Positions 1 to 64,000 of a stretch of DNA of 64,000 bases are shown piece by piece (within the stretch, counting starts at the first letter, position 1; every line of letters starts with the position of its first letter). The translations under genes were made by a program, and so were the position numbers. The notes below the pieces were generated by a model. That model was not told the DNA's origin, searched no databases, and saw only the letters and a list, made by a program, of their open reading frames with translations. The stretch is taken from positions 1,554-65,553 of the forward strand of contig JBKPCO010000035.1 of assembly GCA_046727415.1 (NCBI GenBank), in the 5' to 3' direction. Source of the DNA: Candidatus Methylomirabilota bacterium (lineage in GTDB: Bacteria > Methylomirabilota > Methylomirabilia > Rokubacteriales > CSP1-6).

Positions 1-695
1 CGCTCAAGCCCGGCGATATGAGCCTAGAGCAGCGCCGCCGCCTGGCACTGGCGCGTGCCCTCGCGGTCGAGCCGAAGGTGCTGCTCCTGGACGAGCCGCT
101 CGCCAACCTGGATCCGACGGCGCGCAAAGCGCTTCGCCTCGAGTTGACGAAGCTGCACCGCGACCTGGCAGTGACGACGATTCACGCCACCCGAAACGCG
201 GCCGACGCCCTGGCGCTCTCCGATCGTCTGGCGGTCATCGACAATGGTCGCGTGCTCCAGGTCGGCGACCCGGCCGAGCTCTATCACCAGCCGCAGACCC
301 GGGCGGCCGCCGAGGCGCTCGGCCCAGCGAGCTTCTTGCCGGTGCGCGTGGTCGAGCTTCGCGACCTCGGCGTCGTCGTCGAGACCGAGCACGGCGACCG
401 CGTACCCGTCGCCGGCCGCGGCGCCTATCGCCTCGGCGATCGCGGGCTCCTGGTCCTGCGCCCCGAGACCCTATCGATGACCGAGGCCGCCATGGCGCGG
501 GGCCCGGGCATCCCCGGTCGGGTCGCGCTGCGCGTCTTCGAGGGCTCTCGTCACCTCTACGAGATCGAGATCGGCACGACAGTCCCGATTCGGGTCGAGC
601 TTCCCGCCGTAGGCGAAGAGCGCGTCTTCCGCCTCGGCGACCGAGTCCGCGTAGAAATCTCCAGCGAAACCGTCGTCCTGGTCCCCGACGCCTGA
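1..695 (+). CDS. ABC transporter ATP-binding protein, C-terminal part (5' end outside window)
   Basis: The frame of ORF 18..695 stays open to nt 1. ABC signature-like 'MSLEQRRRLALARAL' and Walker B 'VLLLDEP' are followed by a ~110-aa TOBE-like beta domain, as in PotA/FbpC/MalK-type importer ATPases. Confidence 0.85.
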   Translation, partial: LKPGDMSLEQRRRLALARALAVEPKVLLLDEPLANLDPTARKALRLELTKLHRDLAVTTIHATRNAADALALSDRLAVIDNGRVLQVGDPAELYHQPQTRAAAEALGPASFLPVRVVELRDLGVVVETEHGDRVPVAGRGAYRLGDRGLLVLRPETLSMTEAAMARGPGIPGRVALRVFEGSRHLYEIEIGTTVPIRVELPAVGEERVFRLGDRVRVEISSETVVLVPDA

Positions 696-699
696 GAAA

Positions 700-1464
700 C
701 TAGATCGAGTAGATGCGATCCTGCTCGAGGATCGAAACGCGCGAGCCGTCGATGCGCGAGAGCTCCTCGGCGATCTCCTCTTGAAACTGCGGCTTCACGT
801 GAAAGATCCACACGGGAATGTCGGGCGGCAGCTTGTCGATCTCGCGCCGGATGAGGGCGGGCGTCATGTGCTTGGCGACCTGGCCGAGCGGTCCGAGCCG
901 GTTCGGGAACGCGCACTCGAGGATGACCGCGCGGATGCCCCGGACGTCGCGGGCTGCCCGCCACAGCGCCTCCGTCGGCCCTGTGTCCCCCGAATAGACG
1001 AGGCCGGTCGAGCCGTCGTGCACGATGAATCCGGCGGCGGGCACCGTGTGGTTGACGGCGACGGGCGTCACCCAGAGATCGCCAACCTTCTGCTCGGTAT
1101 CCGCGACCAGCGTCCGGTACTTCACGACCGGCACGTCGGGGTGGGGGATCTTGCTGAAGTCGGGCCAGAGCGTGTCGTTGAACACGCCGGCGCGGAGCGT
1201 GGTGATGACCGGATCGATGCTGGCGATGGTGACCGCCGCCCCGACCTCGCAGAACGCGAGCGTCTCGGTGAGGTACACGAGGCCGGTGATGTGGTCCAGG
1301 TGGGCGTGCGACACGAGCGCGTGCTCGACGGCAAGCTGGTCCGGAATCGTGAGCGCACCGCTCACGCTGCCGCCGTCGAGGAGAACCTTGTCATTGACGA
1401 GAAAGGCCGACGGCCGATGCCCGAGACCTTCGCCACCGAAGGCGCCGAGCACGCGAATCTTCAT
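700..1464 (-). CDS. MBL-fold hydrolase, class-II 3',5'-cyclic-nucleotide phosphodiesterase-like
   Basis: 254 aa. Metallo-beta-lactamase motif 'SHAHLDHITGL' (HxHxDH) in the context typical of class-II cAMP phosphodiesterases (CpdP/PDE1 type). ATG at 1464. Confidence 0.7.
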   Translation of the reverse strand: MKIRVLGAFGGEGLGHRPSAFLVNDKVLLDGGSVSGALTIPDQLAVEHALVSHAHLDHITGLVYLTETLAFCEVGAAVTIASIDPVITTLRAGVFNDTLWPDFSKIPHPDVPVVKYRTLVADTEQKVGDLWVTPVAVNHTVPAAGFIVHDGSTGLVYSGDTGPTEALWRAARDVRGIRAVILECAFPNRLGPLGQVAKHMTPALIRREIDKLPPDIPVWIFHVKPQFQEEIAEELSRIDGSRVSILEQDRIYSI

Positions 1465-1501
1465 GCTGTCGCGATACTAGCACACGCCGTTGTAAGATGA
1501 C

Positions 1502-2182
1502 GTGAAGCGCATGAGCGACGAGACGTTCGACTACCCCACGATGGCGCGCGCGTTGATTCTGGGCGACAAGGACACCGTCGCCCGCAAGACGCGCGAGGGC
1601 CTCGACCTGTCGCTCGACCCGAAGGTGCTCATCTTCAAGGGCCTCATTCCGGGCATGGACGTCGTCGGCGAGAAGTTCCGCCGCAACGAGTACTACGTCC
1701 CGCAGGTGCTCTTGTCGGCGCGCGCCATGTACGCCGGGCTCGATCTCCTGAAGCCGCTCATTACCGCCTCCGCGCGCGGCGGCGACTATCTCGGTATCGT
1801 GGTCATCGGGACCGCGCAGGGTGACCTGCACGACATCGGCAAAAACCTGGTCGCGATGATGCTCGAAGGCGCCGGCTTCAAGGTCGTCAACCTGGGTCGC
1901 GATGTCGCCCCCGAGGTATTCGTCAACGCGGTCGGCGAGCACAACGCCAACATCGTCGGCATCTCAGCCCTGATGACCACCACCATGCCGGCCATGAAGC
2001 GCACGATCGACGCTTTGATCAAGGCGGGGCTCCGCGAGCGGGTCAAGGTCATGGTCGGCGGCGCGCCGGTGAGCCAGGCGTTCGCCGACGAGATCGGTGC
2101 CGACGGCTACGCCAAGGACTCTACCCTGGCCGTCGTGAAGGCCAAGGCCCTGGTCGGCGCCACCGCGGAAGTCGCCTCGTGA
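1502..2182 (+). CDS. Corrinoid (cobalamin)-binding methyltransferase partner protein
   Basis: DxHxxG lower-ligand motif 'GDLHDIGKNLV', SxL 'SALMTTT' and GG 'VMVGGAPV', preceded by a B12-binding_2 helical cap. Same architecture as MtaC/MtbC and the MetH cobalamin module. GTG 1502 (ATG 1511 is an alternative). Confidence 0.9.
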   Translation: MKRMSDETFDYPTMARALILGDKDTVARKTREGLDLSLDPKVLIFKGLIPGMDVVGEKFRRNEYYVPQVLLSARAMYAGLDLLKPLITASARGGDYLGIVVIGTAQGDLHDIGKNLVAMMLEGAGFKVVNLGRDVAPEVFVNAVGEHNANIVGISALMTTTMPAMKRTIDALIKAGLRERVKVMVGGAPVSQAFADEIGADGYAKDSTLAVVKAKALVGATAEVAS

Positions 2183-3099
2183 AGGCACGCGGCTGGGAGA
2201 TCGTCGACCGGATCCGCGGGGGCGAGACGCTCGTGTTCGACGGCGGCTACGGCACCATGCTCTTCGCGGCCGGGCTCGCGAACGGCGCCTGTCCCGAGCT
2301 GTGGAACGACACGCACGGCGACGTCGTGCGGGGCATCCACGCGGGCTATTTTGGCGCCGGCAGCCAGATCGTCGAGACGAACACCTTCGGTGGCACCCGG
2401 CTCAAGCTCAACGAGTACAAAATTGGCGACCGCACGCGCGAGCTAAACGAGAAGGGCGCCCGGCTGGCGCTGGCGGCGGCGCCGCCGTCGGGGTACGTGG
2501 CCGGATCGATCGGGCCGACCAGCCGTCTGCCGCTCGACTACGCCCTCGACGAGGGCGTTACCGACGAGGAATACCTCGAAACGTTCCAGGAGCAGGCAAC
2601 CGCGCTCGCGGAGGGCGGGGTCGATCTCTTCGCGGTCGAGACCATGATGTTCCCGCAGGAGTGCACGGCGGCGATCCGTGCGTGCAAGGCGGTGGCGGAC
2701 CTGCCGGTGATGGCCACCATGTTCTTCCAGTACGAGGAGATGCACGACCGGGACCGGACGATGTGGGGTGAGAGCCCGTCTGAGGTCGCGAAGAACCTCG
2801 TCGCCGCCGGCGCCGACGTGGTCGGCATGAACTGCGGCCGCGGTCCAGACCGCGCGATCGTCATCATCCGTGAGATGCGTGGGGCCACCGACGTTCCGCT
2901 CGTCGCCTATCCGAACGCGGGCTTGCCGGTCACCACGGGAGACATCGTGACGTACGAGCTCGGCCCGGAGGAGATGGCGCGCGAGTATCCGGCGCTCCTC
3001 GACGCCGGATGCAACATCGTGGGCGCGTGCTGCGGATCGAACCCCGAGCACATCCGCCGCATCGCGGAGGTCGTCCGAGGCCGACGCCCGAAGCGGTGA
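2179..3099 (+). CDS. Homocysteine S-methyltransferase-domain protein (MetH Hcy-barrel-like, stand-alone)
   Basis: PF02574-type motifs 'FDGGYGTML' and 'ETNTFG', with Zn-ligand cysteines in 'GMNCG' and 'GACCGSNPEHI'. The start overlaps the stop of the corrinoid gene by 4 nt. Confidence 0.85.
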   Translation: MKARGWEIVDRIRGGETLVFDGGYGTMLFAAGLANGACPELWNDTHGDVVRGIHAGYFGAGSQIVETNTFGGTRLKLNEYKIGDRTRELNEKGARLALAAAPPSGYVAGSIGPTSRLPLDYALDEGVTDEEYLETFQEQATALAEGGVDLFAVETMMFPQECTAAIRACKAVADLPVMATMFFQYEEMHDRDRTMWGESPSEVAKNLVAAGADVVGMNCGRGPDRAIVIIREMRGATDVPLVAYPNAGLPVTTGDIVTYELGPEEMAREYPALLDAGCNIVGACCGSNPEHIRRIAEVVRGRRPKR

Positions 3100-3821
3100 A
3101 GGCGCAGCTTTCCACAGCGTCGCGCGTTCTCACCGCACTCCCGCTCGCCATCGATCCGGCGGAGGTGCTCCGCTTCCAGGGCTACAAGAAATCGGTCGAC
3201 ACTCCGGACCCGGAAGTGCGGGACCTCTTCGCCCAGGCGCTCGCGCTCGGGCGAAGCCTCATGGACCCGCGCGCCGTCGTGCGCTGGCTCCCGGTGCAGC
3301 GCCAGAGCGCCGACGCGATCGAGGCCGGCGACGCCACGCTGGCCATCCCCGACGTGGGCCGCCTGTGGGGACCAGTCGAGTGGATCGCGGCCGCCGTGTG
3401 CACGATCGGAGACGCGCTCGAGCGGCGCGCAGCCCAGCTGTGGGACGCGCGCGAGCTTCCGCTCGCCGCGATGCTCGACAGCGTCGGATCGGGAGCCGTC
3501 GAGAGCCTGGCCGAGTACGTCAACGATCTCCTGTGCCAGGAGGCGATTCCGCTCGGGCTGCCGGTGACGAACCGCGTGAGCCCCGGGTACGGTAGCTGGG
3601 ACGTGGCCGAGCAGCGCGTCCTGTTCGACGTGTGCCCGGGCGCGCCGATCGGTGTCAGCCTGAACGAAGCCTGCTTCATGACGCCGGTCAAGTCGATCTC
3701 GCTGCTGGCCGCGGCCGGCGCCGGCGCGCGCGTTGACCACTACTTCAGCCAGTGCGCGCGGTGCTGGATGCGCGATTGCGCCTACCGGCGAACGGCCGCC
3801 CACAAGACCGTACATCGCTAG
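3096..3821 (+). CDS. Methionine-synthase activation (SAM-dependent reactivation) domain protein
   Basis: Resembles the MetH C-terminal activation domain and the stand-alone 'B12-dependent methionine synthase activation domain' proteins ('NRVSPGYGSWD' ~ RxxxGY SAM motif). ORF-track start 3009 lies inside the upstream gene. GTG 3096 overlaps its TGA (GTGA). Confidence 0.7.
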   Translation: MKAQLSTASRVLTALPLAIDPAEVLRFQGYKKSVDTPDPEVRDLFAQALALGRSLMDPRAVVRWLPVQRQSADAIEAGDATLAIPDVGRLWGPVEWIAAAVCTIGDALERRAAQLWDARELPLAAMLDSVGSGAVESLAEYVNDLLCQEAIPLGLPVTNRVSPGYGSWDVAEQRVLFDVCPGAPIGVSLNEACFMTPVKSISLLAAAGAGARVDHYFSQCARCWMRDCAYRRTAAHKTVHR

Positions 3822-3878
3822 CGCCTCTCGACCCCTGGTGGCGTTCAGCCGCGTACCCCGATCTGATACGATGCGAGG

Positions 3879-4403
3879 ATGCGGCGTGACAACGTCGTGC
3901 TCGTTGGATTCATGGGCGCCGGAAAGTCGGTCTGCGGGCGGCTCCTGGCGCGCCGGCTCGGGCGCTGCTTCGTCGAGACCGACGACATGATCGTCGCGCG
4001 CGAGGGCCGCTCGATCCCCGAGATCTTCCGCGACGAGGGCGAGGAGCGATTCCGCCAGCTCGAGACCGAGACGCTCGACGCGCTGACACTGAAGTCGGGT
4101 GACGTCATCGCCACCGGCGGCGGCCTGCCGTGCCGCGAGGGCTGGATGGAACGGCTGCGGGAGCTGGGCACGGTCGTCTGGCTCGACGGCGACGTACACG
4201 AGCTGCTCGAGCGGGCCCGCCGGGTCGGCAACCGGCCGATGCTGGACGGGCGGTCCGGTGACGAGATCGAGGAGCTCTACCGGGCGCGCCGGCCCTACTA
4301 CGGACGGGCGCACCTCACGATCGACACGACGGGACGCAGCGTCGACCAGGTCGTCTCGCTCGTCCTGGCCGCCCTGCGGGACGCGCATGCCGTACGAGCT
4401 TAG
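3879..4403 (+). CDS. aroK: Shikimate kinase
   Basis: 174 aa with P-loop 'GFMGAGKS' and 'RQLETETL...ATGGG' typical of AroK. Confidence 0.9.
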   Translation: MRRDNVVLVGFMGAGKSVCGRLLARRLGRCFVETDDMIVAREGRSIPEIFRDEGEERFRQLETETLDALTLKSGDVIATGGGLPCREGWMERLRELGTVVWLDGDVHELLERARRVGNRPMLDGRSGDEIEELYRARRPYYGRAHLTIDTTGRSVDQVVSLVLAALRDAHAVRA

Positions 4404-6237
4404 CCGCCGGCTCACTGCGGCGCCACTCCTGTGCGACGGCGCAATGGGCACGCTGCTCTACTCGCGCGGGGTCTCTCTGGACGCTTGCTTCGACGTCCTC
4501 AACCTGAACAATCCCAGGCTGATCCAGTCGATCCACGCCGACTACATCGCGGCCGGTGCCGACTGCATCGAGACGAACACTTTCGGCGCCAACCGGTTCA
4601 AGCTGGCCGTGCACGGGCTGGAGGGACAGGTCCGCGAGATCAACCGTCGCGGTGCGGCAACGGCCCGCGACGCCCGCGAGAGCTCCGGCCGCGACGTCTT
4701 CGTTCTCGGCTCGATCGGGCCGCTCGGGAAATACCTGGCGCCGCTCGGCACGGTGACCGCCGACGAGGCCCGCTCGGCGTTCCAGGAGCAGGCCGAGGCG
4801 CTACTCGAGGGCGGGGTCGACGCGTTCATCGTCGAAACCTTCTCCGACCTCGACGAGGTTTCGCTCGCGGTCGGAGCCATCCGCGCGATCACCGATGTAC
4901 CGATCATCGCGCAGATGGCGTTCACCGACGACGGTGTCACGTTTACCGGCCGCTCGGCGGCCGAGGTCGCGCGCGCGGTGAGTGCGCTTCCCGTGCAGGC
5001 CCTCGGCGCCAACTGCTCGGTCGGTTCGAGCACTCTCTACGAGGTGCTCCTTCAAATGCAGGCCGAAGCCGCGAATTTACCGCTGTGCATCCAGCCGAAC
5101 GCCGGGCTGCCCAGCCGCATCGGGGAGCGCCTCATCTACCTCTCGTCCCCGGCCTACATGGCGGACTACGCGGGGCGGATGGTCGACGCCGGTGCCAGGC
5201 TCGTCGGGGGCTGCTGCGGGACCACGCCCCAGCACATCGCGGCGATGCGCGAGGTGCTCGACCGCCGCCGGCCGGGGCGGCCCGAGGCCCGACGCGCGAC
5301 AGTGTCGGTCAGTCCTGTTGCCGCCAGTGCCGACCCGGGCCTCCACGTCGCTCGGCCTCCCACGGTTCTCGGGCGCAAGCTTGCGGCACGGGAGTTCCTG
5401 GTCACCGTGGAGCTCGACCCGCCGCGCGGGCACACCGTCGAGAAGCTCGTGCAGGGCGCCAAGCTCCTGCGCGAGCGCGGCGTGGACATCGTCGACATCA
5501 ACGACGGCTCGCTCGGGCGTGTCCGCATGGCGGTGCTGCCCACGGCGCTCCTCGTCCGGGACGCGACCGGGCTCGACATCAACATGCACTTCACGTGTCG
5601 TGACCGGAACCTCATGGGCATCCAAGGCGATCTCCTGGGCGCTCATGCCCTCGACGTGCGCAACATCCTGGCGATGACCGGCGACCCGCCGCGCGCCGGC
5701 GACTATGCCAACGCCACGGCCGTCTTCGACGTCGACGGTGTCGGTCTGATCGAGATCCTTCGTCGGATGAACGAGGGTCAGGATGCGACCGGAAGCAGCA
5801 TCGGCGAGCCGACCTCGTTCTACGTGGGCGCTGCCCTGAACCCGGCGGCTGAGGACGTCGCGCGCGAGATCGACCGCTTCCAGCGCAAAGTGCAGGCGGG
5901 AGCTCGCTGGGTGCAGACCCAGCCGGTGTACGACCTGGCCCAGCTCGATCGCTTTCTCGAGCAGGCTGGGGGCTCACCGGTTCCGGTGCTGGTCGGCATC
6001 CTTCCGCTCCACAGTGCGCGCCACGCCGAGTTCCTTCACAACGAGGTCCCGGGCATCACGATCCCCGAGCCGATCCGCCGCCGTCTGCGCGCGGCCGGAG
6101 ACGGCGCGCTTCCCGTGGGCATCGAGATGGCGCAGGAGCTCGTCCGGGCCGTTCGCCAGCGCTACGCCGGCGCCTATCTCATGCCCTCGTTCGGACGCTT
6201 CGAGGTCGTCGCGGAGGTCCTCGATGCCATCCGCTGA
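4387..6237 (+). CDS. yitJ: Bifunctional homocysteine S-methyltransferase / 5,10-methylenetetrahydrofolate reductase (YitJ-like fusion)
   Basis: N-terminal PF02574 domain ('CDGAMGTLL','ETNTFGANR','GGCCGTTPQHI') fused to a C-terminal MetF/MTHFR barrel. ATG 4387 chosen. The ORF-track N-extension from 4099 is Arg/Ser-rich and overlaps aroK. Confidence 0.85.
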   Translation: MPYELSRRLTAAPLLCDGAMGTLLYSRGVSLDACFDVLNLNNPRLIQSIHADYIAAGADCIETNTFGANRFKLAVHGLEGQVREINRRGAATARDARESSGRDVFVLGSIGPLGKYLAPLGTVTADEARSAFQEQAEALLEGGVDAFIVETFSDLDEVSLAVGAIRAITDVPIIAQMAFTDDGVTFTGRSAAEVARAVSALPVQALGANCSVGSSTLYEVLLQMQAEAANLPLCIQPNAGLPSRIGERLIYLSSPAYMADYAGRMVDAGARLVGGCCGTTPQHIAAMREVLDRRRPGRPEARRATVSVSPVAASADPGLHVARPPTVLGRKLAAREFLVTVELDPPRGHTVEKLVQGAKLLRERGVDIVDINDGSLGRVRMAVLPTALLVRDATGLDINMHFTCRDRNLMGIQGDLLGAHALDVRNILAMTGDPPRAGDYANATAVFDVDGVGLIEILRRMNEGQDATGSSIGEPTSFYVGAALNPAAEDVAREIDRFQRKVQAGARWVQTQPVYDLAQLDRFLEQAGGSPVPVLVGILPLHSARHAEFLHNEVPGITIPEPIRRRLRAAGDGALPVGIEMAQELVRAVRQRYAGAYLMPSFGRFEVVAEVLDAIR

Positions 6238-7531
6238 CCTCGTCACGCTCGGTCTTCGCGCCGCCGCGGACGCGGTCCGCTCGGGGGCGGTGAGCCCGGT
6301 CGATCTCACCGAGGCGTGTCTCGCGCGCATCCGGGCGCTCGACGGAGCCATCCGGGCGTGGGCTCACGTGGACCACGACGGTGTGCTCGCCACCGCGCGC
6401 GAGCGTCTGGCCGAGGCCCGCGCTGGACGGTTTCGAGGACCGCTGCATGGGGTGCCGGTGGGCGTGAAGGACATCGTCGACGTCGCGGGAATGCCGACGA
6501 CCGGCGGCGCGAAGCCGTTCGCCCACACGCGCCCGACCGTGGACGCGCCCGTGGTCGCGCGCCTGCGCGCGGCGGGGGCGATCATCCTCGGCAAGACCGT
6601 GACGACCGAGTTCGCGTATCGCGATCCGGCGCCGACGCGAAACCCGTGGAATCAGGGTCACACGCCTGGCGGATCGTCGGCCGGCTCGGCCGCCGCCCTG
6701 GCCGCGCGGATGGCCCCGCTGGCGATCGGCTCACAGACCGTGGGCTCGGTGCTCAGACCGGCCGCGTACTGCGGTGTCGTCGGCTTCAAGGGGACCCACG
6801 GCCGTGTACCGGTCGCCGGCGTCATTCCGCTCGCGTGGTCGCTCGACCACGTCGGCGTGCTCACCCGGTCGGTCGCGGACGCTGCCCTCGCCATGTCTGT
6901 GCTGGCCGGCAGGGCCCTCGAGCCGCAGACAGTGAGTGCGCCGCGGATCGCGCTCGCTCCCGAGCTCCTGGAGCGCGCGTCGCCGGAAGTCGCGGCCCAC
7001 GTCCAGGCCGTCGCCGACGCGCTCGTCCGCGACGGTGCGACGGTGTCGAAGGTCGAGCTGCCCGCGTCGTTCCGCGGAATCCATGCGGCGGGGCTGACCG
7101 TGCTCGAGGCCGAGGCCGCCGCCTATCACGCTCCCGCGTTCGCCCGACACGCCGACGAGTACAGCCGTGAGATGCGAAGCCTTATCGAGACGGGGCTGCG
7201 GCAGACCGCGACGGCGTACGTCAACGCCAATCGCGCTCGCCTCGCGTTCCGGGATGACGCCATGCCTCTCCTGGAAGCACACGACGCGCTCCTGTCTCCC
7301 ACGGCCCCTACGCCGGCGCCGGCAGGGCTCGGCTCGACCGGGGACGGCTCCTTCTGTGCGCCCTGGAGCAACGCGGGTGTTCCCGCAATCTCCCTGCCCA
7401 GCGGCATCGCCGCGTCGGGGCTTCCCCACGCGATCCAGCTCGTCCAGGCTGCCGGGGCGTCGGCGCGCCTTCTGGGCGTCGCCGCCTGGTGCGAGAAGGC
7501 GCTGGCGTTCTCGCAGGCTCCGCCCGTCTAG
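6224..7531 (+). CDS. Amidase (amidase-signature family, GatA-like)
   Basis: 'GVPVGVKD' and 'GGSSAGSAAALAA' amidase-signature motifs. ATG 6224 overlaps the end of the upstream gene. Confidence 0.85.
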   Translation: MPSADLVTLGLRAAADAVRSGAVSPVDLTEACLARIRALDGAIRAWAHVDHDGVLATARERLAEARAGRFRGPLHGVPVGVKDIVDVAGMPTTGGAKPFAHTRPTVDAPVVARLRAAGAIILGKTVTTEFAYRDPAPTRNPWNQGHTPGGSSAGSAAALAARMAPLAIGSQTVGSVLRPAAYCGVVGFKGTHGRVPVAGVIPLAWSLDHVGVLTRSVADAALAMSVLAGRALEPQTVSAPRIALAPELLERASPEVAAHVQAVADALVRDGATVSKVELPASFRGIHAAGLTVLEAEAAAYHAPAFARHADEYSREMRSLIETGLRQTATAYVNANRARLAFRDDAMPLLEAHDALLSPTAPTPAPAGLGSTGDGSFCAPWSNAGVPAISLPSGIAASGLPHAIQLVQAAGASARLLGVAAWCEKALAFSQAPPV

Positions 7532-7534
7532 CCC

Positions 7535-9127
7535 GTGTTCGACCTCAAGATCGAGGGCGCACAGGTCATCGACGGCACCGGGCGGCCCGGAGCCCGGGCG
7601 GACGTGGGCATCAAGGACGACCGCATCGCGGCGGTCGGCGACCTTCACCGCGAGGCCGCGGGCAGCAACCTGCACGCGTCGGGCAAGGTCGTGGCGCCCG
7701 GGTTCATCGACATGCACTCGCACTCGGACTGGCGACTCTGGGAAAATCGCCGTGCGGAATCGAAGGTGAGGCAGGGCGTGACCACCGAGGTGGTCGGCAA
7801 CTGCGGATTCTCGCCGGCGCCGGTGTCCGACGAGTTCCTCGACGATCTGCGCGGGTTCGCACTCCACGTGCCAGCGGGCATGGACTTTCGCTGGCGTTCC
7901 GTCGGCGACTACCTCCGGGCGTTCGATTCGAGCGGCACGGCGCTCAACGTGATCCAGCTCATTGGTCACGGCACGCTGCGCGTGGCGGTCATGGGCTTCG
8001 CGCGGCGCCAGCCGACACCGGCTGAGCTTCGGCGCATGCAGAAGCTGCTCGCCGATGGGATCGAGGACGGTGCGTGGGGCCTCTCCACCGGGCTGATCTA
8101 CCCGCCGGGCTCATTTGCCACGACCGACGAGATCGTGGAGCTCGCCGCCGTCGCGGGTCGGCATCGCGGCTTCTACGCGAGCCACATCCGGGGGGAGGGG
8201 GCAACCCTGCTGGACGCCGTTCAGGAGGCGATCCACGTGGGCCGGGAGGGCGACCTGCCGGTGCAGATCAGTCATGTTAAGGCGGCCGGACGGCCGAACT
8301 GGGGTAAGGTGGCCGATGTGCTCGCGCTCGTCGATGCCGCGCGGGACGAGGGACTCGACGTTATGGCCGACGTCTACCCGTACACTGCGTCCAGTACCAT
8401 GTTACGGGCGCTCCTGCCGGACTGGGCGCTCGAGGGCGGGATTGATGCCATGCTCGGACGCCTCGCCGATCCCGACGCCCGCGCGCGCATCCGCCGCGAC
8501 ATCGAGTCGCCGCCGACTGGCCAGAGCCTCGTCGACCGCATCGGGTGGGAGAACGTCATGATCGCGTCCGCCGTCAAGCGCCGCGACGCCGAGGGAAAGC
8601 GCCTATCCGAGATCGCGGCCGCCGGCGGTGTGGACGCGGTCGACGCCGCGCTGGAGCTGCTCGAGGCCGAGGGCGGAAAGGGCTCGATGATCCTCTTTCA
8701 GCTCGACGAGCGCGATCTCAGGCGGGCGCTCGTGCACGAGGCCGTCATGATCGGCTCCGACGGTTCGGCGCTCGCGCCCGGCGGCCTGGCCGGGGGCAAG
8801 CCGCATCCGCGGAGCTACGGCACCTTTCCGCGTGTCCTCGGGGAATACGCGCGCGAGGAGCGCGTGCTGACGCTGGCCCAGGCGGTTCACAAGATGACGG
8901 GTCTTCCGGCGCGCCGTCTCGGGCTCAAGGATCGGGGCGTCATCGCGGTCGGCGCGCGGGCCGACCTCGTGGTGTTCGATGCGCGCCGGGTCGGCGACCG
9001 CGCCACTTACCAGGAGCCCCACCAGTACCCGTCGGGGATCGAGCACGTCCTCGTCAACGGCAGCTTCGTTATCAAGGACGGCCAGCACACCGGGAGCCTT
9101 CCCGGGAGACTCCTGACACCGGCATGA
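7535..9127 (+). CDS. N-acyl-D-amino-acid deacylase (D-aminoacylase) family amidohydrolase
   Basis: 530 aa. 'VAPGFIDMHSHSD' HxH metal motif and the overall D-aminoacylase layout. GTG 7535 lies 3 nt after the amidase stop. Confidence 0.85.
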   Translation: MFDLKIEGAQVIDGTGRPGARADVGIKDDRIAAVGDLHREAAGSNLHASGKVVAPGFIDMHSHSDWRLWENRRAESKVRQGVTTEVVGNCGFSPAPVSDEFLDDLRGFALHVPAGMDFRWRSVGDYLRAFDSSGTALNVIQLIGHGTLRVAVMGFARRQPTPAELRRMQKLLADGIEDGAWGLSTGLIYPPGSFATTDEIVELAAVAGRHRGFYASHIRGEGATLLDAVQEAIHVGREGDLPVQISHVKAAGRPNWGKVADVLALVDAARDEGLDVMADVYPYTASSTMLRALLPDWALEGGIDAMLGRLADPDARARIRRDIESPPTGQSLVDRIGWENVMIASAVKRRDAEGKRLSEIAAAGGVDAVDAALELLEAEGGKGSMILFQLDERDLRRALVHEAVMIGSDGSALAPGGLAGGKPHPRSYGTFPRVLGEYAREERVLTLAQAVHKMTGLPARRLGLKDRGVIAVGARADLVVFDARRVGDRATYQEPHQYPSGIEHVLVNGSFVIKDGQHTGSLPGRLLTPA

Positions 9128-11660
9128 AGAGCGGCCTGGCGTCGCGTGATCTGCTGGCGCCGATCTCCGCGGCCTCGTCGGTGACGGATGGGCTCCGCGA
9201 GTCCCTGCGCCGGCTGGTGGCCGTCACCGGCTCGACCGCCGGCGTCGTCACTCTCCCATTACAAGATGAGGCGCCGATCGTCGTCGCGCGCGGCAGCAGC
9301 ACATCCCTTCCACTCCGGCGATGGCTGACCGACGTCACGGCCGTGCCCGCGCGCGGGACGCGGCTCACCCGTGTCGTGCCGCCGGGCTCCCCCCGGAGCC
9401 GCCCGGCGGCTCTCTTGAGGGCTCCACTCGATGCGCGCGGCCGGCGAGTCGGCGAGCTGGCCCTCCTGGGCACGGTCGGGCGCCTGACGGCGTCGGTCTT
9501 GCCGGCGAGCTTTCCCCGCGAGCTCGGGGCGGCCATCGATCGTCGGTGCGATCTCGAGCGCCTCGCCCTCCGCGCGGAAGTCGTCAACGAGCTCACGACC
9601 CTGCTGTCGTCGCCACACACGCTCGACGAGGTGTTCGCCACCTTCGCCGGGGGCATTGCGCGCCTCGTGCGATTCGACTCGATCAGCATCGCGCTGCTCG
9701 ACACCGAGCGCGGCACGTTCGAGAGCTTCGACCTGGCGGCCGGCGCGCTTCGCGGATCTCCGGCCCCAGGAACCTCGACGCCACTCGAGGGCACCGTCCT
9801 GGAGCGCGTGGTGGCCACCGGCGTCCCCGTGCGCATCGACGATCTCGAGCGCGACGAGGCGCCGGAAGTGAGCCGGCGCGTTTTCCTCGAGCGCGGCTAC
9901 CGCGCCGTGACGTTCGTGCCCCTATCGTCGGGCACCGTGTTCGGCGCCGTCGCGCTCGCCACCACCCGGCCCGGCGCGCTGGGGGATGGCGACCTCGAGG
10001 TGGTCGCCGAGCTCGCGCGCCCGCTGGCCCTCGGGATCGAGCGGTGGCGCCTCGCCGAGGAGAGCAGCCGGCGGGCGCGAGAAACTCACGCGCTCCTCGA
10101 GGCAGGCCGGGCGGTCACCGCCAGCCTCGACGTGAACCGGACGATCCGGGTCCTGCTGGAAGAGGCACGCGGCGTCCTCGGCGTCGACTCGTGCGGACTG
10201 ATGACGATCGATCCCGCGACGGGCGAGCTCGTGATGGCCGCGAGCCTCGACGTACCGGCCGCCCTGTGGCCGACGATCCGGCTGCAGCAGGGCCAGGGGG
10301 TCACGGGTCTCGCGGTGCAGCAGCGACGTCCCATGCAGAGCCCCGACCTGTCGGTCGACGCCCGCGCGATGTATCCCCACGTGGCCAGCGGCAGCGGCTA
10401 TCGCTCGATGCTCGTGGCGCCTTTGCTCCGGGGCGACCACGCGATCGGTGCGATCACCGTCTTGCGGCACGGCGTCCACGAGTTCTCGGCGCATGAGGAG
10501 GAGCTCCTGGTGGCGCTGGCGAGCCAGGCGGCGATTGCGCTGGAGCACGCCCGCCTCTACACCGAGCTGGAGGGGATGGTCGCCGACCGGACCCAGGAGC
10601 TCGACGCCCAGAAGCGGTTCGTCGAGGTGGTGCTGGAGACGATGCCGATCGGCGTCCTCGTGCTCGACGGTCAGCTCAACGTGGTCAGGATCAACCCGGC
10701 CGGTGCCCGCGCCCTGGCTTGCGCCTCCGACGCTCACGGTCCGCTCGCCCAGTTCCTGCCCCACGACAAGGGCGCGGCGGTGCTGGAGTTCCTCGGGGCG
10801 GCCTTCAACAGCCGGCGCGGCGGCTCGGTCGAGGAGGAAATGATCATCGCCGGGGACTCCAGGATCTTCCGGTTCACCGTGGCACCCGTCGCGCCGTCAA
10901 GCGATCCGGGCGCCTATGCGGTCACCCTGGTGGAGGACATCACGCACGCGAAGGGGCTCGAGCGCCAGATGCTCCTCACCGAGCGGCTCACGACGGCCGG
11001 CCGGCTTGCCGCCGGGGTCGCCCACGAGTTGAACAATCCGCTCGCGACGATCGCCGGGTGCGCCGAGTCGCTGCAGGGGCAGCTGGCGTCGGTCGATCAG
11101 CGGGCGATGACGGAGTACGCCGACTTTCGTCGTTACCTCGGCCTGATCGAGGAGGAGGCGTACCGCTGCAAGGAGATCACCGGGAGCTTGCTCCAGTTCG
11201 TGCGTGACCCGGGCAGCCGGCGGGAGCCCACCGACCTGAATGCGGTCGTGCTCAAGACGGCCGAGCTCCTGACGCGCCAGTCACGCTTCGCCGCCAGCCA
11301 TGTGGCGATCGACCTCGACCCCGCGCTGCCGCCGGTCGCGGTGAACGAGGGCCAGCTGCGGCAGGTGTGCCTCGGGCTCGCGTCCAACGCGCTGGAGGCG
11401 ATGGAGGGACGGGGTGCCTTGACGATCCGTTCGCGGGTGGGCCACGGCACGGTCGAGATCGAGCTCGAGGACGAGGGCCCCGGGATCCCCGAGGAGAACC
11501 TCGCCCGCATCTTCCATCCGTTCTTCACGACCAAGCCGCCTGGACAGGGCACCGGCCTCGGACTCGCGATCGCGCAGGGCATCGTGACCGATCACGGCGG
11601 TAGGATCGAGGTCGCCTCGGTGGTCGGCAGGGGCAGCACCTTCCGCGTGGTGCTCCCGCT

Positions 11661-11664
<4 letters not shown>
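9124..11664 (+). CDS. Soluble multi-GAF/PAS sensor histidine kinase
   Basis: No TM segment seen. About three GAF-like regions, a PAS region, H-box '[11 protein letters not shown]' and HATPase G-box 'GTGLGLAIA'. ATG 9124 overlaps the TGA of the aminoacylase gene (ATGA). The ORF-track start 8545 is an out-of-context extension. Confidence 0.85.
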
Positions 11665-13019
<1,355 letters not shown>

Positions 13020-13032
13020 GCGCTTGGTCTAG

Positions 13033-13060
13033 TTGCACCTGGTCGTTCGCTGTGTACACT
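13033..13060 (+). promoter_or_regulatory. Candidate sigma-70-type promoter for the RRM protein gene
   Basis: TTGCAC (13033-13038), 16 nt, TACACT (13055-13060). It would give a ~95-nt 5' UTR containing the hairpin GTCCGCC-gtttg-GGCGGAC (13067-13085). Confidence 0.3.
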
Positions 13061-13160
13061 GGAAACGTCCGCCGTTTGGGCGGACCTCGCCTGCGATGAA
13101 ACAGGCCTTCCGCGTTCGCGGCGCGTGCAAGAGAGCGGAAGACAGTCCGAGGGGGTTCAG

Positions 13161-13532
13161 ATGGCGTCCAAACTGTATATCGGCGGTCTCGCATACTCCA
13201 CGACCAGCGAAGGGCTCAGGGAGTTCTTTACTCAGTGCGGCAATGTCCTGTCGGCGACGGTCATCACCGACCGCTTCTCCGGGCAGTCACGGGGATTCGG
13301 CTTCGTCGAGATGAGCACTGCCGAGGAGGCCCAGAACTCGATTTCTCAATTGAACGGCCGCGAGCTCGACGGCCGGCGAATCACGGTCGAGATCTCGAAC
13401 CCCCAGGCGCCGCGGACCGGCGGGGGCGGCCGGCCGGGTGGCGGCGGGCGTCCGGGCGGGGGCGGCCGCGGTCCGGGCGGCGGGCGGGACAGCGGTTACG
13501 CGCACCGGCCTTCCAAGCCCGTGAAGTGGTAG
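13161..13532 (+). CDS. RRM-type RNA-binding protein with Gly/Arg-rich tail
   Basis: RNP-2 'LYIGGL' and RNP-1 'RGFGFVEM', with C-terminal 'GGGGRPGGGGRPGGGGRGPGGGR'. ATG 13161 is preceded by GAGGGGG. Confidence 0.9.
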   Translation: MASKLYIGGLAYSTTSEGLREFFTQCGNVLSATVITDRFSGQSRGFGFVEMSTAEEAQNSISQLNGRELDGRRITVEISNPQAPRTGGGGRPGGGGRPGGGGRGPGGGRDSGYAHRPSKPVKW

Positions 13533-13574
13533 AGCGAAACGGGCGCCGCCGGGCGGCGCGAGCGTGATGAACAC

Positions 13575-13607
13575 GAAGGGGTCAGCCGGATTCCGGCTGA
13601 CCCCTTC
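13575..13607. terminator. Bidirectional hairpin between convergent genes
   Basis: Near-perfect inverted repeat GAAGGGGTCAGCCGG / CCGGCTGACCCCTTC. A short T-containing tract follows on the + strand. Confidence 0.6.
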
Positions 13608-13633
13608 GGCGTTTCTGCAGGGCGCGGCGGCGA

Positions 13634-15505
13634 TCAGCCGGCCGGCGTCGGCTCGACCCCGTCGAAGATGCGGTCGTAGCGGCCGTATTCACGCGCCGCG
13701 TCCATGAACCACTGGACGATCTCGGGATTGGAGCGCGGCGGGATCTCGCAGGACGTCGACAGGATGAAGGCCGACTGGCGGGCCGCCGCGTCGATGCAGC
13801 GCCGGACGTCGGCCACCATCGCCTCTCTGGTCGTCTTCTCGAACTTGGTCGCGTCGACGTTGCCGATAGCCACGACCCGGCCCTTCGAGACCTCCATGAA
13901 GCGCGCGAGCTGGTCAACGTAGAGCTTCGGGTCGCCCTGCTGATCGAGATCGAACGACACCGTCGAGAAGCCGCAGCGGATCAGGTCCTCGTAGATGGGA
14001 TAGGTCGTGCCGCAGATGTGTGTCGTCACGCCGACCTTCTTGGCCTTGAAGTAGTCGACCAGCTCCTTGTGGTACGGCGCGACGAAGTCGCGGTAGTTGT
14101 CGGGTGAGATCAGGCTGATCGACGCGGTCGGCTCGGAGAAGGAGAGGCCGATCCCGGTTTTCACGATCGCGTCGCCCCAGATCTTGCAGAAATCGGTCGT
14201 GACCCGCATGAGGTCATGGATGAACTGCGGGTCCTCGAAGGTATCGAGCAGCATCGTCTCGGGGTTCCTGAGCAGCATGGCGATCGTCCATGGCCCCACC
14301 GCCACCGCACCGATCGCCGTCGGCGGCTTGGCCCGCACGAGCGCCTCGCACTGCTCGAGGAAGCCGGGCAGGCGCGCCGTCTTCGCCGGATCGGGCATGA
14401 CCAGGCGCGCCAGCTTCGTCTTGTCGTCTTGCAGGACGGGCTGGTCGATCGACGGCACCACGTAGTCCGAGTACTTCACGCGGCAGCCGAACGCCTCGGC
14501 CTCCTTGGCCAGGTCGTTGTAGGCGAGCACCACATCGGGCTGGTAGCGCTCGTAGTAGTTCATCATCGCGGTGATCGCCTTCGGCACGTTCGTGCAGTAC
14601 TCCTCGATGGAGAGGCCGTCGAGCGTGCCGGCGAACGAGGCGACGATCGGGTAGACCGGGACGCGATCGGCGAACGAGCGCCGGTACGCGGCGACGACGC
14701 GTTCGCGATTCGTGAACTGCGCGCGGCCGCGCTCGACGTCCCAGATGCGGTTGGCCTCCATGTACTTGGGCGGCAGCTTCGCCTCGTACTCCATGAACTG
14801 GGTGATCGGGTAGCGAATGCCGCCGTCGTGGGTGCCCTTGAGCCCCTCGATGACTTCCTCCATCTGATTCCAGGGAATCGTGAAGGCCATCTCGTGGTCC
14901 TGGGTCTGGCCGAAGATGCGGTCGCCGGAGCAGGGGAGGATCACCTGCGGCTGGTCCGTCCGCATGGTCGTCACGATGATCTCCGAGCAGTCGATGCGGC
15001 CGCCGAAGGCGGAGGTGAGCTTGCCGCCGCGCTTCCAGAGGGCGGCCTGGGTCAGGCGCATGACCTGGGCAGGGTTCGCGTAGATGCACACGAGGTGCGG
15101 CTCGAACGTTGCGCGATCGAGCGGCGCTACCAGCAGGGTCGCGTACTCGCCCGGTGCGAACTTGTCGACCGCGGCTTCCGACCGCTGCCCGGCCGCCTTC
15201 GTCTCCGTGTACATCCCCTCGCAGAGCGTCCCCGAGTTGTGCAGATGCGTCGGCTTCTCGAAGCCGAGGGCCGCGATGCCGAGCGAGCAGATGTGGTCCT
15301 CGCGCGTGAGTGCGATCATCCAGCCGTAGCGCCGGGCCATGTCGATGACCTGGCAATTCATGCTGAGCTTCTTGAAGTCGCGGGCCGGTCGTCGCGCCCG
15401 CTCGGGAATCGGCTCGCCCGGCCGCAGCATCCGGATCGCCACCGGGAACGTTTGTGGGCGGATGTAGAGCTGAAGCTCGCGATCAGCCGTCTTGACGTCG
15501 ATCAT
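13634..15505 (-). CDS. DUF169 domain fused to MtaA/CmuA-type (URO-D fold) Zn methyltransferase
   Basis: 623 aa. The N-terminal ~255 aa resemble DUF169 (COG2043) ('QTFPVAIRML...'). The C-terminal ~350 aa resemble the uroporphyrinogen-decarboxylase/MtaA family, with an 'HICG' Zn motif and a downstream 'STSCE' Cys. GGGAGG RBS upstream of ATG 15505. Confidence 0.75.
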   Translation of the reverse strand: MIDVKTADRELQLYIRPQTFPVAIRMLRPGEPIPERARRPARDFKKLSMNCQVIDMARRYGWMIALTREDHICSLGIAALGFEKPTHLHNSGTLCEGMYTETKAAGQRSEAAVDKFAPGEYATLLVAPLDRATFEPHLVCIYANPAQVMRLTQAALWKRGGKLTSAFGGRIDCSEIIVTTMRTDQPQVILPCSGDRIFGQTQDHEMAFTIPWNQMEEVIEGLKGTHDGGIRYPITQFMEYEAKLPPKYMEANRIWDVERGRAQFTNRERVVAAYRRSFADRVPVYPIVASFAGTLDGLSIEEYCTNVPKAITAMMNYYERYQPDVVLAYNDLAKEAEAFGCRVKYSDYVVPSIDQPVLQDDKTKLARLVMPDPAKTARLPGFLEQCEALVRAKPPTAIGAVAVGPWTIAMLLRNPETMLLDTFEDPQFIHDLMRVTTDFCKIWGDAIVKTGIGLSFSEPTASISLISPDNYRDFVAPYHKELVDYFKAKKVGVTTHICGTTYPIYEDLIRCGFSTVSFDLDQQGDPKLYVDQLARFMEVSKGRVVAIGNVDATKFEKTTREAMVADVRRCIDAAARQSAFILSTSCEIPPRSNPEIVQWFMDAAREYGRYDRIFDGVEPTPAG

Positions 15506-15619
15506 GTAGACCTCCCGTCCGAGCGTACTACCTCGTGAAATCCTCTACAACAGAGCCTCTTCAACGGATGTAGAATACGCCCGCCCCACGGGCAGAATTC
15601 ACTCACGGAGGCGTCGACG

Positions 15620-17059
15620 ATGCAGTCTCCCAGCGCGAGCTACAGCCTGACGGTCAGGCTCGAGATCACCAACCGGCCCGGTATGCTCGGACAGGTCACC
15701 TCGGCCATCGGCAAGGCCGGCGGCGACATCGGCGCGATCGACCTCGTCCAGGTTGGCAAGTCGACGATCACCCGTGACCTGACCTTCAAGGCTCGCGATG
15801 AACGGCACGGCCAGCAGATCGTCGAGCGCATCCGCGGGGTCCGCAGCGTGAAGGTCGTGAACGTCTCCGACCGCACCTTCCTCATGCACCTGGGCGGCAA
15901 GATCGAGGTGCGCGGCAAGATGTCCGTCAAGACGCGCGACGACCTCTCGATGGCCTACACTCCCGGCGTCGCGCGCGTCTGCATGGCGATCCACCACGAT
16001 CCGCAAAAGGCCTACGCGCTGACGATCAAGCAGAACTGCGTGGCGGTGGTCACCGACGGCACCGCGGTCCTGGGACTCGGCGACATCGGGCCGTTCGGGG
16101 CGGCGCCGGTCATGGAAGGCAAGGCGCTCATCTTCAAAGAGTTCGCCGGCGTCGACGCGTTTCCGATCTGCCTGGCCACCAAGGACGTCGACGAGATCGT
16201 GTCGATCGTCAAGGCCATCTCGCCGATCTTCGGCGGCATCAACCTGGAGGACATCTCGGCGCCGCGCTGCTTCGACATCGAGACGCGGCTGCAGAAGGAC
16301 CTCGAGATCCCGGTGTTCCACGATGACCAGCACGGCACCGCGGTCGTCGTGCTGGCCGCCATCATCAACGCTCTGAAGATCGTCAAAAAACGCCTGAGCG
16401 ACGTGAAGATCGTCTTCATCGGCGCGGGCGCCTCCGGTATCGCGACCGCGAAGCTCCTCATGCGGGCCGGCGCCAAGCACATCATCGCGTGCGACCGCGC
16501 GGGGGCCCTCTACCGCGGGCGTACCGACAACATGAACTCGATGAAGGAGTGGTTCGCCAAGCACACCAACGAGAAGCGGCTCAAGGGCACCGCCGCGGAC
16601 GCCCTGAAGGGCGCCGATGTGTTCATCGGGCTCTCGGGGCCGGGGGTCGTGTCGCTGAAGGACATCAAGGCCATGAGCCGCGATCCGATCGTCTTCGCCA
16701 TGGCCAACCCGATTCCCGAGATTTTGCCCGAGGAGGCCGGCCCCTACGTGAAGGTGATGGCCACCGGGCGGTCGGACTATCCGAACCAGATCAACAACTC
16801 GTGCTGCTTCCCCGGGTTCTTCCGCGGCATGCTCGACGTGCGCGCCCGGCGCGTGAACGACGACATGAAGCTCGCGGCCGCCCAGGCCCTGGCGGCGATC
16901 GTGACGGCGGAGGAGCTCGGCGAAGAGTACATCACGCCCTCGATGTTCGACAACCGCGTGGTGCCCTCCGTCGCGGCCGCCGTCTCCGAGGCGGCCATCA
17001 AGTCGGGCGTGGCGCGCAAGCGCACACGGGGCACTGCCGCGGCGGCGGCGACGCGGTAG
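15620..17059 (+). CDS. NAD(P)-dependent malic enzyme with N-terminal ACT domain
   Basis: ACT-like first ~75 aa, then malic-enzyme motifs '[11 protein letters not shown]', '[15 protein letters not shown]' and '[10 protein letters not shown]'. Confidence 0.9.
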
Positions 17060-17070
17060 GAGACTGCGTC

Positions 17071-19026
<1,956 letters not shown>

Positions 19027-19081
19027 CCGCTCCCCGGGGGGTCAACTTCGTACAAAATCAACCTTTTAGGTCCCGTTTCTG

Positions 19082-19096
19082 TGGCATAGTGCCTGC
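19082..19096 (+). promoter_or_regulatory. Sigma-54-like -24/-12 element upstream of the MFS transporter gene
   Basis: TGGCATagtgcCTGC has correct GG-N10-GC spacing. The -12 is CTGC rather than TTGC. It lies ~90 nt upstream of ATG 19185. Confidence 0.35.
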
Positions 19097-19184
19097 GGAC
19101 GAGCAGGATTAGGAGACCTGACCGACCGACGGGTTCGTTCCGGTGGACGAGGGCCCGCGGTCGCAACGTGCACAAAGGAGACCT

Positions 19185-20531
19185 ATGCGGGCGGCTAAAG
19201 TTCCACTCAACGAGCTCCGTCGCGTCGTCATCGCCGCGTCTGTGGGCAATATCATCGAGTGGTACGACTTCTACATCTTCGGCAGCCTGGCCGCGATCCT
19301 GGCCGTGAAGTTCTTCGAGAAGGGCCATCCGGTGGCGGCCTTTCTGAGCACGGTCGCGATCTTCTCGGTCGGTTTCCTGATCCGGCCGCTGGGGGCGTTT
19401 TTCTTCGGCTGGCTCGGTGACAAGGTCGGCCGGAAGTACACCTTCATCGTCACGCTCACCGGCATGGGCCTGGCGACGGCCCTCATCGGCTTCGTGCCGA
19501 CCTACCAGTCCATCGGTCTCGCCGCGGCCTTCATTCTCTTCGCCCTTCGCCTGATCCAGGGTCTTTGCCTGGGCGGAGAGTATGGGGGCGCCATCACGTA
19601 CGTCGCCGAGCACATCGAGGACGAGCACCGTGGGTACTACACCGGCTGGCTGCAGACCTCGCCCACCCTTGGCATCGTCGTGTCGCTGGCGACGATCATC
19701 GGGATCCGGACCTATCTCGGCGTCGAGGCGTTCAACGACTGGGGCTGGCGGTTGCCCTTCATCATCTCCCTCCTCCTGGTCGCGATCGCCATCTGGATTC
19801 GGCTCTCGCTCGGTGAGACGCCGATCTTCCAGGACATGAAGGCGCGAGGCCGCACCACCACCAACCCGTGGCGCGAGGCGTTCCTCAGCAGCAACTTCAA
19901 ATATGTCGCGATCGCCAGCGTGGTCGTGCTGGGACAGGGCTGCGTCTGGTACAGCGGGCAGTTCTGGGCGCTCTACTTCTTGCAGACGGTCAAGAAGCTC
20001 GACGTGTTGACGTCGAGCTGGATCGTCGGCGTCGCGTTGCTGATTGCGACGCCGACGCTGATCTTCTGGGGCTGGCTCTCGGACAAGGTCGGCCGCAAGC
20101 CGATCATCCTGGGCGGCATGGCCCTAGCGTCGATCACGTACTATCCGCTCTACTCGGCCCTGGGCAACTACGCCGATCCCAAGACCGGCGTCAACTACCC
20201 GATGTCGATTCTCATCGTCGTGATCCTGGTCAACTACGTGGGTATGACCTACGGGCCGATCGGGGCGTTCCTAGCCGAGTTCTTCCCCGGCCGGATTCGT
20301 TACACCTCGGTGTCGGTGCCTTACCACATCGGCAACGGCTGGGGTGGCGGGCTGGTCCCGATCGTGACGACCTCGATGTATCTCTCTACGGGCAGCGTGG
20401 GGTATGCCCTGATCTATCCCATCGTGGTGCCCGCCGTCATGTTCCTCATCGCCGTCTTCGTGATGCCGGAAACGCGCAAGCACAGCATCTGGGAGGAAGG
20501 CGCGATCGAGGCCTCCCGCAGCCGGGCCTAG
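19185..20531 (+). CDS. MFS transporter, metabolite:H+ symporter (MHS) family
   Basis: 12-TM-like hydrophobicity. 'EWYDFYIFG' and 'GWLGDKVGRK' are typical of the KgtP/ProP/ShiA-type MHS family. ATG 19185 is preceded by AAGGAG. Confidence 0.85.
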   Translation: MRAAKVPLNELRRVVIAASVGNIIEWYDFYIFGSLAAILAVKFFEKGHPVAAFLSTVAIFSVGFLIRPLGAFFFGWLGDKVGRKYTFIVTLTGMGLATALIGFVPTYQSIGLAAAFILFALRLIQGLCLGGEYGGAITYVAEHIEDEHRGYYTGWLQTSPTLGIVVSLATIIGIRTYLGVEAFNDWGWRLPFIISLLLVAIAIWIRLSLGETPIFQDMKARGRTTTNPWREAFLSSNFKYVAIASVVVLGQGCVWYSGQFWALYFLQTVKKLDVLTSSWIVGVALLIATPTLIFWGWLSDKVGRKPIILGGMALASITYYPLYSALGNYADPKTGVNYPMSILIVVILVNYVGMTYGPIGAFLAEFFPGRIRYTSVSVPYHIGNGWGGGLVPIVTTSMYLSTGSVGYALIYPIVVPAVMFLIAVFVMPETRKHSIWEEGAIEASRSRA

Positions 20532-20544
20532 TCGATTTCCGGAA

Positions 20545-20573
20545 GGGGGCGGTGAGCCCGGCTCACCGCCCCC
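20545..20573 (+). terminator. GC-rich hairpin downstream of the MFS gene
   Basis: GGGGGCGGTGAGC-ccg-GCTCACCGCCCCC, a 13-bp perfect stem starting 14 nt after the stop. No U-tract. Confidence 0.5.
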
Positions 20574-20610
20574 GCCAGGCGACACCCGCGTCCCCGCAAC
20601 TCATCTCTTC

Positions 20611-20634
20611 AGATGCTTCCGTAGATGCTTCCGT
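20611..20634. repeat. Exact tandem duplication of a 12-mer (AGATGCTTCCGT x2)
   Basis: Read directly from the sequence. It lies in a lower-GC intergenic region ~155-180 bp upstream of the sigma-54-like element at 20789. Confidence 0.9.
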
Positions 20635-20746
20635 AAAGCTCTGCCGCCACGGATGGGCAAAATGTTCCCATGGTGCCGCCAAAACTGTCAGGCCATAAGG
20701 GCATTTCGCCATTCGAAGGCCATCCAGGAGGTGCCTAAACCCCGGT

Positions 20747-20761
20747 GATTCTTCGTGAATC
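20747..20761. promoter_or_regulatory. Inverted repeat GATTC-N5-GAATC
   Basis: Read directly from the sequence, 28 bp upstream of the -24 element at 20789. Function unknown. Confidence 0.25.
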
Positions 20762-20788
20762 CTTTGCCAGGACGGAGCGTCTTATGTT

Positions 20789-20804
20789 CGGCACAGTGGT
20801 TGCA
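20789..20804 (+). promoter_or_regulatory. Sigma-54-type -24/-12 promoter upstream of the DksA/TraR gene
   Basis: cGGCACagtggTTGCA matches TGGCAC-N5-TTGCW except for the first base, with exact spacing. It lies 54 nt upstream of ATG 20858, which has an AGGAGG RBS. Confidence 0.55.
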
Positions 20805-20857
20805 GCCATCGCTGGCCCAAGTAGCGCGGGGAAGAGGAGTACCAGGAGGCTCCGACA

Positions 20858-21262
20858 ATGGAAACGATTCGCGAGCGACTAGAGGAAGATCTTAGAACGG
20901 CAGTCACCCGGCTTCGCCAGATGGGCGGAGCGGTCGCTGTCGAGGAGATGCCGGGAGCGATCGGCGATAACTCGCCCTTCGCCGACGAGGTCGATGAAAT
21001 CCAGGCTAACGAGCGCCGTGAGATCGGCTTCGCGACGCGTGAGCTGCTGGTTGACCGCGTCAACCGGCTGTCCGCGGCGCTGGACCGTCTCCGGGACGGC
21101 GACTACGGCACCTGCGTGGAGTGCGAGGAGCCGATTTCTCCTGCTCGCCTCCGGGCTCTTCCGGAGGTCACGACCTGCGTTCGGTGCCAGGACCGGATCG
21201 AGCGCATGGGGCGCCACGTCGAGCGGGAAGAGGAAGATCTCGAGACGGCCGACGACGACTAA
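20858..21262 (+). CDS. DksA/TraR-family C4 zinc-finger protein
   Basis: Coiled-coil N-terminus plus 'CVECEEPISPARLRALPEVTTCVRC' (CxxC-N17-CxxC). Confidence 0.9.
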   Translation: METIRERLEEDLRTAVTRLRQMGGAVAVEEMPGAIGDNSPFADEVDEIQANERREIGFATRELLVDRVNRLSAALDRLRDGDYGTCVECEEPISPARLRALPEVTTCVRCQDRIERMGRHVEREEEDLETADDD

Positions 21263-21285
21263 CTGACGTCAGAACGATTTTCCAG

Positions 21286-21318
21286 CGGGGCCGGAAGAGG
21301 ATTCCGGCCCCGTTTTTT
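21286..21318 (+). terminator. Rho-independent terminator
   Basis: CGGGGCCGGAA-gagga-TTCCGGCCCCG followed by TTTTTT. Confidence 0.85.
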
Positions 21319-21334
21319 GTGTAGGCTAGGGGCC

Positions 21335-21946
21335 GTGCGGACGCCCCTCCTGGATCTCTTGCGGCCGGGCTTGCACCGCCTATGCCGCGCCTACTTCGGC
21401 CTCGAGCTGGCCGGCATCGAGAACATTCCCGCGGCTGGCCCCGTCATCATCACGCCGAACCATCAGACCTACGCCGATCCCGCGCTCGTGTCGATCCCGG
21501 TTCGGCGCCGGGTCTATTACATGGCGTGGAACCGGCTCTTCGAGATCCCCCTGTTCAACTGGCTCATCCGGCGGCTACGGGCGTTTCCAGTTCGCATCGA
21601 CTCGCCGGACCCGTTGTCCGCGCGGGAGGCGGTCCGGCTGCTGCAGGCCGGCCACGTCGTCATGATCTTCCCGGAGGGGGAGCGGACTCACACCGGGAAA
21701 GTCGAGCGCTTCAAGCCCGGCGCGTTCCGTCTGGCCGCCTCGCTCCAGGTGCCGGTGCTGCCGGTCACGATCACCGGCGGGCACGCGTCCTGGCCGCCCG
21801 GCCGGGTGTTCCCGCGTCGCGGACGTATCAGGATCAGCTATCACCCGGTCCTCAAGCCCGATCCCACGCTCGAGGCGCGCCGCGCCGCCGCCGACCTCGC
21901 CGATCGTGCGCGCGCGTCGATCATGACAGCGCTGACCGAGGCCTAG
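21335..21946 (+). CDS. plsC: 1-acyl-sn-glycerol-3-phosphate acyltransferase family protein
   Basis: 'PNHQTYAD' (NHxxxxD) and 'FPEGERT' acyltransferase motifs. GTG 21335 is preferred because ORF-track start 21317 lies inside the terminator T-tract. Confidence 0.85.
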   Translation: MRTPLLDLLRPGLHRLCRAYFGLELAGIENIPAAGPVIITPNHQTYADPALVSIPVRRRVYYMAWNRLFEIPLFNWLIRRLRAFPVRIDSPDPLSAREAVRLLQAGHVVMIFPEGERTHTGKVERFKPGAFRLAASLQVPVLPVTITGGHASWPPGRVFPRRGRIRISYHPVLKPDPTLEARRAAADLADRARASIMTALTEA

Positions 21947-23163
21947 GCGCTCGGCTCTTCCAGGCCGTACCCGGCTTCGACCAGGCGCTGCTTCACCGCG
22001 TCGATCTGCTCCGGACCGGCGGTTTCGAGGGTGAGCTCGACACGGCTTTCGCCGATGGCCGCGTGGGAGAAGGCGCGATCGTGCTCGATGTGCACGATGT
22101 TGGCGCGGCACTCGGCGATGAGCGCCGTCAGGCGCGCGAGCGCGCCCGGCTGGTCGCGGAGGATCACGCCGAAGCGCACGAGGCGCCCGTCCTTCACGAG
22201 GCCGCGCACGATGATCCGGGAGATCATCGTGACGTCGATGTTCCCGCCGGAGAGAACCAGTACGACGTTGTGCCCGGCGAGGCCGAGCCGCCGGTTCAGG
22301 AGCGCAGCCAAAGGAGTTGCGCCGGCGCCCTCGACGACAGTCTTCTCGATCTCGAGCAGCAGAAGGATGGCGTTGGCCATCTCCTCTTCCGTCACCGTCA
22401 CGACCTCGTCGACCCAGCGCGAGGCGAGGGCGAGGGTCAGCTCGCCGACCTGACGGACCGCGATACCGTCGGCGATGGTCGGCGCGGGCGGCAGCGTGAC
22501 GCGGCTTCCGGCCTCGAGCGCGCGGCGCATCGCCGGCAGCGCCTCGGCTTGGACGCCGATCACGCGTACGTCGGGGCGAGCGGTCTTGATCGCAAGGCCG
22601 ACGCCTGCGACGAGGCCGCCGCCGCCGACCGGCACCACGACCGCGTCCAGATCGGGCCGCTGCTCGAGGAGCTCGAGCCCGATGGTGCCCTGGCCGGCGA
22701 CGATGCGCGGGTCGTCGAACGGGTGCACGAAGTAGAGGCCGCGCTCCGTCGCGATCTCGCGCGCCCGGGCGTACGCCTCGTCGTAGTTGGCGCCGGCCAG
22801 GATCACCTCGGCGCCGTAGCGCCGCGCGGACGTCACCTTGATGAGCGGCGCCCACTCCGGCATGACGATCACTGCGCCGATTCCCAGGCGCGCCGCGTGG
22901 AACGCGACGGCCAGCCCGTGGTTGCCGGCGCTGGCGGCGGCGACGCCGGTGGCCCGCTCGGCGGCGTCGAGCTGCATCAGCAGATTTGCCGCGCCGCGCT
23001 CCTTGAACGAGCCGGTCATCTGGACGTTCTCCAGCTTGAGGTAGCAGCGCACGCCGCTCATCTCGGACAGCGTCTGCGCGTAGGCGCAGGGCGTGTCGAG
23101 GATCGCGCCCTTGAGCCGCTGACGCGCGGCCTCGATGTCGGCGACGCCCAGCATGTCCTTCAA
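21943..23163 (-). CDS. ilvA: Threonine ammonia-lyase (threonine dehydratase) with C-terminal ACT-like domain
   Basis: PLP motif 'ENVQMTGSFKERGA' and 'GGGGL'. TTG 23163 overlaps the upstream stop (TTGA). ATG 23154 is an alternative. Confidence 0.9.
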   Translation of the reverse strand: MKDMLGVADIEAARQRLKGAILDTPCAYAQTLSEMSGVRCYLKLENVQMTGSFKERGAANLLMQLDAAERATGVAAASAGNHGLAVAFHAARLGIGAVIVMPEWAPLIKVTSARRYGAEVILAGANYDEAYARAREIATERGLYFVHPFDDPRIVAGQGTIGLELLEQRPDLDAVVVPVGGGGLVAGVGLAIKTARPDVRVIGVQAEALPAMRRALEAGSRVTLPPAPTIADGIAVRQVGELTLALASRWVDEVVTVTEEEMANAILLLLEIEKTVVEGAGATPLAALLNRRLGLAGHNVVLVLSGGNIDVTMISRIIVRGLVKDGRLVRFGVILRDQPGALARLTALIAECRANIVHIEHDRAFSHAAIGESRVELTLETAGPEQIDAVKQRLVEAGYGLEEPSA

Positions 23164-24065
23164 AACGGCGTCCGCGGCTCACCGAGCGCGGGCGACATGA
23201 TCGCGACAGGCATGAGAGGAGTGGAGAAGGCGTAGCCGGGCCGGCCGCGCCAGTCGAGCAGGATGAGGCCGCCTTGCCCGCGACCCTCCTCGACGAGGAG
23301 ATCGACGGCGACCTTCGCGGCGTACTCCGGATCGCCGGCGTCCTTCAGGTACGCGAGCGTCCGGTGCCCGAGCACGACGCGGATGATCGCCTCGCCGTCG
23401 CCGGTGCACGACACACCGCCCACCGAGCTCTCGGCGTAGGTGCCGCAGCCGACGAGCGCGCTGTCCCCGACGCGACCGGGCGCCTTGCCGGCGGTGCCGC
23501 CCGTCGACGTCGCCGCGGCGATAGTGCCGCTGCGGTCCAGGGCGACCGCGCCGACCGTGCCGCCGATCGTGCTGCGCCGGGCGCGCTCGGCATGGCGCTT
23601 CCGCTGGCGGTCGGTGACGAGCGATGCGGGGTCGCACTCGGCGATACTCGCCGCGCGCGCGAACGCGAGCGCCCCTTCGCCCACCAGCAGGACGTGGCGG
23701 CCCGCGTCGAGCACGCGGCGCGCGAGCGTGATCGGGTTGGCGATGCGCGAGACCGCCGCGACGGCGCCGCACTGCAGCCGGTCGCCCTCCATGATCGACG
23801 CGTCCATCTCTACCATGCCGTCGTGGTTGAGAACCGAGCCGCGCCCGGCGTTGAACTGGGGGTCGTCCTCGAGCGCGCGCACCGCGGCCTCGACGCCATC
23901 GAGCGCAGCGCCGCCCGACGAGAGGACCTGCCAGCCCGCGAGGGCTGCGGCGCGCATACCTCGGCGAAGCTCGTCGCGCCCCTCGCCGGGATTCGCGCCG
24001 GCGCCGCCGTGGACGATGATCGTGGGCACTCGCGCCGTGGCGGAGCGGTCGGCCGATGGCGACAT
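23160..24065 (-). CDS. Isoaspartyl peptidase / L-asparaginase (Ntn hydrolase)
   Basis: 'IIVHGGAG' and autoprocessing site 'GTVGAVALD'. ATG 24065 is preferred over TTG 24101. Confidence 0.85.
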   Translation of the reverse strand: MSPSADRSATARVPTIIVHGGAGANPGEGRDELRRGMRAAALAGWQVLSSGGAALDGVEAAVRALEDDPQFNAGRGSVLNHDGMVEMDASIMEGDRLQCGAVAAVSRIANPITLARRVLDAGRHVLLVGEGALAFARAASIAECDPASLVTDRQRKRHAERARRSTIGGTVGAVALDRSGTIAAATSTGGTAGKAPGRVGDSALVGCGTYAESSVGGVSCTGDGEAIIRVVLGHRTLAYLKDAGDPEYAAKVAVDLLVEEGRGQGGLILLDWRGRPGYAFSTPLMPVAIMSPALGEPRTPF

Positions 24066-24784
24066 GCTCTTCACCGTGTCACAATCCGGGCGGATTGCCA
24101 AAACAACCGACGCTTACGCAGCTGAACCGGATGATCGTCGACTGCCGTCGTTGCCCCCGTCTGGTAGCCCATCGAGAGTCGGTCGCGGTCAAGCCGCCGC
24201 CCCGCTACCACGGCCAGCGCTACTGGGCGCGAGCCCTGCCGGGCTTCGGCGACCCGGATCCGCAGCTCCTTCTGGTCGGACTGGCGCCGGCGGCGCACGG
24301 CGGGAACCGGACGGGTCGGATGTTCACGGGTGATCGGAGCGGCGACTGGCTCTTCGACGCGCTCCACCACGCCGGCTTCGCCAACCAGCCGTGCTCCGAG
24401 CGTCGCGGCGACGGCCTCGAGCTGCGCGACGCCTACATCACGGCCGCGATCCGCTGCGCGCCACCCCTGAACAAGCCGACGCCCGCCGAGATCGCGCGCT
24501 GCGAGCCGTTCCTCTTGACGGAGCTCCGACTCTTCCGACGCGTCCGCGTGGTGGTCGGGCTGGGACGCATCGGCTGGCAAGCGTACCTGCGCGCCCGGCG
24601 CGAACTCGGCGAGCCGCCGCCCCGACCCGCGCCGCGGTTCGGCCACGGCGGCCAGGCGCGGTTCGACGACGGCGTGACGCTGATCGCGTCGTATCATCCG
24701 AGCCAGCAGAACACCTTCACGGGCAAGCTGACGCGACCGATGCTGCGGGAGATCTTCGTGACGGCCCGGAATCTTCTGGCGTGA
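24056..24784 (+). CDS. Uracil-DNA glycosylase, family 4/5 (Fe-S type)
   Basis: 'CRRCPRL', 'GLAPAAHGGNRTGRMFTGD' and 'SYHPSQQN' motifs. The start is uncertain (ATG 24056 vs ATG 24131). Confidence 0.8.
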   Translation: MATCSSPCHNPGGLPKQPTLTQLNRMIVDCRRCPRLVAHRESVAVKPPPRYHGQRYWARALPGFGDPDPQLLLVGLAPAAHGGNRTGRMFTGDRSGDWLFDALHHAGFANQPCSERRGDGLELRDAYITAAIRCAPPLNKPTPAEIARCEPFLLTELRLFRRVRVVVGLGRIGWQAYLRARRELGEPPPRPAPRFGHGGQARFDDGVTLIASYHPSQQNTFTGKLTRPMLREIFVTARNLLA

Positions 24785-24787
24785 CCG

Positions 24788-25837
24788 CTAGTCCACGAGG
24801 TCCGTGGGCAGGCGAGGCCGCTCCGACACGGTGAGCGTCAGCTCCCGTTTTTGACCCTCGCGGAGAATCGCGACGCGCACCCGCTGGCCGGGCCGCAGCG
24901 TCTTCACCTTCGCGAGATAATCCTGATGGGTCTTGATCGGGCTGCCCTCGATCGAGGTCAGGATGTCGCCGCCGACGAGGTACTCCTCGCCTTGGACGAC
25001 CACCGACATGGTCCCGCCGCGAAGGCCGGCCCGTTCGGCCGGGCTGCCTTCGTACACGACCTCGATGAGGTAGCCCGGGGAGAGCGGCAGCCGGAAGAGC
25101 GACGCGATCTGGGCGTCGATCTCGCGGCCCTGCAGCCCGAGCCACGGCCGGGCGACGCGCCCCGTCTCGCGCAGGTCGCGAAGCACCGCCTTCGCGGCGT
25201 TGATCGGCAGCGCGAAGCCGATCGAGTTCGCCTCCTCCGAGATGAACGTGTTGATGCCCATGACCGCGCCGCAGCGATCGACCAGCGGGCCGCCCGAGTT
25301 CCCGGGGTTGATGGGGGCGTCGGTCTGGATCATCGGCTGCTCGGCGAGGCCGGGCAGGATCCGGTTGAGCCCGCTCACGATGCCGCGGGTCATCGTTTGC
25401 TCGAGGCCCATCGGGTTGCCGATCGCCACGACCTCGTCACCCACGCGCAGTGCCGCCGAATCGCCCAAACTGGCCGCGGGCACGGGCGTCGTCACCTCGA
25501 GCCGGAGCAGGGCGAGATCGGTCAGCGTGTCCATCCCGAGCACGCGGGCCGGCGTCTTGGCCCCGGAATCGAGCGTGACGGAAAGCGAGGCTGCGCCGTC
25601 GACGACATGCGCGTTGGTCAGGACCTGGCCGTCGCGCTCGATGACGACACCCGACCCCACGACGGTCTCGAACCGGCGCTGCGGTTTCGCCTTGTTGATC
25701 TTGATCGCCTGGATCGAGACGACAGTGGGCGACACCCGCTCGAAGAGCGCCGCGAGCGATTCGGTGCACGGCTGCGCGAGGACCGACCGGGGAGCCGCGA
25801 GGATGATCAGCAACGTTGCGATGCCGAGCGAGCGCAT
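24788..25837 (-). CDS. HtrA/DegP-family serine protease with PDZ domain
   Basis: Catalytic 'GNSGGPLV', a trypsin-like fold and a C-terminal PDZ. ATG 25837 gives the signal peptide 'MRSLGIATLLIILAAP'. The longer ORF-track start would overlap the divergent gene. Confidence 0.9.
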   Translation of the reverse strand: MRSLGIATLLIILAAPRSVLAQPCTESLAALFERVSPTVVSIQAIKINKAKPQRRFETVVGSGVVIERDGQVLTNAHVVDGAASLSVTLDSGAKTPARVLGMDTLTDLALLRLEVTTPVPAASLGDSAALRVGDEVVAIGNPMGLEQTMTRGIVSGLNRILPGLAEQPMIQTDAPINPGNSGGPLVDRCGAVMGINTFISEEANSIGFALPINAAKAVLRDLRETGRVARPWLGLQGREIDAQIASLFRLPLSPGYLIEVVYEGSPAERAGLRGGTMSVVVQGEEYLVGGDILTSIEGSPIKTHQDYLAKVKTLRPGQRVRVAILREGQKRELTLTVSERPRLPTDLVD

Positions 25838-25876
25838 CAGGGTGGATGATACAACGGCCGGATAGGCGGCGTTCGG

Positions 25877-25882
25877 TATAAT
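25877..25882 (+). promoter_or_regulatory. Perfect TATAAT hexamer 7 nt upstream of the M16 start codon
   Basis: TATAAT at 25877-25882 and GTG at 25890. No room for an RBS, which suggests a leaderless transcript. Confidence 0.3.
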
Positions 25883-25889
25883 CAGTTCG

Positions 25890-27200
25890 GTGCGAATCTT
25901 CGTCGCCTTCCTCTCGATCGTCGTGCTCCTCGCGGCGTCCGTGGCGTCCGCGGCGGACCGAGTCGTCGCCTCCACGCTCGACAACGGGCTCCGCGTCCTG
26001 CTGCTCGAGGATCACCGGAGCCCGATCGTGTCGTTCCAGGTCTGGTACCGCGTCGGCTCGCGCGACGAGCTGCGCGGCGCGACCGGGATCGCCCACTTCC
26101 TCGAGCACCTGATGTTCAAGGGCACGCCGACGCGCGGACCCAAGCAGTTCGCGCGACTGGTCGAGGAGAACGGCGGCCAGGACAACGCGTTCACCTCGCA
26201 GGACGTCACCTCGTACTACGTCGACATCGCCGCCGACAAGATCGACCTCGTCATCGACCTCGAGGCCGATCGCATGCAGAATCTGCTGCTCGATCCCAAG
26301 GAGATCGCCTCCGAGCGCGAGGTGGTCATCGAGGAGCGCCGCACGCGGACCGAGGACGACCCGGGCGGCTTCCTCGGTGAGGAAGTCGGCTCGATCGCCT
26401 TCAAGGCGCATCCCTACGGTTTTCCGATCATCGGCTGGATGGAGGACATCAAGCGGGTTACGCCGGCCGAGATTCGCGCCTTCTACAAGACGTACTACGT
26501 ACCGAACAACGCGATCGTCGTGGCGGCCGGCGACTTCAAGACGCAGTCCGTGCTGGAGAAGATCCAGAAGACGTTCGGGAGGATTCCCAAGGGCAAGACG
26601 CCGCCACCGGTGCTCGCCGTCGAGCCGCCGCAGAACGGCGAGCGGCGGGTTATCGTGACGAAGGAAGCCGAGCTTCCCGTCGTGTACATGGCCTGGCACG
26701 TGCCGAACCACCGCTCGAACGACGCGCCCGCCCTCGAGGTGCTGTCGACGATCCTCTCCGGGGGGCGCGCCTCGCGGCTCTATCGCGATCTCGTCTACCA
26801 GCGCCAGCTCGCGCTCGAGGCGGGCGGCGACTACTCGTATTTCGCCCTCGATCCGAATCTCTTCTGGTTCTGGGCCACGCCCATGCCGGGCCAGAAGCCC
26901 GAGACGCTGGAGGCCGAGCTGGCCAAGCACATGGAGCGGCTCAAGACCGAACCGGTGACCGACGAGGAGCTGGCGCGCGCCAAGAATCAAATCGAGTCCT
27001 CGTTCGTCTTTCAGGAGGACTCGGTCCACCGCCGGGCTTCGTTGCTCGCGCGCTTCGAGCTGATCGGCGGCTACGCGCAAAAGGACACCTTCGTGACCAA
27101 GATTCGGGCGGTGACCGTCGCCGACCTGACCCGCGTGGCGAACGCGTGGTTCGCGTCGGACCGGAAGAGCGTCGGCGTGCTGCTGCCGAAGCCCCGATGA
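25890..27200 (+). CDS. M16-family zinc peptidase (catalytic-type subunit)
   Basis: Signal peptide and inverted zincin motif 'HFLEHLMF' (HxxEH). Confidence 0.9.
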   Translation: MRIFVAFLSIVVLLAASVASAADRVVASTLDNGLRVLLLEDHRSPIVSFQVWYRVGSRDELRGATGIAHFLEHLMFKGTPTRGPKQFARLVEENGGQDNAFTSQDVTSYYVDIAADKIDLVIDLEADRMQNLLLDPKEIASEREVVIEERRTRTEDDPGGFLGEEVGSIAFKAHPYGFPIIGWMEDIKRVTPAEIRAFYKTYYVPNNAIVVAAGDFKTQSVLEKIQKTFGRIPKGKTPPPVLAVEPPQNGERRVIVTKEAELPVVYMAWHVPNHRSNDAPALEVLSTILSGGRASRLYRDLVYQRQLALEAGGDYSYFALDPNLFWFWATPMPGQKPETLEAELAKHMERLKTEPVTDEELARAKNQIESSFVFQEDSVHRRASLLARFELIGGYAQKDTFVTKIRAVTVADLTRVANAWFASDRKSVGVLLPKPR

Positions 27201-28522
27201 GACCGCGCGCCGCCCGAACGCGAGTCGTTCTCGCGGCCGTGGCCGCCCTGGCGGGCGCGCTCGGCGCGGCACCGGCCGGCGCCGCCCCGCTCGCGCACCG
27301 GGAGGTCTTGCCCAACGGCATCGTGCTGCTGGTGGCCGAGCGGCCTGCGGTGCCGATCGTCGCGGTCCGTGTCCTCACGCGGGCCGGTGCCGTCTTCGAC
27401 CCCGACGATCGGGCCGGGCTCGCGAACCTGACGAGCGCCGTGCTGACGCGAGGCACGTCCAAGCGGACCGGGCCCGAGATCGACTCGGCGATCGAGTTCG
27501 TCGGGGGCAGCCTCGAGGCCGGGACGGGCCGTGACAGCCTCACGGTCGCGCTGTCCGTCCAGAAGAAAGACCTCGCCCTCGGACTCGATCTCCTGTCCGA
27601 GGTCGTTCTCTCGCCGACCTTCCCGGCCGCAGAAGTGACGCGGAAGGTGGCCGAGATCCAGGCGGCCATTCGGCGGTCCGAGGAGGATCCGAACACCCTG
27701 GCTATCCGTGCCCTGTCCCGGCTGGTCTATCCGGACCACCCATACGGCCGGCCGGTCGAGGGCACTCGCGAATCGGTCGCGCGCCTCACACGCGACGACG
27801 TCGTGAAATTCTACGCGCGGCACGCGCGCCCGGACGCCACCATCGTGGCGGTGGTCGGCGCCATCACCGTCGACGAGGCGCGCCGCGAGATCACCGCGCG
27901 CCTGGGCTCGTGGGCCCGGCCGTCCGACCCGCTGCCCTCGATCACGCCGCCGACCACGGCGGCGACCCCTCGCGAGGAGAGCATCAAGCGCGAGCTGACG
28001 CAGTCGACGCTCATGTTCGGTCGGCGCGCCGTCCGGCAGACGGACCCGGACTATTTCCCGCTCTCGGTCGCCTCCTACGTGCTGGGCGGGGGCTCCACTT
28101 CGCGGCTCTACACGAAGGTGCGCGAGGAATCGGGGCTCGCGTACGCGGTCTACAGCTGGGTCTCGCCGGCGCGTTACGGCGCGGCCTTCGCGGTCAGTGC
28201 CCAGACCCGCACGGCCGAGGTGCCGAAGGTCGCGGCGTTGATCCGCGAGGAGCTGGCCCGGATGACCCGCGAGCCGGTCTCGGACCGCGAGCTGTCGCTC
28301 GCCAAGCAGTTCCTGATCGGGAGCTTCCCGTTCCGGCTCGACACGTCGGCGAAGGTGGCCGATTTCCTCGCCGCCGTCGAGGACCAGGGGCTCGGGCTCG
28401 ACTACCCCGAGCGGTACAAGGAGCGCATCGGCCGCGTCACGGCAAGGGACATCCAGGACGTCGCGGCCAAGTACTTTCCGCCGGCCTCCTTCAGCCTCGT
28501 GACCGTCGGCGAGATCAAATGA
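27197..28522 (+). CDS. M16-family peptidase, non-catalytic-type partner
   Basis: M16 fold similarity with no HxxEH ('LANLTSAVLTRGT' at the equivalent place). ATG 27197 overlaps the upstream TGA. Signal peptide present. Confidence 0.85.
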   Translation: MRPRAARTRVVLAAVAALAGALGAAPAGAAPLAHREVLPNGIVLLVAERPAVPIVAVRVLTRAGAVFDPDDRAGLANLTSAVLTRGTSKRTGPEIDSAIEFVGGSLEAGTGRDSLTVALSVQKKDLALGLDLLSEVVLSPTFPAAEVTRKVAEIQAAIRRSEEDPNTLAIRALSRLVYPDHPYGRPVEGTRESVARLTRDDVVKFYARHARPDATIVAVVGAITVDEARREITARLGSWARPSDPLPSITPPTTAATPREESIKRELTQSTLMFGRRAVRQTDPDYFPLSVASYVLGGGSTSRLYTKVREESGLAYAVYSWVSPARYGAAFAVSAQTRTAEVPKVAALIREELARMTREPVSDRELSLAKQFLIGSFPFRLDTSAKVADFLAAVEDQGLGLDYPERYKERIGRVTARDIQDVAAKYFPPASFSLVTVGEIK

Positions 28523-29091
28523 GGCTCCGCGCGGCCACATACCTTCTCGGTCTCCTCGTCGTGGGGTCGCCGGAGGTGCTCGCCGCGTCGTTCACGCTGG
28601 ACCCCGAGCAGCGAAGCGACGCGATCCGAGTCGGAGCCCGCTCCGTCACGCAGGAGGTTTTCGACGCCGAGTGGCGCGTGGCCAACCCGTCGGGCGACAG
28701 CCTGATCGTGCTCACCCCCTTCCATCGGCTCGTCATTGCGGCGCGCCAGGCCGCGTTCAAGAACGAGCCCTTGAAGCCGGACGAGCCGGAGAAGCTCCTC
28801 AAGAGCCAGGAGGATCGGCTGGTGATCCTGGCGCAGCTTCGCGGCCCGCGCGAAGACTTCGCGCGCTTCTACGCCCCGCGCCTCGTCGCTGGGGACGTGG
28901 AGATCGCGCCCGCCTTCGTCCAGAACGAGCGCACGGCCCTTCGCGCTGAAGGCGGAAACTACGTGGCGCGCTGCGTGTACCGTTTCCCGACCAAGGATCT
29001 GACGGCGAGCTCGCGCGTGCTGCTGCTCATCCGCGACGCGGACGGCCGCGACGTCAGTAGCTTCACGATCGACCTCGCCTCGATGCGCTAG
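28519..29091 (+). CDS. Hypothetical secreted protein
   Basis: 190 aa. ATGA overlap with the upstream M16 gene, signal peptide 'MRLRAATYLLGLLVVGSPEVLAAS', coding-like GC3. No family recognised. Confidence 0.6.
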   Translation: MRLRAATYLLGLLVVGSPEVLAASFTLDPEQRSDAIRVGARSVTQEVFDAEWRVANPSGDSLIVLTPFHRLVIAARQAAFKNEPLKPDEPEKLLKSQEDRLVILAQLRGPREDFARFYAPRLVAGDVEIAPAFVQNERTALRAEGGNYVARCVYRFPTKDLTASSRVLLLIRDADGRDVSSFTIDLASMR

Positions 29092-29108
29092 GGGAGGGAG
29101 CCCGGGTC

Positions 29109-29966
29109 GTGCGGGCGCACGGCTGGATCGGGCTCGGCATCGTCGTCGCCGCAGAGGCGCTCCTGCTCGCCCGCGAGCCGATCATCGCGGGCTGGTTCAC
29201 GCCGATCGTCTGGACGGGCTACGTTCTCTTCATGGACGGACTGGCCGCGCGTCTCACCGGGCGCTCTTACCTCACGACCGATCGCGTCGAGGGCGTGCTC
29301 GTGGCGCTGGCGTCGATCGGTTGCTGGTGGCTCTTCGAGCTCTACAACGCGCCGCGGTTCTGGCGCGGTGGCGAGGCCGTGGCCGGTCTCTGGTGGCGCT
29401 ACCACAACATCGAGCCCAATCTGTTCGTGCGGCGCGTCGGCTACGACTGGGCCTTCGCGACGATCTTTCCCGGCCTGTTCCTCACCGCGACGGTCCTGCG
29501 CGCGACGGTCTTCGCGCGCGCGCGCGTCACACCCTGGCGCCCGTCACCGCGCGCGCTCCAGCTCGCCGTCGTGGTGGGCGCGGTGAGCGTCGCGGTGCCC
29601 GTGTTGTTCGTCTCGGCCTGGCTCGTCCCGCTCGTCTGGATCGGCTGGGCGCTCCTGCTCGAGCCGCTGAACTACCGCCGGGGGCGGCCCTCGTGGCTCG
29701 CCGACCTCACGGGCGGCGACGCCTCGCGCCTGCTGGCGCTCCTGGCCGGCGGGGCGGTCTGCGGCGTGCTCTGGGAGTTCTGGAACTACTGGGCGGCGAC
29801 GCGGTGGACGTACAGCGTCCCGTACCTCGGCTCGGTCAAGATCTTCGAGATGCCCGTGCTCGGCTACCTCGGCTTTCCGCCCTTCACGCTCGAGTGCTAC
29901 GCCATGTATCACTGGCTTCGCGGACGGCTCGGTGCGGACTGCGGCCTCAGGCCGCCCTTGCTATAA
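29109..29966 (+). CDS. Hypothetical polytopic membrane protein
   Basis: 285 aa with several hydrophobic, Trp-rich segments. GTG 29109 is preceded by GGGGAGGGAG. No family recognised. Confidence 0.6.
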   Translation: MRAHGWIGLGIVVAAEALLLAREPIIAGWFTPIVWTGYVLFMDGLAARLTGRSYLTTDRVEGVLVALASIGCWWLFELYNAPRFWRGGEAVAGLWWRYHNIEPNLFVRRVGYDWAFATIFPGLFLTATVLRATVFARARVTPWRPSPRALQLAVVVGAVSVAVPVLFVSAWLVPLVWIGWALLLEPLNYRRGRPSWLADLTGGDASRLLALLAGGAVCGVLWEFWNYWAATRWTYSVPYLGSVKIFEMPVLGYLGFPPFTLECYAMYHWLRGRLGADCGLRPPLL

Positions 29967-30005
29967 TCCCGCGGCAGCGAGCCGATATTCAGGGAGGACG
30001 ATCTC

Positions 30006-30974
30006 ATGAAAGCCATTCGCGTGAACACGCCGGGCGGTCCCGAAGTTCTGCGCTACGAGGATGTGGCGGAGCCCCAGCCCAAGTCCGGTGAGGCTACGGT
30101 CAAGATCGACGCCGCCGGGATCAACTACATCGACGTCTACCAGCGCTCGGGCCAGTACAAGCTCAACCTGCCGCTGACGCTCGGTCTGGAAGCCGGCGGC
30201 ACCGTGACCGCCGTCGGGCCCAACGTGACCGAGGTGAAGGTGGGCGACAAGGTCGCCTATACCGGCGTGGCGGGCGCCTACGCGCAGTACGCCGCCGTGC
30301 CGGCGTCGCGGCTCGTGGGCCTGCCCGCCGGAATCACCACCCGTCAGGGCGCGGCGGCGATGCTCCAGGGCTTGACGGCGCACTATCTCGCCTGCTCGAC
30401 CTATCCCCTCAAGAACGGCGACACCTGCCTCGTGCACGCGGCGGCCGGCGGCGTCGGATTGCTCCTCTGCCAGATCGCGAAGATGCGGGGCGCGCGCGTC
30501 ATCGGGACGGTGTCCACCGAGGAGAAGGCCAAGCTCGCGCGCGAGGCCGGGGCGTCCGAGGTCATCCTGTACACAAAGCAGGACTTCGAGGCCGAGGTGA
30601 AGCGGCTGACCGACGGCAAGGGGCTCCAGGTCGTCTACGACTCGGTCGGCCAGACCACCTTCGACAAGGGGTTCAACTGCCTGGCGCCGCGTGGCATGAT
30701 GGCGCTCTACGGTCAGTCGAGCGGCCCCATCGGCCCGTTCGACCCGCAGACGCTCAATGCCAAGGGCTCGCTCTTCCTCACGCGGCCCAGCCTGAACCAC
30801 CACATCATCACGCGCGCCGAGCTCCTGCAGCGCTCTGAGGAGCTCCTCGGCTGGATCCGCGACGGCAAGGTCAAGCTGCGCACCGAGTTCGAGTTTCCGC
30901 TGAAGGACGCGTCGGAGGCGCACCGAGCGCTCGAAGGCCGGAAGACGACGGGGAAGGTGCTCCTCATCCCCTAA
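30006..30974 (+). CDS. qor: NADPH:quinone oxidoreductase (zeta-crystallin-type MDR)
   Basis: 322 aa. '[10 protein letters not shown]', 'HAAAGGVG' and 'GKVLL' are typical of Qor. Confidence 0.9.
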
Positions 30975-31027
30975 GGATCACAGCGGTTCACAGTCGTCCG
31001 CGATAGAATGACCGCGGAGGTACCCCA

Positions 31028-31990
31028 ATGCGAACACGAGCTTTCCCGCTCATACTTGGATGTGCACTCGCTTCGATTCTGGTCCTCGACACCGCGGCCG
31101 TCTGGGCGCGAGCCGGCAGTGGCGGGAGCAGCGGCGGGAGCCGCGGCTCACGGTCCTACTCGACGCCGACGCCACCCTCCTCGCCGTCGAGCCCCTCGCG
31201 GGTGGCGCCGCCGCCGGCCTCTAACCCAGCGCCGATGGCTCAGCCTCAGCGCCCCGGCATGTTCGGCGGCCTCATGGGCGGCATCGCCGGTTTCGCCCTC
31301 GGCGGGTTGCTCGGCTCGATGCTGTTCGGTAGCGGCATGGGGGGCGGCTTCGGCGGCGGCTTCGGGCTCCTCGAGCTCTTGCTCGTCGGCGGCGCCGCGT
31401 TCTTCCTGTTCCGCATGCTCCGCGGCCGCAGCCAGGCCCAGCCCGCGTACGCCGGCGCCGACGGTCGGAGCGCCTCGAGCGCGGAAGCGCAGGGATGGTC
31501 GTCGGGAGGCGGCGCGGCAACCATGGAGGTGCCGGCGGGCGTGTCGGACCTCGATCGGGGGATCGAGCACATTCGCGGCATGGACGCGAGCTTCGATCCC
31601 GACGGCCTCGTCGAGTTCGCCAAGGCGGCTTTCGTCGATACCCAGGAAGGGATCGCCCGGCAGGACCTGACCGCCGTGCAGGATCGCCTCACGCCGCAGG
31701 AGTACGCGCGGCTGCAGGCGCAGTGTGATCAGCTCCGCAGCTCCCGTCGCACAAACCGCATCGAGCGGGTTCGAATCGGGCGGGCCCAGGTGAGCGAAGC
31801 CTGGCAGGAGAGCGGCCAGGACTGGGTCACGGTGTACTTCGCCGTCTCGCTCGTCGATTACACCGTGGACGACTCGACCGGCTCCGTGGTCGAGGGATCG
31901 CCCACGCCGGTCGACATCGAGGAGTACTGGACCTTCACGCGCCCGGTCGGCCCGAAGCCCTGGCGGCTCTCGGCGATCCAGACCGCGTAG
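31028..31990 (+). CDS. Tim44-like domain protein (membrane-anchored)
   Basis: Signal/TM segment, Ser/Pro-rich and Gly-rich segments, and a C-terminal Tim44-like domain ('...EEYWTFTRPVGPKPWRLSAIQ'). Confidence 0.75.
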   Translation: MRTRAFPLILGCALASILVLDTAAVWARAGSGGSSGGSRGSRSYSTPTPPSSPSSPSRVAPPPASNPAPMAQPQRPGMFGGLMGGIAGFALGGLLGSMLFGSGMGGGFGGGFGLLELLLVGGAAFFLFRMLRGRSQAQPAYAGADGRSASSAEAQGWSSGGGAATMEVPAGVSDLDRGIEHIRGMDASFDPDGLVEFAKAAFVDTQEGIARQDLTAVQDRLTPQEYARLQAQCDQLRSSRRTNRIERVRIGRAQVSEAWQESGQDWVTVYFAVSLVDYTVDDSTGSVVEGSPTPVDIEEYWTFTRPVGPKPWRLSAIQTA

Positions 31991-32009
31991 TCGCTTCGGA
32001 GGTGGCGCG

Positions 32010-33638
32010 TTGAGGCGCGCCCTGAAGTGGCTCATCGGGATCGGCGCGGTCGTCGCCGTGCTGCTGATCGTGGCGGCGATCGCGCTTCCCAGGCTCATCG
32101 ATACTCCGCGAGTCCAGGCGATGATCGCCGGCAGCGCGACGCAGGCGATCGGACGGCCGGTGAAGTTCGAATCGTTGTCCGTCAAGCTCTTCCCGCTGCC
32201 GGCCGTCGAGCTTCACAAGCTCGAGGTGGCCGAGGATCCGCAGTTCGGCACCGCTCCGTTCTTGATCCTGGAGATCGGCCGGGTCTATCTCAAGCTCCGC
32301 CCCCTCCTCGGCGGTCGGGTCGAATTCGGCGACATCACGCTCGAGCGGCCGCGCATTGCGCTCATCCAGCACGCGGACGGTCACCTCAACGTGGCGAGTC
32401 TGGCGCCGGCGTCGGAGTCGCGCACCGCGCCGCGTCCTGGGCGGAGTGGCGGCGCCGCGGGCGGCGCGGCGGCGGTCGTGTCGCAGGTGAAGATCGTGGG
32501 AGGCACCGTCACCTACGTCACACTCGGAAAAGGGACCGCACCGACTCCTTACCGCGTCGAGAACCTCGATTTCACGCTGAGCAATCAGGCGTCGCAGCTC
32601 AACGTCAAGGGGACGCTCCGCGTGAATCCGGGTGATCTGCTCGTCAAGCTCACCGATGGCGTGGTCGCCCTCAACGGCGCTCGCCCGCCGCTCGAGGCAC
32701 CGCTGCGCGGCCGCATCGGCATCGAGGGCAAGGACGTGGAGCCGCTCGTGGCCGCCTCTGCCGGCCCGAGCCCGGCCATCGCCGGACCGATCAAGGGCGA
32801 CTTCACGCTGAGCGGGACGTTGGGCGCGCCCCGCGCCTCTGGCACCGTGGAGCTGGCGAGCCTGCGCGTGACCCGGACGAGCGCGGCGTGCCCGGAGCCC
32901 AAGCGGCGCACGCTCTCACTCGGCGCCCTGAAGCTCGCCGCCGTGTCGTGGGACGGCGCTCGGCTGCAGAGCCGCCCGACCACGACGTCGCTCGCGGGCG
33001 GCACGATCAGCACCAACCTGACCGTGACGCTCGAGCGCGGCGTGCATGTGCAGCTCGGCGACCTGAAGATCACGGGGCTTCCTGCCGAGAAGGTCCTGGT
33101 CGATTTCCTGTGCGAGGGCTACGCGGTGGCGGGGCCACTCGACCTCGCCGGTGCGCTCAAGGCGAACGCGGGCGATCTCTGGAATACCCTCGATGGCTCG
33201 GGCCGGCTGAGGATCGGTCCCGGGCGGGTGGTCGGGCCCCAGGCGCTCGCGCTCATCGAGAGCCTCACGCGCATCGCCGGCGTGGTGTCCTCGGTGCTCG
33301 CCGCCGACGTGCCACGCTCTCTGACGTCGTCACCGACCGACTTCGAATCGATCACGGGGACCTACCAGATCGCGGGCGGGGTCGTCACGACGCGCGATCT
33401 CCTCTACACGAGCCGCGCGATCAAGGTGGGCGTCGTGGGCGACTTCGGCCTCGGCAGCGGGCGCATGAACCTGGATCTGCGCGTCCAGCACGCGCGCGGC
33501 GAGCTGCGCGCACATCTGGGAGGGAACGCGGCGGCGCCGACGATCAAGGTCGATCCTGCCTCGGTCTCGACCAATGTCACTCGCGAAGAGCTCGAGACCG
33601 GCATTCAGGATCTCCTCAATCGATTCCGGCGCCGCTAG
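32010..33638 (+). CDS. AsmA-family protein
   Basis: N-terminal anchor 'LKWLIGIGAVVAVLLIVAAIALP', then an AsmA-like N-domain ('FESLSVKLFPLPAVELHKLEV') and a C-terminal AsmA_2-like region. TTG start after GGAGG. Confidence 0.8.
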   Translation: MRRALKWLIGIGAVVAVLLIVAAIALPRLIDTPRVQAMIAGSATQAIGRPVKFESLSVKLFPLPAVELHKLEVAEDPQFGTAPFLILEIGRVYLKLRPLLGGRVEFGDITLERPRIALIQHADGHLNVASLAPASESRTAPRPGRSGGAAGGAAAVVSQVKIVGGTVTYVTLGKGTAPTPYRVENLDFTLSNQASQLNVKGTLRVNPGDLLVKLTDGVVALNGARPPLEAPLRGRIGIEGKDVEPLVAASAGPSPAIAGPIKGDFTLSGTLGAPRASGTVELASLRVTRTSAACPEPKRRTLSLGALKLAAVSWDGARLQSRPTTTSLAGGTISTNLTVTLERGVHVQLGDLKITGLPAEKVLVDFLCEGYAVAGPLDLAGALKANAGDLWNTLDGSGRLRIGPGRVVGPQALALIESLTRIAGVVSSVLAADVPRSLTSSPTDFESITGTYQIAGGVVTTRDLLYTSRAIKVGVVGDFGLGSGRMNLDLRVQHARGELRAHLGGNAAAPTIKVDPASVSTNVTREELETGIQDLLNRFRRR

Positions 33639-33648
33639 CGCCGGGCGA

Positions 33649-34476
33649 TCAGCGTGTGGCGGTGAAGCGGCCGCCGCCGAGCTTTCCCTCCTCGATCAAC
33701 CGCACGAAGAAGGCGTGAAGCTGGTCGTATTCCTGATAGGTCTCCTTGCCCAGCCGAGCGACGCCGTCCGCGCGGAGCGCCCGGTGTAGCTCGAGCCGTT
33801 TTCTCACGATCGGCCGCCACTCTGCGGAGAGGTCCTCCGCTTCGACCGAGCTGAAGCCGGCCCGGCCGAGGAGAGCGCTGTAGCGCTCGAGCGTCTGAAG
33901 CGTCGTCGCGGCCATCCATTCCCAGAGCTGCTCACGCTCCCGGTCGCCGAGCCGGGGGAAGGCGATCCAGTCGCTGAAGGCGATGCGTCCGCCCGGTGCC
34001 AGCACGCGGTGGCATTCGGCCAGTACCGTCGCCTTGTCGGAAATGTGCAGGAGCGCCTCCTGGCTCAGGCACGCGTCGAAGGCGCCGCGGGCGAACGGGA
34101 GCGCGGTCGCGTCGCCGCGCACGACTGTCACGCCCCTGGCCCCCACGAGACGGTTGAGGCGGGCCGCACCGGCCGCCCGACCGCGGTGCAGCTCGAGCGC
34201 GAGTACTCTCGCGCCGCGGCGGCCGGCGACGAACCGCGCCGGCCCACCCAGCCCGGCGCACACGTCCAGGACCCGGCTGGTGGCGCCAATGCCGGCCCGG
34301 CGCGCCAGCGCATCCACCGCGGCCAGACCGCCGTAGTGATCCTGGTCGAAGTCGAAGAGATCGTCGGCGGTGGGCCGTTCAAAGCCCGGTCGAGACAGGG
34401 CTTCCAGCACCCGAGCCTCGTTGATCGGATGATGATCGTAGTAGTCGCTCACGCGCCCGGGGGTCCCTTGAAGCAT
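33649..34476 (-). CDS. Class I SAM-dependent methyltransferase
   Basis: Motif I 'VLDVCAGLGGPA' and 'LAPGGRIAFSD'. Confidence 0.85.
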   Translation of the reverse strand: MLQGTPGRVSDYYDHHPINEARVLEALSRPGFERPTADDLFDFDQDHYGGLAAVDALARRAGIGATSRVLDVCAGLGGPARFVAGRRGARVLALELHRGRAAGAARLNRLVGARGVTVVRGDATALPFARGAFDACLSQEALLHISDKATVLAECHRVLAPGGRIAFSDWIAFPRLGDREREQLWEWMAATTLQTLERYSALLGRAGFSSVEAEDLSAEWRPIVRKRLELHRALRADGVARLGKETYQEYDQLHAFFVRLIEEGKLGGGRFTATR

Positions 34477-34533
34477 GGGCCCACGTATGGTAAAAGCAAA
34501 CCGGTTTCATCACACCTTCGACCGAGGGAAGCC

Positions 34534-35664
34534 ATGGGAAGCGGAAGCCGAGGCGGTCTCGAGGACATCGTCGTTTCGACGTCGGACATCTGTTTCATCG
34601 ACGGGAAGGAAGGACGGCTCGTCTACCGCGGCTATGACGTCAACGACCTCGTCGAGTATTCCTCGTTCGAGGAAGTCATCTTTCTCCTCTGGCACGGCGG
34701 CCTGCCGAGCAAGAAGGAGCTCGTGGCGCACACGAAGGCGATCAGCTCCACCGCGAATCGCAAGCTGCCGCCCGGGCTTGTGACGCTCCTCCGGTCGCTT
34801 CCGAAAAAGACGACGCCGATGGAGGTGCTGCGCACCGGCGTGTCGGCTCTCTCATCGTGGGATCCAGACGCCGCCGACAACTCCAAGGACGCGACCGCCC
34901 GCAAGGCGCTCCGGCTGACTGCCCAGATGCCCACCCTGGTGGCCGCCTGGGAGCGGATCCGGCGCGGCAAGGCGCTGATCGCGCCCAATCCAAGAATGAA
35001 CCTGGCGGCGAACTTCCTGTACATGCTGACGGGCGCCAAGCCGAGCCCGCTCGCCGCGAAGACGTTCGACGTCGCGCTCATCTTGCACGCCGACCACGAG
35101 TTCAACGCGTCGACCTTCGCCGCCCGCGTCACCGCGGCGACCATGTCCGACCTGCACTCGTCGATCGTCTCGGCGATCGGCGCCCTCAAGGGCCCGCTGC
35201 ACGGCGGCGCCAACGAGCAGGTCATGCTGATGGTGGAGAAGATCAAGACGCCGGCGAACGCCGATAGCTTCATCCGCAAGCTCCTCGCCGACCACGGGCG
35301 CGTGATGGGCTTCGGCCACCGCGTCTATCGCGTCGAGGATCCGCGCGCCAAGCATCTCAAGCGGCTGGCGACGGAGCTGGGCCGCCAGGCCGGTGACACG
35401 AGCGCCGTCGAGATCCTGGACACGGTGGTCCGGGTCATCGGCGAGCAGAAAAAGATCTTCCCGAACGTCGACCTCTACTCCGGTGCCGCCTACCAGGCGA
35501 TGAACATTCCGACCGATCAGTTCACGCCGATCTTCGCGATGAGCCGGGTCGTGGGCTGGGCAGCCCACGTCATGGAGCAGCACGCGAACAACCGGCTGAT
35601 CCGGCCGCGGGCAGAGTACACCGGCCCGACGCACGCGACGTACATCCCGATCGACAAGCGATAG
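34534..35664 (+). CDS. Citrate synthase (short, ~376-aa type)
   Basis: 'LVYRGYDVNDL', 'HADHEFNASTF' and 'GFGHRVY' catalytic motifs. ATG 34534 follows GAGGGA. Confidence 0.9.
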   Translation: MGSGSRGGLEDIVVSTSDICFIDGKEGRLVYRGYDVNDLVEYSSFEEVIFLLWHGGLPSKKELVAHTKAISSTANRKLPPGLVTLLRSLPKKTTPMEVLRTGVSALSSWDPDAADNSKDATARKALRLTAQMPTLVAAWERIRRGKALIAPNPRMNLAANFLYMLTGAKPSPLAAKTFDVALILHADHEFNASTFAARVTAATMSDLHSSIVSAIGALKGPLHGGANEQVMLMVEKIKTPANADSFIRKLLADHGRVMGFGHRVYRVEDPRAKHLKRLATELGRQAGDTSAVEILDTVVRVIGEQKKIFPNVDLYSGAAYQAMNIPTDQFTPIFAMSRVVGWAAHVMEQHANNRLIRPRAEYTGPTHATYIPIDKR

Positions 35665-35671
35665 GGAGGCG

Positions 35672-36475
35672 GTGCGCGCCTCGTCGCGCGTGAGCCTCGT
35701 GATGTGCGTGTTCAACGGCCTCGAGGACACTCGAGCCTGTCTCGAGAGCCTCGCCGGCACGACGGAATCGTTCCGGCTGGTCGTGATGGACAACGGCTCG
35801 ACCGACGGGACCCCTGGGTTCTTCGAGCGCTTTCCGTACAAGTACCCGCTGACCTTCGCGCGAAGCCCCGCCAACGACGGCGTGATCGCGTCGCTGAACC
35901 GAGCCTGGCGCCTCGCCGACACCGAGTTCCTCTGCTTCCTGCACAACGACACCGAGATGCTGGAGCCGGCGTGGCTCGCGCGGCTGCTCGCGGCGCTGGC
36001 CGAGCCCGGCGCCGGGCTGGCCGGCCTCTACGGCGCCAAGCGGCTGCGCGCCGACGGGCGGATGGTGGGGCGGACGATCGTGCACAGCCTCTCGCCGCGG
36101 CCGACTGTCAGGTCGCCGTGGGAAGACGTGGCCTTCGTCGACTCGGTGTGCATGTGTCTGTCGCGCGAGCTCCTGGACGCTATCGGCGGCTTCGACGAGG
36201 GCTACGGCTTCTACCATGGCCACGACCGCGACCTCTCGCTCGCTGTCCTCGAGCGCCGGCGGCGCTGCCTTGTCGTGCACGCGCCGTTTCGCCATCACGG
36301 CGGCCGGACGCGCACGCGCGACTTCGTGCGCGACCCCGAAGGGGAGCGGCGGGATCTTGCGCTCCGCAATTCCGCACTGGCGCGCTTCGCCCGGAAGTAC
36401 CGCCGGCGTCTTCCGTGCGACGTGCGCAGCCGGCGCGAGCGGGTGCGCGACTGGCTCGGCATAGGCCTGGCATGA
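35672..36475 (+). CDS. Glycosyltransferase family 2
   Basis: 'VSLVMCVFNG...', 'VVMDNGSTDGT' and a DxD-like 'HNDTEM'. Confidence 0.8.
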   Translation: MRASSRVSLVMCVFNGLEDTRACLESLAGTTESFRLVVMDNGSTDGTPGFFERFPYKYPLTFARSPANDGVIASLNRAWRLADTEFLCFLHNDTEMLEPAWLARLLAALAEPGAGLAGLYGAKRLRADGRMVGRTIVHSLSPRPTVRSPWEDVAFVDSVCMCLSRELLDAIGGFDEGYGFYHGHDRDLSLAVLERRRRCLVVHAPFRHHGGRTRTRDFVRDPEGERRDLALRNSALARFARKYRRRLPCDVRSRRERVRDWLGIGLA

Positions 36476-36482
36476 GGCGGCC

Positions 36483-37340
36483 ATGATTCCGTTCGTGAAG
36501 GGGCACGGGCTCGGCAACGACTACATCGTCATGGACGAGAGCGACCTTCCGCGGGCGCTCTCGACGGCGGCCATCCGCCGCATCTGCGACCGGAACTGGG
36601 GCGTGGGCTCGGATGGAATCTTGCTCCTGGTGCCAAGCCCCCGCGCCGATTTCGGCCTGCGCATCTTCAATCCGGACGGGAGCGAGGCCGAGAAGTCGGG
36701 TAACGGTCTGCGCATCTTCGCCAAGTACCTCTGGGACCACGGCCGGGCGAAGAAGACCAACTTCACGGTCGACACCAAGGGCGGCGTCGTCGAATGCCAG
36801 TGCCGCGTCGAGGGCGGCCGCATGGGCTTCGTCACCGTCGAGATGGGGCACGCGACGTTCCGGGCGCCCGAGATCCCGATGAACGGCCCGGATCGTGACG
36901 TGGTCGGCGTGCCGCTCCAGCTCGGCGACGGCACGACGCTCGCGGTCACTGCGGTCTCCGTCGGCAACCCGCACTGCGTGACCTTCGTCGAGCGCCTGGA
37001 CGACGGCGAGTGCCGGCGCCTGGGCCCGCTCATCGAGCGCCATCCCGCGTTCCCCAACCGCGTCAACGTCCAGTTCGCGCGGGTCGGGGCGCGCGATGCG
37101 ATCGACATCCTCATCTGGGAGCGCGGCGCCGGCTACACGCTCGCGTCCGGATCGTCCTCATGTGGCGCGGCCTCGGCGGCGGTGCGGAACGGCCTCTGCG
37201 ACCACGGGCGCGTCAAGGTCCGGATGCCGGGCGGCGAGCTCACGATCGAGGTGCGTCCGGACTGGTCGCTTCGGCTCGACGGGCCCGTCGAGGAGGTGTA
37301 CCAGGGCACGCTGTCGGCCGAGTTCGCCGCCTCGCTGTGA
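36483..37340 (+). CDS. dapF: Diaminopimelate epimerase
   Basis: 'GLGNDY', 'NPDGSEAEKSGNG' and 'GNPHCV' with both catalytic Cys contexts. Confidence 0.9.
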   Translation: MIPFVKGHGLGNDYIVMDESDLPRALSTAAIRRICDRNWGVGSDGILLLVPSPRADFGLRIFNPDGSEAEKSGNGLRIFAKYLWDHGRAKKTNFTVDTKGGVVECQCRVEGGRMGFVTVEMGHATFRAPEIPMNGPDRDVVGVPLQLGDGTTLAVTAVSVGNPHCVTFVERLDDGECRRLGPLIERHPAFPNRVNVQFARVGARDAIDILIWERGAGYTLASGSSSCGAASAAVRNGLCDHGRVKVRMPGGELTIEVRPDWSLRLDGPVEEVYQGTLSAEFAASL

Positions 37341-37921
37341 AGCGCGTCTGCGTCTTCTGCGGCTCGTCCGAGGGGGCGCGCCCGGCCTACGCCGACGCGG
37401 CCCGGCGCCTGGGCGCCGAGCTGGTCGCGCGCAAGCTCGGGCTGGTTTACGGCGGCTGCGCAGTCGGGCTCATGGGCGTCGTCGCCGACGCGGTGCTCGA
37501 GGCAGGCGGCGAGGCGATCGGCGTCATCCCGGAGCCGCTCGTCGCGCGCGAGCTGGCCCATACCGGGCTCACGGAGCTGCGCATCGTCGGCTCGATGCAC
37601 GAGCGCAAGGCCACCATGGCCTCGCTCGTCGACGGCTTCATCGCGCTCCCCGGAGGCCTCGGCACGCTCGAGGAAACCTTCGAGATCCTCACGTGGGCGC
37701 AGCTCGGCATTCACGCCAAGCCGGTCGGCGTGCTCGACGTGGAAGGCTACTGGGACGGGCTCCGGCGGCTCCTCGCACACGCGGTCGCCGAGCGCTTCGT
37801 GCGACCAGAGTACGCCGCGCTGCTACTCTTCGCCGACGAGCCCGCGGACCTGCTCGATCGTTTCGCGGCCTGGCCCGCGCCGGACGTCGGGCGGGCCTGG
37901 CTCGATCCGAGCCGGACCTGA
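37337..37921 (+). CDS. LOG-family protein (cytokinin riboside 5'-monophosphate phosphoribohydrolase-like)
   Basis: 'VFCGSS' and 'PGGLGTLEE' (PGGxGTxxE). GTG 37337 overlaps the dapF TGA. Confidence 0.9.
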   Translation: MKRVCVFCGSSEGARPAYADAARRLGAELVARKLGLVYGGCAVGLMGVVADAVLEAGGEAIGVIPEPLVARELAHTGLTELRIVGSMHERKATMASLVDGFIALPGGLGTLEETFEILTWAQLGIHAKPVGVLDVEGYWDGLRRLLAHAVAERFVRPEYAALLLFADEPADLLDRFAAWPAPDVGRAWLDPSRT

Positions 37922-37961
37922 CCGGGCCGCGCACCGACGGCGTGGTACACTGCGCCTCGCA

Positions 37962-38327
37962 GTGATTGCCGCGTGGTGCTGGGATCTCATCGAGCCGTAC
38001 CTCAAGCGCAATCTGGTCAACCGCGGCGTCGCGCATCCCACACGCCGCCAGGTGCTCGAGGAGTTCGTGAGCGTGTGGCCGGAGTTCACCGCGACCATCG
38101 GCGTCCAGGAGCCGTGGGCCGGCACGATTCGCTTCAAGTGGCTCGTGCGGCTCTCGTCGAGCGAGATGGCGCCGCTGCTCGACGATCCCACCGGATGGCT
38201 CGCCGCCCGATACGGCGGCGGCAAGTTCAAGCTGAATCTGCATCACGGCCTGCACTTCGTGAGCACGCGCAACTTCAAGCCCGAGGGTGACCCGCGCTGG
38301 AGCGAGACGCCCGCGCTCGACCTGTAG
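37962..38327 (+). CDS. Hypothetical protein
   Basis: 121 aa with very high GC3 in frame. No family recognised. GTG 37962 lies 10 nt after a TGgTACACT extended -10-like element. Confidence 0.55.
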   Translation: MIAAWCWDLIEPYLKRNLVNRGVAHPTRRQVLEEFVSVWPEFTATIGVQEPWAGTIRFKWLVRLSSSEMAPLLDDPTGWLAARYGGGKFKLNLHHGLHFVSTRNFKPEGDPRWSETPALDL

Positions 38328-38426
38328 TCCGAGCCCGGGCCAACGGATGTGCGCGCCGCAGGCCGTCGCGGGGCTGGGGCTCCGCGGGCCGAGGCGCGCC
38401 GATGACTTAGAGTCAGGAGACGGAGA

Positions 38427-38609
38427 ATGCCGAGCGACGAGACCCGGCGACTGCTGAAGCTCTTCGGCGTCGCCGTGACCAGCCTCGAGGACGCCATCGA
38501 CCGCAAGGCCCCCCTGGACGAGATCGCGAAGTGGGATCAGGAGCTCGCGGAGCGTACGCGCGAGACGATCGCCTTCGTGGATCGGTTGCGGAGCCGGCGC
38601 GTCGCCTGA
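38427..38609 (+). CDS. Hypothetical small helical protein (60 aa)
   Basis: AGGAGA RBS, high GC3, and a stop that overlaps the next start (TGATG). Confidence 0.45.
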   Translation: MPSDETRRLLKLFGVAVTSLEDAIDRKAPLDEIAKWDQELAERTRETIAFVDRLRSRRVA

Positions 38610-39433
38610 TGACGGCGCGGGTCGACGCGTCGGGCGTCCTCGTGGAGCTGGCGCGCCCGCCGCGCCGGATCGTCTCGCTGGTCCCGAGCACCACCGAGCT
38701 CCTGTGCGCGCTGGGTCTCGCTGACGCGCTGGTGGGCGTGACCGTCTATTGCGTCGAGCCGCGCGACGTCGTGCGCGAGAAGACCCGGATCGGCGGCGAG
38801 AAGAACCCCAACCTCGAGACGATTCGCGCGCTCGATCCCGATCTGGTCGTCGGCAATGTCGAGGAGAACCGGCGCGAGGACGTCGATCGCCTCCGCGCGT
38901 GGTCGATTCCCGTCTGGGTAGCCTACCCGCGCACGGTCGCCGAGGGCATCGAGTTCATCGGCGAGCTCGGCGAGCTGACGGGCGCCGAGCCGCGCGCGCA
39001 GGCGCTCGTGCGGGATCTGAGGGCGCTCCACGAGCGCGTGCAGAGCGCGAGCGAGCGGCGGCCCTCGGTGGCGGTGTTTTACCCGATCTGGCGCGGACCC
39101 TACATGACGATCAACGCGAACACGTACATCCACGACATGCTGCGCGTGTGCGGCGGGCGAAACATTTTCGCCGACCGACCGGAGCGATATCCGACGGTGA
39201 CGCTGGACGAGGTGGCCGCGCTCCGACCGGAGGTGATCTTGCTCCCCGACGAGCCGTTCCGCTTTCGCCGGGCGCATGTTGCCGATTTCGACGCCTACCC
39301 GGACCTGCCGGCGGTGCGCGACGGACGAATTCACCTCGTGGACGGGAAGCCCTTCTCCTGGCACGGGCCCCGAATCGCGGAGGCCCTGCGCACGGTGCCC
39401 GGGCTGATCGTGGCGGGCGTTACTTCTTCCTGA
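38609..39433 (+). CDS. BtuF/TroA-like 'helical backbone' binding protein without signal peptide
   Basis: Periplasmic-binding-protein type 2 pattern ('RIVSLVPSTTELLCALGL...LVGV', 'LDPDLVV'). The N-terminus 'MTARVDASGVLVELAR' is not a signal peptide. Confidence 0.7.
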   Translation: MTARVDASGVLVELARPPRRIVSLVPSTTELLCALGLADALVGVTVYCVEPRDVVREKTRIGGEKNPNLETIRALDPDLVVGNVEENRREDVDRLRAWSIPVWVAYPRTVAEGIEFIGELGELTGAEPRAQALVRDLRALHERVQSASERRPSVAVFYPIWRGPYMTINANTYIHDMLRVCGGRNIFADRPERYPTVTLDEVAALRPEVILLPDEPFRFRRAHVADFDAYPDLPAVRDGRIHLVDGKPFSWHGPRIAEALRTVPGLIVAGVTSS

Positions 39434-39569
39434 AGGGCAGGATCCAGTCGAGCCAGGGCGCCGCGGCGACCATGAACAGGCCCGGGATCGCGACACCGGC
39501 GACCAGGCCGACGATTCCCAGGAAGATCAGCGAGATGAGCGTGCTACACCCGTCGAAGAGCAGCGCCAT
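39420..39569 (-). CDS. Small hydrophobic protein (49 aa), absent from ORF track
   Basis: Hand translation: MALLFDGCSTLISLIFLGIVGLVAGVAIPGLFMVAAAPWLDWILPFRKK. GGGAGA RBS, 12 nt downstream of the ridA stop, almost all third positions G/C. Confidence 0.45.
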   Translation of the reverse strand: MALLFDGCSTLISLIFLGIVGLVAGVAIPGLFMVAAAPWLDWILPFRKK

Positions 39570-39581
39570 GAATTCTCCCGT

Positions 39582-40043
39582 TCACTCGACCTCGAGGACC
39601 ATCTCGATCTCGACCGGAATGTTCACCGGGAGCCCGGCCATCCCAACCGCCGAGCGGGCGTGCTTGCCGATGGCTTCGCCGAACACCTCGACCATCAGGT
39701 CGGAGAAGCCGTTGATCACCTTCGGCTGGTCGCCGAACCCGTCGGCCGAGTTCACCATGCCGAGCACCTTGACCACGCGCCGAACCTTGTCGAGGCTGCC
39801 GAGATTCGCGCGCACCGTGGCGAGCAGCGAGAGCCCCACCTCACGCGCGACCTGGTAGCCCTGCTCGATCGACAGGTCCTTGCCGACCTTGCCCTGGCCA
39901 ATCGCCTTGCCGTCCCGCACGGGCCCATGGCCCGAGACGAAGAGCAGATTGCCGGTGCGCACGGCGCCGACGTAGTTCGCCATGGGTGTGGCCGGCTTGG
40001 GCAGCGTGATGTTCCGTTCCTTCAGTCGCGCTTCAGCGCTCAT
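39582..40043 (-). CDS. ridA: RidA/YjgF-family reactive-intermediate deaminase
   Basis: 153 aa from ATG 40043 (GGAGG RBS), with the typical 'LLFVSGHGP...' and C-terminal 'PVEIEMVLEV'. Confidence 0.9.
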   Translation of the reverse strand: MSAEARLKERNITLPKPATPMANYVGAVRTGNLLFVSGHGPVRDGKAIGQGKVGKDLSIEQGYQVAREVGLSLLATVRANLGSLDKVRRVVKVLGMVNSADGFGDQPKVINGFSDLMVEVFGEAIGKHARSAVGMAGLPVNIPVEIEMVLEVE

Positions 40044-40087
40044 CGACACCTGGCCTCCACGAAGCGAATGACAGCGGCGCGGCCATC

Positions 40088-40915
40088 GTGGCACACTACC
40101 TCGTGCCCGTCAAACCTCCGCCGGTGACGCCGGTCCCGGCTGCCACCGTCGTCGTCCTTCGCGATCGTCCGGCCGGCGCCTTCGAGGTTCTCCTGATTCG
40201 GCGCCATAGCGCGAGCAAATTTGCCGCCGGGGACTTCGTCTTCCCGGGCGGTCGGATCGAAGCCGACGATGCGCCCAACGGCGCCGCGGCGTGGTGCCGT
40301 GGCCTCGACGCGGCGGGCGCCGTGCGCGCTCTCGGTCTCGAGGCGCCGCCGAACGCCGCGCTCGGCCACTGGGTGGGCGCCATCCGCGAGACGTTCGAGG
40401 AGGTGGGGATTTTGCTCGCCTACGCCGCCGACGGCCGCCCGGCCCACCTGGACGACGAGCGCCACGCGGCTTACCGGAAGGCATGCCAGCGCGATCACCG
40501 GGTTTTCCAGGACATGATCCGGGCCGAGCGGCTCACGCTCGCGACCGACCGCCTGCTGTACTTCGCCCACTGGATCACGCCGGAGGTTCAGCCCCTCCGT
40601 TTCGACACGCGGTTCTTCGCGACCGACATGCCGACGGTCCACGAGGCCGTCGCCGACGAGCACGAGATCACCGAGGTCCGGTGGCTCACGCCGCGTGAGG
40701 CGCTCGACGCCAACGTCCGGGGTGAGCTCTCGCTTCGGAATCCGACCGTCAAGAATCTCGAGCTGTTCGATGGCGCGCCCTCGGCGGCCGCCGCGCTCGA
40801 GCGGCTACGCGGCCGTGAGATCCGCGCGATTCTTCCGCGCGTGATCTTCGAAGGGGGCAAGCGGCGCGTTCTCAACCCGGGCGATCCGGGCTACGACGCG
40901 GCCGCGGGTAGCTGA
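40088..40915 (+). CDS. NUDIX hydrolase
   Basis: Nudix box 'GGRIEADD...AIRETFEEVGI'. Confidence 0.85.
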   Translation: MAHYLVPVKPPPVTPVPAATVVVLRDRPAGAFEVLLIRRHSASKFAAGDFVFPGGRIEADDAPNGAAAWCRGLDAAGAVRALGLEAPPNAALGHWVGAIRETFEEVGILLAYAADGRPAHLDDERHAAYRKACQRDHRVFQDMIRAERLTLATDRLLYFAHWITPEVQPLRFDTRFFATDMPTVHEAVADEHEITEVRWLTPREALDANVRGELSLRNPTVKNLELFDGAPSAAAALERLRGREIRAILPRVIFEGGKRRVLNPGDPGYDAAAGS

Positions 40916-40923
40916 GCGACCCG

Positions 40924-41418
40924 TCAGAAGTAGGCGAGGAGCCGCCCGCAGGCGATCACACCGGTCCACAGCGCCAGCGAGCACCCCGCCGCGAATCGCG
41001 CGGTGAGGGGAGCGGTCGCGCCCTGATCCCACTCGGCGACCCGCCGGAACGGCCGAAGATGAAAGACCGCGGCGTTGAGCGCGGCGATCACCAGCAAGAT
41101 GAGCTTCAGCCGAAACGCCGGGTTGCCGGCGAACTCCGTCGCGTGCGCGACAAACATGAGGGCGCCCGTCGGGACAATGACGAGCACCGCCGCCCGCGCC
41201 CAGGGCAGCAGATGTCGCTCCATGCCGGTGACAGGGAGCTGTCGCGAGAGCCCGAGGAGCCTCAGGTCGAACATCGCGGCGCTGCCCACGAGGACGACGA
41301 AGCCGAGAATATGCAGGATCTCGACGACCGGATAGAGCCAGAGCGACTGGCGCATCGCCGTCGCGGCACCGGTCGTCTCGAGCCAGGCGAGCCAGCCGGG
41401 ATGGCCGGCCTGCGTCAA
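40924..41418 (-). CDS. Membrane protein, DUF6644-like
   Basis: About four TM helices ('WLYPVVEILHILGFVVLVGSA...'). The family name is from memory. The TTG start overlaps the upstream stop (TTGA). Confidence 0.6.
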   Translation of the reverse strand: MTQAGHPGWLAWLETTGAATAMRQSLWLYPVVEILHILGFVVLVGSAAMFDLRLLGLSRQLPVTGMERHLLPWARAAVLVIVPTGALMFVAHATEFAGNPAFRLKLILLVIAALNAAVFHLRPFRRVAEWDQGATAPLTARFAAGCSLALWTGVIACGRLLAYF

Positions 41419-41759
41419 CGGAGCTCCACCGTCGCGCCGTCGATCGTGATGCGCTCGGCGCGCATCTCCTCTTCGTTGGTGCGATGCGGATAGCCGACAA
41501 CGGTGGCTCTCGCGCCGACCGCCAGCTTGGACGCCGGCAATCCGCGGTTGGTCATGCGCGACGGGGGCGCCAGCACGACGAGCCAGACCTTACCGGGTGC
41601 CGCCAGCCGCACGTGCCCGTGCGGATGCTCGTACCCGGACTCCTTGATGGTGCCGGTGAGCGTCAGCTCCTTCGTCGAGTCGTAGCTGCTCCAGCCGTGG
41701 TGCGCGGCGGCCGGAACAACGCTCGCCGCCATGAGCAGCAGCGCCAGGAATCCCTTCAC
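41415..41759 (-). CDS. Secreted small protein, DUF6152-like
   Basis: The GTG 41759 start overlaps the ccr TGA. Signal peptide 'VKGFLALLLMAASVVPAAA', then 'HHGWSSYD...LTGTIKE' typical of DUF6152-type proteins (family recalled, not searched). Confidence 0.65.
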   Translation of the reverse strand: MKGFLALLLMAASVVPAAAHHGWSSYDSTKELTLTGTIKESGYEHPHGHVRLAAPGKVWLVVLAPPSRMTNRGLPASKLAVGARATVVGYPHRTNEEEMRAERITIDGATVELR

Positions 41760-42994
41760 GATGCTCCCTGACCGGCCTGGCGGGCGTTGACGAGGACCGC
41801 CATGTTCCCGTACGGATGCTTGTTCTCGAGCATGAGCTGGTGGCACTCGGGGATGTCGTCGAAGACGTAGGTGTGGCTGAGACACGGATCGACCTTGCCG
41901 TCACTGACCAGCTTGGTGACGGCCGCCGCCTGAACGTCGTTGGAGAGATGGCTGCCCTGGAAGCGCTTCTGGCGCATCCAGTGATACCGGAGGTCCATCG
42001 TCGCGTTGTAGCCGGTGGTGCCGGCGCAGATGACGACCATGCCGCCGGTGGCGCAGACGAAGACCGACGTGGGCAGCGTCGATTCGCCCGGATGCTCGAA
42101 GACGAGCTTCGGGCTGACGCGCTCGCCGAGCCCATCCCAGATCGCCTTGCCGAACGCGCGCGCGCCCTTGGCCCATTCGCCATAGGCCTTGGCGTCCTCG
42201 GTGCTCGGCATGGCGCCCCAGTGGGAGAACTGGCTGCGGTTGATGACCGCCGCCGCGCCGTGCTCCTGGCAGAACTTGCGCTTGGCGTCGTCGGAGATGA
42301 TCGCGACCGCGCGCCCGCCGACCGCGTGGGTGATCTCGAGCGCCATGCTGCCGAGCCCGCCGGCGGCTCCCCATACCAGGACGACGTCACTGGGCTCGAT
42401 GACGTGAGGCGGCCAGCCCATAAGCATCCGGTAAGCGGTTGACGCGCAGAGCAGGTAGCAGCCCGCTTCTTCCCAGGTGAGCCGCTTCGGCTTGGGCACG
42501 CACTGGTGAGCCTGGCAGCGCGCGAACTGGCAGAAGCTCCCGTAGTTGGTCTGGTAGCCCCAGATGCGCGTGCTCTCGGCGAGCATCGGGTCCTTGCCCG
42601 AGCGCACCCAAGGGTCGTCGGGGCGCCACCAGCCGCTGTGCACGACCACCTCATCGCCGACCTTGACGTTCTTCACGTCCTTCCCGAGTGCCCACACGAT
42701 GCCGGAGCAGTCGCTGCCGCCGGCGTGGAAGTCCTCGGGCTCGCCGGCGCGCTGGCGCTCGGCGATCACGTCGAGCGGGGTGCCCAGCGCGGCCCAGACG
42801 TTGTTGTAGTTGATGCCCGAGGCCATGACGTAGATCAGCACCTCGTCGGGGCCGAGCGTCGGCGTGGGAATGATCTCGCGTCGCCAGGCGTCACGCGGCT
42901 GACCGAAGCGGTTCTGCCGGACGAGGTACGCGTGCATGCGTTTGGGGACTTCACCCAGCGGCGGTCGCTCTCCGAGCTCGCAAAGATCGATCAT
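41756..42994 (-). CDS. ccr: Crotonyl-CoA carboxylase/reductase family enzyme
   Basis: 412 aa, collinear with Streptomyces/Kitasatospora Ccr: 'SGINYNNVW', 'IWGYQTNYGS', 'FEHPGESTLPTSVFV' and 'RYHWMRQKRFQGSH'. Confidence 0.9.
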   Translation of the reverse strand: MIDLCELGERPPLGEVPKRMHAYLVRQNRFGQPRDAWRREIIPTPTLGPDEVLIYVMASGINYNNVWAALGTPLDVIAERQRAGEPEDFHAGGSDCSGIVWALGKDVKNVKVGDEVVVHSGWWRPDDPWVRSGKDPMLAESTRIWGYQTNYGSFCQFARCQAHQCVPKPKRLTWEEAGCYLLCASTAYRMLMGWPPHVIEPSDVVLVWGAAGGLGSMALEITHAVGGRAVAIISDDAKRKFCQEHGAAAVINRSQFSHWGAMPSTEDAKAYGEWAKGARAFGKAIWDGLGERVSPKLVFEHPGESTLPTSVFVCATGGMVVICAGTTGYNATMDLRYHWMRQKRFQGSHLSNDVQAAAVTKLVSDGKVDPCLSHTYVFDDIPECHQLMLENKHPYGNMAVLVNARQAGQGAS

Positions 42995-44007
42995 GCGTTG
43001 AATTCCTTGATGAGGCGCGGGAGCCGGGGATCATCGAGCCCCTGCTGGTAGGGTTGATAGAGTGCCGTGCTGTCGAGGAGCCCGGCGTAGCGCTCCTTGA
43101 GCCGGCGGCCGATCGTCTCGTACGTTCCGGTGACGGCAAAGGTATCGAGCATCTCATCGGTGATGAGGTCGGCCATGCCCTGCCAGTCACCCTCCACGGA
43201 TTTCCGGTGGAGCGCCGGCGTGAGATCCTGCCAGCCGTGGGCGGCGAGCACGGGCTCGTAGGTGCGCGTCGAGGCGTAGAAGGCGATCTGCTGCTTGACC
43301 GAGCGCCGGTTCTTCGCCAGCTCCTCCTCGGTGTCGCCGACCACCACGAAGCTCGCGGTGGTGTAGGTAAAGTCCGCGCGCTTGCGGCCGGAGGCCTCGA
43401 GCCCTTCTTCCACGGCGGGATTGACGTACTCGCGCAGGTACTTCGGGCTGTTGAAGGGGTGCACGTGCAGGCCGTCGCACACCTCGCCGGCGATGCGGCA
43501 CATGTACTGGTTGACGCCGGCGATGTAGATCGGCACCTTCGGGTGCGCGATCGGCCCGGGGTTGAAGAACGGCGTCATCAGGTCGAACCGGTAGAACTGC
43601 CCCTTGAAGTTGAGCTTCGTCCCGTTCTGCCAGCAATCCCAGATGTGGCGGAGGGCGAGGACGATCTCGCGCATCTTCGGCCCGGGCGACTCGAACTTCA
43701 CCGAGAATCGCCGCTCGTTGTGACCCTTCACCTGAGTACCGAGGCCGAGGACGAAGCGCCCGTCGGAGGCCTTTTGCAGGTCCCACGCGATGTGCGCCAG
43801 AATCATCGGGCTGCGCGGGAACGCCACGGCGATGGCAGTCCCGAGGCGGATCGTGGAGGTGACGCCGGCGGCGACGGCGAGGGGCAGGAAAGGATCGTGC
43901 TGGGTCTCGGAGGACCAGAGGCAATCGTAGCCGAGCGCCTCGACCTTGCGCGCGTACGCGGGGATCGACTTCAAGTCGTGGGTCAGCATGCCGACATCGA
44001 GCTTCAC
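42991..44007 (-). CDS. LLM-class F420-dependent oxidoreductase (TIGR03617-like)
   Basis: Luciferase-like barrel. The GTG 44007 start is preceded by AAGGAGAGG. The ORF-track extension to 44157 has only ~63% GC3 by hand count. Confidence 0.85.
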   Translation of the reverse strand: MKLDVGMLTHDLKSIPAYARKVEALGYDCLWSSETQHDPFLPLAVAAGVTSTIRLGTAIAVAFPRSPMILAHIAWDLQKASDGRFVLGLGTQVKGHNERRFSVKFESPGPKMREIVLALRHIWDCWQNGTKLNFKGQFYRFDLMTPFFNPGPIAHPKVPIYIAGVNQYMCRIAGEVCDGLHVHPFNSPKYLREYVNPAVEEGLEASGRKRADFTYTTASFVVVGDTEEELAKNRRSVKQQIAFYASTRTYEPVLAAHGWQDLTPALHRKSVEGDWQGMADLITDEMLDTFAVTGTYETIGRRLKERYAGLLDSTALYQPYQQGLDDPRLPRLIKEFNA

Positions 44008-44243
44008 TGGCCTCTCCTTGGAGCGGGATAGGCCATTGTAGCGGAGTCGCGGGCCTAGCGGCCCCTGGCGTCGGCTCCCCGGAGCGTCATGCAGGTCGAG
44101 GTCGCGTGCGCCACGAGCCGCTGCTGATCGTCGACGATGTCGCAGCGAGGCGAGCAAGTCGCCTTAGACCGCGGCCGTCGCGAACTCCGATGGGAGCGGC
44201 CCGCCCGTCACGGATGGGACGAGGAATACCATCTGTTGCGCAT

Positions 44244-45596
44244 TCATGATTCTCTTTGCAGGCGCCAGGCGCCCTGATACATGGCGACCGAGACGACCGT
44301 GCCGAACAGGCCGAGCGCCAGCGCCATCACGACGAAGACCGAGGCGAGGCTTGGGCCCGCGAGTCTCAGCACGATCCATCCGCCGCCGGCCGCGAAAACG
44401 AGCCGGCTCAGCCCGGCCAGGAGCGGCCACAGCAAGCGTCCGGCGCCCTGGGAGGCGAAGTAGAGCGCCAGGCCCAGGCCGAAGAAGCCATAGGCCGGCC
44501 CGACGATGCGCAGGTACGTCGCGCCAATTTCCAGGACCTCGGGGTCGGCGGTGAAGAGACCGAGCCATCGTGACGGGAAGAGCGCGGCGGCCAGCCCGAT
44601 CGTCTCCGTGACACCCGCCGCCAGCGCCGCGCCGGTCCAGGCCACCCGCCGCGCGCGTGCGCCTTGGCCCGCGCCGATGTTCGTGCCCACCATCGTGACG
44701 AGCGCCGAGCCGAAGCCGAAGACGAGCGGAATCTGGAGGTATTCGAGCCGCACGCCCACGCCGTATCCGGCCAGCGCGAAGGTTCCGAACGACCCGACCA
44801 GTGCCGTGAGCAGGACGACGGTCAGGTTCGTCTGGATGTTGTTGACGAGGCTCGGCGCGCCGACGCGCAGGATTTCCCGGAAGAGGCGACGTTCGAAGCC
44901 GACCGTCGGCAGTGAAAGCCGGACGAGGCTTCGGCCGGACACGAGGAAGCCCAGGAAGACGAGCGTGCCGACCGTGTAATAGGCGATGACAGCAAGCGCG
45001 GCGCCAGTGACGCCAAGCGCGGGAAACGGCCCCCAGCCGAAGATCAGCGCGGGCGAGGTCAGTAAGATCGGGCTGGCGCCGAGCACCACGCCGGCCGGCA
45101 GCACCATGTTGCTGCTCCCCCGGACCACGCTGGCGAGCGTGTTGAACAGCCAGACCGCGAGAGCGCCCGCGAAGATGACATTCGAGTACGCGAGGGCGGC
45201 CTCGAGCGCGTCGCCGCGCGCCCCCATGGCCGCGTAGATCGCCCGCCCGCCGGTCAGCACCACGAGCGTGAACGCGGCCGCCATGGCGACGGCGATGACG
45301 ATCGCGTGGGCCACCAGACGGCTCGCCTCCGCGGCCCGTCCCGCACCGAGCGCCCGCGCGATCGCCGAGGCGACGCCGCCGCCCATGCCGCCGGCCGACA
45401 TCGTCTGCATGAGCATGACCAGCGGGAAGGTGACCGAGACGCCGGCGAGAGCGTCGGCGCCGAGCCAGCCGACGAAGTACGCCTCCAGCACGCTGATGGC
45501 GACCTGGGCCACCAGCATGACGACGTTGGGCGCGGCCAGCGCCAGGAGGGTCGGCGCGATCGGGCCCTCGAGCAGCCGGCGGGTCCGCGCGTCCAT
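44244..45596 (-). CDS. MATE-family efflux transporter
   Basis: 450 aa, 12 TM, N-terminal 'LLEGPIAPTLLALAAPNVVMLVAQ' typical of NorM/DinF-type MATE. Confidence 0.9.
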   Translation of the reverse strand: MDARTRRLLEGPIAPTLLALAAPNVVMLVAQVAISVLEAYFVGWLGADALAGVSVTFPLVMLMQTMSAGGMGGGVASAIARALGAGRAAEASRLVAHAIVIAVAMAAAFTLVVLTGGRAIYAAMGARGDALEAALAYSNVIFAGALAVWLFNTLASVVRGSSNMVLPAGVVLGASPILLTSPALIFGWGPFPALGVTGAALAVIAYYTVGTLVFLGFLVSGRSLVRLSLPTVGFERRLFREILRVGAPSLVNNIQTNLTVVLLTALVGSFGTFALAGYGVGVRLEYLQIPLVFGFGSALVTMVGTNIGAGQGARARRVAWTGAALAAGVTETIGLAAALFPSRWLGLFTADPEVLEIGATYLRIVGPAYGFFGLGLALYFASQGAGRLLWPLLAGLSRLVFAAGGGWIVLRLAGPSLASVFVVMALALGLFGTVVSVAMYQGAWRLQRES

Positions 45597-45666
45597 GCCC
45601 TTAGAGAGTCATGCTCATCGACTATCGATTCAGATCTGACTACGAATTGTATAGTGACTAGCTTTC

Positions 45667-46149
45667 GTGTCAAGCCTCGGTTACACTGAGGCCGTGCCCA
45701 AGCGTTACGGTCAGGCGTGCCCGGTCGCGAAGTCGCTCGAGGTGGTGGGCGATCGCTGGACTCTCCTCTTGATCCGTGACCTCCTCCGCGGCCCGCGGCG
45801 GTTCCAGGATTTCCTGGAGAGCCTGGCCGGAATCCCGCCCAACATCCTCTCCGACCGCCTGAAGCGCATGGAGGCGCACGCGCTGGTGGCGCGGCGCTTT
45901 TACTCCGAGCATCCACCGCGGGCCGAGTATGTCCTGACCGACAAGGGGCGCGAGCTGAGGATGGTGGTGGGCGCGCTCGCCGCGTGGGGCTCGCGCCACG
46001 TCCACCGGCAGACGGCCCTCGTGCACGCCGAGTGCGGGCATCCGGTGGAAGTCGAGTACGTCTGCCGCCGCTGCGCCGGGCGCGTGGGGGGCACCACGGT
46101 CGAGCTCCGGCGAATGTCGAAGTCCGGCCGCGCCGCGAAGCGCCGCTAG
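45667..46149 (+). CDS. HxlR-family transcriptional regulator
   Basis: 'CPVAKSLEVVGDRWTLLLIRDL...RFQDF...I..NILSDRLKRME'. Start is GTG 45667 or GTG 45694. Confidence 0.85.
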   Translation: MSSLGYTEAVPKRYGQACPVAKSLEVVGDRWTLLLIRDLLRGPRRFQDFLESLAGIPPNILSDRLKRMEAHALVARRFYSEHPPRAEYVLTDKGRELRMVVGALAAWGSRHVHRQTALVHAECGHPVEVEYVCRRCAGRVGGTTVELRRMSKSGRAAKRR

Positions 46150-47264
46150 CTCTGGCGAACTCGCTCGGGCAGCGCTTGCAGCACGGCGCGCGCCTCGCGG
46201 ACGATGGCCTGTACCACCTCGGCGGCGCCGGGCAGGTCGCGGATCAGGCCGACGCTCTGGCCGCACATCATCGGGTAATGCTCGGCGTCGCCCTGCTTGA
46301 GGGCCGCGATGTAGATGTCGTTGGCAGCGGTCCGCTGGACGAGCGGCGGGAGCACGGGCGCGCCGGCCTCGGTGTACTCGCGGGTGAAGCGATTCGCGAG
46401 CGCCCGGGCCCAGAGGCCGCTCAGCACGTCGGTGACGGTCGTCGCGTCGCTCTCGCTCTCCAGCACGCGCTTCTTGTAGAGCTCGGGCGCCAGCGATTCG
46501 CGGGTGGCCACGAAGCGGGTCCCCAGCAATATCCCGCTCGCCCCGAGGGCCAGCGCGGCCACGAGCCCGCGCCCGTCGGCGATGCCGCCCGCGGCCACGA
46601 CCGGAGCCCGCACCGCGTCCACGACCTGCGGCAGCAAGGCGATGGTCCCCACCGTGGTCGACTCCGCGGTCGCCGGCTTGCCGTCGATCGAGCGATGCCC
46701 CCCAGCCTCTCCTCCCTGCGCGACGATTACGTCGGCCCCCTCGGCCACGGCCACGCGCGCGTCGGCCACGGTCGAAACCATGGCCACGAGCTTGATGCCC
46801 CGTCGGTGACAGCTCTCGCTGATCCGGTGGTCGAGCCAGCCGAGCGCGGCCGAGAACACCGCGGGCCGCTCCTCGAGCACGACCTGGATCGTCGCGTCGA
46901 CAAGATCGGGCGCCCGGGGCGGCCGGCTCGTCGTCGTCGGAATCCCAAGGCGCTGGCGGAAGCGGTTCAGCATCTCCTGGGCTCCCCGCAGCGTCGCCTC
47001 TGGTATCCCAGCGGGATCGATCGGGGGCCGGAGATCGCGGTGCAGCCAGAGATTCACGCCGAACGGACGATCGGTCAGATCGCGGACGCGGCGGATCATC
47101 CTTCTTAGATCGTCTGGAGGCACGTTAAGCCCCGCCAGGATGCCGAGGCCGCCGGCGCGGCACACCTCGGCGACCAGCTCCGGTCCCGCGATGGCGCCCA
47201 TACCCGACTGAACGATCGGATACTCGATCCCCAGAAAATCACAGAGCGCTGTGCGAAAGCTCAT
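46146..47264 (-). CDS. Nitronate monooxygenase / FMN-dependent NMO (FabK-like) family
   Basis: 'LGIEYPIVQSGMG' and 'VAQGGEAGGH' motifs. Confidence 0.85.
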   Translation of the reverse strand: MSFRTALCDFLGIEYPIVQSGMGAIAGPELVAEVCRAGGLGILAGLNVPPDDLRRMIRRVRDLTDRPFGVNLWLHRDLRPPIDPAGIPEATLRGAQEMLNRFRQRLGIPTTTSRPPRAPDLVDATIQVVLEERPAVFSAALGWLDHRISESCHRRGIKLVAMVSTVADARVAVAEGADVIVAQGGEAGGHRSIDGKPATAESTTVGTIALLPQVVDAVRAPVVAAGGIADGRGLVAALALGASGILLGTRFVATRESLAPELYKKRVLESESDATTVTDVLSGLWARALANRFTREYTEAGAPVLPPLVQRTAANDIYIAALKQGDAEHYPMMCGQSVGLIRDLPGAAEVVQAIVREARAVLQALPERVRQS

Positions 47265-47268
47265 GGCC

Positions 47269-48141
47269 CTACTCCAGGCGATAGAGCGCGTGCGCGTTCT
47301 GGTAGGCGACGCGCTCGGCCACGTCCGGTCTCAGCTCGCCGAGAATTCGCCGGGTCCAGACGAAGAGGCGATCCAGCATCGCCGGCTCGAAGAGCCGCGC
47401 CGCCCAGACGTCGACGCCGATCAAGAAGCGATCGGGCATCTTTTCGACGAGCGCCCTCCAGCCGGGATCGAGCGGACCGGTCTCCGTCGCAAGCGCGGGC
47501 GTCCGCTGGAAGTGCATGCCGGACAGATCCACACGGAGATTGGGATTCCGCATCAGGAGCCGGTCGAGACGGCCGGGCGGCCCCTCACCACCGTGGGCGA
47601 GCACGATCGTCGCCTTGCGGTGGGCGGCCAGGGCGCGATCGAGCGCGGTCTCGGCTGCGTCGGTCAGCTCGTAGTGAATGACGATCGGGACGCCGAACTT
47701 TCCGACGACGTCGAGGATCCGACCGAATGCCGCGTTGTTGGGATCGCGATCGATCAGCTGGCGTCCGACCTGACGCATGTGAACCTCGCCGATCACCCGT
47801 GGTCGTCCGCGCTCGAGCTGGACCTCGAGCTGGCTCGCCGCGGCGTCCGTGGTTGGGTCGGGCAGGGGCAGGCCGGCCACCACGCGATCGGGATACTTCT
47901 TGCTTGCCGCCGTCAACCAGATCGCGTCCTCCTTCTGGCGGCCTCCGACGCCCAGGAGCACGACCTTGGCGACGTTGTGTCGCTTCATCGCGGCGACGTA
48001 CGCATCGATCGCGGTGCCATTCGGCAGGTGCGAGTGGGCGTCGATGAGCGGCCCGCCATAGTCGGCGGCGCGGGCCGTCGGGGCGAGGCCGATCAGCACG
48101 GCGATCAAAGCGCCCGCGACGACGCCGAACGCGTTGGTCAT
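47269..48141 (-). CDS. Amidohydrolase-2 (TIM-barrel metal hydrolase) with N-terminal signal/anchor
   Basis: 'LIDAHSHLP' HxH motif. The N-terminus 'MTNAFGVVAGALIAVLIGLAPTARA' is signal-like. Confidence 0.75.
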   Translation of the reverse strand: MTNAFGVVAGALIAVLIGLAPTARAADYGGPLIDAHSHLPNGTAIDAYVAAMKRHNVAKVVLLGVGGRQKEDAIWLTAASKKYPDRVVAGLPLPDPTTDAAASQLEVQLERGRPRVIGEVHMRQVGRQLIDRDPNNAAFGRILDVVGKFGVPIVIHYELTDAAETALDRALAAHRKATIVLAHGGEGPPGRLDRLLMRNPNLRVDLSGMHFQRTPALATETGPLDPGWRALVEKMPDRFLIGVDVWAARLFEPAMLDRLFVWTRRILGELRPDVAERVAYQNAHALYRLE

Positions 48142-49322
48142 ACGATGCCCTCGCGGCTCAGGTTCTCCAGCTCGATGTCGTCGATGCCGATCTCGCCGTA
48201 CACCTCACGGTTGTGGGCGCCGAGGGCCGGTCCCGACGAACGGATCGTCGCGGGAGTCTCGGCCAGGCGCGGCGTCGGTGCCGTCATCCGGACGGAGCCC
48301 AAGTCGGCGTCCGGGACGTCGACGAGGATGCCGCGGCCGGCGACGTGCGGGTCCTTGGCGATGTCGGCGCTGTCGTAGACGGGACACGCGGTGAGGTTCG
48401 CGGTCTCGAAGAGCCGCATCATCTCGTCGAGGGTCCGGGAGCCGATGGCCCGCGTGAGCGCCGCGTCGACCAGGTCGTTGTGGGCGACTCGCGCATCGTT
48501 GGTGGCGAACCGGCGGTCCGCCAGGAGGTCGCGCAGGCCCAGGCCTTCGAAGAGCGCGGCGGCCGAGGCGGGTGTCGAGGCCGACAGCGCCACCCACTTG
48601 CCCTCGCGCGTCCGGTAAGTCCCGCGAGGGCTCGCGTTGTCCGAGCTGTTACCGCGGCGCACGGCCACGGTCCCGTCGAGCGCGTACTCGGCGGCCGCCG
48701 GGCCCAGCACCGACAGGAGCGGCTCGTAGAGCGAGACGTCGATCACCTGGCCGCGTCCGGAGACATGGTCGCGATGACGCAGAGCCGCCAAAACCGCGGT
48801 CGTCGCCGACAGGGCCGCGATCATGTCGGCCATCGGGAACGAGGGGAGCGTCGGCGGGCCGTCGGCCTCGCCCGTCGCCGCGGCGAATCCGCTCATCGCT
48901 TCGACCATCGTGCCGAAGCCCGGCCGATCCCGATAGGGCCCGTCCTGACCCCAGCCGGAAACTCGGGCGAAGACCAGGCGCGGGTTGTCGGCGGACAGGA
49001 CATCCCAGCCGAGCCCCCACTTCTCGAAGGTACCCGGCAAGAAGTTCTCGACGAGGACGTCGGCGCCGCGACACAGCCGGCGCAGGAGCGCCTGGCCCCT
49101 CGGATGGGCGAGGTTCAGGGTGACCGAGCGCTTGCCGCGCGCGTACACCTTCCACCAGAGCTCGCCCCGATCGCGAAGCCATGTGCGCAGGGGATCGCCG
49201 CCGCGCGGGTTTTCGACCTTGATGACGTCGGCGCCGTGGTCGGCGAGGATCGTCGCGAGCACGCCGCCGGCGATCAGCCGAGAGCAGTCGACGACCCGGA
49301 GCCCGGCGAGCGCTCCGCTCAC
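48138..49322 (-). CDS. Family III CoA-transferase (CaiB/BaiF)
   Basis: 'LAGLRVVDCSRLIAGGVLATILADHGADVIKVE'. GTG 49322 overlaps the TGA of the small upstream ORF. The ORF-track extension to 49436 has ~46% GC3 by hand count. Confidence 0.85.
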   Translation of the reverse strand: MSGALAGLRVVDCSRLIAGGVLATILADHGADVIKVENPRGGDPLRTWLRDRGELWWKVYARGKRSVTLNLAHPRGQALLRRLCRGADVLVENFLPGTFEKWGLGWDVLSADNPRLVFARVSGWGQDGPYRDRPGFGTMVEAMSGFAAATGEADGPPTLPSFPMADMIAALSATTAVLAALRHRDHVSGRGQVIDVSLYEPLLSVLGPAAAEYALDGTVAVRRGNSSDNASPRGTYRTREGKWVALSASTPASAAALFEGLGLRDLLADRRFATNDARVAHNDLVDAALTRAIGSRTLDEMMRLFETANLTACPVYDSADIAKDPHVAGRGILVDVPDADLGSVRMTAPTPRLAETPATIRSSGPALGAHNREVYGEIGIDDIELENLSREGIV

Positions 49323-49477
49323 TGGCCCGGGGTTTTCTTGAAGTGCTGCGCCAGCGCGTCCATCATGCGGGCCAGAGCCTCGTTCTCGGTGCGCCCGGTC
49401 GTCTCGACGCCCCAATTCACGGCAACCGCGATCCACTCGCCCAGCTCGTTACGATGGACTTCGACCTCGAATTGCAT
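49319..49477 (-). CDS. HicB/DUF1902-like small protein (52 aa), absent from ORF track
   Basis: Hand translation: MQFEVEVHRNELGEWIAVAVNWGVETTGRTENEALARMMDALAQHFKKTPGQ. High GC3, GTGA coupling to the CoA-transferase start. The beta-beta-beta-alpha pattern resembles UPF0150/HicB-like antitoxin N-domains. Confidence 0.5.
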   Translation of the reverse strand: MQFEVEVHRNELGEWIAVAVNWGVETTGRTENEALARMMDALAQHFKKTPGQ

Positions 49478-49505
49478 GCCCGACACTTTACCTCAGAGCG
49501 GGATC

Positions 49506-49928
49506 CTAGTGGGCGCGAGGCAGGACGGGATGGCCCGCGGCGGCGTCGGCGATCGTGTGGTCGTTGTCGGCGGGCACCGCGCCGCTGACCCCGACGGCGC
49601 CCACGATGCGCCCGTCCTCTACCAACGGCACCGCGCCCCGGCCGAAGACGAATTGGTAGTCGCCGAGGGTCGCGACGTTGTCGGCGAAGAGCTGGCGCTT
49701 GCCGAATCGATCCTCGAGATCGAGGGTGGTGGAGTGGAAAGCCGCCGCGGCGTTGGCCTTGGCGCGGGCGATCTCTGGCGTGACCCAGAGCGCGCCGTCC
49801 ATCCGGTCGCAGACGATCAGATGTCCGGCGTCGTCGACGACCGCGATCGCGACCTTGAAGCCGAGCGCCTGCGCCTGGGCGACGCCGCGCTCGACACAGG
49901 CGCGAGCCCGATCGCGGGTGAGCGCCAC
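49506..49928 (-). CDS. GlcG/HbpS-like (DUF336) heme-binding protein
   Basis: 'AIAVVDDAGHLI' and 'GAVGVSG'. GTG 49928 lies 1 nt after the Rieske gene stop. Confidence 0.8.
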   Translation of the reverse strand: MALTRDRARACVERGVAQAQALGFKVAIAVVDDAGHLIVCDRMDGALWVTPEIARAKANAAAAFHSTTLDLEDRFGKRQLFADNVATLGDYQFVFGRGAVPLVEDGRIVGAVGVSGAVPADNDHTIADAAAGHPVLPRAH

Positions 49929-49929
49929 C

Positions 49930-50238
49930 TCAGGCGATCTCCACCCAGATGTCGCCGCCTTCGATCGTGACGGGATACGTGTCGACACGGCCGCCGCGCG
50001 AAGGCATCACGCACTCGCCGGAGCGCAGGTCGAACATCCAGCCGTGCCAGGGACACGCGAGCCGCGTGCCGGTCAACCGCCCCTCGCTGAGGGGCCCGCC
50101 CTGATGCGTGCACTCGTCGCTGCACGCGAACACCTCGTCACGGACCCTCACCAGTACGACGCGGGCGCCGTTGGTCTCGACCAGCTTGAGCTGGCCCGCC
50201 GTCAGGTCGTCGAGCCGGCCGACGTGTTGGCGGCTCAC
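49930..50238 (-). CDS. Rieske [2Fe-2S] ferredoxin-type protein
   Basis: 102 aa with 'CTHQGGPL' (CxH) and 'CPWHGWMF' (CxxH). Confidence 0.85.
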   Translation of the reverse strand: MSRQHVGRLDDLTAGQLKLVETNGARVVLVRVRDEVFACSDECTHQGGPLSEGRLTGTRLACPWHGWMFDLRSGECVMPSRGGRVDTYPVTIEGGDIWVEIA

Positions 50239-50915
50239 ACCTCGTCCTTCACGACGAAGGCGCGGTAGAGGCCGGTCATGTACTGCCAGCGCATCTCGGT
50301 GGCCTGCCGAACCGCGTCGACCGCCTCCGCCTGCCGCGCCGGACTCGTGCAGTGACGCTCGACGATCTGGTAGCCGCGCTCGCCGTGGACCTCGTCGGCC
50401 TCAATGTGGATCGCGAAGAACTCCACTTCGTGGTCGGTGAAGCCGTAGTGCGTCTTGAGCGGGGGCAGGTTGCGCTGGTAGATGCCCGGCACCTGGGACT
50501 CGAGCCCGACCAGGAGCCCGGCCGCCGCGACGTGGAAGGGCTGGTGTGACATCTCGAAGCACCACGCGGTGAGGCCGCGAGTGGTCGGGAGCTGCTGCTT
50601 GGACTCCACCTCGGCCCGCGACACGCCGCACGCCTCGGCGAAGCGGATCAGCAGATCGACGTGCTTGGTGCCGGACTCTTCCTCGATGATGTTCTCGAGC
50701 AGGAAATCGCGCGCGTCGGGGTCGGGACACTCGCCGTACACCGTGGCGCACCAGCGCGGGAACTGCGAGACGTACTGATGGTGCTGGGCCGCCCAGGCGC
50801 CGAGCTGAGCGCGCGTCAGCTCGCCCTTCACCCACTTCTCGGTGAACGGATTCAGGCGGCTGTGGCGGGCGCTGACAGCGGCTTCGAGCTGGGCACGGAA
50901 CGGGCTCTTGCTCAT
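50235..50915 (-). CDS. CADD/PqqC-like heme-oxygenase-fold protein (possible diiron oxidase)
   Basis: Collinear with PqqC/CADD (TENA_THI-4/PQQC family). It contains 'EEESGTKH' (E-x6-H), 'GLES' and 'HIEADEVH' (H-x3-D-x2-H). ATG 50915 has a GGAGGA RBS (ATG 50927 is an alternative). ATGA overlap with the Rieske gene. Confidence 0.75.
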   Translation of the reverse strand: MSKSPFRAQLEAAVSARHSRLNPFTEKWVKGELTRAQLGAWAAQHHQYVSQFPRWCATVYGECPDPDARDFLLENIIEEESGTKHVDLLIRFAEACGVSRAEVESKQQLPTTRGLTAWCFEMSHQPFHVAAAGLLVGLESQVPGIYQRNLPPLKTHYGFTDHEVEFFAIHIEADEVHGERGYQIVERHCTSPARQAEAVDAVRQATEMRWQYMTGLYRAFVVKDEV

Positions 50916-51031
50916 CGGCTCCTCCATCGGTGCGTCGAACAGCGATGTCGCTCGGGCGCGATCGAGGAACCTAATGACACATGAGCGGGAGACAAGTCAA
51001 GCACGGGAGGGAGAACGGAGCGACGAACGAC

Positions 51032-52090
51032 CTAGAGCGCGGAGACGCGGTTGCGACCCTGGTCCTTGGCGTCGCGCAGGGCGCGCTGCGCCGCCGCCAG
51101 CAGGTCGTCGGCCGACACGGCGTCGGCGGGCAGCCCGGCCACGCCGAAGCTCGCAGTGACCGTGCCGTACGCGAAGGGATGACTCTCGATGACGGACCGG
51201 ATCCGCTGGGCGTAGGTGGCGGCGCCGGCCTTGGGGGTGTTGGCGAGCAGGGCGGCGAACTCGTCGCCGTCCAGGCGGGCGATGATCGTGAAGCTCCGAG
51301 AGTGCCGGAGGAGGAGGCGCGATACCTCCCGGAGCACCTCGTCGCCGGCCGCCTGACCGTGCTCGGCGGTGATCGGCTTGAAGCAATCCACGTTCACGAC
51401 CACGAGCGAGAGCGGATGCCCGAACCGGGTATGGCGCTTGACCTCCTCGTCGATCCGCAGGCCGAAGTACCGGCGGTTGTAGAGCTCGGTCAGGCTGTCC
51501 TTGAACGAGATGTTCTCGAGCCGGGCGTTGCGGATGGCGACCGCCGCGTGGGCGGCGAGGGCCCGGATGAGCTTCTCGTGATCCCGGTGGAAGGCGACGG
51601 TGGCACCCGAGTCGTCGACCGCATTCAGGAGCTCGAGCACCCCGATGATGCTACCGGTCAGATCTTGCAGGGGGACGGCGAGCACCGAGCGCGTGGCGTA
51701 GTCGCTGGCGACGTCGAACCGCTCGTTGAAGGCGCGGGTCTGATGCACGCCGATTGCGTGCGCGTCGGCGACGTTGACCACCTCGCCGGTCTTCGCCACG
51801 TGGCCGGCGAGACTTGGCTCGCTGAGCCGCAGGGGCTCGGCCTCGAATCGCTGCTGCAGCCCGGGCCGGGCCAGCTTCCGCTCGATGAGGTCGTTCTGCA
51901 CCACCGCGAACCGGAGCCGGTCGCCATCGCGGAGAAAGAGCGTCCCGGCCTCGGCGCGCGTGAATCGCCGCGCCGCCTCGAGGATGCGGTCGAGCAGGGC
52001 GTAGAGATCGCGCTCGCTGGCGACGGCGAGCCCGATCTCGAGGAGCTCGTCGAGCACTTGCTCGCGGTCGGCGGCGGTGTGGGAGCTCAC
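51032..52090 (-). CDS. GAF-domain protein with degenerate GGDEF domain (DGDEF)
   Basis: GAF N-terminus. The GGDEF-fold C-terminus reads 'RLDGDEF' (nt 51257-51271), and 'FKPITAEHG' replaces the usual 'FKxxND..G'. Confidence 0.85.
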   Translation of the reverse strand: MSSHTAADREQVLDELLEIGLAVASERDLYALLDRILEAARRFTRAEAGTLFLRDGDRLRFAVVQNDLIERKLARPGLQQRFEAEPLRLSEPSLAGHVAKTGEVVNVADAHAIGVHQTRAFNERFDVASDYATRSVLAVPLQDLTGSIIGVLELLNAVDDSGATVAFHRDHEKLIRALAAHAAVAIRNARLENISFKDSLTELYNRRYFGLRIDEEVKRHTRFGHPLSLVVVNVDCFKPITAEHGQAAGDEVLREVSRLLLRHSRSFTIIARLDGDEFAALLANTPKAGAATYAQRIRSVIESHPFAYGTVTASFGVAGLPADAVSADDLLAAAQRALRDAKDQGRNRVSAL

Positions 52091-53121
52091 GGCGCGGCCG
52101 CCCGGTTCGGGCCCAGACGCTTGGCTTCGTAGAGGGCCCGATCGGCGGCGACGATGAGGTCATCGACGGTTGTCGCGTCTTCCGGCAGGCTCGCGATCCC
52201 CAGAGTGGCGGTGACCGGGTGTGCGGACCGGTTTTGCTCGATGACGCCCCGGATGCGCTCCGCGTACGTGAGGCCGCCGGCCTTGGTCGTGTTTACCAGG
52301 ATGATCGCGAACTCGTCGCCGCCGTACCGGGTCACAATGCTGAAGCTCCGCGAATGCTTGACCAGGAGCTGGGCCACCTCGCGCAGCACTTCGTCCCCGG
52401 CACGGTGGCCGAACCGGTCGTTCACCTCCTTGAAGTGATCCAGGTCCATCAGCGCCAGCGAGAGCGGCTCGCCGAAGCGGCAGTGGCGCTTGAACTCCTC
52501 CTCCATGCGGATCGTGAAGTAGCGACGGTTGTAGACGTCGGTCAACGCGTCCTTGAAGGAGAGGTCCTCGAGCCGGGCGTTGCGGAGTGCGACGGCAGCC
52601 TGGGAGGCGAGCGACCGCACCAGCGATTCGTATTGCGAGTCGAACGGCACGACGCGGCCGCGGTCGAGCGCGTTGATCAGTTCGAGCACGCCGAGGATAT
52701 TGTGCGAGGGATCCTGGAGCGGGACCACCAGGATCGACTGCGTGCGATAGCTGAGGCGCGCGTCGATACGCTGATCGAAGGCATACGGCCGGTCCGGCGG
52801 GATCATGTACGTATCGTGCAGGTTGAGGATATCGCCGGTGAGCGCGACGTGGCCGGCGAGGCTCAGCTCACGCAGATGCAGGGGCTCGGCCTTGAGACGG
52901 CGACGCATCTCCTCCTCGCCCAGCTCCTTGGCGAGCCGGTCGTTCTGCACGACGGAGAAGCGCAGCAGGTCACCCTCGCGGAGGAACAGCGTGCCGGCCT
53001 CGGCCCGTGTGAAGCGGCGCGCTTCGGTCAGGATGCGCTCGAGCAACGTGCCCAGGTCCTGCTCGCTGGTCAACGTGATCCCGATCTGTACCAGCTCCCG
53101 GAACGCCTGGGTCAGGTTCAA
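52087..53121 (-). CDS. GAF-domain diguanylate cyclase (canonical GGDEF)
   Basis: GAF N-terminus, 'DLDHFKEVNDRFGH' and 'RYGGDEF' (nt 52309-52323). TTG 53121 lies 10 nt after AGGAGG. 4-nt overlap with the downstream paralogue. Confidence 0.9.
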   Translation of the reverse strand: MNLTQAFRELVQIGITLTSEQDLGTLLERILTEARRFTRAEAGTLFLREGDLLRFSVVQNDRLAKELGEEEMRRRLKAEPLHLRELSLAGHVALTGDILNLHDTYMIPPDRPYAFDQRIDARLSYRTQSILVVPLQDPSHNILGVLELINALDRGRVVPFDSQYESLVRSLASQAAVALRNARLEDLSFKDALTDVYNRRYFTIRMEEEFKRHCRFGEPLSLALMDLDHFKEVNDRFGHRAGDEVLREVAQLLVKHSRSFSIVTRYGGDEFAIILVNTTKAGGLTYAERIRGVIEQNRSAHPVTATLGIASLPEDATTVDDLIVAADRALYEAKRLGPNRAAAP

Positions 53122-53172
53122 CTGCGTGATACCTCCTGGCTAGTGAGGTCAGACTAGCACGCCGCCCAACTC

Positions 53173-53188
53173 AGCAATCCCAGTGCCA
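53173..53188 (-). promoter_or_regulatory. Consensus sigma-54 -24/-12 promoter (minus strand) for the GAF-GGDEF operon
   Basis: The minus strand reads TGGCACtgggaTTGCT, a full match to TGGCAC-N5-TTGCW. It lies ~50 nt upstream of TTG 53121. Confidence 0.7.
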
Positions 53189-53217
53189 CAAACCACAAAG
53201 GGGAAATCAACCTGCAG

Positions 53218-53229
53218 TTTGTCGACAAA
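53218..53229. promoter_or_regulatory. Perfect 12-bp palindrome TTTGTCGACAAA
   Basis: Read directly from the sequence, 30 bp upstream of the minus-strand -24 element. Candidate protein-binding site. Confidence 0.3.
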
Positions 53230-53460
53230 TTAGCCAGATAGGCTCATTCCTAACACACGAAAGCGGCCTTCCGGTCACTCTCTGAGCATGGAAATTCTTA
53301 CCAATGGCCAATCGTTTGCCGGTCTGACAGCTGGGTCCGGTGACCGCATGGCCAGCGGTAGGTTCCTGGCGTGTCAGAGTGCGCATCAGCGGGTCGAGAG
53401 GCTCGGCGCACTTTCCCGCAACACTCCGGATTCGTTACTGGAAGGCGATCTCCGCGCCGC

Positions 53461-53476
53461 TGGCACATCAGTTGCA
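53461..53476 (+). promoter_or_regulatory. Consensus sigma-54 -24/-12 promoter (plus strand) for the 590-aa protein gene
   Basis: TGGCACatcagTTGCA, a full match with exact spacing. It ends 26 nt upstream of ATG 53502. Confidence 0.7.
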
Positions 53477-53501
53477 TAAGGCCGCGTCGGGACAGGCTTG
53501 C

Positions 53502-55274
53502 ATGAAACTGACTTTCAAGCGGCGCGACGTCAAGGATCTTCAGCAGCTCGCCACGCTGGTCGCGGAGAACGTCGACGCGATCGAAACCGGGCTCAAGATC
53601 ATTGGGTCGAATCTGAATCTCGGTCGGGCCAGCATCGAGCTCGTCGCGCTCGACGCCGCGGACACGCCGGTGCTGGTCACGCTGGGCCTCACCGCCGACG
53701 ACACGATGCTCCTGAGGGCGCTCGAGGCCTATGCCTGGTGCCTCGACTATCCAGAGTCGCTGCAGAAGCTCGTCCCCGCCTCGAGACGGCCGGAGTGGCC
53801 ACCGCGAGTCGTCTTCGTCGCCGAGCGGCTCCTCGAGTCGTTCCTGAGGAAGATGCGGTTGCTCAAGTTCTCCACGGTCGACTTCTTCGAGTTCCGCTAC
53901 GTCGAGGCCAACGGCACCACGGGTTTCTACCTCGACCGGGCCGACTGGGATCCAAACAGCGCCGGCTCACTGGACGACGAGCGAGCGGACGAGCGACCGG
54001 AACGCCCTGAGCGCGTCGAGCGCCCGGCTCCTCGGCTTGGCCCGCCCACCCGTCATGTCGAGCCGGTCCATGTCGAGCCGGTCGCCGAGCAGGAGCCGGA
54101 GGAACTGGAAGCACAGGAGGAACCCGAAGAGGAGCGCGAGGTCGTCGTGCACGAAGAGCCAGTGGCTGTCGAGGAGCCGACGATCGTCATGCTCCACGAG
54201 CCCAAGCCTGCGCCCCGAGTGGCACCGCCGCCTCGACTGGAAACCGCACCGCGACCGGCACCCCGTGTGGAACCTGCGCCCAGGGTGGAGCCTCCGCGCA
54301 CAGTGCAGCCGCCGCCTCCGCCGCCCCGAGTGGATCCCAGCAAGGTCGCCGCGCCGGCGCCCAGGGTTGTCTCACCGGTAGCGTCCAACACCGGCCGCGA
54401 ACCAGCGGACGGCCACGTGGTCCTCAAGGGTTTGCGCGTGCCGACCGAGACGCCGCGAGGCCAGCACCCGCGCGACCTTCCGAACGTTCCGGTGAAGGAA
54501 GCGCCGCCAAAGCCCCAGCGCGAGAGCGTCGCACCGGCGGCCTCTACCAGGTCCGCACGCGTCGGGACGAGCACTCCGAGCACGATCGATCCACGTATTC
54601 CGCGTATTCCGGCGAAGGGCGCTCCAGTCGGGAACGGATCGAGGAACGACACCCCAAAGATCGACACCCCGAGGATCGACACGCCGAAGATCGACGTGCC
54701 GAAGCCTGAAGCTCCCAAGAGCGACCTCGCTCCGACCTGGAGAAAGTTCCTCGACAGGCTGACCGGCACGTTCGACGCGCGGCCGGCGACGCCGGCTCCG
54801 GAGCCGTTCGCCACCGATCTCCACCTCCAGCCCGACGAGGTGGCTCCCGACGAGGTCATCGACGAATCCCAGGATTCGATGACCGAGCTGTCGGAGCAGC
54901 AGCAGAGCGCCCTGAAGGGTCTCACACTCCCGGACAACGGCGAGCTCGCGCCCCAGTGGCGCCAGTTCCTCGACCATCCGACGCTCGACGAGGCGAAGAT
55001 CGCGGTCGTCCGGGGATACCTGCAGCGCGAGTTCCCGCTGTGCACCGTCTACGACTTCCACGATTTCCAGCGCAACGCGCAGGTGTTCCAGCTCCAGGAC
55101 AACCACGGCAAGGTCACGCAGCTCATCACGATGACCGCGGAGTTCTTCGACTCGCATCGCGACCTGGAGATCCGCGCGTGGATCGAGAAGCACAAGGTCG
55201 CGCATGCGGCGCGGCAGGCAGGTCAGGCCGGCGTGCTCGTCTCGCAGGCCGGTCTCCAGATCGAAAAGAGCTAG
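53502..55274 (+). CDS. Hypothetical 590-aa protein: NucS/DUF91-like N-domain (degenerate), long Pro-rich repeat region, unknown C-domain
   Basis: ATG 53502 chosen because the sigma-54 element lies inside the ORF-track extension (53340..). The N-terminal ~150 aa follow the NucS C-domain pattern ('VAENVDAIETGLKIIGSNL..IELVALDAADTPVLVTLG'). The middle ~330 aa are P/E/R/V-rich. Confidence 0.75.
   Translation: MKLTFKRRDVKDLQQLATLVAENVDAIETGLKIIGSNLNLGRASIELVALDAADTPVLVTLGLTADDTMLLRALEAYAWCLDYPESLQKLVPASRRPEWPPRVVFVAERLLESFLRKMRLLKFSTVDFFEFRYVEANGTTGFYLDRADWDPNSAGSLDDERADERPERPERVERPAPRLGPPTRHVEPVHVEPVAEQEPEELEAQEEPEEEREVVVHEEPVAVEEPTIVMLHEPKPAPRVAPPPRLETAPRPAPRVEPAPRVEPPRTVQPPPPPPRVDPSKVAAPAPRVVSPVASNTGREPADGHVVLKGLRVPTETPRGQHPRDLPNVPVKEAPPKPQRESVAPAASTRSARVGTSTPSTIDPRIPRIPAKGAPVGNGSRNDTPKIDTPRIDTPKIDVPKPEAPKSDLAPTWRKFLDRLTGTFDARPATPAPEPFATDLHLQPDEVAPDEVIDESQDSMTELSEQQQSALKGLTLPDNGELAPQWRQFLDHPTLDEAKIAVVRGYLQREFPLCTVYDFHDFQRNAQVFQLQDNHGKVTQLITMTAEFFDSHRDLEIRAWIEKHKVAHAARQAGQAGVLVSQAGLQIEKS
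54054..54083 (+). repeat. Exact in-frame tandem 15-mer (CATGTCGAGCCGGTC x2)
   Basis: Read directly from the sequence. Encodes HVEPV-HVEPV. Confidence 0.9.
54648..54707 (+). repeat. In-frame tandem 15-nt repeats (3 good units plus 1 degenerate)
   Basis: GACACCCCAAAGATC / GACACCCCGAGGATC / GACACGCCGAAGATC / GACGTGCCGAAGCCT, encoding DTPKI-DTPRI-DTPKI-DVPKP. Confidence 0.85.
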
Positions 55275-55723
55275 CCCGCTCGCTCCGAGTCGTCCCAGCG
55301 CCAGGACATCGCCCGGTCGGGCGAGATGCGAATGACGGTCGCGGTCGCCCGGTCCAACCCCATGACGCGATACTGCGCGTACTTGTCGCGGAGGAGGTCG
55401 ATGGCCCCAACGCGCTCGGGGCCGTCGGGGAGCACGTCGGCGCGCCCCTGGACGATCACCCAGGCCAGCCGCGTCCATTCCTCGTCGTAGCGGTCGACGA
55501 GCAGCGAGACGCGCGAATTCTCGGCGATGTTCCGAACGCGCCGGAGGCCACCCGCCGGGATCCGCTTGGGCTTGGCGTCGATTGCCGAAAAGCACGAGCG
55601 ACCGTCAAAGACGTAGCACACCGGGACGACGAGAGGCTGACCCGTCCGGTCCGCCGTGCCGAGCCGCGCGACCCGACCCTCGCGCAAGAGCTCGGCGGCG
55701 AACGCCGGAAGATCGAGGCTCAC
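55271..55723 (-). CDS. PPOX-class F420-dependent enzyme (Rv0121/TIGR03668-like)
   Basis: 'RVARLGT...PLVVPVCYVF', 'AIDAKPK', 'LRRVRNI' and 'VSLLVDRYDEEW' follow the pattern of that family. Confidence 0.8.
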   Translation of the reverse strand: MSLDLPAFAAELLREGRVARLGTADRTGQPLVVPVCYVFDGRSCFSAIDAKPKRIPAGGLRRVRNIAENSRVSLLVDRYDEEWTRLAWVIVQGRADVLPDGPERVGAIDLLRDKYAQYRVMGLDRATATVIRISPDRAMSWRWDDSERAG

Positions 55724-55747
55724 GGGCTCAGCGGTGCGGACCGGCGC

Positions 55748-56686
55748 TCACGCGAAGATGGATTCGGGCAGGAACGCCGAGACGATCCAGTTGGGCGCGT
55801 CGACGATCTCGCTGATCTTCAGGTCGACGGCCACGCTGCAGAGGATGTACGCCTCCTCGCGGCTCAGCCCGCGCTCGGTCACCAGGTGATCGATCATGTA
55901 GCGGATCGCCTGCTGCGAGCTGGCGAAGAGATCGGGACCGTGGGCGGTCGTCACGAAGCAGGGCCCACGGTCGGCCGCGGAGACGATCGGCCCGGAGGTC
56001 CTGAACTGCGGCTCCTTCAGCTCGCGCCCGCGCGCGAGCCCGAAGCGGAGCGTGACCGTGCCCATCATCTCGACCGCGGTGACGCAGACCTCACCGTCAC
56101 CCTGCGTCGCGTGCGCGTCGCCGACGCTGAACAGGGCGCCGTCCATCCACACCGGCAGATACAGCGTCGTCCCGGCGGTGAGGTGCTTGACGTCCATGTT
56201 GCCGCCGTTCTTGCGGGGCGGCATGGTGCTGTGGGCGCCGGGCTCGTCGAGCGCCACGCCCATGACTCCAGGAAATGGCGCGATCGGCACCGCGATGCCC
56301 CGTCCCGTGCGCGCGTGCTTACCGTCGGTGAGGTCCCAGATCGTCAGGTGCGGCTTTGAGAATTCGGCTTCCGGCAGAAGACCGCGTCCCGGGCGGATGG
56401 CCGTCCAACCGAACGGAGCGGCCGGCTTGACGTCCAGGATCTCGACCGTCAGCACGTCGCCGCGCCGGGCGCCTCTGACGGCGACCGGCCCGGTCAGCGG
56501 GTGGCCGCGGAACGGTCCGCGCCCGAGCACGTCGTCGTGCGTCGAGGACGGGGAGTAATAGCCGTCGGCGGCGTCGCGCGTGTCGAAGATCACGGTGTCG
56601 CCCGCATCGATCTCGAGCCGCGGCGCGATCGAGTTGTCCCAGGCCCGGTGAACGATGCTCCGATCGAGGTGATGCGTGGTCGCCAT
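55748..56686 (-). CDS. Acetamidase/formamidase-family amidohydrolase
   Basis: 312 aa. 'HPLTGPV', 'GGNMDVKHL' and 'GDAHATQGDGEV' are typical of the FmdA/AmdA family. Confidence 0.85.
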   Translation of the reverse strand: MATTHHLDRSIVHRAWDNSIAPRLEIDAGDTVIFDTRDAADGYYSPSSTHDDVLGRGPFRGHPLTGPVAVRGARRGDVLTVEILDVKPAAPFGWTAIRPGRGLLPEAEFSKPHLTIWDLTDGKHARTGRGIAVPIAPFPGVMGVALDEPGAHSTMPPRKNGGNMDVKHLTAGTTLYLPVWMDGALFSVGDAHATQGDGEVCVTAVEMMGTVTLRFGLARGRELKEPQFRTSGPIVSAADRGPCFVTTAHGPDLFASSQQAIRYMIDHLVTERGLSREEAYILCSVAVDLKISEIVDAPNWIVSAFLPESIFA

Positions 56687-56700
56687 TCAGACCTCCACCT

Positions 56701-57540
56701 TCACGCCATTTCGTTCCAGGTCACCATGCCCGTCCCCGATCGCCACGCCACCGCCGGCATGTAGGCGAGCACGTCTGCCGGCCCGCGGGTGAAGGCGAGG
56801 ACCAACACCCACGCCAGGAGCTCGGCGGTGCCGCCCGAGCCCGCGGCTTCCAGTCGCTCGAGCGTGCACTCGCGCAACAGCGTGGTGTGATCGCCACGCT
56901 TCAGCAGGTCGAGGAACCACCGGTCGAACTCCTCGTCGACCCAGAAGTAGCGCGGCCCGCCCGGCTCGTGCGAGAGCCCGCCGGTGGCGATCACCGCGAT
57001 GCGCTCGTCGCCGGGATAGGCTGCGAGAATCTCGCGCAAGCGCGAGCCGACCTGGTAGGCGCGCTCGGGCGTCGGGATCGGCGGCACCGTGCAGTTCATG
57101 GTGACCGGAACCAGACGGAATCGCGCATCGGGGTTCAGGTAGTGGGTCGGGACCGAGATGCCGTCGTCGAACTGCATCTCGCGCAGGTACGAGAGCGCCA
57201 GGCCGCGGCGCGCGCCCTCGTTGACGATGAAGCGCGCCAGCGGGGCATGCCCGGCGACGCGGTACTTCTCCATGGCGAGCCACTCGTCGAACCATTCGGC
57301 GGGGCCGACGTGCTCCTCGCCGATGCCCACGGTGTACTCGGGCATGTTGTTGATCGGCCAGTTGAGGAGATGATCGTTGGTGAACATCACCAGCACGTCC
57401 GGCCGGGCCGCCTCGAGCCGGCGGCGCATCTCGGCGGTCGTCTGGAGCGCCAACTCCTGATACTCGCGGGACGCCCGCGTGAACCACCCGGTCAAGCCGG
57501 GCGAATGCGTCATGGCCATCGCGGCGACGACGCGCGCCAT
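56701..57540 (-). CDS. Class III extradiol ring-cleavage dioxygenase, LigB-type subunit
   Basis: 279 aa from ATG 57540. LigB-family layout ('MTHSPG', 'FTNDH', 'ATGGLSH'). The start overlaps the TAA of the LigA-like gene. Confidence 0.8.
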   Translation of the reverse strand: MARVVAAMAMTHSPGLTGWFTRASREYQELALQTTAEMRRRLEAARPDVLVMFTNDHLLNWPINNMPEYTVGIGEEHVGPAEWFDEWLAMEKYRVAGHAPLARFIVNEGARRGLALSYLREMQFDDGISVPTHYLNPDARFRLVPVTMNCTVPPIPTPERAYQVGSRLREILAAYPGDERIAVIATGGLSHEPGGPRYFWVDEEFDRWFLDLLKRGDHTTLLRECTLERLEAAGSGGTAELLAWVLVLAFTRGPADVLAYMPAVAWRSGTGMVTWNEMA

Positions 57541-57884
57541 TACCGGGAGCGCTCCAGCCGCTCTTCCAGCGCCATCGCCTGCGCGGTCTCCTCGGGGTAC
57601 GCGCGCCGATAGCACTCGAGCGCCGCGCTGGCGTTGCTGTTGTGCGCGGCGCCGAAGAACAGGCGGAGGATCTGCGGCACGTAATACTGATGCACGCCCA
57701 GGTCCATCAGGCGGCGCGGGTCCTTGTCGCGCAGCGCCTCGTACTCGGCCCGGCTCAGCTTGAACTCGCGCGCCAGCCCTTCCAGGTCGCTCAGGAAGCG
57801 CGCGCGCAGCACGGCGTCGCGGCGGACGTGAAAGATCATCTCGTTGATCGGCAGCGTCTTGTCGCAGCGCTCCACGTTGCCCAC
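57540..57884 (-). CDS. LigA-like small subunit of extradiol dioxygenase
   Basis: 114 aa. The helical 'LSRAEYEALRDKDPRRLMDLGVHQYYV' resembles the LigA (PF07746) family. Confidence 0.7.
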   Translation of the reverse strand: MGNVERCDKTLPINEMIFHVRRDAVLRARFLSDLEGLAREFKLSRAEYEALRDKDPRRLMDLGVHQYYVPQILRLFFGAAHNSNASAALECYRRAYPEETAQAMALEERLERSR

Positions 57885-57893
57885 AGGGACCTC

Positions 57894-58271
57894 CTATGCT
57901 CCCGCGCCGGCCTTCAGCACCTTGGGGTTCACCTTGAGGAACATGATGACGCATCGCTCCTGGCTGAGATTGCGAACGTCGTGCGGCACGTTCGCCGGGA
58001 ACTTCACGATGGCGCCGGCGGGCACGGTCACCTCGTCGCCGGCAATGCTCATGGTGGCGGTGCCCTCGAGGACGTAGATCGCCTCTTCTTCGCGCGGATG
58101 GCTGTGCATGACCGTCGACTGGCCGGGCTCGTAGCAGGCGATCTCGGACCAGAGCTGCTCGGTCTTGAAGAGCATCTTGCGGACGCGCTTGTCGGGGGCG
58201 AACGCCTTGAGGGCGTTGAGGTCGAACACCTGGGCGACGCCCGTCGTCACGGCAACCGCAGTCTCGTCCAT
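57894..58271 (-). CDS. Cupin-domain protein
   Basis: 'GQSTVMHSHPREEEAIYVLEG' (G-x5-HxH-x3,4-E) and 'VPHDVRN'. ATG 58271 follows GGGAGG. Confidence 0.8.
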   Translation of the reverse strand: MDETAVAVTTGVAQVFDLNALKAFAPDKRVRKMLFKTEQLWSEIACYEPGQSTVMHSHPREEEAIYVLEGTATMSIAGDEVTVPAGAIVKFPANVPHDVRNLSQERCVIMFLKVNPKVLKAGAGA

Positions 58272-58386
58272 CGGCGACCTCCCGTCGTTTTCAAAATCGA
58301 GGGCGACAGTGTACCCCGGACGCGAGTCTAGCACCCTTGACTTCGCCCGGTTTTGGTCTGACATTGCCTCGGCGTCGACGCGACCC

Positions 58387-59640
58387 ATGGAGATCAAGCC
58401 TCTTCGCGGCTACCGATACGGCGGCGACACGCGGCGCGACGTCTCGCCCGTCGTCGCGCCCCCGTACGACCAGATCAGCCCCGAGAGCCAGGAGCGGCTC
58501 TACGCGATGAGCCCGCACAACATCGTGCGCGTCTCGTACCCGAAGGACGCGGCCGACAAGTATCGCGAGGCCCATCAGGTGCTCGACCGCTGGCTGGCCG
58601 AGGGGGTGTGGCGCGCCGACGAGCAGCCGGCGATCTACCCGTACGATCAGACGTACACGGTAGACGACCGATCGGTGACGCGAACGGGCTTCATCGCGCT
58701 GGGGCAGGTCAGCGACTATTCGCGGGGCGTCGTGCTGCCCCACGAGCGCACCCATGCCGGGCCGAAGAAGGATCGGATGGATCTGCTGGAGGCTACTGGG
58801 GCTGACATCGGTCTGCTCTTCATGCTGACGAGCGATCCGGACGGCTCGCTCCGGAGCGCGACTGCGCCGGTAGGCGAGCCGATCGCGGAGGCGCGCGACC
58901 TCAGAGGCGAGCGGCATCGGCTCTGGCGCACGACGGACCCGGCGGCGATCAAGCATGCCCAATCGCGGATGGCGGACCGGCGCGTGATCATTGCCGACGG
59001 CCATCACCGATACGAGACCGCGGTGGCGTACGCGGAGCGCCATCCGCACGCGGACGACAAGCTGATGGCGTTCTTCGCGCTGGAGGCGCCCGGGCTTACG
59101 ATCCTGCCGAACCACCGCCTGGTGCACAGCGTTCAGGGCTTCGACTTCGACGACCTCATGCAGACGGCGGGCCGCTGGTTCGAGGTGGCGCCGCTTGCCG
59201 ACCCGACGGCGGCTCGCCTCGACAACCGGACGATCGCGGTTCTCAGTGGACCTGACGCGGCCTTGCTGCGGCTCAAGCCCGGCGAGCTCGATCACATCGC
59301 GTGGCCGCGCGGAACGTCGACGGCGTGGCGAGGACTCGCGGTGTCGATCCTCCACGAAACTCTGCTGCGCCCACTCCTCGGGATCACCGACGCCAGGCTC
59401 GACGCCGGCACGCACGTGGACTACACGGCCGACCGAGCCGAGGCCATCCAGCGCGCTCGCGCCGGCGCGTGTCAGGCCGCATTCCTGATCGCGCCGACCA
59501 CGGCCGAGGAGCTCCAAGCTGTGGTGCAGGGTGGCGAGCTCCTGCCACAGAAGTCCACGCACTTCTACCCGAAGCTCCTGGACGGTCTCGTCTTCCATCG
59601 GCTGGGCGACGATCGGCTGGACGGACGAGGTGCTGTCTGA
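58387..59640 (+). CDS. DUF1015-domain protein
   Basis: 'IKPLRGYRY...VVAPPYDQIS', 'VLPHERTHAGPKKDRMDLL', 'IADGHHRYETA' and 'KSTHFYPKL' are hallmark DUF1015 strings. Confidence 0.85.
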   Translation: MEIKPLRGYRYGGDTRRDVSPVVAPPYDQISPESQERLYAMSPHNIVRVSYPKDAADKYREAHQVLDRWLAEGVWRADEQPAIYPYDQTYTVDDRSVTRTGFIALGQVSDYSRGVVLPHERTHAGPKKDRMDLLEATGADIGLLFMLTSDPDGSLRSATAPVGEPIAEARDLRGERHRLWRTTDPAAIKHAQSRMADRRVIIADGHHRYETAVAYAERHPHADDKLMAFFALEAPGLTILPNHRLVHSVQGFDFDDLMQTAGRWFEVAPLADPTAARLDNRTIAVLSGPDAALLRLKPGELDHIAWPRGTSTAWRGLAVSILHETLLRPLLGITDARLDAGTHVDYTADRAEAIQRARAGACQAAFLIAPTTAEELQAVVQGGELLPQKSTHFYPKLLDGLVFHRLGDDRLDGRGAV

Positions 59641-61961
59641 CGCCGCGCTATACCGGCACGAGCGTCAAACGGCTCGAGGACCCGCGGCTCTTGCAAGGCG
59701 GCGGGCGCTATCTCGACGACCTGGTGTTTCCGAAGATGCTGAGCGTGAGCTTCGCGCGCAGCCCGCACGCGCATGCGCGGATCGATCGGATCGAAACGGC
59801 CGGGGCCCGCGCGGTGCCCGGTGTCGTAGGCGTGGTCACAGCCGCCGAGGTGCGGGCCGTCGCGAAGCCGCTCGCGCCCAGGCTCGACGGCGGCGGATTT
59901 ACCCAGACCGCCTGGCCCGCGCTGGCTGATGGCACGGCGCAGTTCTGTGGCGAAGCGGTGGCCGCGGTCGTCGCGTCGGGCGCCGAGGCCGCGGCCGACG
60001 CGCGCGAGAAGATCTCGATCGACTGGACGCCGCTGCCGGCCATCACGAGTCTGGACCAGGCGCTGGCGGCGGACCGTGTCATCTTCCACCGCCGCCATCG
60101 TGCCGGTGACGTCGATGCCGCCTTCGCGCAGGCGGCGTTCGTCGTGGGCGAGACGTTCGAGCACGGCCGGTGCGCGCCGACGCCGATGGAGCCGCGCGGC
60201 ATCGTGGCCGACTGGGACGGCGACACGCTGACGCTGTGGTCGCCGAGCCAGTGCCCGTCGCTCATGCGCACGGCGCTCGCGGCCGCCCTCGACCTTCCGG
60301 AACCGCGGGTCAGGATCGTGACGCCCGACGTCGGCGGCGGCTTCGGCCTCAAGATGCAAGTCTTTCCGGAAGACCTCGCGGTCGCGGCGCTCGCGCGAAT
60401 GCTCCGGCGCCCGGTGAAATGGATCGAGGAGCGCCGTGAGAATCTGGCGGCGGCGTCGCAGGCGCGGGAGGGGCGGACGACGGTCGAGATCGCTGCGGCG
60501 GCGGACGGCACGCTGCTGGCGATACGGGCGCGCATCGCGTCCGACGCGGGGGCGTATCACGCATATCCGACGACGGCGGCGCTCGAGCCGCTGGGCACCG
60601 CGAGCATTCTGCCCGGCCCGTATCGGGTGCCGGCGTACGAGTACGACACGCGGGCACTGGCCACGCACAAGCCCCCGCTGGGGGCCTATCGCGGCGTCGG
60701 CATGACGATGGGCGCGTTCGTCATGGAGCGCATGCTCGACCTCGTCGCCGAGCGCGCGGACCTCGACCCGGCCGAGATCCGGCGACGCAACCTCTTGCCG
60801 CGCGAGGCGTACCCGTTCAAGTCGACGACCGGGCTCACCTATGACAGCGGCGATTTTCCCAAGGCGCTCGAGCAGGCGCTGGCCGCGGTCGGCTACGAGG
60901 AGCTGCGGCGGACGCAGGCGAAGCGGCGCGCCGCCGGTCGTCTTGTCGGTATCGGGCTCGCGTGCTACACCGAGTACACGGGAATGGGCTCGACGATCTT
61001 CCGACTGCGCGGGATGACCGAGGTGCCGGGCATCGAGGCCGCCACGGTCACCGTGGATCCCGACGGCGCGGCCAGGTGCTCCGTGAGCTTCCCGACGCAG
61101 GGGCAGGGACACGCGACGACCATCGCCCAGATCGTCGCCGATCGGCTGGGCGTGGCCATCGAGCAGGTGCGGCTCGAGCCCGGCGACACGTCACGCTCGC
61201 CGCGCGGCAGCGGCACCTTCGGCAGCCGCGGCACCGTCGCGATGCTGGGCAGCGCCGGAGCCGCCGCCGACCGCGTCGCGCAGAAGATCCGCGCGCTCGC
61301 GGCCGATCGCCTGGAGGCGAGCGCGGCCGACGTGGTGCTGGCGGGCGGGCGCGCGGTCGTGCGCGGCTTCGCCGACCGGGGCGTGAGCGTCGCCGAGATC
61401 GCGCGGACCGCGTACGCCCCGCCGCTCGGCGGGTTGCCCGGCGGCCAGACGCCGGGGCTCTCCGCCACCGTCTACTTCGATCCGCCCGGGGCCACCTTCT
61501 CGGGTGCGGTGCACGTCGCTGTCGTCGAGATCGATCCGGAGACGGGTCGCGTCGGCGTCGAGCGCTACGCGCTCGTCGAGGACTGTGGTCCAGTGATCAA
61601 TCCGATGATCGTGGAGGGTCAGATTCACGGCGCCGTCACGCAAGGCATTGGCGAAGCGCTGCTGGAATGCGTCGCCTACGACGAGGGCGGCCAGCTCCTG
61701 ACCGCGACGCTGATGGACTACGCCGTGCCCCGGGCCGACGATCTGCTCGAGCCCGAGATCGGCCATCTCGAGACTCCATCGCCCGTCATGCCCGGAGGCG
61801 TGAAGGGCATGGGCGAGGGAGGAACGATCGGCGCGCCGGCCGCGATCGCCAACGCGGTCGCGGACGCCGTGCGTCACCTGGGCGTGCGCATCACGGCTCT
61901 GCCCATCCGCCCTGAGTCGCTCCTTGGGCGCGCGGCCGCGCGCCTCGACCCGCCGTCATGA
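59637..61961 (+). CDS. Xanthine-dehydrogenase-family molybdopterin-binding large subunit (CoxL-like, non-CODH type)
   Basis: 'VKRLEDPRLLQGGGRY', 'GGGFG' and 'AYRGVG'. No ATG/GTG/TTG lies near the conserved N-terminus. CTG 59637 overlaps the DUF1015 TGA, so the start is uncertain. Confidence 0.8.
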   Translation: MTPRYTGTSVKRLEDPRLLQGGGRYLDDLVFPKMLSVSFARSPHAHARIDRIETAGARAVPGVVGVVTAAEVRAVAKPLAPRLDGGGFTQTAWPALADGTAQFCGEAVAAVVASGAEAAADAREKISIDWTPLPAITSLDQALAADRVIFHRRHRAGDVDAAFAQAAFVVGETFEHGRCAPTPMEPRGIVADWDGDTLTLWSPSQCPSLMRTALAAALDLPEPRVRIVTPDVGGGFGLKMQVFPEDLAVAALARMLRRPVKWIEERRENLAAASQAREGRTTVEIAAAADGTLLAIRARIASDAGAYHAYPTTAALEPLGTASILPGPYRVPAYEYDTRALATHKPPLGAYRGVGMTMGAFVMERMLDLVAERADLDPAEIRRRNLLPREAYPFKSTTGLTYDSGDFPKALEQALAAVGYEELRRTQAKRRAAGRLVGIGLACYTEYTGMGSTIFRLRGMTEVPGIEAATVTVDPDGAARCSVSFPTQGQGHATTIAQIVADRLGVAIEQVRLEPGDTSRSPRGSGTFGSRGTVAMLGSAGAAADRVAQKIRALAADRLEASAADVVLAGGRAVVRGFADRGVSVAEIARTAYAPPLGGLPGGQTPGLSATVYFDPPGATFSGAVHVAVVEIDPETGRVGVERYALVEDCGPVINPMIVEGQIHGAVTQGIGEALLECVAYDEGGQLLTATLMDYAVPRADDLLEPEIGHLETPSPVMPGGVKGMGEGGTIGAPAAIANAVADAVRHLGVRITALPIRPESLLGRAAARLDPPS

Positions 61962-61974
61962 GGATCTAGAGAAA

Positions 61975-63597
61975 ATGGGAAAACAGGACATCGAGATCGC
62001 CCGTGCAGTGAAGCTCCAGCCCATCCAGGCGATCGGCGAGATGCTCGGGCTCAATGGCAACGACCTCGAGCCGTACGGAACCTACAAGGCGAAGATCCGC
62101 TGGGACGTGATCGAGCGCACGACCTCGCGTCCGGACGGAGAGCTCGTGCTCGTGACGGCGATGACGCCGACGCCCGCGGGCGAGGGCAAGTCCACGACCA
62201 CGATCGGGCTGGCCGACGGGTTGCGTCGGCTCGGCAAGCGCTCGATCGTCGCGATGCGCGAGCCGTCGCTGGGCCCGGTCTTCGGTGTCAAGGGCGGCGG
62301 GACGGGCGGCGGTCACACGCAGGTAGCGCCCATGGAGGACATCAACCTCCATTTCACGGGCGACATGCACGCGATCGGCGCCGCGCACAATCTCCTGGCC
62401 GCGATGATCGACAACCACCTGGCCCAGGGTAATCCGCTCAACCTCGACAGCCGGCGGATCGTCTGGCGGCGCGTCATGGACATGAACGACCGCGCGCTGC
62501 GCCGCCTCGTGATCGGACTGGGCGGGACGGCGCACGGCGTGCCGCGCGAAACCGGCTTCGACATCACGGTCGCCTCGGAGATCATGGCGATCCTGTGCCT
62601 GGCTCGCGACCTGCAAGACTTCAAGGCGCGGGTGGAGCGCGTCGTGGTCGCCGATCGCGGCGAGGGGCCGTTCGTCACCGCGCGCGAGCTCAAGGCCGCG
62701 GGCGCGATGACGGTGCTCATGAAGGACGCGATCAAGCCCAACCTGGTGCAGACGCTCGACGGCACGCCGGCCTTCGTGCACGGCGGTCCGTTCGCGAATA
62801 TCGCGCACGGGTGCAACAGCCTCATCGCCACGCGCCTGGCGCTCAAGCTCGGCGAGTTCGTCGTCACCGAGGCCGGCTTCGCCAGCGATCTCGGCGCCGA
62901 GAAGTTCGTGGACATCAAGTGCCGGACCGGCGGGCTCAAGCCCTCGGCGGCGGTCATCGTCACCACCACCCGCGCCCTCGCCACGCACGGCGAGGAGAAC
63001 CTGGCCAAGCACGTCGAGAACGTCCGCCTCTACGGGCTGGCGCCGGTCGTGGCGCTGAACCACTTCACGGACGACACCGACGCGCAGATCGGCCGGGTGA
63101 CGTCGATGTGCAAGACGCTCGGCGTTCCCTGCGGGGTGTCGCGCGGCTGGGAGCTCGGCGGCGCCGGCGTGACCGACCTCGCCGGGATGGTGCTCGAGGC
63201 GATCAGCGCGAAAGACCGGGCGGGCGTCCAGTTCCTCTACCCTGACGACGCGAAGCTGACCGCGAAGCTCGAGACGATCGTCACGAAGATCTATGGCGCC
63301 GACGGGGTGGCCTTCGCGCCTGCGGCCGCCGCCAAGCTGGCGCGCTACGAGTCGCTCGGTTACGGCCGGCTGCCGGTGTGCGTCGCCAAGACCCAGAATT
63401 CCCTCAGCGACGACCCGAAACGGCCGGGCCGGCCGCGGGGGTTCACGGTGACGATCCGCGACGTGGCCCTCTCGGCCGGCGCCGGATTCGTCGTCGCCTA
63501 CGCGGGCGACATCCTGACGATGCCGGGGCTGCCCAAGGTGCCAGGCGCAGAGGGCATCGACATCGATGCGAGCGGCAATATCGTCGGGCTCTTCTGA
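61975..63597 (+). CDS. fhs: Formate--tetrahydrofolate ligase
   Basis: 'PTPAGEGKSTTTIGL' P-loop, about 540 aa, collinear with Fhs. Confidence 0.95.
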   Translation: MGKQDIEIARAVKLQPIQAIGEMLGLNGNDLEPYGTYKAKIRWDVIERTTSRPDGELVLVTAMTPTPAGEGKSTTTIGLADGLRRLGKRSIVAMREPSLGPVFGVKGGGTGGGHTQVAPMEDINLHFTGDMHAIGAAHNLLAAMIDNHLAQGNPLNLDSRRIVWRRVMDMNDRALRRLVIGLGGTAHGVPRETGFDITVASEIMAILCLARDLQDFKARVERVVVADRGEGPFVTARELKAAGAMTVLMKDAIKPNLVQTLDGTPAFVHGGPFANIAHGCNSLIATRLALKLGEFVVTEAGFASDLGAEKFVDIKCRTGGLKPSAAVIVTTTRALATHGEENLAKHVENVRLYGLAPVVALNHFTDDTDAQIGRVTSMCKTLGVPCGVSRGWELGGAGVTDLAGMVLEAISAKDRAGVQFLYPDDAKLTAKLETIVTKIYGADGVAFAPAAAAKLARYESLGYGRLPVCVAKTQNSLSDDPKRPGRPRGFTVTIRDVALSAGAGFVVAYAGDILTMPGLPKVPGAEGIDIDASGNIVGLF

Positions 63598-63647
63598 GGA
63601 AGCTCGCAGGCCCTGTGCTAACCTGGGTTTCCCGGAGGCGTGACACG

Positions 63648-64000
63648 GTGGATGGAGCGGCTGAAGGGCCTGTCGATCTTGCGGTCGCGCTGCGCTGGCT
63701 CGGGGGCGATCAAGGGCTGCTCCGCGAGCTGGTCGGCATCTTCATGGACGACGGGCCCAAGCGGCTCAAGGCGCTCCGGGAAGCGATGACTGCGTCCGAC
63801 ATTCAGCTGCTCGAGCAGGTTGCGCACAGCCTGAAGGGATCGGCCGCCATCCTGGGCGCCTCGCGGCTTCAGGAGTCGGCGCTGGCCCTCGAGGAAGCCG
63901 CGCACGACGGGCGCGCCGAGAACGACGTCGACCTCGTCGCCGACATCGCGCGCGAGATCGAGCGGGTCCTCGCCTTCTTCGCCGACCCGGCCTGGCCGGA
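63648..64000 (+). CDS. Hpt (histidine phosphotransfer) domain protein, 3' end outside window
   Basis: Hand translation from GTG 63648 (GGAGG 9 nt upstream): '..LLRELVGIFMDDGPKRLKALREAM...AHSLKGSAAILGA', the Hpt 'HxxKG' motif. The frame is open to nt 64000. Not in the ORF track because no stop is reached. Confidence 0.7.
   Translation, partial: MDGAAEGPVDLAVALRWLGGDQGLLRELVGIFMDDGPKRLKALREAMTASDIQLLEQVAHSLKGSAAILGASRLQESALALEEAAHDGRAENDVDLVADIAREIERVLAFFADPAWP

Follow-up and report, generated by a model that had tools for sequence, protein, structure and literature searches.

The window analysed here, a stretch of 64,000 nt, contains on its forward strand a gene encoding a 590-aa protein. It is separated from two divergently oriented GAF-GGDEF genes by an intergenic region with the following features:

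53502..55274, + strand: coding sequence, 590 aa plus stop (translated ORF, GC3 of 0.83)
53489..53496, + strand: Shine-Dalgarno-like sequence GGGACAGG, from visual reading; an equivalent GGGGA(T) block is kept in the alignment of the relatives
53461..53476, + strand: sigma-54 (-24/-12) promoter TGGCACATCAGTTGCA, exact consensus, 26 nt upstream of the ATG
53290..53376, no strand assigned: conserved blocks between the two promoters, with inverted repeats (phylogenetic footprint of 17 loci)
53173..53188, - strand: second, divergent sigma-54 promoter TGGCACTGGGATTGCT, exact consensus, directed towards the GAF-GGDEF genes
52087-53121 and 51032-52090, - strand: two tandem GAF-GGDEF genes (Pfam)

GC3 remains between 0.68 and 0.94 throughout the 53502-55274 frame, which supports its coding status. 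A longer version starting at a GTG codon at position 53340 was judged unlikely and dropped, since the conserved N-terminus MKLTF(K/R)R begins at 53502 in every relative and the extension contains the sigma-54 promoter. Neither a signal peptide nor a transmembrane segment was found in the 590-aa sequence. The initial annotation divided the protein into three parts, and the conservation profile of 28 aligned full-length relatives fits this division: identity is 0.5-0.9 over residues 1-150, falls to 0.1-0.35 in the gap-rich residues 151-405, and reaches 0.7-0.9 over residues 408-424 and 471-590. We delimited the following segments, all on the + strand:

53502..53951: N-domain, residues 1-150, NucS/RecB-like PD-(D/E)XK fold (AF2, Foldseek, residue census)
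53952..54722: low-complexity linker of about 260 aa, residues 151-407 (P 22%, E 12%, V 11%, R 11%); it contains tandem repeats of short units, and two motifs in it are semi-conserved, IVMLHEPKPAPR at residues 227-238 and VVLKGLRVP at residues 305-313
54723..54773: WRKFL motif copy 1, DLAPTWRKFLDRLTGTF, predicted amphipathic helix, kept in almost every type B relative (defined below)
54774..54920: acidic, moderately conserved spacer between the motif copies (QPFAAD...EVAPDEV.DE)
54921..54974: WRKFL motif copy 2, LTLPDNGELAPQWRQFLD, homologous to the extreme C-terminal peptide of type A relatives
54975..55271: C-terminal globular alpha/beta domain of about 100 aa, with the order alpha-beta3-alpha3-beta2 (AF2)

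The protein belongs to a metagenomic family that forms about 450 clusters when grouped at 50% identity, and two architectures are distinguishable in it. The commoner one, type A, ends in a single peptide at the extreme C-terminus, FPNDGVLTRQWMEFLNQM. In type B, represented by the gene of the window, this peptide is duplicated and the alpha/beta domain of about 100 aa is added. The form with a single C-terminal peptide is the ancestral form of the family. The members whose source is named come from MAGs of uncultured Rokubacteria, so that any test will require a heterologous host. The genome scan for relatives was based on type B-derived patterns, and no second family member was found within the window. 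Searches with the whole protein and with each of its ends against Pfam, NCBIfam, and PADLOC gave no usable match apart from a sub-threshold hit to NucS. Pfam found no domain in four type A members, and searching the PDB sequences with the single protein or with a family profile gave no real match. The combination of domains had not been recognized at first reading, and the protein indeed falls into no characterized family.

As most public entries of the family are 150- to 280-aa fragments labelled "hypothetical protein" and some MAGs carry two-ORF gene calls, we considered that the gene might be spurious, either a chance long ORF in DNA of 68% GC or a fusion of two genes by an assembly error. 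However, one unbroken ORF is present in 27 of the 31 related loci, in independent MAGs, encoding proteins of 314-627 aa that keep both termini, and GC3 is high in frame from end to end. The split calls correspond to frameshifts within the repetitive linker, the total length being kept. This explanation has a negligible probability and is refuted for practical purposes; the fragmentary entries result from the repetitive linker, which breaks assemblies and gene calls. The contig names of the split-call loci hint at long-read assemblies.

Exact matches to TGGCAC-N5-TTGCW were found twice in the window against none expected from shuffled sequences, and both lie in the same intergenic region. Upstream of the gene, GG-N10-GC is kept in type B and type A loci with a variable N5 spacer, the type A form being TGGTAC-N5-TTTGCT. 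The divergent promoter is kept as AGCAA-N5/6-(G/A)TGCCA in 17 aligned loci. This conservation of an exact -24/-12 consensus agrees with the initial proposal that the gene is sigma-54-driven and predicts transcription from this site. Of the intergenic blocks, the first is nearly palindromic and A/T-rich (reading TTGACAAAT.ATTTGTC in the relatives) and the second an inverted pair, GTGAC...CGTGTCA(C). Both may be binding sites for an activator or for IHF.

The N-domain had been described as nuclease-like from its sequence pattern. Profile searches gave no usable detection of a nuclease fold (Pfam, NCBIfam, and the PDB with the family profile): the NCBIfam NucS model NF003270 matched residues 15-62 only, below threshold (E 0.11, 11.6 bits vs a cutoff of 216). 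The structural search, which the initial annotation had recommended, was positive. The AF2 model of the N-domain (pLDDT 83.7, pTM 0.82) has a PD-(D/E)XK fold, and its best Foldseek matches are the EndoMS/NucS structures 5gke and 2vld (E 2e-5 to 8e-5, probability 1.0). SfsA, Shedu SduA, Card1, and FokI are among the lower matches, and the TSEN subunits, like SfsA, among the weaker ones. With a PD-(D/E)XK fold found and no characterized family to receive the protein, the initial annotation stands on both points on which it could have failed.

The fold is that of the C-terminal RecB-like domain of NucS/EndoMS (Pfam NucS_C). It begins at residue 1 and occupies positions 1-150 in almost every member; the DNA-binding and dimerization domain found at the N-terminus of NucS is absent ahead of it. 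In the 590-aa protein, the catalytic D...E-x-K reads E46...T60-L-G62 and the RecB-type QxxxY is reduced to AxxxY77. The first of these readings, already given in the initial annotation, was reproduced by a weak profile alignment with a NucS sequence. Across the family, the loss of the catalytic residues was borne out: among 138 representatives, the catalytic lysine is never present and the glutamate is found in only two. Conversely, the first catalytic acidic residue is retained (D/E at position 46 in 131 of 138), as is the tyrosine of the QxxxY helix (Y77, 127 of 138). As evidence of catalytic loss, the residue census is more convincing than the weak NucS alignment.

These observations bear on the possibility that the protein is a DNA-transaction factor of NucS descent, which would recognize or cleave DNA through a rearranged active site and whose C-terminal peptide would be a sliding-clamp-binding motif. 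Its nearest structures are NucS/EndoMS, and the family conserves other acidic and basic residues besides the first catalytic acidic residue (Asp/Glu) and the RecB-type tyrosine. In PD-(D/E)XK enzymes, catalytic residues are known to relocate. The conserved D46, D66-(D/E)67, R/K72, and E/D75 could form a candidate non-canonical active site, which counts against a non-catalytic reading. On the other hand, the canonical lysine is missing from every representative and the glutamate from 136 of them, and the family lacks the N-terminal domain of NucS. The N-domain keeps several conserved Arg/Lys residues and has a net charge of -3; this slight acidity does not favour non-specific DNA binding. NucS carries its clamp-binding motif at its extreme C-terminus, the very site of the conserved type A peptide, which follows a flexible linker and whose ...RQWMEFL... 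starts with a glutamine and a hydrophobic residue. However, the tail ...RQWMEFLNQM... has only a loose likeness to the clamp motif QL(S/D)LF: QWMEF deviates at position 4, and the glutamine is replaced by a threonine in type B copy 1. The family further differs from NucS/EndoMS by a disordered linker of 250-700 aa, by additional C-terminal elements, and by neighbours involved in signalling rather than in replication or repair. We regard a role in DNA transactions as very unlikely. A kinship of function with the defence nucleases Shedu, Card1/Can2, and Cap4 is likewise not apparent, given the lost catalytic residues, the absence of any PADLOC match for the 590-aa protein, and a context that is not a defence island.

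The linker differs in length among relatives. The peptide repeats cited in the initial annotation are all present in the translation, and at the DNA level three of them are tandem repeats of short length (53976-54001, 54054-54083, and 54647-54704). Downstream of the linker, the best-conserved element is a W-x-x-F-L amphipathic helix. The motif AP(T/Q)WR(K/Q)FLD, reported at 54729-54755 and 54948-54974, does occur twice, and both copies are kept in nearly all full-length relatives. Copy 1 has a hydrophobic moment of 0.52 and was modelled by AF2 as a helix with low confidence; residues 408-470 have a net charge of -10. In the terminal peptide, T-R-Q-W-M-E-F-L-N-Q is nearly invariant.

With a hydrophobic moment of 0.37-0.52, the peptide is amphipathic. 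Type A proteins carry it at their end, after a long disordered linker, a layout shared with the membrane-targeting sequences of the FtsA and MinD type. The protein might accordingly be a membrane or pole landmark, tethering itself and a ligand of the N-domain to the inner membrane by means of a long spacer. Against this, the conservation of the decapeptide is far stricter than membrane-targeting helices require, few basic residues flank it, and the type B motif is internal, with copy 2 abutting a folded domain. We consider such a landmark function very unlikely.

The C-terminal domain was modelled by AF2 with a pLDDT of 80 for its first ten residues and of 84-95 elsewhere. No significant fold match was obtained with Foldseek (best E 0.03 in the PDB and 0.004 in BFVD); the matches, to TSEN15/34, Acb4, dsRBD, and unnamed phage proteins, had low TM and were set aside. 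The domain is unrelated to the N-domain rather than a degenerate duplicate of it, since hhalign gave a probability of 0.3%. It occurs only inside type B genes, and no stand-alone homologue was found in the type A clusters.

The gene neighbourhood differs between the two architectures. Two or three divergent GAF-GGDEF genes adjoin the type B gene in 27 of the 31 related loci (L001-L027, L003 lacking the upstream flank), whereas three divergent loci of type A or type B-like architecture (L028, L030, and partly L029) have other contexts. The association with GAF-GGDEF genes and a conserved sigma-54 promoter, proposed as a test in the initial annotation, was thus confirmed. The type B context is vertically conserved and consists of housekeeping-type and signalling genes. 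In all six type A loci, the order is an NtrC-type bEBP (REC-AAA+-HTH), the gene, a REC-HD-GYP phosphodiesterase, and a REC protein. The tie to sigma-54 and c-di-GMP enzymes thus extends to the family as a whole; the initial annotation had seen neither this, nor the membership in a large uncharacterized family, nor the ancestral single-peptide form. No activator adjoins the type B genes, that of the window included. The sole bEBP of the window (11661-13019) lies 41 kb away; its identity to the bEBPs that precede the type A genes is only 44%, and it is not their orthologue, whereas they are 69% identical to one another, so that nothing supports it as the cognate activator.

A gene located behind an activator and carrying its own sigma-54 promoter is the classic layout of activator and anti-activator, as in the Psp and Hrp systems. 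The position straight after the REC-AAA+-HTH activator in six of six type A loci, together with the gene's own sigma-54-type promoter, therefore raises the possibility of a feedback anti-activator: once induced, the protein would bind the upstream NtrC-type activator through docking of the WxxFL helix and damp or gate its ATPase, as PspA does with PspF, HrpV with HrpS, and FleN with FleQ. This appears unlikely, as type B loci lack an adjoining activator, Pfam and NCBIfam searches revealed no similarity to PspA, HrpV, or FleN, and the dead nuclease domain would be left unexplained. The family nevertheless resembles these pairs, and the c-di-GMP-responsive bEBPs FleQ and VpsR, in that a gene with a sigma-54 promoter lies by an NtrC-type activator among c-di-GMP enzymes. 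It differs from them by the absence of homology to those partners and of a recognizable c-di-GMP-binding motif. Neither the window protein nor the type A members contain a c-di-GMP receptor domain detectable by Pfam or NCBIfam (PilZ, MshEN, or degenerate GGDEF/EAL), and a literature search on Rokubacteria with sigma-54 and c-di-GMP found nothing relevant.

A dead nuclease fold, a sigma-54 promoter, and adjoining c-di-GMP enzymes together point to a probable non-enzymatic adaptor rather than a nuclease. This is in line with the view of the initial annotation, which favoured a scaffold over an enzyme; it is consistent with the anatomy of the protein and with the absence of matches to enzyme families. 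More precisely, we tentatively propose, as a reading with somewhat less than an even chance, that the protein is a cytoplasmic, non-catalytic "tethered-peptide hub" acting as an adaptor in a sigma-54-controlled c-di-GMP module, the link to c-di-GMP being one of gene neighbourhood. The dead nuclease domain would serve as an anchor, either by oligomerizing or by using the acidic and basic residues that it retains to bind a nucleotide or nucleic acid ligand, and the linker would be a flexible spacer. The WxxFL peptide, together with the C-terminal domain in type B, would dock a co-encoded partner, for which a REC domain, an HD-GYP or GGDEF enzyme, and the activator are candidates. Such docking would localize c-di-GMP turnover or gate it, or else exert feedback on sigma-54 activation.

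The layout of this adaptor model has known parallels. SSB combines a DNA-binding fold, a disordered linker, and a C-terminal tip, and FtsZ a globular domain, a linker, and a C-terminal peptide. The C-terminal helix of CheZ binds a REC domain, and peptides of CheZ and FliM dock on REC domains. The family shares with the SSB, FtsZ, and CheZ hubs a folded anchor, a variable low-complexity linker, and a short, strictly conserved amphipathic end peptide, and REC proteins, the docking sites of the CheZ and FliM peptides, flank the type A genes. It has no sequence or fold kinship with these hubs, however; its anchor is a dead nuclease fold, and the type B peptide is double, internal, and accompanied by an extra domain. 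Inactive PD-(D/E)XK domains have been reused elsewhere, in the non-catalytic Sen15/Sen54 subunits of the tRNA splicing endonuclease and in the regulator SfsA. These proteins likewise retain the nuclease fold without the canonical catalytic residues, but show no specific homology to the family and have other partners and contexts.

If this proposal is true, c-di-GMP signalling gains an unannotated family, absent from Pfam and NCBIfam, and a clean case of a nuclease fold that has become the non-catalytic anchor of a tethered peptide. The analysis yields a bacterial short linear motif with strict conservation, TRQW(M/L)EFLNQ / AP(T/Q)WRKFL, and exposes an annotation problem in a family public mostly as short hypothetical fragments. 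A bolder version, which we hold to be unlikely, is that the family is an unrecognized core part of sigma-54/c-di-GMP circuits. The dead NucS-like domain would then sense or anchor c-di-GMP, a different nucleotide, or a site on DNA. The WxxFL helix would be a novel short linear motif for the docking of REC, HD-GYP, or GGDEF proteins and would physically couple second-messenger turnover to sigma-54 transcription.

The ORF at 53502–55274 (+) translates into a 590-aa product. An alternative, longer ORF that would start at the GTG at 53340 was rejected: every relative opens with MKLTF(K/R)R at the site equivalent to 53502 and the promoter falls within the extension, and 53502 was therefore taken as the start. 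In this frame, GC3 ranges from 0.68 to 0.94 along the full length of the gene (mean 0.83), with similar values in neighboring genes; that the ORF is artefactual is effectively excluded. The stop codons of this gene and of the convergent PNPOx-like gene (55271–55723, −) overlap in the palindrome GCTAGC at 55270–55275, leaving no space for an intergenic terminator. The related locus L001 has the same 4-nt overlap at 9805–9808.

Among 28 full-length relatives, residues 1–150 are conserved, residues 151–405 poorly so with many indels, and residues 408–424 and 471–590 strongly. This profile bears out the three-part architecture proposed in the initial annotation. The peptide repeats listed there were all found in the translation, three of them being short DNA tandem repeats, and its coordinates for the two copies of AP(T/Q)WR(K/Q)FLD, the WRKFL motif (54729–54755 and 54948–54974), are exact.

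For the N-terminal domain, no match was obtained in Pfam, PADLOC, or PDB sequence searches, and the NCBIfam NucS model gave an E value of 0.11 against the window protein, far under its cutoff. The AlphaFold2 model built from 48 homologs is confident (pLDDT 83.7, pTM 0.82). Submitted to the structure search suggested in the initial annotation, it showed a PD-(D/E)XK fold, with EndoMS/NucS as best PDB matches (5gke and 2vld; E values 2e-5 to 8e-5, probability 1.0), followed by SfsA, Shedu SduA, Card1, and FokI, all PD-(D/E)XK. In a weak profile alignment to a NucS sequence, E46 pairs with the catalytic Asp and T60-L-G62 with E-x-K, reproducing the mapping from which loss of activity had been proposed. 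This alignment is a lead and not a test. A census of 138 family representatives provides stronger evidence for catalytic loss: at position 46, 122 have D and 9 have E; A, T, or V occupies position 60, where E occurs in only 2; and G, D, or A occupies position 62, with K in none. Judging from these sequences, the canonical catalytic pair is therefore absent from the whole family. In 127/138, the RecB-type QxxxY helix retains its Tyr. The family has its own conserved signature, xLG(L/F)TAD(D/E), R/K72, E/D75-A-Y-x-W-C, Y-P, PPR, ER, and RK, and may have relocated its active site. Descent from NucS, as a DNA factor that has a clamp-binding tail or such a relocated site, would account for the fold; with the canonical pair missing, we regard it as improbable. 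The window protein shares the fold of the NucS family but lies outside it, because it falls under the HMM cutoff and lacks both the catalytic motif and the two-domain architecture. It falls under no curated family, and we found no paper on the family in the literature on Rokubacteria, sigma-54, and c-di-GMP.

Word-indexed searches returned ~70 N-domain and ~36 C-domain relatives, all with at least 47% identity and mostly fragments, and a genome scan identified 30 loci in Candidatus Rokubacteria/Methylomirabilota MAGs. An exhaustive HMM search, with clustering at 50% identity, yielded 454 clusters at E ≤1e-3 and 134 at E ≤1e-30; nearly all have the N-domain at residues 1–150. Two architectures are distinguishable among the 137 best new representatives. 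Type A proteins (66/137) have a long A/P/V/E-rich linker (median ~314 aa, maximum ~707) and a nearly invariant terminal peptide, (E)GL(Q/K)FPNDGVLTRQWMEFLNQMAAxK; those tested contain no Pfam domain. Type B proteins (19/137) have the window's architecture, including the extra C-domain, and the remaining 52 comprise fragments and other forms. The type A terminal peptide has its homologs in the WRKFL motifs of the window protein.

Many public gene calls for the family are truncated or split, because the repetitive linker breaks short-read assemblies and carries frameshifts in some MAG loci. In L001, the gene is called as two ORFs, 260 and 341 aa long, which jointly rebuild it. Frameshifts in the GC-rich repetitive linker, leading to calls of two or three short ORFs, were seen in L001 (8001–9808), L009, and the type A loci L032–L036; the contig names suggest long-read assemblies. 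In short-read data the gene is usually truncated. Most public entries are therefore fragments of 150–280 aa, which conceal the full architecture of the family. L001 (type B) and L033 (type A) share ENA record ERZ25039555, suggesting that one genome may carry both paralogs.

The linker of the window protein is rich in P (22%), E (12%), V (11%), and R (11%). Its length varies between relatives, whose total lengths are 314–627 aa. Two semiconserved motifs recur in many relatives and may be extra docking motifs:

54180–54215, residues 227–238, linker motif (R/K)IVMLHE(P/T)KPAPR
54414–54440, residues 305–313, linker motif V(V/L)LKGLR(V/P)P

The C-terminal model contains a confident domain of ~100 aa (pLDDT 80–95, at least 84 past the first 10-residue block) with the order alpha-beta3-alpha3-beta2, and WRKFL copy 2 forms a short helix ahead of it. 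This C-domain, found only within type B genes, had no significant fold match in the PDB and BFVD. Kinship with the N-domain was rejected, as the two domains proved unrelated when compared.

Two sigma-54 promoters were identified upstream of the gene:

53461–53476, sigma-54 promoter of the studied gene, TGGCACATCAGTTGCA, exact match to TGGCAC-N5-TTGCW
53173–53188 (−), second sigma-54 promoter, TGGCACTGGGATTGCT, exact consensus, towards the GAF-GGDEF gene 52087–53121

They are the only exact matches in the whole window, versus none in 100 shuffles, and lie 290 nt apart on opposite strands. Both elements are kept across relatives, with variable N5 spacers. The second one faces the GAF-GGDEF gene and shows conservation across 17 aligned relatives; the studied gene and the diguanylate cyclase genes therefore seem to be served by a divergent sigma-54 promoter pair sharing conserved sites in between. 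These are a near-palindrome rich in A/T, which reads TTGACAAAT.ATTTGTC in relatives, and a GTGAC...GTGTCA(C) pair. The distance within the latter changes by roughly one helical turn from one subgroup to another. Both are candidate sites where an activator or IHF might bind.

The gene order of the window is the same in 27 of the 31 related loci (L001–L027, type B):

One side: Rieske, Haem_oxygenase_2/TenA-like, and two or three GAF-GGDEF genes, all divergent from the family gene
Other side: PNPOx-like and FmdA genes, convergent with the family gene

In translation, the GAF-GGDEF gene at 51032–52090 (−) has DGDEF instead of GGDEF (RLDGDEFAALL), and the one at 52087–53121 has an intact GGDEF with RSFS where the I-site RxxD is expected. 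From these deviations, one of the two tandem cyclases may be degenerate or regulatory. The most divergent type B-like members, in L028 (10001–11251) and L030 (10001–10945), have ~47% N-domain identity and possess the C-domain. Their contexts are unrelated, beside OmpA-like and CusF-like genes and an acyl-CoA ligase gene, respectively, and both keep an upstream sigma-54-type element (TGGCACGCCGGTTGCC and TGGCTCGAGACTTGCT).

All six type A loci share another order: a divergent (GAF-)GGDEF gene, a REC-sigma-54-AAA+-HTH activator, the family gene, REC-HD-GYP, REC, and two methyltransferases. Farther along, STAS is encoded in several of the six and a HisKA_7TM-GAF kinase in two of these. A TGG(T/C)-N9-TTGC(T) element of its own precedes the type A gene in the three loci checked (L029, L032, and L033). 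Both architectures are therefore tied to sigma-54 and to enzymes making or breaking c-di-GMP. The association with GAF-GGDEF genes and sigma-54 promoters, which the initial annotation had proposed looking for among homologs, thus holds in both neighborhoods. Downstream of the type A gene, L032–L036 carry two tandem class I SAM methyltransferase genes and a stand-alone REC; the clusters often encode a STAS protein as well, can include a GNAT acetyltransferase and a HisKA_7TM-GAF kinase, and look like a larger conserved signaling island.

The activator next to the type A gene could point to a protein acting as an anti-activator of the adjoining bEBP. The sole bEBP of the window, an NtrC-type sigma-54 activator (11661–13019), lies downstream of a GAF-PAS histidine kinase, 41 kb from the studied gene, and we consider this role unlikely. 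This bEBP was rejected as an ortholog of the type A activators, being 44% identical to them versus 69% among themselves. Within 8545–13019 (+), the ORF of the GAF-GAF-PAS histidine kinase, listed at 1039 aa, shares 4 nt with the bEBP ORF.

The best-supported reading, which we favor tentatively, is a sigma-54-induced, noncatalytic adaptor. It builds on the observed fold, catalytic residue loss, architecture, promoter, and neighborhood, from which we infer the anchoring and docking steps and what the partner would be. The dead-nuclease N-domain would be the anchor and the linker a flexible spacer. Docking of a partner from the co-encoded signaling machinery would fall to the amphipathic WxxFL helices, of which there are one or two, strictly conserved; type B contributes an additional domain. 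SSB, FtsZ, and CheZ have a parallel layout. Amphipathic helices could also belong to a membrane-targeted landmark, which seems to us quite doubtful beside the adaptor. Where a source is named, the hosts are uncultured. The window protein is best described as an inactivated PD-(D/E)XK domain that now serves as one module of a tethered-peptide protein, and it belongs to a sizeable family with consistent sigma-54/c-di-GMP gene wiring and a sharply defined new linear motif.
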